Source: Candidatus Moraniibacteriota bacterium
GTDB lineage: Bacteria > Patescibacteriota > Minisyncoccia > Moranbacterales > DUUL01
Reading direction: 5' to 3'
Length of the DNA stretch: 48,080 bases
Assembly (NCBI GenBank): GCA_027008775.1
Contig: JALVDV010000009.1
Coordinates: 1-48,080, forward strand
Below are positions 1 to 48,080 of this stretch, piece by piece (position 1 is the stretch's first letter; each line of letters starts with the position of its first letter). The translations under genes and the position numbers were made by a program. The notes below the pieces were generated by a model. It saw only the letters and a list, made by a program, of their open reading frames with translations. It ran no database searches and was not told the origin of the DNA.

Positions 1-792
1 ACCGGAAACATCTAAACTATAGGCTGGGTTGGTTTTGCCAATGCCAATATGACCATTACTGCCTTTGATAAATAAACTGTTATTGTCAAAAGAAAGATTG
101 TGGTTGTCCAGATTGACATTGCGGTTATTGTTGAGGGTGCCGTCTTCGGTGTAAAGATTATGGATTTCTACCTTAGTATTGTTAGTATTGATTTCCAAAT
201 CAATTTCACTTACACCTCCCGTTCCCGGGTAAGCGGGTAGATCTAAAAGAGAATTATCTATTTTTCCGTCTTCGTTGAGAACAATAATATTTCCCGGTTT
301 GGTGCCGACTTTTAGTTTATTGAGAACCTGAGAAAAGGATTGACTTATTTTTCTATCTATAATGCTTTCCAGCTTTACTTCTTCTTCCTCTCCTCCCAAA
401 ATAACCGCTTTGCGGGGAATCATTTCTGCATCTTGGTTGATACGAATTCCCAGATAGTATTTGTTGTAAGGTAAGCCGGGAGGATTAAGAGTGGCTTCCA
501 GTTTGCCGTCTTTGATTTCTATGGTTTTATTGGTAGACCAGACTCTTTCTTTTAAATCTGCGTCAGAGGGATAAGGATCTTTTTTTAGGCGGTTGATTTT
601 GTATAAGGCAAATCTTACTTGATAAGAACCGTCAGCTACCAGTTGGCCGTTTTTCTTATCAAAAATCAAAGCTCGGACAATAAAAGGCTCTTTCTTTTCC
701 GCTGAAGCTTGGTGAATAAAAACTCCGATACTAAAAAGAACCACTGCCAAGAGCAGGCTCAGTTTGATTTTGTTTTTTGTTTTGGTTGGCAT
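1..792 (-). CDS. Secreted surface protein, N-terminal part (runs off left edge), with tail-fibre-like GIGxTxPxxxLDVxG repeat
   Basis: Manual translation from ATG at 792: MPTKTKNKIKLSLLLAVVLFSIGVFIHQASAEK (signal peptide) ... NGHIGIGKTNPAYSLDVSG at the edge, in one frame. Absent from the ORF track because no stop lies in the window. Confidence 0.8.
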   Translation of the reverse strand, partial: MPTKTKNKIKLSLLLAVVLFSIGVFIHQASAEKKEPFIVRALIFDKKNGQLVADGSYQVRFALYKINRLKKDPYPSDADLKERVWSTNKTIEIKDGKLEATLNPPGLPYNKYYLGIRINQDAEMIPRKAVILGGEEEEVKLESIIDRKISQSFSQVLNKLKVGTKPGNIIVLNEDGKIDNSLLDLPAYPGTGGVSEIDLEINTNNTKVEIHNLYTEDGTLNNNRNVNLDNHNLSFDNNSLFIKGSNGHIGIGKTNPAYSLDVSG

Positions 793-879
793 TTTTGATT
801 TTGGTTAAACAAAAACTTCAAAAAACTGGTCAGTCAATCTGGTTTTTTGTTTATGTTTTCCGTAATTTTCGCTTTGTTT

Positions 880-1068
880 TTATTCTTTTTCAATACTGAT
901 GGCTTCAACCGGACAGCTATCAATGACATCCTGGATGTCACAGTCGGCTCCGGAACAATCATCGGCAATTACCTGGGCTTTGCCGTTTTCTAGTTGGAAG
1001 CACTGGCTACACATCAACTCACAAGTGCCACAACCAATACATTTTTCTTGATCTACTTTAACTTTCAT
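880..1068 (-). CDS. Monocluster [4Fe-4S]/[3Fe-4S] ferredoxin
   Basis: CIGCGTCELMC and distal CPVEAI motifs, 62 aa. Confidence 0.92.
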   Translation of the reverse strand: MKVKVDQEKCIGCGTCELMCSQCFQLENGKAQVIADDCSGADCDIQDVIDSCPVEAISIEKE

Positions 1069-1212
1069 TTTTAATTGGACTTATTTTTAATTTCTTGGTC
1101 AGTATGTTTTCTTTTTTGATTTTAACACAAGAAAAAATTTCCGCAAGTGTTTTGTTGCTTTGCGTCTTCTTACATCTCAGCGGTTGTATTTTCGGAGAGA
1201 ATGGAGTAAGAT

Positions 1213-1923
1213 ATGGTTATGAAAATCATAACGATTAGCGGAGTTGATGGCTCCGGTAAAACAACTCAGTTATTACTGCTTAAAGAATATTTGGAAAAGA
1301 AGGGTTTTTCCGTGATTCTCTTTCATTCTGTTAGCTTCTCCTTGGTCAACAATCTTTTGAAAAAGAAAAAAGAAAAATTGGCTCGGCGGGTGAAAGAAAA
1401 ATCAAAAGTTAGTCAAGAACAGGTTTCAATTTTTGAAGAAGAACCGGCCAAGGCGGTCACTCGCTCCGGTTGGTTGGGAATTTTAGCCAGAAAATTAGTC
1501 CTGCTGATTGACCTTTACCGTTTCAGACGACTGCTCACAAAACTTTCCCATGAAGGAACCGACTACCTATTGTCTGATCGTTATTTTTATGACCAAATTA
1601 TTAATATTCTTTATCTTTCTTTCCAGGAAAGGATTTTGCATAATTTGACTTCGCCTCGGAAAAAGAAAGTGCCGGTTAAACTCTCCCTTTTACTGAGGCT
1701 GGCTGACAGGTTGATTGTAAAACCAGATTGGTCGTTTTTTGTTGAAATTAAACCGGAGGTTGTTTTGAAAAGAGATAAAGAGTTGGAACAAGATAAAAAT
1801 TACCTTCTAATTAAAAATTCCTTGTATCGTAAGTTTGTTCCTCATTGGCAAATTAGGGTTTTAGATGGTCAGGATAGTATAGAGAATATTCAGGAAAAAA
1901 TCAGAAATATCATTGGTGTCTAG
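1213..1923 (+). CDS. Thymidylate-kinase-like P-loop kinase
   Basis: N-terminal GVDGSGKTTQ Walker A and DRY motif of the dTMP kinase family. Confidence 0.75.
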   Translation: MVMKIITISGVDGSGKTTQLLLLKEYLEKKGFSVILFHSVSFSLVNNLLKKKKEKLARRVKEKSKVSQEQVSIFEEEPAKAVTRSGWLGILARKLVLLIDLYRFRRLLTKLSHEGTDYLLSDRYFYDQIINILYLSFQERILHNLTSPRKKKVPVKLSLLLRLADRLIVKPDWSFFVEIKPEVVLKRDKELEQDKNYLLIKNSLYRKFVPHWQIRVLDGQDSIENIQEKIRNIIGV

Positions 1924-2096
1924 CAAATAGCTGTGTAATCAAAAGAAATCTAGAGTGGAAATTTATTCCGGCAAAGCAGATAAGTTGATGTGCGCGCTTG
2001 TTGATTTTTTTTCTGAATGTCGCCAAGTTTGTTACCTAACCACCCTGGATTGATTGCGAGGCTATTGGTTATTAAGGACTAACGAAATTACTAGAA

Positions 2097-3632
2097 ATGT
2101 CTGCAATTATTAAAGTTTCTCTTCTGCTAACTTTGGCGGAATTGTTTTTTAATCTTTCCGGTTATATCACCCACGCTATTTTGGGGAGGACATTGGGTCC
2201 GGCGGAATATGGACGCTACGGCTTGGTTATCACCGTGGCCACAATGATTGTCACTCTAATCGGACGAGGAGTACCGGTGGCCATGAGTAAATATCTTAGC
2301 GAAGTTTATTCTCGGAAACCAAAGGAACTTAAGCATATCAAAAAAGTTAGCGCCGAAGTGCAATTTGTTTTGGTTTTTTTCTTGACTCTGTTTTATTATT
2401 TGGCCGCCCCTTTCTTGGCTGATATTCTCAATGACTTTTCTTTAACGCCTCTTTTTCGGTTATCAACTTTGATTATCCCCGCCTTTGCCGCCGCCAGTTT
2501 TTACGTTTATTTCTTTACCGGAGTTCACAAATTCAAACTTCAGGCTTATCTGAAATTTTTTCGCGGACTAAGCAAGATTGTTTTGATTGTGGGTTTGGCC
2601 TACTTTTTCAGAACAAAAGGCGCCATTCTGGGGCACGCTTTGGCTCCTTTCTCTGTTTTTGTACTGGCTTTGCTTATTGATCAGGGTTTTATTTTGAAAA
2701 GCAAACGAAAGGGATCGGATGACAGGATTAAGACCAATTCAGACTCAAAAAGAGAAAATTTGGAAGCAAGCGGAGAGAAATTTGCCTACAAAAAACTTTC
2801 CCGCCGAGCTTTGCTTAATTTTGCTTGGCCAATCACCCTTTTTATGATTTTCTACGAGATTATGATCACCATTGATCTTTATATGGTCAAGGGTTTATTG
2901 GAAAGCGATCGGCTCACCGGTTTTTATAACGCCTCTTTGACTGTCGGTCGTCTTCCTTTTTATGCTTTTTATTTCCTGACCATTATTCTCCTGCCGAAAG
3001 TTTCGGAAATTAAAGCGCGCCGTGACAACCGGCAAATGCAAAAAACTTTGCAGAGCGCCATGCGCTTCTTGTTTATTTTGATTATCCCCAGCGTTAGCTT
3101 GCTGGCGATTTTTTCTCGTCCCACTCTGGAGTTGTTTTATGGACAAAAATATTTAATGGCTACGCCTCTTCTGCAAGTCCTGGCTATCGGTCTGGGATTT
3201 TTGACCGTTTTCTACATTTTGGCTTTTGTCTTGAACGGCGCCGGGAAGAATAAACTGCCGATGTGGATAGCCCTGGTTGGAATGATTGTCAACAGCGGAT
3301 TAAATTATGTTCTCATAAATAAATTGGGAGTGTTGGGGGCCGCTTTGGCTACCAGTTTGACTTCTCTGCTTATAATGGTTTTGGCGGTTGTTCTAACGGA
3401 AAAATACGTGGCCAGCTTTTTGAATGTAATCTCTCTTTTAAAATATGCCTTGGCCACTGTCGTAATTTCGCTAATCGCCTATCATTTACCTCAAGGAAAA
3501 ATAATTTTTATTTTTGAATTTGCCGTCCTTTTGGCAATTTATTTTGCAATCTTGCGAATTTTGGGTGAAGTAACCGACGAAGATTTAAATTATTTGCGTC
3601 CCTTTTGGAAAAAGTTTTTGAAAAATAATTAG
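2097..3632 (+). CDS. Wzx-type polysaccharide flippase (MOP superfamily)
   Basis: About 12-14 TM helices, LGPAEYGRY N-terminal motif and GVLGAALATS C-terminal motif. Confidence 0.88.
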   Translation: MSAIIKVSLLLTLAELFFNLSGYITHAILGRTLGPAEYGRYGLVITVATMIVTLIGRGVPVAMSKYLSEVYSRKPKELKHIKKVSAEVQFVLVFFLTLFYYLAAPFLADILNDFSLTPLFRLSTLIIPAFAAASFYVYFFTGVHKFKLQAYLKFFRGLSKIVLIVGLAYFFRTKGAILGHALAPFSVFVLALLIDQGFILKSKRKGSDDRIKTNSDSKRENLEASGEKFAYKKLSRRALLNFAWPITLFMIFYEIMITIDLYMVKGLLESDRLTGFYNASLTVGRLPFYAFYFLTIILLPKVSEIKARRDNRQMQKTLQSAMRFLFILIIPSVSLLAIFSRPTLELFYGQKYLMATPLLQVLAIGLGFLTVFYILAFVLNGAGKNKLPMWIALVGMIVNSGLNYVLINKLGVLGAALATSLTSLLIMVLAVVLTEKYVASFLNVISLLKYALATVVISLIAYHLPQGKIIFIFEFAVLLAIYFAILRILGEVTDEDLNYLRPFWKKFLKNN

Positions 3633-3766
3633 TTGTGTCACTTGTTAATTTCGTCGTTATCGGTAAAATATTAGTAAAAAACATATAAGATGTGATATAT
3701 CGTGCGCAAAATACTGTTTAAATCATGGAATTATATACACTGGAACTAAATTCATAACATCTTCAA

Positions 3767-5608
3767 ATGTCTAGAAAATACACTTTTTCTTTCTTGTTTA
3801 TCATTCTTTTGCTGGGCTTCGCTCTGAGATTTTACAATCATCACCAATGGCTTTTCTTTAAATGGGATCAAGGACGGGATGCCATTTTGTTGGCGCCGGC
3901 CGTCAAATACGGTCCGGAACATTTACCTTTATTGGGACCGCGAGCCACTAAAATTGAGGGTGATTACCTTCGTTTGGGACCAGCTTATTATTATGTTCAG
4001 TATCTGACAGCCAAAATTTTTCGCTCCGTTCAACCACCGGTCTTTGCTTACTCCGATTTATTTTTCGGTGTTTTGACAATTTGGTTGCTCTACCTTTTTC
4101 TTCACCTTTATTTTTCTCGCTCCATTTCTTTACTGGGAGCGCTCTTTTATTCCTTGTCTTTTTTGGCAGTGCAATATTCCCGTTTTTCCTGGAATCCCAA
4201 TTCCGTGCCTTTTTTCACTTTGCTGACTTTCTACAGTTTGTTACGTTTTGCCGGGGCGAAAACTTTTAAAAGTAGGCTGGGCTGGTTAAGTTTGTGGGCG
4301 CTGGCTTTTGCGGTAGCTTCCCAATACCATTTTTTCGCTTTTTTTGTTTTGACTTTCGTCTCGGCGAGTTTTTTTGTTTTTTATTTTTGGCGAGAAATTA
4401 CAACCTTTTCCAAAAAGAAAGATTTTTTTTCCACGCTGAAATTCATTCTCTCTCAAAGAGGTTTGCGCTACTTGCTGAGAAAAATTTTTTCAAGGGCTTT
4501 TATTTTTTCCGGAGCGATTATTCTACTCATTTTTGCCTTTGTTTACAGTCCGGTCATTATCAGTGATTACAAGACCGGGGCCAGCAATACCAAATTGTTT
4601 TTTAAAATGTTTAGTGAATCCGGTCGGGCAGACAAAACATTTACCCAAAAACTGTTGAGAAATTTTCGTCAACAGGGTGATAATTTTTGCCTGCTAACCA
4701 CCGGTTTTAAACACCGGGCCGGACATAAAAACGATCCCTTAACGGTCGGTTTTGGTCTAGCTTTACTTTTCTCTTTTTGGCTGATTCTAAAAAAAGAATG
4801 GGAACTGAAAAGAAATTATCCGGAAAAATTTAAATTTTACTTTCCGGTTTTGCTTTTCATTTGGTCGGCGGGATTTTTTCTAATCACCATTCCCGCTTCC
4901 TACCAACTGCGTCCACGTTATTTTGTGCCCGTTTTTACTTTGCCGGCTATCATACTCACTTTTTGGCTCTCCCTTTTGGACCGCAAGTTGGTAAAACATA
5001 ATTTCATAATTTTACTGATCTTGACTTTGCTGGCTTCCTTCCCTAATATCTACAACCTGGGGCGGTGGTTCAAAGAGCAAAAGCTTTCTCAAGAACACTC
5101 TTTCAAAACTTATCATACCTTGATTTTAAAGCATCGTGACGGAGTGACCCTGGGACAATTGGAAAGAGCCAGAGATTATTTAATTGAAGAACAAAATAAT
5201 TCTCCGTCTGAAAAACTATACTACAATACTCCTACTGAATACTATTTACCTTTTATTTATCTATTAGCCATCAAAAACAAAAACGAGAAAATTTTGCCGG
5301 TAAGAGATTTGTCGGAACTGGCCGGGAAAAGAATTATTTACGTTATCAATACCGGAGCTGATAAATCTGCCGGTAAACAGTTGAAGCCTTTTTTACGAAG
5401 AATCTCTTACCGACAATTTGGACAGCTGTTTGTTCACAAAATGACGGTGGTAAAAAAAGAGGAGTTGCAAAAAAGACTGGCAGAGAGAAACAGGAATTTA
5501 GCGACAAAAGGAGATTTGGCAACGGAAAAGAAAACCAAGCGATTATTTTGGCGTGATATTTTTGGCACTGATGATGATTTAGACGAAATATTGATTAAAA
5601 GTAAGTAA
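3767..5608 (+). CDS. GT-C membrane glycosyltransferase (ArnT/PMT-like)
   Basis: LRFY..WDQGRD first-loop acidic motif, SRFSWNPN, many TM helices and a C-terminal extracytoplasmic domain. Confidence 0.8.
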   Translation: MSRKYTFSFLFIILLLGFALRFYNHHQWLFFKWDQGRDAILLAPAVKYGPEHLPLLGPRATKIEGDYLRLGPAYYYVQYLTAKIFRSVQPPVFAYSDLFFGVLTIWLLYLFLHLYFSRSISLLGALFYSLSFLAVQYSRFSWNPNSVPFFTLLTFYSLLRFAGAKTFKSRLGWLSLWALAFAVASQYHFFAFFVLTFVSASFFVFYFWREITTFSKKKDFFSTLKFILSQRGLRYLLRKIFSRAFIFSGAIILLIFAFVYSPVIISDYKTGASNTKLFFKMFSESGRADKTFTQKLLRNFRQQGDNFCLLTTGFKHRAGHKNDPLTVGFGLALLFSFWLILKKEWELKRNYPEKFKFYFPVLLFIWSAGFFLITIPASYQLRPRYFVPVFTLPAIILTFWLSLLDRKLVKHNFIILLILTLLASFPNIYNLGRWFKEQKLSQEHSFKTYHTLILKHRDGVTLGQLERARDYLIEEQNNSPSEKLYYNTPTEYYLPFIYLLAIKNKNEKILPVRDLSELAGKRIIYVINTGADKSAGKQLKPFLRRISYRQFGQLFVHKMTVVKKEELQKRLAERNRNLATKGDLATEKKTKRLFWRDIFGTDDDLDEILIKSK

Positions 5609-5737
5609 ATATTTACAAAATCGCCAATTTTTAATTTTGAATTTGTTAAGTTTATGGTGGTTGCTAGACAGGTGGTTTTGGATGAAAATACGCTCTTCGT
5701 CTGCTGGAATATTTAAAAAATTAACTCATCCCCAAGA

Positions 5738-6907
5738 ATGAAAGAAGAAGTAAATTATTTGCGAAAAAAAAAGAAGTCTTTGAAAAAAGGGTCGCCTTTT
5801 GTAACCATTATTCCGGCCACTTTTAATGAGAAGGATAATATTGCTCCCCTGGTGGAAGGTATTAAAAAGACGATGAGCAATACACCTTATGATTATGAAA
5901 TCATTTTCGCCGACGATAGCAATGATGATACTCCACAGGAAATCAAAAAATTCGTAGTTAAATATCCGAACTTGGTGCGCTACTGGCGAGCTCCCGGTCA
6001 AGGTCTTTCAGCCGCTTTTATTTCCGCTTTTTCTCAGGCCAAAGGAAAATATATTGTTTGCATGGATGCCGACTTGCAACATCCACCGGCTTTAATTCCC
6101 AAGTTGTTACGGAAGTTGGATAAAGGCGCGGAAATCAGTATTGCCAGTCGCTATATTCCGGGGGGCAGTAATGAAGGCCTGGGAAAATTCTGGAGCTTTT
6201 ACGGGATTTATCGCCGAATAGTATCAATCGGAATGTCTTATTTGACTAAAATTTTATTTGTTCCCATTCGGAAGACAACCGACCCGATGACCGGCTTTTT
6301 CGCCTTCCGAAAGGATTTAATTAAGGACATCAAACTGGAGGCCAAGGGTTTTAAAATATTAGTGGAAATCTTGATGCGCTCCAAACCGGTGAATGTAAAA
6401 GAGGTTCCCCTGAAATTTCAACCCCGAGAACACGAAACCAGTAAGGCCACTTTGAAACAAGGTGTTAATTTTTTCAAACACTTGAAACAATTATTTTTTG
6501 AATTGCCCGAGGCGGGAAGGTTTTTTAAATTTTGTCTAGTGGGCCTCAGCGGAGTGGTGATAAATCTGGGATTTTTGTATTTATTTGTTGAGTTTTGGTT
6601 GATGCAAAAAACTTACGCTTTCGCGCTTTCAATTATTATTTCCATTTTAACCAACTATTTTTTCAACTCCCGTTTCACCTACCGTGACAATCGCTCCTCC
6701 TCCCGCAAAGAAAGTCTGCGTCGTTTGACTTACTACTACGCTTTTGCTTTTTTGACCATGTTTGTCACCGTGGTCGTTTATAGTATCTTGCTAAACGTTT
6801 TTTCTCTCCACTATCTGCTGGCCGGTTTCTTGAGCATCGCTTTCACCACCATTCTTAATTTTGTCTTGGTGACCAAGATTATTTGGAAATTACCGGTGGA
6901 AATATAA
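5738..6907 (+). CDS. Polyprenol-phosphate glycosyltransferase (GT2, DPM-synthase-like) fused to C-terminal GtrA domain
   Basis: IIPATFNE, DDSND, MDADLQHP, DPMTGFF motifs; C-terminal RFFKFCLVG 4-TM GtrA domain. Confidence 0.9.
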   Translation: MKEEVNYLRKKKKSLKKGSPFVTIIPATFNEKDNIAPLVEGIKKTMSNTPYDYEIIFADDSNDDTPQEIKKFVVKYPNLVRYWRAPGQGLSAAFISAFSQAKGKYIVCMDADLQHPPALIPKLLRKLDKGAEISIASRYIPGGSNEGLGKFWSFYGIYRRIVSIGMSYLTKILFVPIRKTTDPMTGFFAFRKDLIKDIKLEAKGFKILVEILMRSKPVNVKEVPLKFQPREHETSKATLKQGVNFFKHLKQLFFELPEAGRFFKFCLVGLSGVVINLGFLYLFVEFWLMQKTYAFALSIIISILTNYFFNSRFTYRDNRSSSRKESLRRLTYYYAFAFLTMFVTVVVYSILLNVFSLHYLLAGFLSIAFTTILNFVLVTKIIWKLPVEI

Positions 6908-6989
6908 AACTTGTTTTCCCGGCGCGGAAGAGGGAAAGTAAAGTTGCCAGCGCTTGTTTTATCTGTTCTTGACAACCGTTGTTAACCGG

Positions 6990-8711
6990 TTAAGATTTTT
7001 GACTTTTGTCTAAACTGAGATAGCCAATCACCGTCGCTAGCCAAACCCAAAAGAAAGCCAGAAAAAATCCGCTGTTGAAAAGGTTTGGAATCAAGATTGC
7101 CAGAAAAGTCAGCAAGAAGTAGGTGGCGACCACTTCGTTTTTCTTTTTTGATTTGGCCGGGCTGAGTAATATTTTGCTGGCGATAACCAAAGGAGTAAGA
7201 AACAAGAGCGTGAACAAGAGGAGTCCAAAGAGGCCGGTTGATAACCAAACTTCCAGAAAAATATTGGAAGTGTTGTAGCGATGTCCCAGACTATCATTAC
7301 CTAAAATGAAGCCGCTGCTACCCAGACCTTGGCCAAAAAGTCGGTGCTTTTTTATGTTTTGCCAACTGAGACGGTATATTTTCCAGCGCAGATTGATATT
7401 GGGGTCCGGCCGAAAGACTTCTTTGATTAAATGGCCCCGTTCCCTCTCGGCAGAAATTTCTTCCAAATTGATGTGACGGCAACCAAATTTTTTCAACTCT
7501 GAAAGGTTTTTGATGGTGGCGCCGGCAGGTAATTCATTGGTGAAGTCTGAGAGTTGACAACTAACGGTTATTTTCTGCAGACCGGTCACGGAACTGGCGG
7601 CCCTGTTAGATAAATGAAATGAAGAAAGATGAAAAAGCTTGAGGATAAAGAAAGTAAAAAGCATAATCAACAGAAAGTTCAGCGATTCTTGCCAAAATTC
7701 TTTTCTGTTTTTGCGGAAAAACAAAATTGCTCCGTAGGCAAGGAAAACGGCCAGGACAGACAACCAAGCGCTACGGGAAACAGTGGCCAGTAAAATAATG
7801 AAAACCAGCGCCAAGAAAAGGTTCAGCAACCACTCCCCCACTCGGACCGCCGGAATGTTGAAAATACGCAAATCGGAAATTCGCCGAGAAAGTTCCCCTT
7901 TTTCGTCTGAATTCAAAAGTTTGAAGGTATACTTGGTGGCTAGAAGCAAAGCGATGATAAAAACCAAATACATACCCAGCCAATCCGGTTCGGTAAAGGT
8001 GGCATTGACTCTTTCAGCCATAACTGTCAGTGTCGGCCAGGCAAATTTTTCCCCAATCATTTGATAAAAGGCGGAAGCGACAACTGTTAGACTTCCCAGA
8101 AAGAAAAACCAGATTCCCTCTCGCAAATCTTTGAGAGTACGCAGGAAATTGCGGACCAGCCAGTAGAGTAATAAATAACTGAAAAGAACCAAGCTTAGTT
8201 TTAGGGAGAGTTGTTTATCAGGAGCGTTTTGCAGGGCCAAAATAGTGGCCAACCACAATAAAAGCAAAAGACGATCAAGAGGATTAAAATATTTTTCGTG
8301 GGGACCAATCTTTTTTTCTTGGCGGTGACGCCCTGCCCCGGCTTCACTGGACAATTTAAATCGCCAAAATTCTTTTCTTAGACAAGCCGGGCGAAGAATA
8401 TTAAAATCTATTTTGGCTGGACGAAAGATTTTCAAAATAATCAGCGCAATGGCCAGAATGAGTCCCAGCAATTGAAAGGGACGCAGGGAAAAGGGTAGTG
8501 TAGGCGGAGAAATAATAATATTTTCCAGGGGCAAGGTGGAAAGAAAAAGCCAAAACATTTGGCGAGGATATTTAAGAGAAAGAACAAAAAAAACCAGCGC
8601 CAAAAGGACAAAGCCCGCTGTTGAAAAAGGAGTGTTGCCGGTAAAATAAAGGAGTGTGAGGCTTAAATTGAAAAGAATAACAATCAGGCTCCAAACTAAA
8701 TATTTTCTCAT
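6990..8711 (-). CDS. O-antigen ligase/Wzy_C family membrane protein
   Basis: RVNATFTEPDWLG, TVSRSAW, FGQGLG and NIFLE motifs; multi-TM. Confidence 0.82.
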   Translation of the reverse strand: MRKYLVWSLIVILFNLSLTLLYFTGNTPFSTAGFVLLALVFFVLSLKYPRQMFWLFLSTLPLENIIISPPTLPFSLRPFQLLGLILAIALIILKIFRPAKIDFNILRPACLRKEFWRFKLSSEAGAGRHRQEKKIGPHEKYFNPLDRLLLLLWLATILALQNAPDKQLSLKLSLVLFSYLLLYWLVRNFLRTLKDLREGIWFFFLGSLTVVASAFYQMIGEKFAWPTLTVMAERVNATFTEPDWLGMYLVFIIALLLATKYTFKLLNSDEKGELSRRISDLRIFNIPAVRVGEWLLNLFLALVFIILLATVSRSAWLSVLAVFLAYGAILFFRKNRKEFWQESLNFLLIMLFTFFILKLFHLSSFHLSNRAASSVTGLQKITVSCQLSDFTNELPAGATIKNLSELKKFGCRHINLEEISAERERGHLIKEVFRPDPNINLRWKIYRLSWQNIKKHRLFGQGLGSSGFILGNDSLGHRYNTSNIFLEVWLSTGLFGLLLFTLLFLTPLVIASKILLSPAKSKKKNEVVATYFLLTFLAILIPNLFNSGFFLAFFWVWLATVIGYLSLDKSQKS

Positions 8712-8723
8712 AGGTCTTTTTTG

Positions 8724-9974
8724 TTACTTGCCAGTTATCGTGAATTGTTTGTTTACTTTGTCTTGACTCTCCTCTCGGAGAAGTTGCAAAAATGTTTTTG
8801 TGAACCGGGACCAGGAAAATTTTTGACTCTCCCGGTAAGCCAAAGATATTTTTCGCTCCCTATTTTTCGGGTTATCCGTTAAGGATTTTTTTAGCATCTT
8901 TTTAATTTCATTTACATTTTCTGGATTTTCCACCAAATAGCCCGCTTCTTGACTGATTATCTCCGGAGTGGCGCTGGTATTAGAGGTTACCACCGGACAA
9001 CGAGAGGCCATGGCTTCTAAAACCGGCAAGCCAAACCCCTCGTAAAGTGAAGGATAAGCAAAAACCGTAGCCGCTTGATAAAAAGCCGGCAGATCACCCT
9101 CGGGAATAAAGCCGACCAGACGGTAGAGCTTTGGGTTTAAATGGTAATGCTCAGAATTATTTTTAATTTCTTTTTTGAGGTCGGTGACTAAAGGCACCAG
9201 GTGAGGATAAAAACGACCGGCCAGAACCAATTGAGGCGGATCAGCCAGACTGCTGGCTAAGGAGCTATAGGTTTTGATTAAATTGGCAATATTTTTACGA
9301 ATGTCAAATCCGCCGACATAAAAAATAAAATCGTCGCCGGGACTTAGGCCATATTTTTTTAGCTTCTCAAATATTTTATCGGGAGAGAGAGGTTGATAGA
9401 AAATTGGATTACAGGCAATGTAATTGACGGTAATTTTTTGAGGAGGAATGTGATAAACCCGGCTGATTTCCTCTTGAGAAAACTTGGAAACCGTTAAAAT
9501 TTTGTCAGCTCGTTTAATGGCTCGGTCAACAAAATATTGATAGCTTTTTTTGCGCCAATTGTTCAAGTAAACTGGAAAACGTTTGGGAACAACATCGTGC
9601 ACCAACATCAAATGTCTAAGACTTCTTGTTGAAAAAACGGAAGCGGACTGGTAAAGACTAAAAAAGTCAGTGCAACCATCTCGCTTGGCTTGTTGAGGCA
9701 ACCAATATCTTTCCCAAAGAAATTTTCTAAATAAATCGTCTCGCCGATAGTTGCCGGAGACGACTTGAAAAGAAATGTTTTGACCGGACAGTTGTTGTTG
9801 AAGTTTTTCCGGCACTTTTTTCTTTAGGTAAATTATAAATCGCCAGTCGTTAGGCAAATTTGTCCGAGCCAGGTCTTTTAAGAAGGAAACAGACACTTGA
9901 CCTATTCCAGTATCCGGCTGACACAGAAAGAATCCATTTATACCAATAACCCTGGACTTTGTTTTTTGAACCAT
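8724..9974 (-). CDS. Glycosyltransferase family 4 (GT-B)
   Basis: YPSLYEGFGLPVLEAMA EX7E motif. Confidence 0.92.
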   Translation of the reverse strand: MVQKTKSRVIGINGFFLCQPDTGIGQVSVSFLKDLARTNLPNDWRFIIYLKKKVPEKLQQQLSGQNISFQVVSGNYRRDDLFRKFLWERYWLPQQAKRDGCTDFFSLYQSASVFSTRSLRHLMLVHDVVPKRFPVYLNNWRKKSYQYFVDRAIKRADKILTVSKFSQEEISRVYHIPPQKITVNYIACNPIFYQPLSPDKIFEKLKKYGLSPGDDFIFYVGGFDIRKNIANLIKTYSSLASSLADPPQLVLAGRFYPHLVPLVTDLKKEIKNNSEHYHLNPKLYRLVGFIPEGDLPAFYQAATVFAYPSLYEGFGLPVLEAMASRCPVVTSNTSATPEIISQEAGYLVENPENVNEIKKMLKKSLTDNPKNRERKISLAYRESQKFSWSRFTKTFLQLLREESQDKVNKQFTITGK

Positions 9975-9975
9975 T

Positions 9976-11718
9976 TTATTTTCTGATGACTTCCAATTGA
10001 ATCTTTTCCGGTTGTTTGGGTGAGTGACTTACCCAGCTGGGAGCCAGATTAATTGAAGCCTTTTTTATTCCGTTTTTTTCTCCCAGAACCGCTTTTAATT
10101 CCGACAAATTTTTGTTGATCAATTTGTTTTTCAACTCTTCTTCATTTATTTTAAACCAACCTCGGGCCTGCAGATCAGCATAGGCGGTCATAGTTTTCTT
10201 GTTGAAGTCGGCAATCCCCCTTTTAAGCTGAAATTTAATACTTTGTTCATCTACCGCAAAAAGCGGTCCAAGTTTTTTCTCAACTAAATATTTAGCCAGC
10301 TTTTCCAAGTCTCGCCGGAAAAAAGTAATTAGTTTTAATTTGTAAGTAACGGTGTAAGTAAAAGAGTCGGTGATGCTGTCTTGCAAATGGGAGGATTCAC
10401 TGGCAACCACTTCTTTTTCCACCGCTGATTCCAGAAAGGCTTTATCACTACCTATTCTTTTTTGAATCTCTTCTTTCAGTTCCTTGTCCAATTCTTCCAG
10501 AGTTATTTTTCTAGCCTTGTCCAAATCACTTTTGCTGACAGCGGCGACAACCTTGTGCTCCGAAGAAGTAACCCCGCCGGTCATCGGACCCTTGGCCTCC
10601 ACTTTGAATTTTTCATATTTGGGGCCACCCTTAAAACCTTCAATGGTAAAAGTCTCCGGTCCGATATTATATTCTTGCCCCGGTTTATCCGCTTCCACCG
10701 GTACCGCTATTTCTCCCGGCTCTTCTCCTTTTTTTCCGGGAACAATAACGCTTTTTGTTAATCTGAATAATTTTCCGCTTTGGGAAAGAACGCGAGTTGT
10801 TTTCACCAGCGGTTGCGGTTTGTCAGAGTAATAATTGCGAATAATCACAACTCCTCTGGCTTTGGCCCCGTTTTTATCCAGAACTTTTTGCCCGGTTGTT
10901 TTAAATTCCTTCTTTTTGCTAACAGTCATTTCCAAATATTCACCGGGAATAACTTTCTGATCCGGATCTACTTTCTCCGCTTGGCTGTCAACCAGAACTT
11001 TTACTTCCTCCCGGACCGATTGGGAACGCGGTTCTATTTTGACTAATAATTTGGGATAGTTGGCTAAATAATAACCGCCCCCTCCCAGCGAAAAAAGGAG
11101 AACGAGCGCCAGTAACCAAAAAAATATTTTTCCCTTTTTTGATTTCTTTTTCCGATGCTTTTTACGCGAAGAAGATGTTTTTTGGTGAAAATAATTATAT
11201 TCTTTATCATTGATTGTTGCTTCCGAGGGGCTAGAAGGAGTCTGATTGAAAGAAGAGGTGCTGGAAGAAGATGATGTCGGAGGATTATTAAAAGAAGCGG
11301 GGGGTTGAGAGCTTGCGCCAGCTTGAGAATAGAAGGTCTTGCTGCCAACTGATAAATTTTCCCGACCAACCTCTTGGACTGCTTTTTCCGAGGCTTCTCG
11401 GACTTCTTGCTGATAATATTGTTCGTCTCCCAAGGAGCCATCGGTTTCGTGACCATAATGGAGGCGTTGATAATCTTCCGTTTTTAAACCGGCTCTCTCT
11501 ACAATAGTTTTGGCTTTTTGATCATTGGGCGTAACCACCACCAGGGATTTACCCAATTTCTCAACTTCTCTTTTGAGGATTTTTAAATTTAGGACACTAT
11601 TCAAAAAAGTGGCTCCTTGGGGAACTACCAAAAAAATTTCCCGCGCCCTCTGTTGGCGAATTTTGTCCAAAATACTGGTTATTTCGTCGTCAACGTTGAT
11701 GTATAATACTTCTTGCAT
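9976..11718 (-). CDS. Conserved single-pass membrane protein with extracellular baseplate J-like domain
   Basis: N-terminal YINVDDEITS..LNLKILKRE domain, Ser-rich linker, one TM, then KARGVVII..VEADKPGQEYNI..MTGG segment resembling baseplate J/gp47-like proteins. Confidence 0.65.
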   Translation of the reverse strand: MQEVLYINVDDEITSILDKIRQQRAREIFLVVPQGATFLNSVLNLKILKREVEKLGKSLVVVTPNDQKAKTIVERAGLKTEDYQRLHYGHETDGSLGDEQYYQQEVREASEKAVQEVGRENLSVGSKTFYSQAGASSQPPASFNNPPTSSSSSTSSFNQTPSSPSEATINDKEYNYFHQKTSSSRKKHRKKKSKKGKIFFWLLALVLLFSLGGGGYYLANYPKLLVKIEPRSQSVREEVKVLVDSQAEKVDPDQKVIPGEYLEMTVSKKKEFKTTGQKVLDKNGAKARGVVIIRNYYSDKPQPLVKTTRVLSQSGKLFRLTKSVIVPGKKGEEPGEIAVPVEADKPGQEYNIGPETFTIEGFKGGPKYEKFKVEAKGPMTGGVTSSEHKVVAAVSKSDLDKARKITLEELDKELKEEIQKRIGSDKAFLESAVEKEVVASESSHLQDSITDSFTYTVTYKLKLITFFRRDLEKLAKYLVEKKLGPLFAVDEQSIKFQLKRGIADFNKKTMTAYADLQARGWFKINEEELKNKLINKNLSELKAVLGEKNGIKKASINLAPSWVSHSPKQPEKIQLEVIRK

Positions 11719-11727
11719 AACTATTTT

Positions 11728-13035
11728 TTAATCTTGAATTACCTTAACTGCTTGGCGCAAAACTTCTTTAATTACTTTGTCTTCGTACTCCATATTAACC
11801 GACAGACTAGCCAGACCCAAAGCGGCGATGGACTGCGGAGTGGTTAGTTGGTGTGTCTGGTCAACAACATTGATAATGTCTTTGGGCTGGAGGTAGCCTA
11901 TTTGCAAATCATTGCTAATGGGCAAATCGCTTTTCCAATTTCGCCGATTCAGGCTATTGACCAGGTTTGGCAAAGCGCTGCCACCGCCACAAAAAAGTAT
12001 CCGGGCCGGCAAAATTTCTCTGTTGCGAAAACTTTCCAAGGCGATCTCCAGACCGGTTAGCCAAACCTTGGCATCCTCTCTAAATATCTTATCTATTTTA
12101 AGCGCCCAATTTTCTTTTATTTCGCCCAGAGAATACTTTATTTTTATTTGTTCAGCTTCAGCAAAAGAAATAGCAAAGGTTTGCGCCAGTCTCTTGGTGA
12201 ACGCTCTGCCACCGAGAGCAAAGATAGCCGTTCCCTCCAGACCACCATTCCTAACCACGGCCACATCGGTTGTTCCTCCGCCAATATCAATGATGATAGC
12301 GCTGAAATCCTCCTGGCCATAAACACTGATAGACTGGGCGATGGCGTAAGGTTCAGCGGCAATGGAAACTATTTTCAGACCGAGACCATCGGCTATCTGT
12401 TGCAGGGCGCCCAAATGAATCATGGGCGCGTAGGCATTGAAAATACTGATGGAAACATCTCTTCCCTGAAAACCGATGGGATTTGTTATGCGATAACCAT
12501 CTATTTTCACACTGACAATGGCGGCGTTGATTAGCCTGACATCAATGGCTTCTTGTCCCGTTTCCCAGGCTAATTGTTTTTTGATACGCTCAAAGGCCTT
12601 CCACTGCACTTTTTGTAAAATATTTTTTAACTCCGGCAAATCAATGCGAATTTCCGGATTGGCTCGTTCGTAGTGCACAGTGGTGGTTGTTCCCTTAACC
12701 AATTCTCCGGCGATACCTAAGACAACTTTGTCTGACGTCAAGCCGGCCATTTCTTCCGCTTCAGTGACAGCTTCTTGACAAGTTTCAATAACACTCTTGA
12801 TATCACTAACCGCTCCGGCCGTCATACTGCCCAGTTTTTGTCTAGCCTGTCCTTGCCCTAGAACAATTGCTTTCTTACTCTCCTCGTCTATTTTATATAA
12901 GATCACCTTGACCAGCTCGGTGCCGATGTCCAAGGCGAAAAAAAGTTTGTCTTTTCGCCGTTTGGAAGTGGTGATTTTACTTAGAAGACTCATTTTTTCA
13001 AGAATTTTAGATTTTGCGATTGTAACATCCGCCAA
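11728..13035 (-). CDS. FtsA-like actin-family ATPase
   Basis: ALDIGTE, AEPYA, IDIGGGTTD, AEQIKI and GGGS actin-fold motifs. No ftsZ adjacent, so probably a paralogue; the true start may be a downstream Met. Confidence 0.82.
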   Translation of the reverse strand: MADVTIAKSKILEKMSLLSKITTSKRRKDKLFFALDIGTELVKVILYKIDEESKKAIVLGQGQARQKLGSMTAGAVSDIKSVIETCQEAVTEAEEMAGLTSDKVVLGIAGELVKGTTTTVHYERANPEIRIDLPELKNILQKVQWKAFERIKKQLAWETGQEAIDVRLINAAIVSVKIDGYRITNPIGFQGRDVSISIFNAYAPMIHLGALQQIADGLGLKIVSIAAEPYAIAQSISVYGQEDFSAIIIDIGGGTTDVAVVRNGGLEGTAIFALGGRAFTKRLAQTFAISFAEAEQIKIKYSLGEIKENWALKIDKIFREDAKVWLTGLEIALESFRNREILPARILFCGGGSALPNLVNSLNRRNWKSDLPISNDLQIGYLQPKDIINVVDQTHQLTTPQSIAALGLASLSVNMEYEDKVIKEVLRQAVKVIQD

Positions 13036-13194
13036 AATAGATTTTAAAATTTCCTGCCTGGTGGGTGGTTTATGAATTTTATTTCAGAGGTTTTTGTCAG
13101 TAGTTTAATTATACCACAGAAGAACTTCTCTTCAAATTCCATTTGCCGGTAAAATAAAAGCCTCTTAAAAAGAAAACAACTTTTGAGCAGAAAT

Positions 13195-13842
13195 TTAAGT
13201 TTTCGTTTTCAGAATGATTTTTTTGGCCTCCAAAAGATTGCTAATGGTAAAATCGCAATATTGATTGGGTTTGTCGCTGTAACGCCCTTCCGGACGCCTC
13301 ACCAAAAAAGTCGTGAGGTCGGGGTTTTTCAGTTTGGCATCTTCTATTTGTTCAACTCTGTCGTCCAAAAAGTAAGCTGAAACATTCTTACTGGTTTCTT
13401 TCCTGATTTGTTGAATAATCTTTCCTTTGGGCTGGTTGATGACAATAATTTTTTTAAAATAAGAGCTTAAACCGCAATTATTGATTTTCTTTAATTGCAA
13501 CTCGCTTTCTCCGTAGGAAATGATATACAAATCTTCTGAAGCAAAAGTTTTTAGAAACTTGACGACGTCTGGAAAAATAAAAGAAGAGGTATCAGCCACC
13601 AGTGTTTTTACCGCTCTTCTTAACCGAGAAAGGCTCTTCTTTTTTTCCTTTTCTAGGTAATCAATCTGTTGCCAAATATTGTAAACTGTCAGCCGGCCAT
13701 TTTTTTGCCGACGGGGATAATCAAGGTAAGTTCTATCAAACTCTTCCTTGGAAATTCCATTTTTTTCAAATTCTTTTTTGAGGACTTGAACAAAACGACT
13801 GGTATTGAACAGAACATCATCAAAATCAAGGAAAATTTGCAT
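13195..13842 (-). CDS. HAD-superfamily hydrolase
   Basis: LDFDDVLFNT motif I, FLDD motif IV. Confidence 0.85.
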   Translation of the reverse strand: MQIFLDFDDVLFNTSRFVQVLKKEFEKNGISKEEFDRTYLDYPRRQKNGRLTVYNIWQQIDYLEKEKKKSLSRLRRAVKTLVADTSSFIFPDVVKFLKTFASEDLYIISYGESELQLKKINNCGLSSYFKKIIVINQPKGKIIQQIRKETSKNVSAYFLDDRVEQIEDAKLKNPDLTTFLVRRPEGRYSDKPNQYCDFTISNLLEAKKIILKTKT

Positions 13843-13847
13843 TGTGT

Positions 13848-14882
13848 TTAGATTATTTCCTTAATGATTTTCTTTCGGTTTAATTCTGACAACTCCACTA
13901 AAACTTTAGCTAATTTATCACCATCATGTCTGATGAAGGAACGGGTCTTGGCTATGGCATCGTTTTTGTTCTGTCTGGCCGGACTTCGCTTTAGAATGTT
14001 GGCTTTGATCACTTTATAACTCCTTTCCGGGTTTTTGTCCGGATGAAATTGGACCATTGAATTTTTCCCTTCCAGTTTTTCGTATTTTTTAACCAAGGCG
14101 GGAGCAGGTCGGCTGACATTGTAGATAACGTAATCAAGTCTATCTTGCAAATATTTGTTGACAAATTCGGCATAATCGTCCAGATCAAAGTTGTCCGTTT
14201 GCCCCTTTTTGTTGGAGAGATTGCAGACATAGATTATTTTGGCTCGGCTATCTTTGATGGCTTGGGCCAGACCGTCAACCAAGAGGTTGGGCAAGATAGA
14301 ACCGTAAAGATCTCCCGGGCCAATCACAATAAAGTGTGCCTTTTTAACCGCTTGCTTTACTCTTTCATTTAGGCGCGCTTTTGGCCGCAAAAAAACTTTT
14401 TTAATTCCTATTTTTTTGACCGCTTTGTTTTGATCTAACTGCTTCTCGCCAACCAGAAGTCGGCCGTTGCGAAGGCGAACATGCAAGGACATTTTATCCT
14501 TGGAAACGGGTATAACTTTGTTTTTAACGTTGAGGATGCGTGTAGCCTCTTCCAAGCCCTTCTCAAAATCTCCGGTGATTTTTTCCAAAGCGGAGAGAAA
14601 GATATTGCCAAAATTGTGTCCTTTTAAATCACCTTTTTCAAAACGATAGACCATCAAATCACGAAGAAGTTTAGGGGTGTTGCTGAGAGCTACCAAACAC
14701 TGTCGGACGTCACCGGGAGGCAGAACGCCCAGTTCGTCCCTGAGGCGACCGGTGGAACCACCGTCGTCGGCCATGGAAACCACTGCTGAAATATTTGTAA
14801 AATATTTTTTTAAACCGGTTAATAAAGTAAAATGTCCGGTCCCTCCACCAATGGTAACGATTCTGGTCTGTCTGCTTTCCAT
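13848..14882 (-). CDS. yvcK: YvcK/GlmR (UPF0052, CofD-like) protein
   Basis: IGGGTG, DDGGSTGRLR, PPGDVR, GHNFGN, GPGDLYGSI and RHD motifs. Confidence 0.9.
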   Translation of the reverse strand: MESRQTRIVTIGGGTGHFTLLTGLKKYFTNISAVVSMADDGGSTGRLRDELGVLPPGDVRQCLVALSNTPKLLRDLMVYRFEKGDLKGHNFGNIFLSALEKITGDFEKGLEEATRILNVKNKVIPVSKDKMSLHVRLRNGRLLVGEKQLDQNKAVKKIGIKKVFLRPKARLNERVKQAVKKAHFIVIGPGDLYGSILPNLLVDGLAQAIKDSRAKIIYVCNLSNKKGQTDNFDLDDYAEFVNKYLQDRLDYVIYNVSRPAPALVKKYEKLEGKNSMVQFHPDKNPERSYKVIKANILKRSPARQNKNDAIAKTRSFIRHDGDKLAKVLVELSELNRKKIIKEII

Positions 14883-15076
14883 ATTTTCTCAGTTAGTTTA
14901 TTTTAATCATTACTGTATTAGTTTAACTAACTGATTTGTTTAAAGCAAGCTTTCAAGAGTTGTCTGAGAATAATGAAAGCGCTTTTGATTGAAGAAGTTG
15001 CCACAGAGTTGTTTTTCCGATTTCCCTCGGGCGGTTATTTGTTTTTATTTTCTCCAAACCTCTTTTTGTCTTTTTG

Positions 15077-18000
15077 TCATTCAATAATTTTGAAATCCTT
15101 TTTTAAAATTCCGTCCTTGATGTTTATTTCCCTTTCAAAGGAAAAAGTGTGACCACTGATTGGTTGTCCCTTGATTTTTAAAGTGTAGTGACCGTCTTTA
15201 GCTAAAAGATAATAGCGTCCTTCCAAATCGGTTACGGTAAAGTATTTTCTTTGATTATCTTGATACAATTCAACCACCGCCAGAGGGATCGGTTTACCGG
15301 CTTGATTGCGGAGAGTGCCAAATTTTTTGCGAAAACCGCGAGCCAAAAGATAAATAATGGTAAAACCGTATACGGCTAAAACCAAATAATTAAACCAGTG
15401 CGGGTATTTTATTGTTACTTGCAAGGAATAAATGGCACCCAGGATAAATATTCCGTAGAAAATGAAGTTTAAAACTTTGTGAAGTAGTCGCGTCTGATCA
15501 AAGCTCCGCAAATATTCGTGCCAGTTTATTTTTTCTTGCTTGAGAGCCAGGTTGAGATTCTCCACCGAAGCCGGATCTATTTCCTGGGGATGAGTGTAAA
15601 GTTTGCCGTAGAGAGGGTCTTCAGAATGACTGGTGTCCAGAGAATAATTCTTCAATTTTACCAATAGGCCGTATTTACCTTTTTGAGAAATTAAGAAACC
15701 GTAGCGACCTTGCTCGTCGGAGAAAGTGGTGGCAACGACTTTGCCACTATTCATTTCTTGAAGTTTTATTGGAACTTTTTTAAGAGGCTGCTTGGTTTCT
15801 TCGTCAAAAACAACACCCCAATCTTTGGTTTTGCGTCTTTTGGTAAAAGGAAAGGCGAAAAGAGCCAAGAGGGAAAAATGGGAAACTGGTGAAGCCAAGG
15901 GAATACCGGCCAAACCCAGGGCCACCAGGCCAACCAGTGTGGAGATTTTAGCCACCGGATTTGGAGATGGTGGCTGACTCTTTGGCTCACTGGTGCCGGG
16001 GAAAGAAATTTTTTCTGTCTCCCTTTTTCTTTCTTCTTCTTGTTTTACCTCTTCCTTTTCTCGTTTGGCCTGACACTCAACTTTTTCTCCATCTTTTTCA
16101 CATTCCCAGCGGACTGTTTGTCCGGGGGCGGGAAAGTCCGGTTCGCTAATCACTTCTCCATTTTCACAAAGCGCTCCTTGAAAAGTAGTGTCCGCAGAAG
16201 AATAATCTCCCGCCCCGGCTCCGCAAAGGGGTGGCAAGCTTAGATTATAGTCATTTTTCTTTTCGGGAACTTCAATGTTTTTTTTGTGAGGACAATATTC
16301 GTAAGTATCACTATTCGTTTTATGTTTGACTTTTAATTCGTATTTAGCGCCTGATTCCAAACCATCTATAAAGAGGCTAACTCTTCCGGCGGCCGACGGT
16401 CTTTTTTTGATTTCCACTTTTCGTTCGCTCCCATTCAACAAATTTTTGACAGTCACTCTGAATTTCTGTTTTTCATGAGAAAAACTCGGATCAACTTCTA
16501 CTCGGAGTTTAACCGAGTTGGTGTTTAATTCTTTTACGCCAATGGTTTTACATTCTGTTTCTTCCGATTCTTCTTCGTCGGGCGGAGTGGACGAAGAGCC
16601 ACCTGTATTACTGGGAGAGTGACTGGAATAATTGATTTGTACTCCATTCAAAACTGGCATTGATCCTTTGTATAACATCGCTCGCCATCTTAGATCGTTG
16701 CCGAGGTTAGAGAAAGTGACTTCTTCTCCACTGTCTACTTTTATCCAATTGTTGCCTCCATCATTACTGAGGTAATAATCTATATATGACTGCCCGTTTA
16801 AAATAGCATCAGCCGTTAAAGTTGCTTTTTCAATATCATTGATATCGCCGTTTATTTTTTTGGACTGAACAGTCAGAGGTGACTGAACAGAAATTGGCAA
16901 AACGCTGAAAAATATATCTCCGGTGGAATTTTCTTGCCAAACAACAAAAGGCTCATCTTCACTATCAATAACTAGATCAATCTCGCCGGTTCTGACATGA
17001 CCGGACAGGTTGTCGTCAGCGCTGGAACCATCGGCGCCACTCCAGGCAGAACCATTCCAGTAAGTGAAATGTGTACTGAACCATTGACTGGCGCTCCAAA
17101 CTATCAAAGGTTGGTTCTGGGAATTTATTTTTAATTTCAGATCTGATAACGAAGCTCCTGCTTCAACATCAATAGTGTCATAAGAATTGCTCCCACCTAA
17201 ACCATGCCAATCGTCGGTGCGTTTGGAAACCAGAATATCCCCAGCGTTATCATCCAGCCAAGCCAGAATGGGATTGTCGCTACCATCCAGCTCCATCCTG
17301 ATAACTCGCAACGGTGAGGCTTGGTCATATCCGATCTGTACCCAATCACTTCCGTTCCAGCTTTTCACCCCTATACCCGGATTGGGACCTCCTAGATTGT
17401 TTTGATAAGCCACCAGAGGATGGTTCTGGGAATTTATTCGTAAGACGGGCAAAATATCATAGGCATAGCCGAAAATTGTATCCCGGTTGTTAGCGGAATT
17501 ATTCTCTAACCCGCGCCAAGCAGACCCATTCCAATAATTAAAGAACACTCCATTGTTTGTGCCCGCGTTATCCCCCCAAACTACCATCGGTGTATCATTG
17601 TCATCCCTGCTTAAAATAACATCGTTAGCCACAGTTGAACTATCCCCATATATCACATCATAGGCACCTCCGCCTTTTCCTCGCCAAGAGCTTCCATTCC
17701 ATTCTGTGTAAATAGGAAATTGGTGGCCAGCGCCATCATTCATAATGCCAACAACCATCGGGTTTCCTTGGCTGTTTTTGGTTATTTGAAAAGTGTTTAT
17801 GCCATCGTCATAGTAAATGACCTCCATATTCCCAAAAGGTCGTTCCGCCCCCGTAACACTCCCATCCATTGTTGTCCAAGCGGAGCCGTTCCATTTTCTG
17901 ATGTATAGATTATTGCTATTAGAATCACTATTATACCCGTGCCACAACACTATGGGATAGCCGTTGTTGTCTGTAATGATCTGAGGAACACGAGAGCGTA

Positions 18001-19321
18001 AACAGCTAGTTCCCCCGCCAGTACAATTAGCTGCCACACTGGAAATGTCTTCACTGCCATTAACGCCCGACATCGTCGTCCAAGCGGAGCCGTTCCAGCG
18101 AGTAAAGTAAATCTTGTTGTCGTCTTGCCAAACAGCCATCGGTCGCCCCTGCTGGTCTAAAGCCAGTTTTGGATAACGAGCATAGTCAGAAGCGTGGTAA
18201 ATATTTTCCTTGCCAAGAGTGGTTTTGTCGGCATGACTCCAAGAGCCTATCTGCGAAACCAAGGTATAGGCGCCTTGGCTTTCATTATAATGAGCGTCTG
18301 TCTGGTCGTCATCTATAAAATCCTGGTTGTTAAAATCGTCTGCAAAGGTAAAATTATTACCTTCCGGTCTGGTGGTAAAGTGCCAGGTAGTTTTGTCAGA
18401 GATGCCCGGAAAAAGATTTACGGCGGTGTCATCTACGTTAACGTAATATTTGGTGTTGTAAGATAATTCACTGGACAGAGCAACGGAAATGGTATTTGTA
18501 CCCCAGCCGGTAACTTGCGGAGAATCAACCGAAACGCTTTCTACAACGGAATCATCATCGTATTTTTTTAAGATTATATTTCCGTTACCTCGTTCCGCTA
18601 TTTGATCAAAAGTGATAGACAATGTTGGACGAAGAGAGACTGTATTTATTCCACTGATTGGTTGTAAAGAGTTAATATGTAAATAGAAATCCCCCCAGGC
18701 ACTACTCTGAGCATTATTGAAATTAGTTTGTCCGCTTAATTGAGAAAATAAGCTGGTACCTCCTTTGAAATTATAAAAACCAACCGTAATTGGGATCCCT
18801 CGATCGGTATTTTCTCCAAAGTTAAACTTAAAGCGTCCATCTCTGTATACTATTGTTTCCACATTGAAAACATCGCTCGGAGAATTCAGACTTCCGGCTT
18901 GAACGCGTATAATAACATCATCTTGATTTTCAGTTATATAAATGTCATCCTCCGGATGTTGGTCTAAACTGAGAAACAAGTTTGAACCATTATATGAATA
19001 AATAACATAATCTATAGGATCTTCCGCCTGTGTCAAAGGGGTAATAGCGACACCATTCTTGCCAACATGAATGTTCATTTTCGTAACTGTTTCTCCAAAC
19101 ATGGCAACCGGAAAGGGAAGGTCATAACTGTAGGAAACATTACTACCGGACAAATTTTTCCTCTCACCTCCCCCTTGAAATTCATGAGACAAAAGCATTT
19201 CAGTGGTGGCAGTATCTATAGCTAAAACATTTTTTGATAGAAACCACCCTCCTAACAACAGAACTGCAAAAACAAGAATTACACGCAGTAAATCTGTTTT
19301 ATTTTTTGTTTTATTTTTCAT
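15077..19321 (-). CDS. Large secreted, membrane-anchored surface protein (Ig-like domain, WNGSxW beta-propeller-like repeats, Cys-rich module, carboxypeptidase-regulatory-like domains)
   Basis: Signal peptide; LSITFDQ..YNTKYYV..WHFTT Ig-like segment; repeated WNGSAW; C-terminal TM helices with SDEQGRYGF and TDLEGRYY segments. Confidence 0.8.
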   Translation of the reverse strand: MKNKTKNKTDLLRVILVFAVLLLGGWFLSKNVLAIDTATTEMLLSHEFQGGGERKNLSGSNVSYSYDLPFPVAMFGETVTKMNIHVGKNGVAITPLTQAEDPIDYVIYSYNGSNLFLSLDQHPEDDIYITENQDDVIIRVQAGSLNSPSDVFNVETIVYRDGRFKFNFGENTDRGIPITVGFYNFKGGTSLFSQLSGQTNFNNAQSSAWGDFYLHINSLQPISGINTVSLRPTLSITFDQIAERGNGNIILKKYDDDSVVESVSVDSPQVTGWGTNTISVALSSELSYNTKYYVNVDDTAVNLFPGISDKTTWHFTTRPEGNNFTFADDFNNQDFIDDDQTDAHYNESQGAYTLVSQIGSWSHADKTTLGKENIYHASDYARYPKLALDQQGRPMAVWQDDNKIYFTRWNGSAWTTMSGVNGSEDISSVAANCTGGGTSCLRSRVPQIITDNNGYPIVLWHGYNSDSNSNNLYIRKWNGSAWTTMDGSVTGAERPFGNMEVIYYDDGINTFQITKNSQGNPMVVGIMNDGAGHQFPIYTEWNGSSWRGKGGGAYDVIYGDSSTVANDVILSRDDNDTPMVVWGDNAGTNNGVFFNYWNGSAWRGLENNSANNRDTIFGYAYDILPVLRINSQNHPLVAYQNNLGGPNPGIGVKSWNGSDWVQIGYDQASPLRVIRMELDGSDNPILAWLDDNAGDILVSKRTDDWHGLGGSNSYDTIDVEAGASLSDLKLKINSQNQPLIVWSASQWFSTHFTYWNGSAWSGADGSSADDNLSGHVRTGEIDLVIDSEDEPFVVWQENSTGDIFFSVLPISVQSPLTVQSKKINGDINDIEKATLTADAILNGQSYIDYYLSNDGGNNWIKVDSGEEVTFSNLGNDLRWRAMLYKGSMPVLNGVQINYSSHSPSNTGGSSSTPPDEEESEETECKTIGVKELNTNSVKLRVEVDPSFSHEKQKFRVTVKNLLNGSERKVEIKKRPSAAGRVSLFIDGLESGAKYELKVKHKTNSDTYEYCPHKKNIEVPEKKNDYNLSLPPLCGAGAGDYSSADTTFQGALCENGEVISEPDFPAPGQTVRWECEKDGEKVECQAKREKEEVKQEEERKRETEKISFPGTSEPKSQPPSPNPVAKISTLVGLVALGLAGIPLASPVSHFSLLALFAFPFTKRRKTKDWGVVFDEETKQPLKKVPIKLQEMNSGKVVATTFSDEQGRYGFLISQKGKYGLLVKLKNYSLDTSHSEDPLYGKLYTHPQEIDPASVENLNLALKQEKINWHEYLRSFDQTRLLHKVLNFIFYGIFILGAIYSLQVTIKYPHWFNYLVLAVYGFTIIYLLARGFRKKFGTLRNQAGKPIPLAVVELYQDNQRKYFTVTDLEGRYYLLAKDGHYTLKIKGQPISGHTFSFEREINIKDGILKKDFKIIE

Positions 19322-19469
19322 TTTTGTAGCCTTTTAGGGTTTTCGTGATTATAGCATACTCTCGTATAGTTTGGCAAAAAAATATTTCTTTAAAATGAAA
19401 AAATGCAATTGTTTTTGAAAAATAAAGCAACACACTGTTTGTCTTTTGAAATTCAAAATTAATCTCATC

Positions 19470-19503
19470 TATTAAAAAGCCAACCGGAGTCGGTTTTTTA
19501 ATA
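19470..19503 (-). terminator. Intrinsic terminator after mscL
   Basis: TATTAAAAAGCCAAC-CGGA-GTCGGTTTTTTAATA imperfect hairpin with A/T tails just past the mscL stop. Confidence 0.6.
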
Positions 19504-19516
19504 AGTGAAAATATCG

Positions 19517-19822
19517 TTATTTATCCTTCTTCTTGTCCAGTTTGTCCAGCTTTAGCTTCTTGAAAACATAATAAACAACAAAAGCAATAACCACGAAGTC
19601 AATTAAGGTGGAAATGAAACTGCCCAACATAATATCGGCGCCGGCAACAGAGAAATACATTTCTTTCAAGCCATCGGCGTTTCCCAAGACCAGACCAAGA
19701 ACAGGATCTATAATGTCTTTTACCAAAGACTTCATCACATCGGAAACAGCCCCACCTAAGATGAAGGCAATAGCTAACCCAACTACTCCTTGCTCTCTAA
19801 CAAAATCCATAAATCCCTTCAT
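19517..19822 (-). CDS. mscL: Large-conductance mechanosensitive channel
   Basis: FMDFVREQGVVGLAIAFILG..SLVKDII.P..GSFISTLIDF; strong GGAGGTG RBS. Confidence 0.92.
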   Translation of the reverse strand: MKGFMDFVREQGVVGLAIAFILGGAVSDVMKSLVKDIIDPVLGLVLGNADGLKEMYFSVAGADIMLGSFISTLIDFVVIAFVVYYVFKKLKLDKLDKKKDK

Positions 19823-20104
19823 ATTGTCATCACCTCCTCTCCCATTGTTTTTATTTTAATCATTCTAAAATTCTTCACACAAGTATTCGCTCTAATAATA
19901 ACAAAAAACAGAACTAAAGACAACAAAACAACGAGGAGTGATTTACGATAACTTATACGATTTTTAAATATTTTTTCTTTATATCTACTTCCTGTCATCA
20001 TTAGATATTTTTTCCGACAATGGGCAATTGACTAAATTAAAGTTTTGTTGCAGACTGGAAACCGGAATGGTTCTTTTTAATTTTTTCTCTGAAGGAGGTA
20101 AGAA

Positions 20105-20299
20105 ATGAAAGAATGCGCAACGGAAATTTATTTTTGTCCCGTATGTGACGGGGCGTTGACAGAAAAAGAAATGCGGGACAAGGACAGTGTTTTACGCTTT
20201 TTTGAGTGTGCCAGCTGTTCTAAGGAATTTTTTAAAATAAAGGGGGTAAAAGACTTATACCCCCGATATCCTGTTGGAGATCTTAAGATTTCTTGTTGA
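20105..20299 (+). CDS. Small zinc-ribbon protein
   Basis: CPVC...CASC pairs; AAGGAGGT RBS upstream and a terminator-like hairpin downstream. Confidence 0.7.
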   Translation: MKECATEIYFCPVCDGALTEKEMRDKDSVLRFFECASCSKEFFKIKGVKDLYPRYPVGDLKISC

Positions 20300-20333
20300 T
20301 AAAACAAGGTGGCAAGCGGTCGCCTGCCTAACC

Positions 20334-20357
20334 GGACCTGCAAAAAGCGGGTCTTTT
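20334..20357 (+). terminator. Probable intrinsic terminator of the zinc-ribbon gene
   Basis: GGACCTGC-AAAAA-GCGGGTCT followed by T-run. Confidence 0.55.
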
Positions 20358-20547
20358 AATTATATTAACTTTTAAATCCGTTAATAACTCGTGGGCAACA
20401 GTTTTTTTACAACCCTTCTTTCTTTGGTTTACCATCCTTTACTACTCTCATCAATCTATCTCTCTTCCCGGCTTCTACCTCTAGACAGGTTGGGCACAAG
20501 GCTTTCAACTTTGACAAATCACCATCCCAATCAATCGGACGAAAAAC

Positions 20548-23403
20548 TTAAACCACCAAATTAATCAATCTGCCTGGGACAAAGATTGTTTTTTTGATTT
20601 CTTTGCCCTCGGTGTATTTTTTTATTTTCTCACTGGCCAGAGCTTTTTCCTTGGCTTCTTTTTCGGAAATATCCGCTGGGACTTTTATTTTATCTCGCAC
20701 TTTGCCATTTACTTGGATGACCAACTCTGTGGTTTCTTCTTGAATAAATTTAGAATCATATTGAGGCCATTTTTGGTCTAAAATAAAATCTTTTTTGCCC
20801 AACTGTTCCCATAAATATTGGCTAAGGTGGGGAGCGAAGGGAGAAAGTAAAATCAGAAAGTTTTCCATTACTTTTAGCAAAGTCGCGGAACTACGCGGAC
20901 TTGACGCTGAACCACGCAGAATATTTTTTCCCACGCCACTTTGTATTCTTTCTGCGTCCTTCTGCGTTTGTTCTACGTCTGTTTGCGGCTGCGAAACGAT
21001 TCGTGAAGCGGTATTAATAAAAATCATCAATTTGCTGATAGCCGTGTTGAATTTTAGTTCTTCTATATCTTCAGTGACCCCTTTGATTGTTTTATGCAGA
21101 ATAAATGGTAATTTTTTGTCTATCTCAAAACTTTTTCCTTCCCGGCAATCAATCAAATTTTTTTCTTGAAAAATTTTCCAAACTTTTTGCAAAAAATTGT
21201 AAACTCCTTTAACACCCTCCTCTTTCCACATTACGTCTTCCTCTAAAGGACCGGCAAACATCATATACATTCGCGTGGCATCGGCTCCAAATTGTTTGAC
21301 CATATCGTCAGGGTTAACTACATTGCCTTTGGATTTGCTCATTTTCATACCATTTTTATCCAAAACCATCCCTTGGTGACGCAATTTCAAAAATGGCTCA
21401 TTGAAGCTAACCAGTCCCATTTTATACATCGCTTTCACAAAAAATCGGGCATACAAAAGATGCATATAAGTATGCTCCGCTCCGCCGATATATAAATCTA
21501 CCGGCAACCATCTTTTTAATTTCTCCGGACTGCAAAATTCTTTTTCGTTTTCCGGATCGGGATAACGCAAGAAATACCAAGAAGAATCCACAAAAGTATC
21601 CATGGTATCCACTTCCGGTGTCCAACCTTTACCAAAAATTTTCTCCGTTCGCTCTTTCAACTCTTTTGATTTCGCCAAAGGCGCCGTTCCGGTCGGCTTA
21701 AAATCCACATCTTCCGGTAGCAACCACGGTAAATTTTCCTCACCGACAAATTTCGCTTCACCTTCCGGCGAATAAACAATTGGAATTGGACAGCCCCAAT
21801 AGCGTTGCCGAGAAATGGACCAATCCCGCAAACGATAATTAGTCGTCATCTCTCCACCCACAAATTCCGTAATCGCTTTCTTCGCCTCCTCGCTGTTCAT
21901 ACCGTCAAATTGTCCGGAGTTAATTAATACATTTTTACTAATAGAATGAAAGTTAATTATTCTTTTCGCACTCAAATTTTTTTTATATCCAAAATAATCG
22001 TGACTTTCAAATTCTAAAACTGTGCTTGTCCTTGATATTATCTTAGTTTTATTTGGATGAGTATGTTTCAACACCCAATCAAAAAAATTATTGATTTTTT
22101 CTTGTGCGTCTATTTTAAACTTACTATCTACTACATACTTAATCCTATATTTAGTTACATATCTAATCGGCAAATCATATTTTTTAGCAAACTCAAAATC
22201 CCTCTCATCATGTGCCGGGACTGCCATAATTGCTCCGGTTCCGTATCCGCCTAAAACATAGTCCGCTACAAAAATCGGAATCTCTGCTTCTGACGAAACC
22301 GCGGACTCACGCGGACTTAACGCCGAACCACGCAGAATATTTTTTTTCACGTCCTTCTGTATCTGTTCTGCGTCGGTTTGCGATTGCGAAAGCATTTTCG
22401 CAATAGCCGGGTTAATCGCCACCAATCCCTCCAATTTTACACCTGTTTTCTCTTTACTTTCCAACCTTTCCATTTCCGTTTTATTCTTCGCCCGCTCTAT
22501 ATACTTTTTCACTTCACTCCAGTTTTTAATTTCCAATTTCAATTTTTCTATCAACGGATGTTCCGGCGCCAGTACTAAATAAGTCGCGCCAAAGAGAGTG
22601 TCCGGTCTTGTGGTAAATACAGAAATTTCATCATTCAAAGTTTCACGTTCTTCCGTGTTAGTCTGCGTTAAGTCTGCGTCGGTCTGCGAAGATTTCTTTA
22701 TTCTGAAAGAAATCTTAGCTCCTTCCGACTTCCCTATCCAATTAATCTGATTCTTCTTCGTCGCTTCCGGCCAGTCCACTTTGTCCAAGTCGTTGATTAA
22801 ATCCTCGGCAAAGTCGGTAATTTTGAAAAACCAACCGGGTACTTCTTTTTGCTCAATCTCCGTTTTACATCGTTCGCATTTTCCGTTTTCCACTTGCTCG
22901 TTGGCAATGCCCGTATTGCAAGAAGGACACCAGTTTATCTTATCTGTCTTTCGCTCCACCAAACCGTTTTCAAAAAACTTGCCGAAAAGCCATTGGGTCC
23001 ATTTGTAATAGGACGAGTCGGAAGTATAAATCAAGTGATCCAAATCATGCCCCAAGCCGAGCATTTTCATTTGCCGAATATAGTTTTCGGTATTCTTTTT
23101 GGTGGTTTCTTTGGGATGAATACCGGTTTTGACAGCGTAATTTTCCGCCGGCAAACCGAAAGAATCAAAACCTTGGGGGTGCAAAACATCAAAACCCCGC
23201 AACCTTTTGTAGCGGTAAATTATGTCCGAAGCGGTGTAGCTTTCCGTGTGTCCCATATGCAAACCATCCCCGGAAGGATACGGAAACATATCCAAGACAT
23301 AATACTTAGGTTTGTCTTTTTGGTCACGATGAAAATAAGCCTTATTTTCCTCCCATTTTTTCTGCACTTCTTTTTCAATTTTTCTCGGGTTGTATTTTTT
23401 CAT
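20548..23403 (-). CDS. leuS: Leucyl-tRNA synthetase with several insertions
   Basis: MFPYPSG, HMGH, FTTRPDT, DWSISRQRYWG, KMSKS and QVNGKVR motifs. Confidence 0.97.
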   Translation of the reverse strand: MKKYNPRKIEKEVQKKWEENKAYFHRDQKDKPKYYVLDMFPYPSGDGLHMGHTESYTASDIIYRYKRLRGFDVLHPQGFDSFGLPAENYAVKTGIHPKETTKKNTENYIRQMKMLGLGHDLDHLIYTSDSSYYKWTQWLFGKFFENGLVERKTDKINWCPSCNTGIANEQVENGKCERCKTEIEQKEVPGWFFKITDFAEDLINDLDKVDWPEATKKNQINWIGKSEGAKISFRIKKSSQTDADLTQTNTEERETLNDEISVFTTRPDTLFGATYLVLAPEHPLIEKLKLEIKNWSEVKKYIERAKNKTEMERLESKEKTGVKLEGLVAINPAIAKMLSQSQTDAEQIQKDVKKNILRGSALSPRESAVSSEAEIPIFVADYVLGGYGTGAIMAVPAHDERDFEFAKKYDLPIRYVTKYRIKYVVDSKFKIDAQEKINNFFDWVLKHTHPNKTKIISRTSTVLEFESHDYFGYKKNLSAKRIINFHSISKNVLINSGQFDGMNSEEAKKAITEFVGGEMTTNYRLRDWSISRQRYWGCPIPIVYSPEGEAKFVGEENLPWLLPEDVDFKPTGTAPLAKSKELKERTEKIFGKGWTPEVDTMDTFVDSSWYFLRYPDPENEKEFCSPEKLKRWLPVDLYIGGAEHTYMHLLYARFFVKAMYKMGLVSFNEPFLKLRHQGMVLDKNGMKMSKSKGNVVNPDDMVKQFGADATRMYMMFAGPLEEDVMWKEEGVKGVYNFLQKVWKIFQEKNLIDCREGKSFEIDKKLPFILHKTIKGVTEDIEELKFNTAISKLMIFINTASRIVSQPQTDVEQTQKDAERIQSGVGKNILRGSASSPRSSATLLKVMENFLILLSPFAPHLSQYLWEQLGKKDFILDQKWPQYDSKFIQEETTELVIQVNGKVRDKIKVPADISEKEAKEKALASEKIKKYTEGKEIKKTIFVPGRLINLVV
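20884..20993. repeat. In-frame imperfect palindromic element inside leuS (copy C)
   Basis: Arms built of ACGC(A/G/T)GA units at 10-11 nt period in inverted orientation; encodes SQPQTDVEQTQKDAE...KNILRGSASSPRSSA. Confidence 0.8.
22300..22388. repeat. In-frame imperfect palindromic element inside leuS (copy B)
   Basis: Homologous to 20884-20993; encodes SQSQTDAEQIQKDVKKNILRGSALSPRESA. Confidence 0.8.
22651..22688. repeat. Single arm of the same leuS element (copy A)
   Basis: TTCCGTGTTAGTCTGCGTTAAGTCTGCGTCGGTCTGCG; encodes SQTDADLTQTNTE. Confidence 0.7.
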
Positions 23404-23516
23404 AAATTTATTTCTTGGTTAAAAAATTTTTGCTCAGCGGAAAAATAGGAATTTTGCGAAATTGTTACTAAGCACTTTTTTATTATAATAAAAATGCTTG
23501 TTTTTACAAATATTTT

Positions 23517-23553
23517 AAAAGGACGGTTGAAAAATTAGAATCAACCGTCCTTT
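23517..23553 (-). terminator. Intrinsic terminator
   Basis: AAAGGACGGTTGA-loop-TCAACCGTCCTTT perfect stem immediately after the 23557 stop. Confidence 0.75.
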
Positions 23554-23556
23554 GCT

Positions 23557-24141
23557 TTAGAGTTCACTTTTTTGGGTGTCCCAGGGAAATTTTCCGTCTA
23601 AAAAAATACTCACAGGGCACCCATCCTTCTCTCCTCTTATGACCACCCTGCCATTAACGAGGGTGACCGTATAGTTTTCATGAAGTTTTGCTAATAGGGT
23701 GCCTAACAAAACTTCTCGGGAGAGATTCATATTTTTAACCACCCCCGCATTAGCGAAGGCGGAAAGGATTGCTCTAAAAATTTCTACCGGCATGTCATTA
23801 ATAAATTGCCGGGGATCTGAAATACTGTACTCACCTGGTAGATCAAAATAGGTTTCCACCAGTTTTTCTGCCGGAACTGCAGGATCCACTCTCAACAAAA
23901 GATCTTTTATTGACACTTCGGGAAAATGGCTGATAAATTTTTTTACATGTCTAAACCTCATGCGAACTGGAGATTCAGGGTTGCACATAGAGGAACAAAC
24001 TGGGTATGCAACCCCAAGCAGAGCTGCCAGTTCCTTTACCGAAAGCCTCTTTTCGCTAAAGGAGAGCATGGCCTCTCTCACCAGCCCTGTCTTTTCTTTT
24101 TTTACCGGAGTTTTATCCGGCAAATCCTTGATATTCACCAT
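23557..24141 (-). CDS. Hypothetical protein with possible N-terminal XRE/Cro-like HTH
   Basis: LSVKELAALLGVAYPVCS segment; AGGAG RBS; start overlaps the end of the upstream gene. Confidence 0.55.
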   Translation of the reverse strand: MVNIKDLPDKTPVKKEKTGLVREAMLSFSEKRLSVKELAALLGVAYPVCSSMCNPESPVRMRFRHVKKFISHFPEVSIKDLLLRVDPAVPAEKLVETYFDLPGEYSISDPRQFINDMPVEIFRAILSAFANAGVVKNMNLSREVLLGTLLAKLHENYTVTLVNGRVVIRGEKDGCPVSIFLDGKFPWDTQKSEL

Positions 24142-25450
24142 TGTGATTCTCCTTTTTTTTCACAATTTCCCCGGTGACAACATATGCAATCACCAGGAAT
24201 AAGATAAAACAACCCAATTGTGTCTGGTTCTTGGCTTTGAAGAGCCAAGAAAGGTAAACCAGACATAAAGTTAAAAAAACTATCAGAGCCGGCTTTGGGA
24301 CTTTTTTGGTTATCCCTCGGCCGAAGTGGACAAAGCGGATTGTGCTCACTGACAATACAACAGTCAAAAGCACGATTGTCACTTTGATTAATTCGGGGAG
24401 AGGTGTTAAATATGCTCCCCAAACAGTTATGGTCCCAGCCGGACTGGGCAGGCCGAAGAAAAGTTCCGGACGGTAGTCCGGTCTTTTTTTGTCAACCAAG
24501 ACAAATCTCAATAGCCGATAAAAAATGGCTAAGAGATAAGTACCGGCCAGTGGACCGGCCAAATCGGGGTTGGCAGTTTCTTGGAAAATCAAGAAACTGG
24601 GCGCCAAGCCGAAATTAACCAAATCAGCTAAGTCATCCAGCCAAGGTCCAGCCTTGGTGCCTCCATGTTTGACGGCCATCCGACCATCCAGGAGGTCAAA
24701 AATTTGACCGAGCATGGAGGTCAACACCGCCAACATTAAATCTCCCTGCCAAATGAAATAAATGCTCCCTAAACCGCAAAGCAGGTTTAGCAGGGATAAA
24801 ATGTCGGCGTATGATTTGTTCGGGATGATTTTAAATGCGGCCGAACAAATTGCCAACACAAGGCAAGCCGTCATTATTTGCTCGGTCAGATCCGGTAGAA
24901 AACTACCGGTCTGAAGAACAAAAACGTAGGGAAAAATAGCAAAGGCTAAGGTGGCCTTTATTTTCCCAAACAAATTGGCGGCCACCGATAAGTTATGCTT
25001 CTCGGCAACCCGCCTAACCAAAGTCTGTCCCAACAGTTCCGCCAGAATAAAAGCGACAGACTGCCAAAATGGCAGAATACCCACAACAACAAAATAACCA
25101 ATTGGAAGCAGATAGGTTATTTTGTCGCAGAGAGGGTCAAGCTTTTCTCCGCGACGACTGACCAGTTCAGTCGCCCGGGCCAGCATACCATCTAAAGCAT
25201 CACCAAAGGAGGCAATAATGTAGATGGCAATGCCGATTTTGTGATAATCCAAGATGTAAAAGATAATTCCCACAAAAGATAAAAAGACCCGACCATAACA
25301 AACCCAATCCGGATGGAAGGGGTTTCTCTTTTTGTTTTGAAAGGATATCAAATAGTTCACCACCCTTTCCTCCTCCAACAACCTGGCTATACTCAAAAGA
25401 ATAGCCAAGCAACAAATGCAAACAACCAAAATTAATAGCAAATTTTCCAT
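24113..25450 (-). CDS. Tandem CDP-alcohol phosphatidyltransferase (PgsA-like + PssA-like fusion)
   Basis: Two signatures, DALDGMLAR..GEKLDPLCD and DLLDGRMAV..GPWLDDLAD; PssA-like FFGLPSPAG; GGAGGT RBS. Confidence 0.85.
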   Translation of the reverse strand: MENLLLILVVCICCLAILLSIARLLEEERVVNYLISFQNKKRNPFHPDWVCYGRVFLSFVGIIFYILDYHKIGIAIYIIASFGDALDGMLARATELVSRRGEKLDPLCDKITYLLPIGYFVVVGILPFWQSVAFILAELLGQTLVRRVAEKHNLSVAANLFGKIKATLAFAIFPYVFVLQTGSFLPDLTEQIMTACLVLAICSAAFKIIPNKSYADILSLLNLLCGLGSIYFIWQGDLMLAVLTSMLGQIFDLLDGRMAVKHGGTKAGPWLDDLADLVNFGLAPSFLIFQETANPDLAGPLAGTYLLAIFYRLLRFVLVDKKRPDYRPELFFGLPSPAGTITVWGAYLTPLPELIKVTIVLLTVVLSVSTIRFVHFGRGITKKVPKPALIVFLTLCLVYLSWLFKAKNQTQLGCFILFLVIAYVVTGEIVKKKENHNGEYQGFAG

Positions 25451-25533
25451 TTTTTATATACCTCCCAAAAAATTTTGATTTTTTATTGTCAATGAACACA
25501 AACTCTTTCATCTTTTTCAGATGAAAAAGTTGA

Positions 25534-25573
25534 TTTAACTTCCCAAAGAAATTCGTTTCTTTGGGAAGTTAAA
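25534..25573. other. Perfect 18-bp stem hairpin with TTCG loop
   Basis: TTTAACTTCCCAAAGAAA-TTCG-TTTCTTTGGGAAGTTAAA. Confidence 0.8.
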
Positions 25574-25901
25574 CTAACATATGATTCCAGATAAAGCAAC
25601 AGAAAAAGTTGTGATTTGTTCCTAAGATACTGACTGTTTCCAGAACACCGGCCTACATCTTGGGCGACTCTGTTTTTTTATTATGATGTTATTGATAATT
25701 TCATAATAAAAAGCTCGAGCGATTTGTTGTTGACAATATAAGCAACCAACTTTGGACAGTTCATTTTTATTTATATTTATGAACAGCACAACAACTGCTC
25801 CATAAAATTTGTATCTTATTTAGTGCGCCTTGTTTGCGTAAATAGATCAATAATCAACTGGAAAGAGTATTATGATATTATTGATAATATCATAATACTT
25901 A

Positions 25902-26022
25902 CCCTATAAACCCCCAGCATAGCTGGGGTGTATATTTGAAGGCATTTAACGTATGATAAAACCGTCCAGCCGGCAATTCGGCCGGCAGACTCTAAGCCAC
26001 CGGCAGAGCCGGTGGTCGATTA
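25902..26022 (+). mobile_element. Non-autonomous IS200-like miniature element (ends only, no tnpA)
   Basis: Left hairpin CTATAAACCCCCAGCATAGCTGGGG and right hairpin AAGCCACCGGCAGAGCCGGTGG..ATTA resemble IS200 subterminal hairpins (from recall); only about 120 bp in total. Confidence 0.65.
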
Positions 26023-26087
26023 CTTTAGTGCTAGTTGAGAGATTTCGTTTTTATTTGCGAGTGCAAAAATATTTATTTGTAATCTTT

Positions 26088-26585
26088 TTAAAGCCTGATG
26101 AGTTTTAGTTTGCCACTATCAGTATCCCAAACAGCAAAAGTGGCGGGGTAACGAATATTAGCGACATTGCCGGGGTTTATTAATCGGCAATGACCAATTT
26201 TCTCCTCCCAAGGTTGATGGGTGTGTCCATAGAAGACCAGGTCGTATTTTCCGCTGACTGCCAATTCACGAGCTTTTTCCGGAAAATGAACAAAGGCAAC
26301 TTTATATCCATCAAATTCCGCTTCTCCTACGGAAGGGAATATTTTTAAATTTGTTCCGGCAAACTTTTCACTCAAATTTTTATAGTCCCAATAGCCGGCG
26401 TCCATATTGCCCGGCACCAACAAAATTTTGCCGGGAAAGTTGGTTTGCAAAAATTCCACAGTTTCCTCCGAAGCGGTATCTCCGCAACAGATGATTGTTT
26501 CAACACTCTCTTTTTGACAATAATCCAAAACTTTTTGCAAATTAGCCAGATTATCGTGAATGTCGGAAATAATTGCGATTTTCAT
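26088..26585 (-). CDS. Metallophosphoesterase, YfcE/MJ0936 family
   Basis: SDIHDN, CGD, GNMD, GHTH and NPG motifs. Confidence 0.92.
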   Translation of the reverse strand: MKIAIISDIHDNLANLQKVLDYCQKESVETIICCGDTASEETVEFLQTNFPGKILLVPGNMDAGYWDYKNLSEKFAGTNLKIFPSVGEAEFDGYKVAFVHFPEKARELAVSGKYDLVFYGHTHQPWEEKIGHCRLINPGNVANIRYPATFAVWDTDSGKLKLIRL

Positions 26586-26975
26586 TTTTGTTTGAAAAAA
26601 TATTTACTTGAGAAAATGATTCTTGAAAATATTCTAAATAGAAATCAGCGGGCTCTTAAAAAACCACACAATCACCAACTCAAACACAATTACCGTCAAT
26701 AACTCAAAATACTATTATGATATTATCAATAATATCATAATGATTATATTCTCACCAATATATCGCCCGGCCTTGATAAACCGTATAATTGCAAGGGTGA
26801 TACGCAACATACTTTGTGAGCCTTGGAACTACTGCACTCCCCTTATTATGATATTATTGATAATATCATAATAACAAATTTTGCTTCGCCTGTATTGAGT
26901 GGCTATTATAAATGCTCCGTCCTTAGAAAGAGAGAGTTCTCGCTGGATTAAATTACGGCCGTGACTCTTCCAGTT

Positions 26976-27269
26976 TTAATTCTTTTCATTCAACAATTTT
27001 TCAAAAAAGTTCAACACCTTTTTCCCTCTGGGAGTGATTGTATGTAAAACTTCCATATTGGAATATTTTTTGTAAATGAAACCGGCCTTCTCCAGTTTTT
27101 GAATATGAGAAGCGGCTGTTTGATATTGAATCTTTACCTTGTCTGCAATTTTTTCAACGTTTAAGGCGGGAATTTTTTCAATCAAGATTAAAATTTTTAT
27201 TCGTTTTTTGTTGGCCAAAGCTTTGAAATAAATTTCCAATAGCTTTATTTGTTTCTCGCTGAAATTCAT
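26976..27269 (-). CDS. ArsR/SmtB-fold winged-helix DNA-binding protein (no cysteines)
   Basis: FKALANKKRIKIL..LNVEKIA..YQTAASHIQKLEKAGFI pattern; flanked on both sides by the 30-bp palindrome. Confidence 0.88.
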   Translation of the reverse strand: MNFSEKQIKLLEIYFKALANKKRIKILILIEKIPALNVEKIADKVKIQYQTAASHIQKLEKAGFIYKKYSNMEVLHTITPRGKKVLNFFEKLLNEKN

Positions 27270-27471
27270 ATTTTTCTTGTTTAAAATTTAACCCCTCCCC
27301 TATTATGATATTATCAATAATATCATAATAAAGCAAGTCCCCTTATAATAACGCCTTGTTTGTCAAACACATCGCAACCCGGGAAAACACTGAAGAGATA
27401 AGCAACTAAAATACTAAAAAAGCAAACAACTCTTGAGGTTTAATAAAAGGTACTATGTCAGTCGCTGTCTT

Positions 27472-28719
27472 TTATTGATTTTTTAAAATATTTTTTAACT
27501 CTTCTGTTTTTACAATTTGTCCTTCTTTGTTTGTCCGCTTTTTTAATTCTACCCCGCCGGCTTGCAGAGAGCGAGAAGAAACAACTAAACGCCAGGGAAA
27601 ACCGAGCAGATCGGCATCGGCGAATTTTTCCCCCGGCTTCTTGTCGGGACGGTCGTCCCAAAAAACTTCCACTCCTTCTTTGCGCAAATCTTGATAAATT
27701 TTTTCCGCTTCGTCTCCGGCATCAATATCAATCAAGTGAACTTGGAAAGGCGATACCTCCGCCGGCCAGACAATTCCCTTGTCGTCGGCAAAAACTTCCA
27801 CTATCGTCCCCAGCAAACGACTGATGCCGATTCCGTAACTGCCCATAAAAACAAAATGTTCTTTCCCGTTTTTATCTTTGAATTTCAAATCCAAGGGCTC
27901 GGAAAATTTTGTTCCCAGAGTAAAGATATTGCCGACTTCAATGGCCTTGGCTTCTTTCAGTTTATTTTTATTTTTGATACCTAATTCGGCCAATACCTCA
28001 TCGTTAAAAACCTCTCTGTTGACAGCCAAATTTTTTTCTTGGTCAATGTAAATAATGTCTTCACCCGCTTCGGAAAGAGTTTGAAATTCGTGAGAATATT
28101 TGGAAAAAGTTCCGCCACTGGCAAATGTTAAATATGTTAAATCACCCAGACCGACCCTGCGAAAAATGTTTTGGTAGGCCTTTTGGGCTTGTTCGTAAAA
28201 TTTATAATGCTCTTCTTCATTTTTGGAAAAGGAATAAAGAGCTTTCCAATAAAATTCTCGCCCGCGCATCAAACCGGACTTGGCGCGTTTTTCATTGCGA
28301 AACATGGTTCTGATATCGTAGGGATAGGCAGGTAAATCCCTGTGAGAAGAAATGAATGTTTTCATCAAATTGGTCATAGCTTCTTCGTGCGTAAAGGCCA
28401 AGCCCAAATCGGAACCGCTTTTGAGTTTGGTTTTAAACCAATTGTCAACCAATTCATCGTCCCAGCGATTAGTCTTTTCCCAATTAACTTTATTCTGCAG
28501 AACGGAATTTTTCATTTGTTGCCCGCCAATTTTATCCATCTCCTCTTTAATGATGGCGCTTATTTTTTCCAGAACGCGCAGGCCCAGGGGGAGCAATGAA
28601 TAGACTCCGGCCATTTCTTTGTAAACATAACCGGCGCGAATGAGCAGTTGAGCGTTGCGACTGACTTCATCTTTGGGGGCGAATTTTTGTGTTTTGGTAA
28701 ACAGTTCGGATTGTTTCAT
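27472..28719 (-). CDS. proS: Prolyl-tRNA synthetase, short form lacking the INS editing domain
   Basis: MKQSELF, LLIRAG, THEE, FRNE.R...GLMRGREF, IEVGNIF.LGTKFS and MGSYGIG motifs; 415 aa. Confidence 0.95.
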   Translation of the reverse strand: MKQSELFTKTQKFAPKDEVSRNAQLLIRAGYVYKEMAGVYSLLPLGLRVLEKISAIIKEEMDKIGGQQMKNSVLQNKVNWEKTNRWDDELVDNWFKTKLKSGSDLGLAFTHEEAMTNLMKTFISSHRDLPAYPYDIRTMFRNEKRAKSGLMRGREFYWKALYSFSKNEEEHYKFYEQAQKAYQNIFRRVGLGDLTYLTFASGGTFSKYSHEFQTLSEAGEDIIYIDQEKNLAVNREVFNDEVLAELGIKNKNKLKEAKAIEVGNIFTLGTKFSEPLDLKFKDKNGKEHFVFMGSYGIGISRLLGTIVEVFADDKGIVWPAEVSPFQVHLIDIDAGDEAEKIYQDLRKEGVEVFWDDRPDKKPGEKFADADLLGFPWRLVVSSRSLQAGGVELKKRTNKEGQIVKTEELKNILKNQ

Positions 28720-29763
28720 AAATTTGTTTTCTCTAAAAATTGTGATTTCCTATCTTAATTAAACACCAAAAAACCGATTGCGACAAGGGAGGAGAGAAGT
28801 CATTTACCGGCTTGAGATAAATTGCGAGGTTGTAATGTTAACTATGAATTACCATAAGCAATTAAAAAACGGGAACTGCGAATAATAAGCGATTATTCTT
28901 TGAATATTATGATATTATCAATAATATCATAATACCCATTTTTGGTTTTGATTATTTTCTTGGTCAATCTTTTTTAGATTATTGTCTTTTGACTGCAATC
29001 CTGGTTTAAATCTGAGTGATATTAAAATTAAAACAATGAAAAAAAGAAACAACAATGAGCTATAATAAGCTGGGAACAAAAATAGTTTATTTTACAGCTT
29101 ACAAATAGATATTGGGGATAATCGACAAAAGATAAACTGTCATTTTCAGATCAATTCAATCTGATTTTAAGTATTATGATATTATTGATAATTTCATAAT
29201 ACTATTGTTTTTTTGATAACTTGGAATTTCCCAGGATAAATTATATGTCCTGAGAATTAATGATGGGGTGACAACGACAAAGCAAAAATCTTAAAATTTT
29301 ATTTTCCGAATCGGGTGAACTTTTGTTATTATGATATTATTGATAATATCATAATACCTTTCTTTTAGCTGATTATTGTTCCCTGGTAAGTCACTGGTTC
29401 AAAGAATCATAAACGACAATTTGTCAGTTGGATTTCACTTTTGTCTATTATGATATTATCAATAATATCATAATAGCTTTTTTTGTTGGTCAGTTGGTGG
29501 GCTTGGAGAAAGCAAATAGAGGACAGATTATGATTTGCGAAATGGGTGATTTTATTCCTAGAAACAGGGCTTTTTGCCGGATTAAATATACGGGACAATT
29601 GATTTTTTCTTGTTGTGATATTGTTACAATTTATGACATCATTGTAATAGCAACCGTTCTTTCCGGAATTTACCGATTCCAAATGCATTATGAATACTGA
29701 AAAATTGGTCGTGAGTAGAAAACCGAGAGCTGTGAGTTGTTGTTCAGAAAATTAAATAAAGAG

Positions 29764-29783
29764 TTATCCACAGTTTTTCCACA
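29764..29783 (+). promoter_or_regulatory. Two tandem DnaA boxes
   Basis: TTATCCACA (29764-29772, consensus) and TTTTCCACA (29775-29783, one mismatch), 11-bp period. Confidence 0.65.
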
Positions 29784-29792
29784 GTGACTTGT

Positions 29793-29820
29793 TTGACATT
29801 TTTTGAGAAGATTTTATAAT
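29793..29820 (+). promoter_or_regulatory. Consensus sigma70 promoter
   Basis: TTGACA-N16-TATAAT. Confidence 0.75.
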
Positions 29821-29872
29821 GAGAGTGCATCGTTGTTTATTGCGATGACAAAATGAAAAGGAGGAATTTTTT

Positions 29873-29950
29873 ATGAAACGGTTTTTTTTCAGTTCTTTTG
29901 AGATAGGTGTATCTGGCGCATACAGGCAGCAGACAGAGACCAGGCCATAA
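29873..29950 (+). CDS. Putative 25-aa small peptide MKRFFFSSFEIGVSGAYRQQTETRP
   Basis: AAGGAGG RBS, consensus promoter upstream, terminator downstream; below the ORF-track cutoff. Confidence 0.5.
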   Translation: MKRFFFSSFEIGVSGAYRQQTETRP

Positions 29951-30081
29951 GATGCCAGAGCCCGGTAGGAGACGCGGACCATGCAGATAGTCTTTAGGAG
30001 GCCGCGGGACGGCCTCTAGCAAACACAAAGATAGCCTCTCTTGAGGTGTAAAAATAAAAAATCTCCGCAACACAACCACCA

Positions 30082-30119
30082 CCCCCAATCCTCTAACAGG
30101 ATTGGGGGCTTTTTCTTTT
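30082..30119 (+). terminator. Intrinsic terminator
   Basis: CCCCCAATCCT-CTAAC-AGGATTGGGGG then CTTTTTCTTTT. Confidence 0.85.
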
Positions 30120-30982
30120 GTGAGGGACAACTTATCAATTTAAAATTGACTTTTTTCAACAATTTATTCTTAAAAACTTAAATGACAAGATCTTTATTTC
30201 GCCTAAGTCTGTGGTCTTTAAATGTAGCTTTGAAAATTACTGCGAATCTCTTAAACGGAAACCAATTTGTTGATTCTCTTGTCCTCAGAAATACTTACAA
30301 CTCAGAAGATAAACAAATAATAATCCGTTTGGAAAAAAGTTAAAAAGATAGTGATATCTTGAGGAAGGGATAGTAAATCTAGCAAAAAGAGAGGCGTGAA
30401 CTGTGTCTAATCTATAAATTATGAACCGTAATGAATTGCAAATTATAAACCGGCTGAACTTTCTGTATTATGAAATTATCAATAATTTCATAATGCCTTT
30501 ATTTTCACCTCCACTGATACAGTGTTAAATTTGAGTAAATTATGATGAATAGGAAATTAGCTGTAAACGATAAATTAACTAGTTGTATTTTATGATTATG
30601 CCTTTTTTATTATGATATTATTGATAATATCATAATGCCCTTTTCTTTTTAGCGGAATATTGCCTTCAAATAAGTCTCGGCTAAAAAATCAGGGGTGATA
30701 ATTTGTCGGTCAGTTTTCACTTTTGTCTATTATGATATTATCAATAATATCATAATACTCTTTCATTTTTTTGTCAGTTACTCATCGGATTGCCAAATCA
30801 TTAAATTGGCAGAATTATTGCGAATTAAAAAATCCGGTACTTGAAGTCCGGTAAATAAATCAAAAACTTTAACTTTTTACCTAATTGCATTATTCCGTTT
30901 TGTAAATACTTGCAAAAAGTCTGATTCGCCCTTACCGGAAATCATCAGAATTAAATCAACGAACAGAATAGAAGTGACAGCT

Positions 30983-31008
30983 TATACCCCCGAAATATAC
31001 CCCCGAAA
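30983..31008. repeat. 13-bp tandem duplication
   Basis: TATACCCCCGAAA x2. Confidence 0.85.
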
Positions 31009-31318
31009 TCTGACATATTGTGAGTGTTAGGATTTTCCGGTTTAATCTTAAAGACAAAGGCGGGGACACTTTTAGAAATATTGTTGTCAGAAATTGATTT
31101 TTGGTGTTTAATGGACAAGGGAAAACAGTTTGTGTAATTGTAATTCTGAGAAATATTGCCGACTTAGTTTGAGTCCGTACTTCGGTTTGTCTTTAGTCAA
31201 TTTTATATAAAGACTGCGCCTCTTTTCCGGAATTTGTTTGTTTTTTCTCATTTTTTATTTGCTCCCAAAAATATTTTTCCCGAATCATGATTTTCACTCT
31301 TATTTAGCCTCTTATTTT

Positions 31319-32998
31319 ATGACACGCTTGCAACGAAAACTCTATACCTTATCCTTCGTGATTTTGTTTATTCTGACCGCTCCCCTCTTAATAATGATGG
31401 CCAGTGGTTACAGTTTTGATTGGGTGGGCAAAGTCTTGGTACATAATGGAGGAATAACTATTAAAAGCATTCCGCGCGAAGTGGACATTTTTTTGGATGG
31501 CAAAAAAATTTCCGACAAAAAATTAAATATCATTAACGGCAACTATTTGATTAACGGGGTTCGCTTCGGCAAGCACACTGTCCGTTGTGAAAAAGAGGGT
31601 TATACCAGTTGGCAAAAAACGGTTGACGTTCATTCCGGAGTTTCCACCGAGTTTTGGAATGTAATTTTATTTCCCTTGAATAACAAAACCTTAAAAATTT
31701 ATTCTCCCACCAACGTAGAACGATTTTTTTTGTCACCCCGCAATGAAAATGAATTGGTTTTGTACCGTAAAAATGGCGATAAACTTTCCATTTCTTTGCT
31801 CAATACTAAAAGCGGGCAGGAAAAGTTATTGTTTGAAACCGACTCTTACATTCACTTTTTGCCACAAGCGGAAGAAAACGTGGAATGGAGCAGTAACCAT
31901 AAAAAAATATTGATTCCAGCGGAAAAATCCACTGGAGAAAAGGATTACCTTATTTTGGACACTGAAAACGAAGAAATCAAGCCGATATTTTTTTCGGAAA
32001 TTATCAAAAAAACCCCTCTTTTGACAAAAAATTTGTCGGCGGAAGAAAAACAAAAAGCAAATTTAAAAAAATCCAATTCGGCGGAAGACGCTCTGTCAAA
32101 CGGTGAGGCAAAAAAAGGCAAACGGGCCGGGCAAACTTTTTCCGGTAAAGAGGCGGTAGTAAAAGACAAAAAGGCCGGTAAAGCTTTTTCTCCGGTTGAT
32201 TTGATTTATTACGCTCGCTGGATGTTTGACAACGATCATAAATTATTGCTGTTGACGAGCGACCATCGCCTCCTTTTTGTGGATGTTGATGAGCCGACAG
32301 AAACACTCTTAATAGATGAAGGGGTTAATGGCTTTGATTTGGCCGGGGATCATTTATATTATTTAAAACTTAATTCCGGAGAAATTTGGGACGTCAAACC
32401 GGGAAAAGATTATCGTCAGCTCATAGCCAAAACAAAATTTCCTCCGGCAATAGGCAATGAGATTTTTTTGAGGATGTTTGTTTACGATGAATTAAGAATG
32501 ACTTTTCTAACGCCTACCAAGGAGTTGTTTGTTTTAAATAAACTGAAACCTTATGACTGGGAGTTGATTTTCAATAAGATTGCCGATGGTGTCAAAGGCA
32601 TCCAATTTAGCGACGACGGCAAAAAAATGCTTTACTGGACCAATAATGAAATTTGGGTTTATATGCTTCGTGATTGGGACAATCAACCGCGACGACACAG
32701 GAACGAAAAGATATTCATCACTCGTTTTCTTTCCGGAGTGAACAACGTGCAATGGTTGGAAACATTTGAAAACGTGATATTCACCAAGGAAAATCTCATT
32801 AAGGCGGCCGAACTGGACAACCGGGATAAAATAAATCTGGTGGATGTTTATCAAGCCAAGGGCGAGATAGAAGAACATAATGGCTTGTACAATAAACAAA
32901 CCGGCTTGTTTTATTTCTTGGAAGATGGCGATTCGCAAAAGCAAGTGCGCTCCATTGAGGTTATTAAACATTCAAGTTTTTTCGGTTTAGGCGCTTAG
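31319..32998 (+). CDS. PEGA-domain membrane-anchored beta-propeller protein
   Basis: N-terminal TM, ASGYSFD, GGITIKSIP..IFLDGK..KEGYTSWQK PEGA segment, FSDDGKK repeats. ATG at 31319 preferred over the track's 31238 start. Confidence 0.8.
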   Translation: MTRLQRKLYTLSFVILFILTAPLLIMMASGYSFDWVGKVLVHNGGITIKSIPREVDIFLDGKKISDKKLNIINGNYLINGVRFGKHTVRCEKEGYTSWQKTVDVHSGVSTEFWNVILFPLNNKTLKIYSPTNVERFFLSPRNENELVLYRKNGDKLSISLLNTKSGQEKLLFETDSYIHFLPQAEENVEWSSNHKKILIPAEKSTGEKDYLILDTENEEIKPIFFSEIIKKTPLLTKNLSAEEKQKANLKKSNSAEDALSNGEAKKGKRAGQTFSGKEAVVKDKKAGKAFSPVDLIYYARWMFDNDHKLLLLTSDHRLLFVDVDEPTETLLIDEGVNGFDLAGDHLYYLKLNSGEIWDVKPGKDYRQLIAKTKFPPAIGNEIFLRMFVYDELRMTFLTPTKELFVLNKLKPYDWELIFNKIADGVKGIQFSDDGKKMLYWTNNEIWVYMLRDWDNQPRRHRNEKIFITRFLSGVNNVQWLETFENVIFTKENLIKAAELDNRDKINLVDVYQAKGEIEEHNGLYNKQTGLFYFLEDGDSQKQVRSIEVIKHSSFFGLGA

Positions 32999-33052
32999 AA
33001 AACGATGCATGATGTAGCAAATTCTGTTCTTATCAATTAGAAAATTCCAACT

Positions 33053-33082
33053 AAAAAATCGGGACAGGTAATCCCGATTTTT
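33053..33082. terminator. Bidirectional terminator between convergent PEGA gene and groES
   Basis: AAAAAATCGGGA-CAGGTAA-TCCCGATTTTT. Confidence 0.8.
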
Positions 33083-33113
33083 GAAATGTTGCCAGCAGAC
33101 AATTCACTGTTTC

Positions 33114-33392
33114 CTATTCCACCACCGCCAAAACATCTTCCATAGCATTAAGGATTAGATATTCTTGGCCTTTAAATTCAACCTTACTGCCGGCATATTG
33201 TTTGAAAATAATTTTAACGCCTTCTTTAATTTTAGAATTGATGCTTGAGCTGTCACCAACAGCCACAACTTCCCCTTCTTGAGGGGTTTCATTTCCCTCA
33301 CCTTCCGGCAAAACAATGCCTGACTCGGTAGTTTTTTCTTCCTCTACCGGTTTAACCAAAATGTTTGCTCCCAAAGGTTGTATTTTTGCCAT
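33114..33392 (-). CDS. groES: Co-chaperonin GroES
   Basis: IQPLG..ILVKP..TTESGIVLP..GEVVAVG..YAG..EDVLAVV. Confidence 0.95.
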   Translation of the reverse strand: MAKIQPLGANILVKPVEEEKTTESGIVLPEGEGNETPQEGEVVAVGDSSSINSKIKEGVKIIFKQYAGSKVEFKGQEYLILNAMEDVLAVVE

Positions 33393-33459
33393 TTTATTTA
33401 TCTGTTAATTATTAGTTATTGATTAGTTGTTTATTCTTTCGTTTCTTATTTTAAGAATT

Positions 33460-33486
33460 TTAGCAATCGTGTCAAGTAATTGCTAA
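33460..33486 (-). promoter_or_regulatory. CIRCE-like (HrcA) operator overlapping the groES -35
   Basis: TTAGCAATC-N9-AATTGCTAA versus consensus TTAGCACTC-N9-GAGTGCTAA; TTGACA lies in the spacer on the minus strand. Confidence 0.75.
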
Positions 33487-33565
33487 TTATCGACCCGGCC
33501 CCCTTGATTTAATTGCACAGTTGGGTATTATTTATTTGCACGGGTTTGTTGTGAGTGCTTTATTT

Positions 33566-33638
33566 GCCTGCATAGCTCAGTTGGTAGAGCAACGCACTCG
33601 TAACGCGTAGGTCATCGGTTCGATCCCGATTGCAGGCT
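33566..33638 (+). tRNA. tRNA-Thr(CGT)
   Basis: GCCTGCA acceptor stem, D arm TAGCTCAGTTGGTAGAGC, anticodon loop CTCGTAA, GGTTCGATCCC T arm; CCA not encoded. Confidence 0.95.
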
Positions 33639-33718
33639 CAAGATTGTTACTGTGCTGATCAGAAGACAAGCAAATCCAATGTCACTAAAAAAATAAAAAC
33701 GAGTGAAAGAAAAGAAAG

Positions 33719-34300
33719 ATGAATAAAATTTTATTGCGTCTCAGATATCCAAAATTGATTTTACTTGGAGTGTCTTTTTTGTTGGGTTTTTTGATTTATT
33801 TTGACCAAAATAATTTTCATTTTCACACCCTCATTGACAAGGCCGGTTATTGGGGAATTTTTTTGGCGGGCGCTTTTCTTTCCCATGGTTTCACTTTGGG
33901 TCCCGGCATCGCTGCCCTTTTAATTGTCGCCCAAGAAACCGGCAGACCTTTTTGGTTGGTCAGTTTGATTGCCACCTTGGGCGCCATCATCGGCAATGGA
34001 ATAACTTACAATCTCTTGCGGATTTCTTATCATCAGGAATTGGAGGAATTATCGCGTCTGCCCTTTTTTAAAAGACTGCAAGAATGGAGTGAACGACATA
34101 CGCCAAATCTGATAAAAAAATATCTCTTTCCCGTTTTCGCCGGCATTATTTCCGCCACTCCCTTGCCCGATGAATTTAGCATTTTGTTGATTAAGGCTTC
34201 GCAAGGAGTTTCCATTACCGCCTTCACCATTATTACCGCCTTGGTTAGTATTTTCGGGGTAACTGTCATTTTACTGCTGGGTCGGATACTCGCCGGCTAA
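33719..34300 (+). CDS. Hypothetical multi-pass membrane protein (DedA/VTT-like topology possible)
   Basis: Several hydrophobic segments, ATLGAIIGN and TPLPDE motifs. Confidence 0.7.
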   Translation: MNKILLRLRYPKLILLGVSFLLGFLIYFDQNNFHFHTLIDKAGYWGIFLAGAFLSHGFTLGPGIAALLIVAQETGRPFWLVSLIATLGAIIGNGITYNLLRISYHQELEELSRLPFFKRLQEWSERHTPNLIKKYLFPVFAGIISATPLPDEFSILLIKASQGVSITAFTIITALVSIFGVTVILLLGRILAG

Positions 34301-35271
34301 TTCATTTTCTTATTTTCAATCCATTCCCGCAAAGCTTCCTGGTAAGGACGTAGGGGCGGTCTTTTTCTGTTTTGCAAAACGGAAACCGCCGGTCTCTGCG
34401 CCGGCCGAGGAAATTCTTCCGGTCCCACCGGAATTATTTTTGTTTTCAGGTTTAATAGACTATAAAGAGTTTCTACGCCTTCAAACCAAGTGGCTACCCC
34501 TTCATTGGCCAAGTGGTAAATTCCGTTTGGTTCACGATTCTCAACAATCTCCCGACTGGCCCGGGCCAGATCGGGAGCGTAAGTAAATTTACTGAGTTCC
34601 CCGTCCACCGCTTTCACGCTGAAATGCTTTAATCCCAATTCCCACATCACTTCAAAAAAACTTTTTTTAGCCAAATTGTTTTTGGAATCACCACCAAACA
34701 ATTTGGAAAGGCGAATTAAATAATAGTCGCCGCTAACCTCTTCCACCGCCTCTTCTCCACGCCACTTGGTGTAGCCATAACGGTTGAGCGGGTTGGGCTG
34801 ATCGTCTTCGGCATATTGCCAGCAAGAAATTGTTTCCTCTCTGCCTTCATACTGACAACCATCGCAACCGTGTCCACAGCAATAGGGCGCTCTCTGACCG
34901 TTTTTATATCTTGGTCGCTTTCCGTCAAAGACATAATCGGAAGAATAGTGGACAAAAGTGCTTCCCAAATTATTGGCTATTTCCGCCAATTTCTTTGGCA
35001 AATCAATATTTAAAACTTTGGCTTTGGCATATTCCTCATCATCTTCTTCGCAGGAATCAACCGCGTTGTAGGCTACGGCATTGTAAATAACGTCCGGCCA
35101 GACAGCTTGTACTTTGTTTGTTAATTTTTTAAAATCACGAACGTCCACTTCATCAATGTCCCAAGCAAACACTTGATAATCTTCAGGGTTATTGGCTTGG
35201 AGCTGGCGGTAGAGCTTGGTTAATTCTGAACCAAGCATACCTTTGGCTCCTAAAATCAATATTTTTTGCAT
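34297..35271 (-). CDS. rmlD: dTDP-4-dehydrorhamnose reductase-like SDR
   Basis: GAKGMLG, YNAVD, SSDYVFDG, YGYTK (YxxxK), PTY-like FTY, G.YH and RP motifs. Confidence 0.85.
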   Translation of the reverse strand: MQKILILGAKGMLGSELTKLYRQLQANNPEDYQVFAWDIDEVDVRDFKKLTNKVQAVWPDVIYNAVAYNAVDSCEEDDEEYAKAKVLNIDLPKKLAEIANNLGSTFVHYSSDYVFDGKRPRYKNGQRAPYCCGHGCDGCQYEGREETISCWQYAEDDQPNPLNRYGYTKWRGEEAVEEVSGDYYLIRLSKLFGGDSKNNLAKKSFFEVMWELGLKHFSVKAVDGELSKFTYAPDLARASREIVENREPNGIYHLANEGVATWFEGVETLYSLLNLKTKIIPVGPEEFPRPAQRPAVSVLQNRKRPPLRPYQEALREWIENKKMN

Positions 35272-35280
35272 AGTCTTAAA

Positions 35281-36087
35281 TTAAGTTGTTTTATTTTTAC
35301 TAATCACCCTCTCTAACTGAAAACGAGCAATTTCACTTAATTCTTCGCGGTTACTTTGCTTGTCAACATAAAATGGTTTTCCCAAATAAACATCTTTTTT
35401 CTTAAATGCTACCGGAATTATAGGAAGAGCTTGTTCGTTTATTTTTTGATAAAGTTTGGCAATCAAGCCGTATCCGGGGAAAGGGTGTCGTGGATCATTT
35501 TTCAAGCGAGTCCAAAGACCATCAACAAATAATTGAATATTTTGTCCCGCCAAAAGAACGGCTACGATTTGTTTTAAATATTTTTTATTTTTTAACAAAT
35601 CAACTGCTGAGTATCTAAGTATTTTCTCTTGATTTCTTTTTTCCCAAAAGGGCGCTCGTTTTAAAATTTCTTTTTTTTCTTCTAGACTCAATTCCGGAAA
35701 TTTAGCCCGTAACGGCAACATTTCCAACTCTTTCATCAGATTTTTTTTGACACCAAAAAGAAGTTGATCCTGCCAATGAATGGTTTCAGAAGCTACCAGA
35801 TGAACTTTTTCGTCTAAAGCCACCATGAGTCGCCAGATGTCATCTCCTTCATTGTGCCGACTGATAAATAGTTTTTCGCCGACGGGAAGGTTTTCTTGAC
35901 CGTAAACATGCTCCACTAATCTACTCTTAACCATTTTGACCAGGTTGTAAATAAGGGAGGGTTTGTCAGCCGGCCTGATATAATCTGGTAGATATTTTCT
36001 GATAAATTCTTCTTTTTTATTTGTAATCTTTTCTTGATTAAAATTTGCTTCTTTTTTATTTTTATTCAATGCCATATTGATATCCAA
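35281..36087 (-). CDS. PlsC-like lysophospholipid acyltransferase (divergent)
   Basis: VYGQENLP, SRHNEGDD (HX4D), LFVDG and PIIPV blocks. Confidence 0.6.
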   Translation of the reverse strand: MDINMALNKNKKEANFNQEKITNKKEEFIRKYLPDYIRPADKPSLIYNLVKMVKSRLVEHVYGQENLPVGEKLFISRHNEGDDIWRLMVALDEKVHLVASETIHWQDQLLFGVKKNLMKELEMLPLRAKFPELSLEEKKEILKRAPFWEKRNQEKILRYSAVDLLKNKKYLKQIVAVLLAGQNIQLFVDGLWTRLKNDPRHPFPGYGLIAKLYQKINEQALPIIPVAFKKKDVYLGKPFYVDKQSNREELSEIARFQLERVISKNKTT

Positions 36088-36094
36088 CTAAAAC

Positions 36095-36646
36095 TTATTT
36101 TGCCCGAGGAGGTGGAATACGAGGACCGAGTTTTTTAATTTTTAAATTATTCAATTGTCCCCTTATTTTATTGATTTCTTTCAATACTTCTTTCTTTTGC
36201 CAACCCTTCCTCTCTAGCAAATTAAGACAATATTCAATGGTTTTTTCATAGTTGTTTTTAAAACGAGTATTGATTTTTTTCCAGGGAATACCTCGCAAAT
36301 CGTCAGCCAGCCGGTGGTTAAATTTTACCAAACCCTCTTGCAACAAAACGGCAATCATCGGATAGCCAAGATATCCCTGCCAGTAACTGCCGTTATCATT
36401 AGCCGTCAAAGCATTGAAATCTTTGTTGGCTCTAACCAAATAAAATTTGTTTCGCTCGGAAGAATAAACCCGCCAACAAAGTTCACTTTTGCTTCTTTTC
36501 TCTGACGGAGCGCAGGGTTTTATTCTGTCTTTATCGCCCAGAGTGCCCAGGGCCTCAAAAATTTTAATCAACGGTGGTTGTTTCCAAAAATTTTTTCCCG
36601 GCGCCACCGTCCCGTGTCTGTTCATCAGTTTACTGTTGGTTGCCAT
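36095..36646 (-). CDS. Conserved hypothetical protein
   Basis: Long ORF in operon context with WKQPPLIKIFEALG and NDNGSYWQGYLGYP segments. Confidence 0.7.
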   Translation of the reverse strand: MATNSKLMNRHGTVAPGKNFWKQPPLIKIFEALGTLGDKDRIKPCAPSEKRSKSELCWRVYSSERNKFYLVRANKDFNALTANDNGSYWQGYLGYPMIAVLLQEGLVKFNHRLADDLRGIPWKKINTRFKNNYEKTIEYCLNLLERKGWQKKEVLKEINKIRGQLNNLKIKKLGPRIPPPRAK

Positions 36647-36661
36647 AATAATTTTTGAAAC

Positions 36662-36796
36662 TTAAAATAGTTTTCCCAATATATTTTCACCGGTACTAGA
36701 GTTATTGAAAAGCCATCCGACCAAATAGATCAGCAATAAGAACAGCAGACCTGATATCGTTGCCAATATGATGTAGAATTGATATTTTTTATTCAT
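36662..36796 (-). CDS. Small single-TM protein (44 aa)
   Basis: Manual translation MNKKYQFYIILATISGLLFLLLIYLVGWLFNNSSTGENILGKLF fills the gap between rarA and the next gene in the same orientation. Confidence 0.6.
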   Translation of the reverse strand: MNKKYQFYIILATISGLLFLLLIYLVGWLFNNSSTGENILGKLF

Positions 36797-36822
36797 TCTT
36801 TTAGGAAGGATTATTTTTTAAA

Positions 36823-38088
36823 TTACTTTTTAATATTTAACCATTTTTTATTCTTCAACTCGGGGGGCAAGAAAGTTTGTTTCTTGTTTTCTTCGGCTGA
36901 AACTTTGGGAGTGTATTTATAGCCCTGACCATAACCTAATTCTCTCATCAATTCGGTGGAGGCATTGCGAAGGTGCAAGGGAACCGGTAGGTGGCCAGTT
37001 TTTTTGACTGTTTCGGTCACTTTTTGGTAAGCCTCGTAGAGAGCGATTGATTTTTTGCTTTTAGCCATATAAACGGTGGCTTGGGCCAAATTGAGAGCAC
37101 ATTCCGGCATCCCCAGAAAGCGACAGGCGTCGTAGGCGGCAGTGGCTTGAGGAAGCGCCAGACTGTTGGCCAAGCCGATATCTTCACTGGCAAATCTAAT
37201 CAAACGACGGGCAATGTACAGAGGGTCTTCTCCCCCTTCCAGCATCCTGACCAACCAATATAGGCCGGCGTTGGCGTCTCCGCCACGCAATGATTTATGA
37301 AAAGCGCTAATGAGGTTATAATGTTCTTCTCCTTGGCGATCGTAAAAAAGATTTGATTTTTGCATGGCCTCTTCAATATCCCGGCGCCGGACAATTTTTT
37401 GGCTAATTGATTTGCTTTTACCTTTTTCTTTTGCCCGACTGGTTGAACAAATTTTAGGCAAAACTTCCAAGGCATTGAGCAATGTTCGGGCGTCACCATT
37501 GCTGAGGGTGACCAAGTAGCGTTTATTTTTGTCCGATATGACTAAATTTTCTTTCCCCAAACCATTCTCCTTGTCCTTCAAAACTTTATTTAAAATCTTT
37601 AACAAATCTTTGTCCAAGAGACTGTTAAGAATAAAAGTGCGACAACGCGACAATAAAGCGTTATTAACGGTAAAACTGGGATTTTCGGTGGTTGCTCCGA
37701 TGAGGATTATTTTCCCCTTTTCCACATAAGGCAACAAGGCGTCTTGTTGCGACTTATTGAAGCGGTGAATTTCATCAATGAAAAGAATTGTCCGCCGGCC
37801 AGACCGCAAATTATCCGTTGCTTGACGAGCGATTTTTCTGATTTCCTTGACTCCCGCTTCGGTAGCATTGAGCTGTTGAAAATCGGCTTTGGTTTCTTGA
37901 GCAATAATATTGGCCAAAGTGGTTTTACCACTACCCGGAGGTCCCCACAGTAAACAGGAGGCAACCTGATCTTGGGCGATCAATTGTTGTAAAATTTTTC
38001 CTTCTCCGACTAAATGTTTTTGGCCGACAAATTCAGCCAGATTCTTCGGGCGCATTCTTTCGGCTAAGGGCGCAGATTTATTTTGCAT
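36823..38088 (-). CDS. rarA: Replication-associated recombination protein A (MgsA/RarA)
   Basis: PLAERMRP, GPPGSGKTT, DEIHRFNKSQQD, GATTENPSF and SEDIG motifs. Confidence 0.96.
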   Translation of the reverse strand: MQNKSAPLAERMRPKNLAEFVGQKHLVGEGKILQQLIAQDQVASCLLWGPPGSGKTTLANIIAQETKADFQQLNATEAGVKEIRKIARQATDNLRSGRRTILFIDEIHRFNKSQQDALLPYVEKGKIILIGATTENPSFTVNNALLSRCRTFILNSLLDKDLLKILNKVLKDKENGLGKENLVISDKNKRYLVTLSNGDARTLLNALEVLPKICSTSRAKEKGKSKSISQKIVRRRDIEEAMQKSNLFYDRQGEEHYNLISAFHKSLRGGDANAGLYWLVRMLEGGEDPLYIARRLIRFASEDIGLANSLALPQATAAYDACRFLGMPECALNLAQATVYMAKSKKSIALYEAYQKVTETVKKTGHLPVPLHLRNASTELMRELGYGQGYKYTPKVSAEENKKQTFLPPELKNKKWLNIKK

Positions 38089-38110
38089 AACTAAATTTTG
38101 AAAGCTTGAA

Positions 38111-39229
38111 TTAACGAACCGACCGGTAACCTCCGGGCACTCCCTTTTTGGACAAAACTATTTGCCAAAGTTGATTCTTGCGAGCGCGGAAGGAGCCGGC
38201 GCAGGAAAGAAGGTAGTACTTCCACATCCGGTAAAAACGATAATCATATTTATCCTTTAATTTCGGGTAGTGTCTGTCAAAATTTTCAAACCAAGCCATC
38301 AGGGTTTTATCGTAATCGGTTCCAAAATTATGCCAATCTTCCATTACAAAAATATTTTCAATAGCTTTGCCTATTTGAGCGATGGAAGGCAACATTCCGC
38401 CGGGAAAAATGTATTTATCAATCCAGGCTTCGGTGTTACGCACAGATTTGTTTCCGCCAATGGTATGCAGCAAAGTTAGGCCGTCATCTTTTAACAGTTT
38501 GGCAACTGTTTGCATATACTGACGATAATTTTTGTAACCAACATGTTCAAACATGCCGACGGAAACGACTCTGTCAAATTTGCCTTGTAGGTCACGATAG
38601 TCTTTTAAGAGAATTGTTACCGGCAAGCCGGCGCATTTTTCCCGGGCCAGTTTGGCCTGTTCCCGGGAAACAGTGGTACCGACGACTTCTACCCGATATT
38701 TTTCCGCCAAGTATTTAGCCAACTCACCCCAGCCACAACCAATGTCCAATACTTTTTGTCCCGGTTGAAGTTGAAGCTTGCGAGCAATGAGTTCAAATTT
38801 GGCCAGTTGGGCTTCTTTGAGATTTTTTGCCCGGCGCCAATAGCCGCAACTATAAGCCATTACTTCTCCCAACATCAGACGGAAAAGATTATTGCCAATA
38901 TCATAGTGTTTTTTACCAATGTTGAAAGCTCGCAACTTGCGTCCGAAATTAAACAGAATTGGCTTTAACAAACGCCAGGCTGTTTTCCAATTTTTTATTT
39001 CCGGGCTTTGATCCAATTCGGCTCTCAGTATTTTTGTAAACAAAACATCCAATTGTTGGCTGTCCCACCAATCATCCATATAGGATTCGCCAAAACCGAG
39101 AGTGCCATCACGAAAAAGACGATCGTAAAAACGTTCATCGTGAACAACCAAGTCCCACGGTCTTGAACCGTTGATTTTGACATCGGCTCGGCTCAAAACT
39201 TTGTAGACTAAAGTTTTTTTACCATTCAT
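38111..39229 (-). CDS. cfa: Cyclopropane-fatty-acyl-phospholipid synthase
   Basis: LGFGESYMD, HYDIGN, YSCGYW, LDIGCGWG, VGMFEHVG, YIFPGG and RMWKYYL motifs. Confidence 0.95.
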   Translation of the reverse strand: MNGKKTLVYKVLSRADVKINGSRPWDLVVHDERFYDRLFRDGTLGFGESYMDDWWDSQQLDVLFTKILRAELDQSPEIKNWKTAWRLLKPILFNFGRKLRAFNIGKKHYDIGNNLFRLMLGEVMAYSCGYWRRAKNLKEAQLAKFELIARKLQLQPGQKVLDIGCGWGELAKYLAEKYRVEVVGTTVSREQAKLAREKCAGLPVTILLKDYRDLQGKFDRVVSVGMFEHVGYKNYRQYMQTVAKLLKDDGLTLLHTIGGNKSVRNTEAWIDKYIFPGGMLPSIAQIGKAIENIFVMEDWHNFGTDYDKTLMAWFENFDRHYPKLKDKYDYRFYRMWKYYLLSCAGSFRARKNQLWQIVLSKKGVPGGYRSVR

Positions 39230-39289
39230 TTTGAAATGATAAACAAAATTTGATTAACAATAATCAGGTGATCGCGAACTTGCCGGAAA

Positions 39290-40549
39290 CTAAATAATCT
39301 TTTTTTCTTTGGCTTTTTTGATAATCCTTTTGATAGCGATTTTGTAGGAAGCGCGTCGGTAAGTCAAACCTTCTTTTTCCGCCAATTCTTTAACTTGCCG
39401 ATAGGCCCCCACTATTTTTTCTTTCAATTTGCTGTTAACCTCCTCCAAACTCCAATGCTCTCCGCTTAAATTTTGTTTCCATTCAAAATAAGAAACGATG
39501 ACCCCGCCGGAATTAGCCAAGATTCCCGGTATAATTTTGATACCTTTGTCAACCAAAATCGGCTCGGCTACCGGCATAATCGGACCATTAGCCAATTCCA
39601 AAATCATTTTCGCTTGAACAGCTGGGGCGTTTTTAAGCGTGATAACTCCACCCAAGGCGGCCGGGATTAACAAATCAACGTCCAAACTTAACAATTCTTC
39701 GTTGTTGATTCGCCGGTATTTATCATAAGTAATTAACTTTTTTGTTTTCTCTTGACCGTGAACATATTTAATCAATTCGGGAATGTCCAAGCCTTCGGCA
39801 TCGTAAAGACCGCCGGAAGAGTCAGAAACGGCCACCACGCGATAGCCGGCGTCAAATAATAATTCCGCCATCACCGAACCGGCGTTACCAAAGCCTTGGA
39901 CGGCTACAGTTATTTCACTTTTTTCTTTGTCTTTATATTCTTCTTCTAAAATGTAAAAACCACCCATAGCTGTTGATTTATCACGACCTTCGGAACCGCC
40001 TTGCTCCACCGGTTTTCCGGTGATGAAGGCCGGGCTGGGTTGGCCGGCAATCTTCTCGTACTCATCCAGCATCCAAGCCATAATTTGCGGATTGGTATTG
40101 ACATCCGGCGCCGGAATATCTTTGTGTGGACCAACAATGTCAAAAATTTCTCTAACATAGCCACGAGCGATTTTCTCCAACTCTTTTTGAGAATAATTCT
40201 CCGGATTGATACGCACGCCCCCCTTGGCCCCGCCAAAAGGCAGGTCAACCAAGGATGTTTTTAGAGTCATTCCAAAGGCCAGTTCACTAACTTCATCCAC
40301 GTCCACTGATTGGTGAAATCGTATTCCTCCCTTCCCCGGACCGAGAATAAAACTGTATTGAACGCGGAAGCCGGTAATAATTTCCAAACTGCCATCATCT
40401 TTCTTAATGGGGAAGTTGACTTGCATAATTCTTTCCGGATGCTTTAACAAGACCAGTTCGTCTTTTGTTAAAAGATTCTCTTTACGGATATTATCTAGCT
40501 CCGTTTTACAATTTTGGCAAACAATCAGTTCGCCTTCGGTGTAAATCAT
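39290..40549 (-). CDS. Glu/Leu/Phe/Val dehydrogenase (glutamate dehydrogenase)
   Basis: GPGKGGIRF, GGAKGG, DIPAPDV, TGKP, QGFGNAG and NSGGVIVSYFEW motifs. Confidence 0.93.
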   Translation of the reverse strand: MIYTEGELIVCQNCKTELDNIRKENLLTKDELVLLKHPERIMQVNFPIKKDDGSLEIITGFRVQYSFILGPGKGGIRFHQSVDVDEVSELAFGMTLKTSLVDLPFGGAKGGVRINPENYSQKELEKIARGYVREIFDIVGPHKDIPAPDVNTNPQIMAWMLDEYEKIAGQPSPAFITGKPVEQGGSEGRDKSTAMGGFYILEEEYKDKEKSEITVAVQGFGNAGSVMAELLFDAGYRVVAVSDSSGGLYDAEGLDIPELIKYVHGQEKTKKLITYDKYRRINNEELLSLDVDLLIPAALGGVITLKNAPAVQAKMILELANGPIMPVAEPILVDKGIKIIPGILANSGGVIVSYFEWKQNLSGEHWSLEEVNSKLKEKIVGAYRQVKELAEKEGLTYRRASYKIAIKRIIKKAKEKKII

Positions 40550-40603
40550 ATTATTAAAGATTAAAGATTAAATTTTGCTTATTTCATTGTAGCACTTTAC
40601 TTT

Positions 40604-40969
40604 TCAATTGACCACCTTGCCAGTTGATTTTATCTTAGTCGCCAGCAAGAGACTGACCCCGGCTACAGTTAAAGCCAAGAATAACATTAAAACGAAAAAA
40701 GACCACTTATCCAAAATAAACCCGGTTATAAAAACAATTATTGAAGTGGTCGGCCTTAATAGCAAGCCTTTTAAGGAAAGTAGGCTAGCTCTATTTTCGT
40801 CACGAATTCTTTTATTAATTTCAACGGTTAATTTGGTGCTCAATATTCCCCTAATGAAATTGATTAACAGAACTCCAATCACGGAAACAATTAAATATTT
40901 CACCGTACCCATCAATAACATTGCCAGCATAAGACTAATCAACAACAGATTTAAAGTAATTTTGATTTT
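40604..40969 (-). pseudogene. C-terminal fragment of an MFS transporter
   Basis: About 4 TM helices with INKRIRDENRASLLS (MFS loop 10-11-like). The frame opens directly after the upstream TAG, with no N-terminal half or ATG start. Confidence 0.65.
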
Positions 40970-42241
40970 CTAGCGACAGGAATCCCGGCCTCCTTTTAGA
41001 TCGTAATCCATTTTTAGCCAACTGAATTTCATAGCATTGGCCTGGGGGCAGAATTTTTTCTTTTTCAATTCATACTCCACGCCCAAGACAGCTTTGTTTT
41101 GCCTAATGAAAGCCTGCAAAGGAGCGCACTCGTTGTATTCAAAGCATTGTTCGTTGATGGCAAAATCAAAATCATTAACCAGTTGTCCCACCTGTTCGAT
41201 ATCATTCTTCAAGGCAATGGCCAAGCCTCTTTTGTGAGCCTCTCGCGCCAACCATTTATTGTAGCGTAATTGATCTTGGGCGGTAATTTTGAAACCGGTC
41301 TTATTGGTATAGCCATCTATGTTGTCAGGTTCAATCCCGTCACATTTTTTCTTAACAGCCAAATCCATTCGCCTTAGGATGATGGGAGCGAATTTTTGAA
41401 ACTGAGCAATATTCAACCAACGTTCACCCGGCCAATCTTCCAATTTGCGACCGATAACATCTTTGGGAAATTGCCCGGCATCCGGTCGCCATTTTTCCCA
41501 AGTACCGGCGGAGAAATAACAAATAACTTTTATTCCCCTTTTGTGTAAACTGTCAATAACAGATTGCGGAGTATCAAATAAATCAATGTCATAAAGATTG
41601 ACATTATAGGAGGTGTTAATGGGTCCATCCAATTGCCACTGCCAGGTAATTCCGGGGCGAGGATGATACCAGGTGACTTTGTTGGTATTCTCTTTTTGCT
41701 CTGATTGATTGCCGACTTTATCATTTTCTTGGCCGGTGACTAAAGAGTAGCCGGCTTCTTTCCAGGCGTTTAGACCCCCTCGCAGTTCGTAAACTTCTTT
41801 GAAACCGAGTTCTCTGGCCAATTTTTCCGCTCGTTGACTACGGCATCCGGAAAGACAATAATACAGATATTTTTTATTTCTATCCATTTTGGCTACCTGC
41901 TCTTTAAAATCCGGTTGGAGAAAATCCAAATTTATAGCTCCCTTAATATGCCCTTCTTGATATTCCCGGGGCGTTCTGATATCAACAATAACATAGCCAC
42001 CCTCTTCAACCTTCTTTTTGAATTCAGTCGGAGAGAGCAGATTCACTCCAAAATTATTTTCATTACCCATTTCTGCCGGTTGCTCGTTTTTTACTTCCGG
42101 CTTTTGCTCACTATTTTGTCCGGAAATATTTTTGGAACGATTAAAATTGTAGAGAAAAATAACCAACATCAACAGGCCCAATATTGTTACCCCTCCCAAC
42201 CAAATAATTTTTCGTTTTAATATTTGTTTGAACATACTCAT
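40970..42241 (-). CDS. Membrane-anchored rhodanese domain + GH114 endo-alpha-1,4-polygalactosaminidase-like fusion
   Basis: VDIRTPREY..GHIKGA..YCLSGCRS..LRGGLNAW rhodanese; TWQWQL, YDIDLF, ICYFSAG, DGIEPDNID, LKND and NEQCF motifs of GH114. Confidence 0.88.
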   Translation of the reverse strand: MSMFKQILKRKIIWLGGVTILGLLMLVIFLYNFNRSKNISGQNSEQKPEVKNEQPAEMGNENNFGVNLLSPTEFKKKVEEGGYVIVDIRTPREYQEGHIKGAINLDFLQPDFKEQVAKMDRNKKYLYYCLSGCRSQRAEKLARELGFKEVYELRGGLNAWKEAGYSLVTGQENDKVGNQSEQKENTNKVTWYHPRPGITWQWQLDGPINTSYNVNLYDIDLFDTPQSVIDSLHKRGIKVICYFSAGTWEKWRPDAGQFPKDVIGRKLEDWPGERWLNIAQFQKFAPIILRRMDLAVKKKCDGIEPDNIDGYTNKTGFKITAQDQLRYNKWLAREAHKRGLAIALKNDIEQVGQLVNDFDFAINEQCFEYNECAPLQAFIRQNKAVLGVEYELKKKKFCPQANAMKFSWLKMDYDLKGGRDSCR

Positions 42242-42255
42242 TGATAAATTAATTA

Positions 42256-43551
42256 TTATTTAAAATTTGTTTGAGTATTTGTTTGAGTATTGGCGTCATT
42301 ACTTTCATTTTCTCCTTCAGCGCCGATAAACCTTGGGTTGGCAATATATTTTCTGAAGGTAGCCAAAGCCGCCGGTGAAGAATCCAAGCGTAAAGTGGCC
42401 CAAAGATTATCATCTTCTTCCCAGTTCTCGTGCCAAGGAGAAATTGCCTTGAATTGTAGAGGGCTTTGAGGATTTAAAATATACTGAAAGGCCCCGGCCA
42501 GCCAGTGATCTTTTCTACCCAAAGGATGATGATCAGTAACTCCGAATTCCAAAAGAGCAATCGGTTTCTTATTACTGATTTCCAAAATTCGTTGTTGTGT
42601 TTCTTTCATTATCTCCGGAAATGTGTCCCAGTAGTCTTCAGCCGGATTTTGGGGACCATAGGCGCTGATGCCAATCCAATCAACATAGTTGTCGCCGGGA
42701 TAATAATTTTTTTGGCGATTCCAAGCCACATCGGGATCAGAGTAAACATCCGGATGCCAGAACCAGGTAACATTTTTAACTTTTTCTTCTCGGAAAATGT
42801 CCACGATGTGCCGATAGGCATCTATAAATCTTTCCGGTCCGTCCGCTTTTTGCGGGTCTCCGTATTTGGTTTTAACGCCACCGCCATTAACCGCCCCGCT
42901 CCAAGGAAACCAATTACCGTTCATTTCCAGGCCGAAGTCAATTAAAACCATTTTACCGTAATCTTTGACATCTTTAGCGTATTGATGCAGTTCATCATCA
43001 AATTTTCCGTCAATAATTTTTTGCAGAGAAAAAGTTTTATCATAAGCTGTATCCAAAATTTTACGGGGCATCATACGAACAAAAGGAATAGTCCCGGTGG
43101 AAGCAATAATGTCAACTTTTTTACGGGGAAATTTTAGTCCGTCTCTTCCCCAATTATTGGAAAAATAAGCCCACTTGATTTTCTTGCCAACCAATTTGTT
43201 AAAATTTTCTATCCTTTTGGCGGTAACATAATCTTCCGGTCCGCCGAAGTCGGGAAAAGCGCCAAAGTAAATTTTGTCATCATCCGGCGGGAGAAGTTTT
43301 ATTTCCGAGATGGTTTGTTCTTTTTGCTTATCCGAATCAACTTTTCTGTCATTGTTTAACAAAGATGTTGCCTTTTTGCCATTAGTGCGATTGTTATCAT
43401 TAACGGATTGTTTTAGTGTTTTGTTTACCTTCTTTCGTAGATTTGGTTGTTTAGTAGAATGTATTTTAAAGAAGTAAAAAATCAATCCGACTGATAAAAT
43501 CGCCAAAAGAATCAACGAAATAATTAGTTTTGATTTTGATAAATTAGACAT
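42256..43551 (-). CDS. Membrane-anchored GH26 (beta-mannanase-like) glycoside hydrolase
   Basis: EMNGNWFPW, YYPGDNYVDWIG and KPIALLEFG motifs. Confidence 0.85.
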   Translation of the reverse strand: MSNLSKSKLIISLILLAILSVGLIFYFFKIHSTKQPNLRKKVNKTLKQSVNDNNRTNGKKATSLLNNDRKVDSDKQKEQTISEIKLLPPDDDKIYFGAFPDFGGPEDYVTAKRIENFNKLVGKKIKWAYFSNNWGRDGLKFPRKKVDIIASTGTIPFVRMMPRKILDTAYDKTFSLQKIIDGKFDDELHQYAKDVKDYGKMVLIDFGLEMNGNWFPWSGAVNGGGVKTKYGDPQKADGPERFIDAYRHIVDIFREEKVKNVTWFWHPDVYSDPDVAWNRQKNYYPGDNYVDWIGISAYGPQNPAEDYWDTFPEIMKETQQRILEISNKKPIALLEFGVTDHHPLGRKDHWLAGAFQYILNPQSPLQFKAISPWHENWEEDDNLWATLRLDSSPAALATFRKYIANPRFIGAEGENESNDANTQTNTQTNFK

Positions 43552-43645
43552 ATTGTTTAAAAAATAATTTTTAAATACTTATTTATTTGTTTGTTATTTG
43601 ATTTATGAATTTGAATTTGTATTTGCTGATTTGGAGTAGTTTGAC

Positions 43646-44266
43646 TTATGAAGGGATGTTAATTTTCCGACTGATGAGCAGTTTTGGTTCACCTTTGTCT
43701 AAGATTGGATCGGTACCGGTTTTGTAAACTTCCACTTGATAATTTCCGGGCTTTAGTTTGTCAACGGTAGCTTCCAGGGAAGAGTAGCATTGACAACGAC
43801 AACCACGACCATGCCAAATCTCGTAAATTTTAATCTGATTGTCACGAATATCAGATTTTATTTCTACTTGGCGACAACAAAGATGATAATCGGCGCGATA
43901 ATATTTTACAGCGTTGCCTTGAGCTTCCAGACGAATTGTTTTGGGACGATTAAAAAATTCTGAAGGACTATTTTTTCGGCCAGCCTGTTTTTTCGTCTGT
44001 TTTTGATCCCCTTCCCCACAGCCATTTACTTTGTAAGAAAAAATTGGTTTGATTTTTGTCGGTTTAAACTTGGAAATAAGTCTTTGAAATTTACCGGCGG
44101 ACTTTGGCGGTTGACCAGCAGGAAATTGATGAATTTGTTTATTTTGAGGAAAAATGTTTTCGGCGAAACTTTTAATGTTTTGACCAACCGGAAATTTCAG
44201 AAGCAAAATAGCCACTACAACAAAGATGGAAATGGCGATAGTCAGGAAAATTCTTTTTTTATTCAT
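43646..44266 (-). CDS. Hypothetical membrane-anchored Cys-rich protein
   Basis: N-terminal TM; HLCC and CRCQC motifs, LKPGNY. Confidence 0.7.
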   Translation of the reverse strand: MNKKRIFLTIAISIFVVVAILLLKFPVGQNIKSFAENIFPQNKQIHQFPAGQPPKSAGKFQRLISKFKPTKIKPIFSYKVNGCGEGDQKQTKKQAGRKNSPSEFFNRPKTIRLEAQGNAVKYYRADYHLCCRQVEIKSDIRDNQIKIYEIWHGRGCRCQCYSSLEATVDKLKPGNYQVEVYKTGTDPILDKGEPKLLISRKINIPS

Positions 44267-44457
44267 TTTGTTTTTTTATTTTTTAAATTTTTATGCTTGC
44301 GTTTGTTTTGAAATTTTTTGAAGTGTTTCTGAAGAGACTTTATCTGCAAAAAAACCTGCAAAAATCTGAACTTGATAACCGCGGAAATCAAAACCTGATT
44401 GTTTCATTGTTTAGTAATCGGGAAATGATGTTCTCCGTCGGTTGTGAAAAATTTTTG

Positions 44458-44528
44458 TCGGGATGCCGAGAGTTGAACTCGGGCTACACGCACCCCATGC
44501 GTGCGTACTACCGTTATACTACACCCCG
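44458..44528 (-). tRNA. tRNA-Pro(GGG)
   Basis: Reverse complement CGGGGTGTAGTATAACGGTAGTACGCACGCATGGGGTGCGTGTAGCCCGAGTTCAACTCTCGGCATCCCGA folds as a cloverleaf; anticodon GGG. Confidence 0.93.
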
Positions 44529-44650
44529 CTAAAATGGTTTTCTACGCTGATTATACTAACATTGTTTGGGCATCTTTTCAAATAGACCTTGCTTCTGACG
44601 ACTTGATGCGTTAGGACAAAAATAGCCAAGCATAAAAAAGGAGGTGCGAA

Positions 44651-44743
44651 ATGAAAAAAGGGGGGGAAGAATTTTTAGGAAAGGTGAAGAGGTTTTTTAT
44701 GAATTGGGAGGTGATTTTTTTATTGTTCTTTCTCTCTGGTTGA
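44651..44743 (+). CDS. Putative 30-aa hydrophobic peptide MKKGGEEFLGKVKRFFMNWEVIFLLFFLSG
   Basis: Strong AAGGAGGTG RBS with correct spacing; below the ORF-track cutoff. Confidence 0.45.
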   Translation: MKKGGEEFLGKVKRFFMNWEVIFLLFFLSG

Positions 44744-44817
44744 ATTTAAAGAATCAAAGCCAGAGGAACTAAAAAGAGAAGGAATTTATCTAGAGTTTCT
44801 CCTTTCTGAGGTTCGGC

Positions 44818-44914
44818 CAAGCTTTCTGGATGTTATTTTCTACCTGATGTTTGACACTTTATTGATTAAAGAAGAAGTCAAACATGTGTCCGAAAATAGC
44901 ATCCAGAAAGCTTG
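44818..44914. other. Long (~97 nt) imperfect inverted repeat/hairpin
   Basis: CAAGCTTTCTGGATGTTATTTTC...GAAAATAGCATCCAGAAAGCTTG outer stem and ATGTTTGAC...GTCAAACAT inner stem. Confidence 0.8.
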
Positions 44915-45069
44915 ATGGACAAAGGATTTAGGGGGATAACACTAAATGAGTTAAAGTTGTAAAAAAAGAGGGAGGGAAAAGGCGAAAGAATTGGGAATGT
45001 GGCCGTAACGGTCAAAAATCTCCTGGGGCTGAATTTCATCAGCCTTTTTGTTTTTAAAAATTCTTTATT

Positions 45070-45198
45070 TTATCTTCTTGTTTTCAACGGCCTCCACCAA
45101 TCGGGATTGTTTTTGTACCAATCAACGGTTTGTTTTAGACCTTCTTTCCAGGAGATTTTTGGCTCCCAACCCAGTTCGTTTTTGATTTTGCTGAAATT
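45070..45198 (-). pseudogene. C-terminal remnant of dTDP-glucose 4,6-dehydratase (RmlB/RfbB-like)
   Basis: Manual translation NFSKIKNELGWEPKISWKEGLKQTVDWYKNNPDWWRPLKTRR*; in-frame TGA at 45229-45231 shortly upstream. Confidence 0.75.
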
Positions 45199-45276
45199 GG
45201 GCAACTTTTTGCTAAATTTTTGCAAACTTCATTTTACCTAACCCCATTGGCGACTCTTATAAAACAATGAAAAACC

Positions 45277-48080
45277 TTAATGAAGAGTTTGCTCTGTTGT
45301 TATTGGCCTGATAATTACCCAATGCATATTTTCTCCTCCTTCTGTATCTTCTTCTATTTCTTCTAAAACAAATTTTACCCCAATTTCCTTACCTAAACGA
45401 TTTAGTTGCTTGGTTATAATCTGATAACTGGTTTTTTCTCTGGCTCTGGCCAAAAGTGGCAAGGAATTGTTTTTGTCTAGATAGTACTTTTTATAAAGCT
45501 GCAGAAAAGCTTTAATCAATTTTCCTCCGGCCAATTTTGCTTCCGGCAAAGCCGCTAAATCAGAGATATAAATTACTTTCTCGCCTTCATCTTCTCCTTC
45601 GTAAGCAAAGAGATAACCTTTCATCTTCCCCTTTTCATCTTCATAGGCTAAAGATAAATTGGGGCGATTAAAATGAGTGTTATAAATATCTTTAGCAATC
45701 AAACCATTTTCCATATTATGAAGATACTCCATCAGAGTTTGATTGTCCGCGTAAGCCTTGCCTTCAATATAGGAAACTTTAAGAGTATCGACATAGGTAA
45801 GAGGACGGATGTTTTTAGGATATTTTTCTTTTCTTTTTTCTTTTTCTGAGAAGAAAATTTGTGTTGCCCAGAGATTTAAAGTTTTGCTTTGGTTTTTTTT
45901 ATTCACTGTCACCTCATAAACATTTTCACCAGTACTATCGCTGTAAGCCACAGGCGCCACCGGCAAAAAAGTGTTTTCTATGCTATTGCCAAATACCAAA
46001 TCGTTATACCCCATGCCTATTAAAAATTTCTGATTATTCAAATTATCGTCTGTTGCATAATGTTTTAGATATTCGGCAAAAAATTTTCTATATAATATCT
46101 CTAAAACATTTATATTTCTTCCAATATTGGGACGAACCTCGATATTATCACAAACCACCACTTCTTTTTGTTGCTCGATAATATCATCGGAAACAAAGTC
46201 ACTCATAGATTTATGCTCCTCTTGGGCCAACTTAATAATTTCCGGAATGGGTTTCTTAATGTCAATATCCTTGGTTAAAACCGATTGGGCAATCGTGCGC
46301 CAGACCCTTTTTCCTTTCTCCTGAGTTTCTACCTGAATTACAAATTGTCCGCAATTGGGATTAAAGGTGTAAACATTATTTTTCCCGGACCCAAAGGGCA
46401 TACAACACTCTGTGTCGTTACCGGCCACTACAGCTTCCGGATCAGATTTCCAGGTTATTCTAGTCCGATAATTTCTAAACTCTGCTCTAAGACCGATTGA
46501 TTTATCAAAAATTATTTCTTTAACTTGTTTTTCTATTTCCGGGCTTAAAGTAACTTTATTGTTCAAGAGATCCAGCAAAGTTGCGCTTTCTTTTTTAAGG
46601 AGGCGATTGACTTCCGCAAATAATTTTTTAGGGTGGCGCGCTTGGCCTTTGATTTTTTCTTGTCGCGACCCTAGGGCTGTTTTAATTAACTTCTTTAAAT
46701 CCAGGTCCCAATATTTTTCATTTACCGGAGCCGTAAAATACATTTCTGCCGGGGCAAAGGTTTGGATTTTATCTAAGGAACCTTCCACAACTGCGTCTCT
46801 TAGATCCTCAGCAGTTAAAGGTAAAAAAGGGATTTGGGTATAATGAGAAGGTTTTTTCAGTTCATGAGCTTCAGGAGCATGCTTTTCCTCAATTTGCAAA
46901 AATGTTTTTGGATTTTTAAAAAATTCTATAACCGCCCGGGTATTTATCCCCGGATGGAAAACAAGAGTTTCTATATAATCTTTTAATTTTTTCTTTTCCG
47001 GAGGCATCTCTCTAATTTCTTCTAAAATTTCTCTTTTGTTCAAAAGGTCAACTATATCATCAAACTTTTGCAATACTTTCCAGTTAAGAAAAATATCTTG
47101 AGGGGTTTTAACACCTTCCAATAATTGCGCCATGGATTTTATATCTTTATACTGGCGCGCTTCATTTAAAGTTTCCTCTAAGTTTACATTTTCCAAACGA
47201 TCGACAATTTTATTCAGCTTCTGATAAGCGTCCTGGCTGTTGTCTTTTCTAACCTGAAAAAGGATTTGGCCAAAAAATTGCTCTGGGGAAAGATTAGCTT
47301 TTTCTTTTAATTTTAAAATTTTATCAAAATTAAACAAGGCATCGTGCCGATCATAACCCCCAATAAACTTAAACATCTTTTCATAACCAAACACTTCCGC
47401 GCCTCTTTGGAAAGCGGAAAATATCTCATGATTGTTTCCTTCTTCATCCCAAACACTGCCTTTTAATCCTTTTAAGTTTTCCAAAATATTTTTGTATTTT
47501 TCTTCTCCTGACAGCTCCCAAACCTCAGGATTTTTTTCAATTTTCTCTTGGTTGGCAAAGTAATTTTGCAAGTTTTCCGCCACAGTTAAATTGGAATCTA
47601 AATATTTTTTATCCGGAATTGCCTCTTTGCCAAATAATTTTTCAAAATCTTTCCATGATAAATTTTGTAAAACAATTAGTTCTTGGCTTTGGTATAGTTG
47701 AAAAGGATAGTGAGAGAGGTCATAGTTTGAGAGGAAGTGTTCTTTGATTTCGAGGGCGTCGTCAATCCTTCCTTTTTTCAATTTTTCTTCCAATCTTTCT
47801 AACACCGCCTCTATTATCTCCAAATCATTTATTTCCGGATCATTTTTTATTCTTTCTTCCTCTCCTTGGAGAAAGTATACTTTAATTGTGAGGGCGTTAT
47901 CAATTTTTCCTTCTTTTAACATTTCTTTCATCACTTCCAATGCCATTTCTTTTATTTTTTCTTCCTTTTCCTCTCCATGGAGAAAGTGTTTTTGAATCTT
48001 AAGACATCTGTCAATATCTATTTTCTTCAATCTTTTTTTAAATACCTCCCATGCTATTTCTTCTATCTCCGGATCATTTT
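45277..48080 (-). CDS. Large hypothetical protein (5' end outside window) with N-terminal helical repeats and possible C-terminal GNAT-like domain
   Basis: Frame stays open from 48030 to the edge (NDPEIEEIAWEVFKKRL...). Repeated E.A.EV.K..LK.G.ID.AL.IK.HFL units; central GNDTECCMPFG; C-terminal GYLFAY..IYISDLAA..GGKLI. Confidence 0.75.
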   Translation of the reverse strand, partial: NDPEIEEIAWEVFKKRLKKIDIDRCLKIQKHFLHGEEKEEKIKEMALEVMKEMLKEGKIDNALTIKVYFLQGEEERIKNDPEINDLEIIEAVLERLEEKLKKGRIDDALEIKEHFLSNYDLSHYPFQLYQSQELIVLQNLSWKDFEKLFGKEAIPDKKYLDSNLTVAENLQNYFANQEKIEKNPEVWELSGEEKYKNILENLKGLKGSVWDEEGNNHEIFSAFQRGAEVFGYEKMFKFIGGYDRHDALFNFDKILKLKEKANLSPEQFFGQILFQVRKDNSQDAYQKLNKIVDRLENVNLEETLNEARQYKDIKSMAQLLEGVKTPQDIFLNWKVLQKFDDIVDLLNKREILEEIREMPPEKKKLKDYIETLVFHPGINTRAVIEFFKNPKTFLQIEEKHAPEAHELKKPSHYTQIPFLPLTAEDLRDAVVEGSLDKIQTFAPAEMYFTAPVNEKYWDLDLKKLIKTALGSRQEKIKGQARHPKKLFAEVNRLLKKESATLLDLLNNKVTLSPEIEKQVKEIIFDKSIGLRAEFRNYRTRITWKSDPEAVVAGNDTECCMPFGSGKNNVYTFNPNCGQFVIQVETQEKGKRVWRTIAQSVLTKDIDIKKPIPEIIKLAQEEHKSMSDFVSDDIIEQQKEVVVCDNIEVRPNIGRNINVLEILYRKFFAEYLKHYATDDNLNNQKFLIGMGYNDLVFGNSIENTFLPVAPVAYSDSTGENVYEVTVNKKNQSKTLNLWATQIFFSEKEKRKEKYPKNIRPLTYVDTLKVSYIEGKAYADNQTLMEYLHNMENGLIAKDIYNTHFNRPNLSLAYEDEKGKMKGYLFAYEGEDEGEKVIYISDLAALPEAKLAGGKLIKAFLQLYKKYYLDKNNSLPLLARAREKTSYQIITKQLNRLGKEIGVKFVLEEIEEDTEGGENMHWVIIRPITTEQTLH

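Follow-up and report, generated by a model that had tools for sequence, protein, structure and literature searches.

The 48,080-bp stretch of DNA analysed here (the window) carries a small gene for a winged-helix (wHTH) protein that is bracketed by copies of a 30-bp palindrome, and we consider that this arrangement is probably an autoregulated repressor/operator module of the ArsR type, the operator of which has proliferated in this genome. The module has a defined architecture and recurs in other genomes, its site and its protein co-vary, and the site is conserved more strongly than the DNA around it.

In the source genome, that of an uncultivated Patescibacteria bacterium (G000; 929 kb in 11 unordered contigs), the palindrome reads TATTAT-GAT-ATTAT-CA-ATAAT-ATC-ATAATA, a 14-2-14 repeat of 30 bp. 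All 12 copies of TATTATGATATTAT-NN-ATAATATCATAATA claimed in a first-pass annotation of this DNA were matched at the starts given below when up to three mismatches were allowed (none in seven copies, one in three, two in one and three in one). At the same tolerance no further copies were found in the rest of the window, and 100 dinucleotide-preserving shuffles of the window gave no match. The annotation had also placed one copy about 30 bp upstream of the wHTH gene (27301-27330, ending 31 bp before the start codon), two downstream of it (26844 and 26713) and seven in a gene-poor tract where we found no ORF of at least 100 aa open, all of which proved accurate. The features are as follows, the palindrome copies and the tract having no strand:

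25679-25708: palindrome copy, two mismatches, 229 bp from the start of a CDP-alcohol phosphatidyltransferase gene
25868-25897: palindrome copy, perfect
26713-26742: palindrome copy, one mismatch, 128 bp upstream of the start (26585) of a metallophosphoesterase gene
26844-26873: palindrome copy, perfect, 102 bp past the wHTH stop codon (downstream bracket)
26976-27269, minus strand: 97-aa winged-helix protein of the ArsR/SmtB fold (Pfam, AF2, Foldseek, dimer model), putative binder of the palindrome
27301-27330: palindrome copy, perfect, 31 bp upstream of the wHTH start codon (upstream bracket, putative auto-operator)
28720-31237: gene-poor tract, holding 7 of the 12 copies
28905-28934: palindrome copy, perfect, 186 bp upstream of a class II tRNA synthetase gene
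29172-29201: palindrome copy, one mismatch
29327-29356: palindrome copy, perfect
29446-29475: palindrome copy, perfect
30466-30495: palindrome copy, three mismatches, including the symmetric pair T9A/A22T
30608-30637: palindrome copy, one mismatch
30728-30757: palindrome copy, perfect, 481 bp upstream of a PEGA-domain protein gene

The 12 copies exceed by about 9-fold the 1.39 expected for this locus from its share of crude intergenic DNA (Poisson P = 3e-8). Copies 29446 and 30728, whose 45-nt left flanks are 85% identical, are a local duplication. Within the gene-poor tract (28720-31237) the three ORFs scanned had no Pfam match and no Rfam family was found. For the class II tRNA synthetase, which we take to be ProRS, Pfam itself gives only the G/H/P/S/T core (tRNA-synt_2b) with an HGTP anticodon domain, and the other neighbour of the wHTH gene encodes a Metallophos_2 protein.

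The 97-aa protein is free of cysteine, as had been claimed, and lacks a catalytic domain. In Pfam it passes for MarR (PF01047; 34.7 bits, cut-off 24.6) and also matches HTH_24, while two other profiles stayed under their cut-offs, the arsR model (HTH_5) at 18.8 against 22 and NCBIfam NF033788 at 36.7 against 55. The AF2 model (pLDDT 94.6) has the a1-a2-a3-a4-b1-b2-a5 topology of ArsR/SmtB winged-helix proteins, with helices at residues 5-18, 21-32, 38-45, 49-62 and 80-94 and strands at 65-70 and 73-78, and the top fold matches in Foldseek were CzrA (the best, TM 0.87), NolR and SmtB. A homodimer model scored 0.87, compared with 0.00 for the best of three controls, a mark reached by 20 of 30 proteins solved as one-chain pairs and, among those solved as single chains, by 1 of 23; since similar dimers have already been solved, likeness to them may be all that the pass reflects. 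At least 95% of contacts are shared between the runs, the partner pLDDT is at least 91 and the interface falls on helices 1 and 5 (residues 1-32 and 81-93). As modelled, the protein may form the homodimer through its N- and C-terminal helices that characterises ArsR/SmtB proteins. A metal or metalloid sensing site is typical of that family, although not universal, and reading of the alignment revealed none in the wHTH protein, neither a3N cysteines nor a5 His/Asp/Glu. An alignment of 24 sequences has 22 invariant columns, among them no Cys and a single His, H55 of the recognition helix; H76 in strand 2 is nearly invariant.

The homologue comparison that the first-pass annotation had proposed was carried out, and orthologues do carry flanking palindromes of their own, in the same frame and with co-varying inner triplets. 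Orthologues 58-69% identical to the wHTH protein are encoded in four other Patescibacteria genomes (G042, with three paralogues, G043, G044 and G045) and at 13 metagenome loci, giving 14 distinct proteins or modules, and the frame common to them is TATTAT-nnn-ATTAT-nn-ATAAT-nnn-ATAATA. Such a palindrome lies just past the stop codon in 14/14 modules, in several genomes directly before the next gene, and about 10-60 bp before the start codon in 12 of the 13 modules that could be assessed; these other modules have two flanking sites and no arrays. The inner triplets are GAT, GAG, GTT, AGT, ACG and AAT, and 9 of the 12 modules with both sites have the same triplet symmetrically on all four half-sites. 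One genome has three modules with three different triplets, and at the tktN-wHTH-mnmA position the triplet is GAT, AGT or GTT depending on the organism. In the protein tree a clade with Val-54 in the recognition helix (support 96/93) goes with non-GA triplets, and the Ser/Thr-54 proteins, which are separate from it, go with GAT and GAG. The distribution of the protein also fits: among the 39 relatives without the motif no homologue exceeds 38% identity, and 5 of the 9 motif-bearing genomes have an orthologue. On the other side, none was found in G002, which has 17 copies (best match 36% identical, assembly 91% complete), nor in G041, G046 and G047, with one copy each. The comparison of orthologous modules strongly supports the earlier proposal that the wHTH protein would bind the motif, as judged from sequence, with the proviso that co-variation of flanking sites could be plain linkage because site and gene are inherited together.

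The motif had been described as local, which is true within the window but not of the genome: G000 has 44 copies (up to three mismatches) on 10 of its 11 contigs, 22 of them perfect, and a reversed-pattern control gave none. Scatter across the genome, which the annotation had itself set against its reading, is thus what we found, with 32 of the 44 copies on nine other contigs. All but two of the 44 lie outside crude ORFs. As read from the crude ORF list, 22 of 25 classifiable site-bearing gaps hold at least one gene start and three are convergent. The copies outside the 12-copy cluster occupy long intergenic regions, beside genes such as clpB, groEL, ruvA, gyrB/dnaX and topA, a ribonucleotide reductase gene, smpB, murF, murG, def and comEC (names assigned from Pfam throughout). 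Many copies in G000 are 120-650 bp from the nearest start codon, and the search for a consistent distance to sigma-70-like promoters gave none; these distances and the convergent gaps count against a regulatory role. Certain spacers and flanks recur at more than one locus.

These copies could also represent a primarily selfish REP-like repeat, copying into intergenic DNA and moving between genomes, with the wHTH protein as cognate partner or as a mere passenger in a palindrome-bounded cassette and with regulation secondary, a reading that we consider unlikely. Half of the copies are identical over 30 bp and 43/44 share a non-symmetric CA/TG centre that varies in other genomes, an identity beyond binding needs that points to copying by descent; the intergenic placement of 42/44 copies and the partly shared spacers and flanks also fit. 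So does the patchy distribution of the exact 28-mer, found in 8 other assemblies of the species-level genome collection and in 1 of 40 relatives. Copy positions in G000 and G002 are not orthologous, although housekeeping proteins are 55-82% identical, and a strain 96% identical over valS carries a GAG module at the place taken in G002 by a solo GAT copy. Of 14 remote sites in genomes other than G000, only 4 carry the triplet of a resident module, and triplet classes orphaned of a cognate gene (AGT, ATG and ATT in G042; GAT and GGT in G044; GAT in G043) again favour a selfish element. Against it, neither target-site duplications nor conserved flanks were found around the copies, and no transposase is associated with them. 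The Y1 (HUH) family PF01797 turns up with or without the motif, in 25 of 41 genomes as against two that have the motif; in G000 no Y1 gene is flanked by the repeats, and the sole strong PF01797 gene (C1:127531-127896) has unrelated GC-rich hairpins of its own, the nearest copies being 1.6 and 2.7 kb away. Moreover, motif and protein were absent from viral, phage and plasmid collections, and the 97-aa protein has no catalytic domain.

Two further observations weigh on the side of a regulatory site. In six paralogous upstream regions of G002 the core of the palindrome is invariant (0 of 26 columns variable) while 57 of 90 flank columns vary (Fisher P = 7e-10); a conserved TTGACA-17-TATAAT promoter follows the site there at a distance of about 60-90 nt. 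In G000 the spacings of the ten close pairs of copies (43-64 bp) fit a period of 10.6 bp best among those scanned from 5 to 20 bp (R = 0.79, Rayleigh P = 7e-4, or 0.004 with the 8 non-redundant pairs). A site that remains perfect while the flanks of paralogous promoters diverge, together with helically phased pairs, points to function and speaks against selfish spread. That the copies work instead in RNA, as hairpins for transcript stability, processing or termination with no relation to the wHTH protein, is very improbable. A 13-bp stem with a 4-nt loop is predicted (-9.9 kcal/mol), copies stand at both ends of the wHTH transcript region and arm changes are symmetric, but no U-tract follows the hairpin, Rfam gave no match, and for copies within divergent promoter regions, or placed 60-90 nt ahead of a promoter, no fixed sense of transcription is to be expected. 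A hairpin would also leave the tracking of triplet class by protein clade unexplained.

The first-pass annotation had preferred a nucleoprotein platform (centromere-like, anchoring or a titration sink) to simple regulation. In a fuller version of this model the 12-copy cluster would be structural, with SMC loading as a further possible role, and nucleated by the wHTH protein, as AspA nucleates on its palindrome and spreads. The roughly 9-fold density of the cluster over the intergenic expectation and the helical phasing of paired sites agree with this, as does the position of the wHTH gene directly behind smc in five fetched loci (three distinct modules), and AspA, the centromere-binding wHTH protein of the Sulfolobus plasmid pNOB8, is the best sequence match of our wHTH protein among solved structures (E = 3.6e-6). 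By fold, however, AspA ranks only 21st (TM 0.67), behind CzrA, NolR and SmtB, and the dispersal of 32/44 copies over other contigs, the two-site modules elsewhere and the weak GC-skew trend in the window do not suit a platform, which we regard as quite improbable. No parA or parB lies beside the wHTH gene, and no parB followed by parA succeeds it in one operon, the canonical ParB (ParB_N) gene being on contig C10, as is smc. A ParB/parS centromere would have its sites near oriC and a ParB_N-domain protein to bind them, but dnaA (on C6), like parB and smc, is on a contig other than that of the window, the wHTH protein has no ParB domain and the contigs are unordered. Finally, the placement of 42/44 copies outside crude ORFs is unlike that of Noc, SlmA and MatP sites.

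In the autoregulated module that we favour, a protein of the ArsR/SmtB fold devoid of a metal site would bind the 30-bp palindrome as a homodimer, and the upstream copy, which is placed over the promoter or 5' leader of the gene itself and ends 31 bp ahead of the ATG, would confer auto-repression. With a second copy just behind the gene, the gene and its flanking sites would form a compact module; besides binding and repression, we infer cooperative binding of paired sites. Multiplication of the operator to 44 in G000, 12 of them around the gene, would make the protein a many-target regulator here, and the 12-copy cluster, with its roughly 9-fold enrichment, may have a titration or organising role. 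More speculatively, and with little confidence, the operator could be self-propagating: a REP-like 30-bp element that spreads without target duplications and is read by the wHTH protein it brackets, protein and element co-diversifying into orthogonal classes, several per cell, and piled-up copies serving as a nucleoprotein hub, a buffer for free protein or an organiser of the chromosome nearby.

Patescibacteria (CPR) cannot be grown alone, and to our knowledge very little is known of how their transcription is controlled; the module offers a concrete predicted protein-site pair that is testable in vitro with synthetic DNA. It also provides a natural series of closely related wHTH proteins, the operators of which fall into at least six classes and vary only at a core of 3 bp. 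Such a compact series lends itself to work on the evolution of winged-helix specificity and might supply mutually orthogonal pairs of repressor and operator. With 44 near-identical copies in 0.93 Mb, the genome also poses the question of how a binding site can multiply and leave no recognisable sign of transposition.

Among known systems, REP/BIME elements are short, dispersed intergenic palindromes, often paired, that flank the gene of their presumed recognising protein, as here; the flanked gene here encodes a wHTH protein rather than the Y1 HUH transposase of REP/RAYT, and the palindromes are perfect. ParB-parS, Noc-NBS and MatP-matS each join one protein to many locally clustered copies of one palindrome, which resembles the present array, but the wHTH protein contains neither a CTPase nor a ParB domain, the genome encodes a canonical ParB at another place, 42/44 sites lie outside crude ORFs and the motif is restricted to few genomes. 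AspA binds a 23-bp palindrome upstream of its own gene and spreads from there, in concert with ParB and ParA from the same overlapping operon (PMC5120986). The wHTH protein resembles AspA in being modelled as a dimer, with a palindrome of the kind that AspA recognises (PMC5120986) upstream of its gene, whereas next to that gene are those for a class II tRNA synthetase and for a phosphoesterase instead of a parB-parA operon.

NolR and HlyU, ArsR-family regulators of the non-metal kind, control many targets or act from upstream of promoters. The wHTH protein is likewise small and without a metal site, and they rank 3-11 among its fold matches (TM 0.74-0.79), although their sequence identity to it is 17-20%; we know of no bracketing sites or co-varying site classes described for them. 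The ArsR/SmtB repressors (CzrA, SmtB, CadC) dimerise through their first and last helices and have an AT-rich long inverted repeat near their own promoter. The wHTH protein has their fold and topology (TM 0.83-0.87 to CzrA and SmtB), is modelled as a dimer through the same helices and has such a repeat near its promoter, yet it is devoid of cysteine and of a His/Asp/Glu metal site in helix 5. The ArsR/SmtB operator is given as a 12-2-12 inverted repeat (PMC8790569), unlike the 14-2-14 repeat found here. What further sets this module apart from those repressors is a gene bracketed on both sides, a series of triplet classes and up to 44 copies of the site per genome.

A search of the whole window for the palindrome TATTATGATATTAT-NN-ATAATATCATAATA, allowing up to three mismatches, returned 12 matches with starts from 25679 to 30728, seven of them perfect, against a chance expectation of 0 (100 shuffles). 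These are the same 12 copies, at the same starts, that the first-pass annotation had listed. Together they occupy the four gaps between genes from 25451 to 31237, seven of them in a 2.5-kb tract that has no credible genes, and the same region encodes the winged-helix protein (wHTH):

26976-27269, minus strand, 97-aa ORF (wHTH)

One copy ends 31 bp upstream of the wHTH start codon and two lie downstream of the ORF. Every window copy has either CA or TG at its centre, which gives the palindromes an orientation.

The motif extends well beyond this contig. In the source genome, G000 (929 kb in 11 contigs, of which the window is C9; 96% complete), 44 copies were found at up to three mismatches, 22 of them perfect and all of the class with inner triplet GAT, on 10 of the 11 contigs, and a reversed-pattern control gave no matches in the assembly. 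Most copies (42 of 44) fall outside crude ORFs of at least 100 aa, and the remaining two are inside 110-aa ORFs that merely read through the palindrome. Despite this genome-wide spread the 12-copy cluster is exceptional, as the crude intergenic DNA that it spans, 3,747 bp, would by expectation hold only 1.39 copies (P = 3e-8). Elsewhere in G000 ten close pairs are spaced by 43-45, 53-56 or 64 bp, for which a scan from 5 to 20 bp gave a best period of 10.6 bp (R = 0.79, Rayleigh P = 7e-4; P = 0.004 when two pairs of similar spacers are left out). On our reading of the crude ORF list, the site-bearing gaps comprise 9 divergent, 13 tandem, 3 convergent and 1 undetermined, and the genes facing the copies encode, according to Pfam, ClpB, RuvA, GyrB, DnaX, TopA, a tyrosine recombinase, GroEL, ribonucleotide reductase, a Mur ligase, Def, MurG, a PMT_2 glycosyltransferase, SmpB, an LTD protein, ComEC and an HtrA-like protease. 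A 308-bp stretch of 85% identity, adjoining palindrome copies on both contigs, is common to the end of C1 (153765-154061) and the start of C6 (1-297), and the assembly may have broken at this point because of a repeat.

Among 40 relatives of G000 the motif was present in G002 only (same family, another genus; 16-17 copies), and none of the 40 encodes a wHTH homologue of more than 38% identity. An exact scan of a species-level genome collection with a 28-base core gave 20 loci in 8 other Patescibacteria assemblies. The seven genomes reached via these loci contain 1, 5, 3, 7, 2, 1 and 1 copies at up to three mismatches, and in four of them a wHTH orthologue, 58-65% identical, is located directly between or beside palindromes:

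G042, three separate paralogous wHTH modules
G043, wHTH gene with palindromes on both sides
G044, wHTH gene with palindromes on both sides
G045, two copies in the whole genome, one on each side of the wHTH gene

A metagenome scan added 13 loci, seven of which represent new distinct proteins. In total there are 14 distinct modules, all of which have a palindrome of the frame TATTAT-nnn-ATTAT-nn-ATAAT-nnn-ATAATA behind the stop codon. Of the 13 that could be assessed for a site in front of the gene, 12 have one ~10-60 bp ahead of the start codon and L038 has none; locus L061 is truncated by the end of its contig. We considered L061 as the absent G002 orthologue and rejected it, since its matches are short and of 65-87% identity, indicating a different organism.

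The inner triplets of these modules are GAT, GAG, GTT, AGT, ACG, AAT and degenerate forms, and 9 of the 12 two-site modules carry a single triplet, symmetrically paired, on all four half-sites. G042 by itself carries one GAT, one GTT and one ACG module, and the conserved position tktN-wHTH-mnmA holds GAT, AGT or GTT depending on the organism, which argues for triplet change in place. In the protein tree a clade (support 96/93) with Val at recognition-helix position 54 corresponds to all the non-GA classes, and proteins with Ser or Thr at this position accompany GAT and GAG triplets. Homologues with their own co-varying palindromes, which the first-pass annotation had proposed to look for, were thus found across the 14 modules, and at the sequence level both co-location and co-variation give good support to the predicted recognition of the palindrome by wHTH. 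That the palindrome is instead an RNA hairpin seems extremely improbable to us.

In G002 at least six copies share an aligned position in front of paralogous genes whose products form a secreted or membrane protein family (N-terminus MNKRNLIIG...), and a conserved TTGACA-17-TATAAT promoter lies ~60-90 nt downstream of the site. Across six of these regions none of the 26 core palindrome columns varies, against 57 of 90 in the flanks (P = 7e-10), so the site has been kept constant as its surroundings drift. The family has a single member in G000, with a pair of copies. The multigene family comprises G000 C7:75248-76313, without a Pfam match, and G002 loci L013-L024, and its upstream region of ~200 bp is alignable across two genera whose housekeeping proteins are only 55-82% identical, suggesting either transfer or strong constraint.

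On balance we favour, with moderate confidence, an autoregulated ArsR-type repressor/operator module, in which wHTH would repress its own gene through the flanking palindromic operator and this operator would since have multiplied in G000. However, several results argue against a simple regulon. No wHTH orthologue was found in G002, despite its 16-17 copies, or in three single-copy genomes, and only 4 of the 14 remote copies outside G000 match the class of a resident module. The copies of G000 and G002 are at non-orthologous positions, despite 55-82% identity between the housekeeping proteins of the two genomes, and in a strain with 96% identity to G002 over valS a GAG module stands in place of the solo GAT copy of G002. 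Moreover the distance from a G000 copy to a start codon is in many cases hundreds of bp, and a search for fixed spacing between G000 copies and sigma-70-like promoters found none.

The near-total identity of the G000 copies, including at the centre, which is variable in other genomes, indicates that they probably multiplied through copying by descent. Their flanks are generally unrelated, with a few spacers and flanks common to several loci, and neither target-site duplications nor conserved flanks were found when looked for at these copies. As an alternative, a REP-like selfish element that has a cognate binder is unlikely. A RAYT/IS200 link to the palindrome was rejected, the Y1 transposases being unrelated to the motif; the IS200-type Y1 gene of G000 (C1:127531-127896, minus strand) is bounded by GC-rich hairpins (CCCCGCC...GGCGGGG) and adjoins a second transposase-like ORF (C1 128395-129465). 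A phage or plasmid origin was rejected, as the motif had no match in viral contigs and the protein none in the plasmid and phage collections. A search of the literature, supplements apart, for the motif strings and the module found no description of them.

The window contains other elements. A perfect DnaA box (TTATCCACA) at 29764 and a 1-mismatch box 11 bp later at 29775 (span 29764-29783) lie directly upstream of the -35 of a near-consensus promoter (TTGACA, 16-nt spacer, TATAAT), which opens a plus-strand element at 29793-30118. The promoter is followed by a strong Shine-Dalgarno sequence, a 25-codon ORF (MKRFFFSSFEIGVSGAYRQQTETRP), a stretch of structured, G+C-rich RNA (~150 nt) and, lastly, a clear intrinsic terminator. 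The element has a fold z-score of -2.25, with no Rfam match and no homologue in the 40 relatives. An oriC in the gene-poor tract was rejected, since 14 perfect DnaA boxes occur genome-wide, the densest 1-kb bin in G000 holds at most three, and dnaA is on C6. Two tRNAs are the only known RNA families in the window; the tmRNA and RNase P RNA of G000 are both on C10, and RF00169 (small bacterial SRP RNA) and RF00013 (6S RNA) had no match in this 96%-complete genome. A further repeat lies in the following gene:

20548-23403, minus strand, leucyl-tRNA synthetase ORF

Here a G+C-rich sequence (20871-21001, 22287-22396 and 22651-22688) is present as two direct copies of ~100 nt that are 76-77% identical, together with a partial copy in inverted orientation. 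Because the repeats are in frame and encode similar inserted peptides (...QTDAEQIQKD...NILRGSA...), they look like a repeated insertion element that preserves the reading frame.

The close wHTH family is very small, judging from 13 proteins at E <= 1e-8 in a word-indexed search and from an exhaustive profile search over 1.84 billion 50%-identity representatives, which gave one at E <= 1e-30, 129 at E <= 1e-10 and 1232 at E <= 0.001. In sequence, the best match to wHTH among solved structures is AspA of pNOB8 (E = 3.6e-6), with Lmo1102, MntR, SlyA and HlyU close behind. This similarity, together with the location of the wHTH gene directly after smc in five loci, would fit the proposal of the first-pass annotation that the 12-copy cluster is a structural platform. 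We nevertheless regard that as quite improbable, given that dnaA (C6) and ParB_N and smc (C10) are outside the window contig, that the window has no clear skew turn, and that two sites, not arrays, are found in the other modules.

Pfam assigned wHTH to MarR (34.7 bits) and HTH_24, with the arsR model under its cut-off, and the best NCBIfam model, an ArsR/SmtB metalloregulator subfamily, was also under cut-off. The translation contains no cysteine, and no helix-5 metal site was seen in the alignments. Modelled as two copies, wHTH scored 0.87 (best of three controls, 0.00), passing a mark that 20 of 30 solved one-chain pairs and 1 of 23 single chains attained, a pass that may reflect mere likeness because ArsR-type dimers are already solved; the runs agreed in at least 95% of contacts, with pLDDT of at least 91, and placed the interface at helices 1 and 5. 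In the AlphaFold2 model (24 relatives, pLDDT 94.6) the order of elements, a1-a2-a3-a4-b1-b2-a5, is that of ArsR/SmtB, and its best structural matches are CzrA (TM 0.87), NolR, SmtB, HlyU and CadC, with AspA at rank 21.
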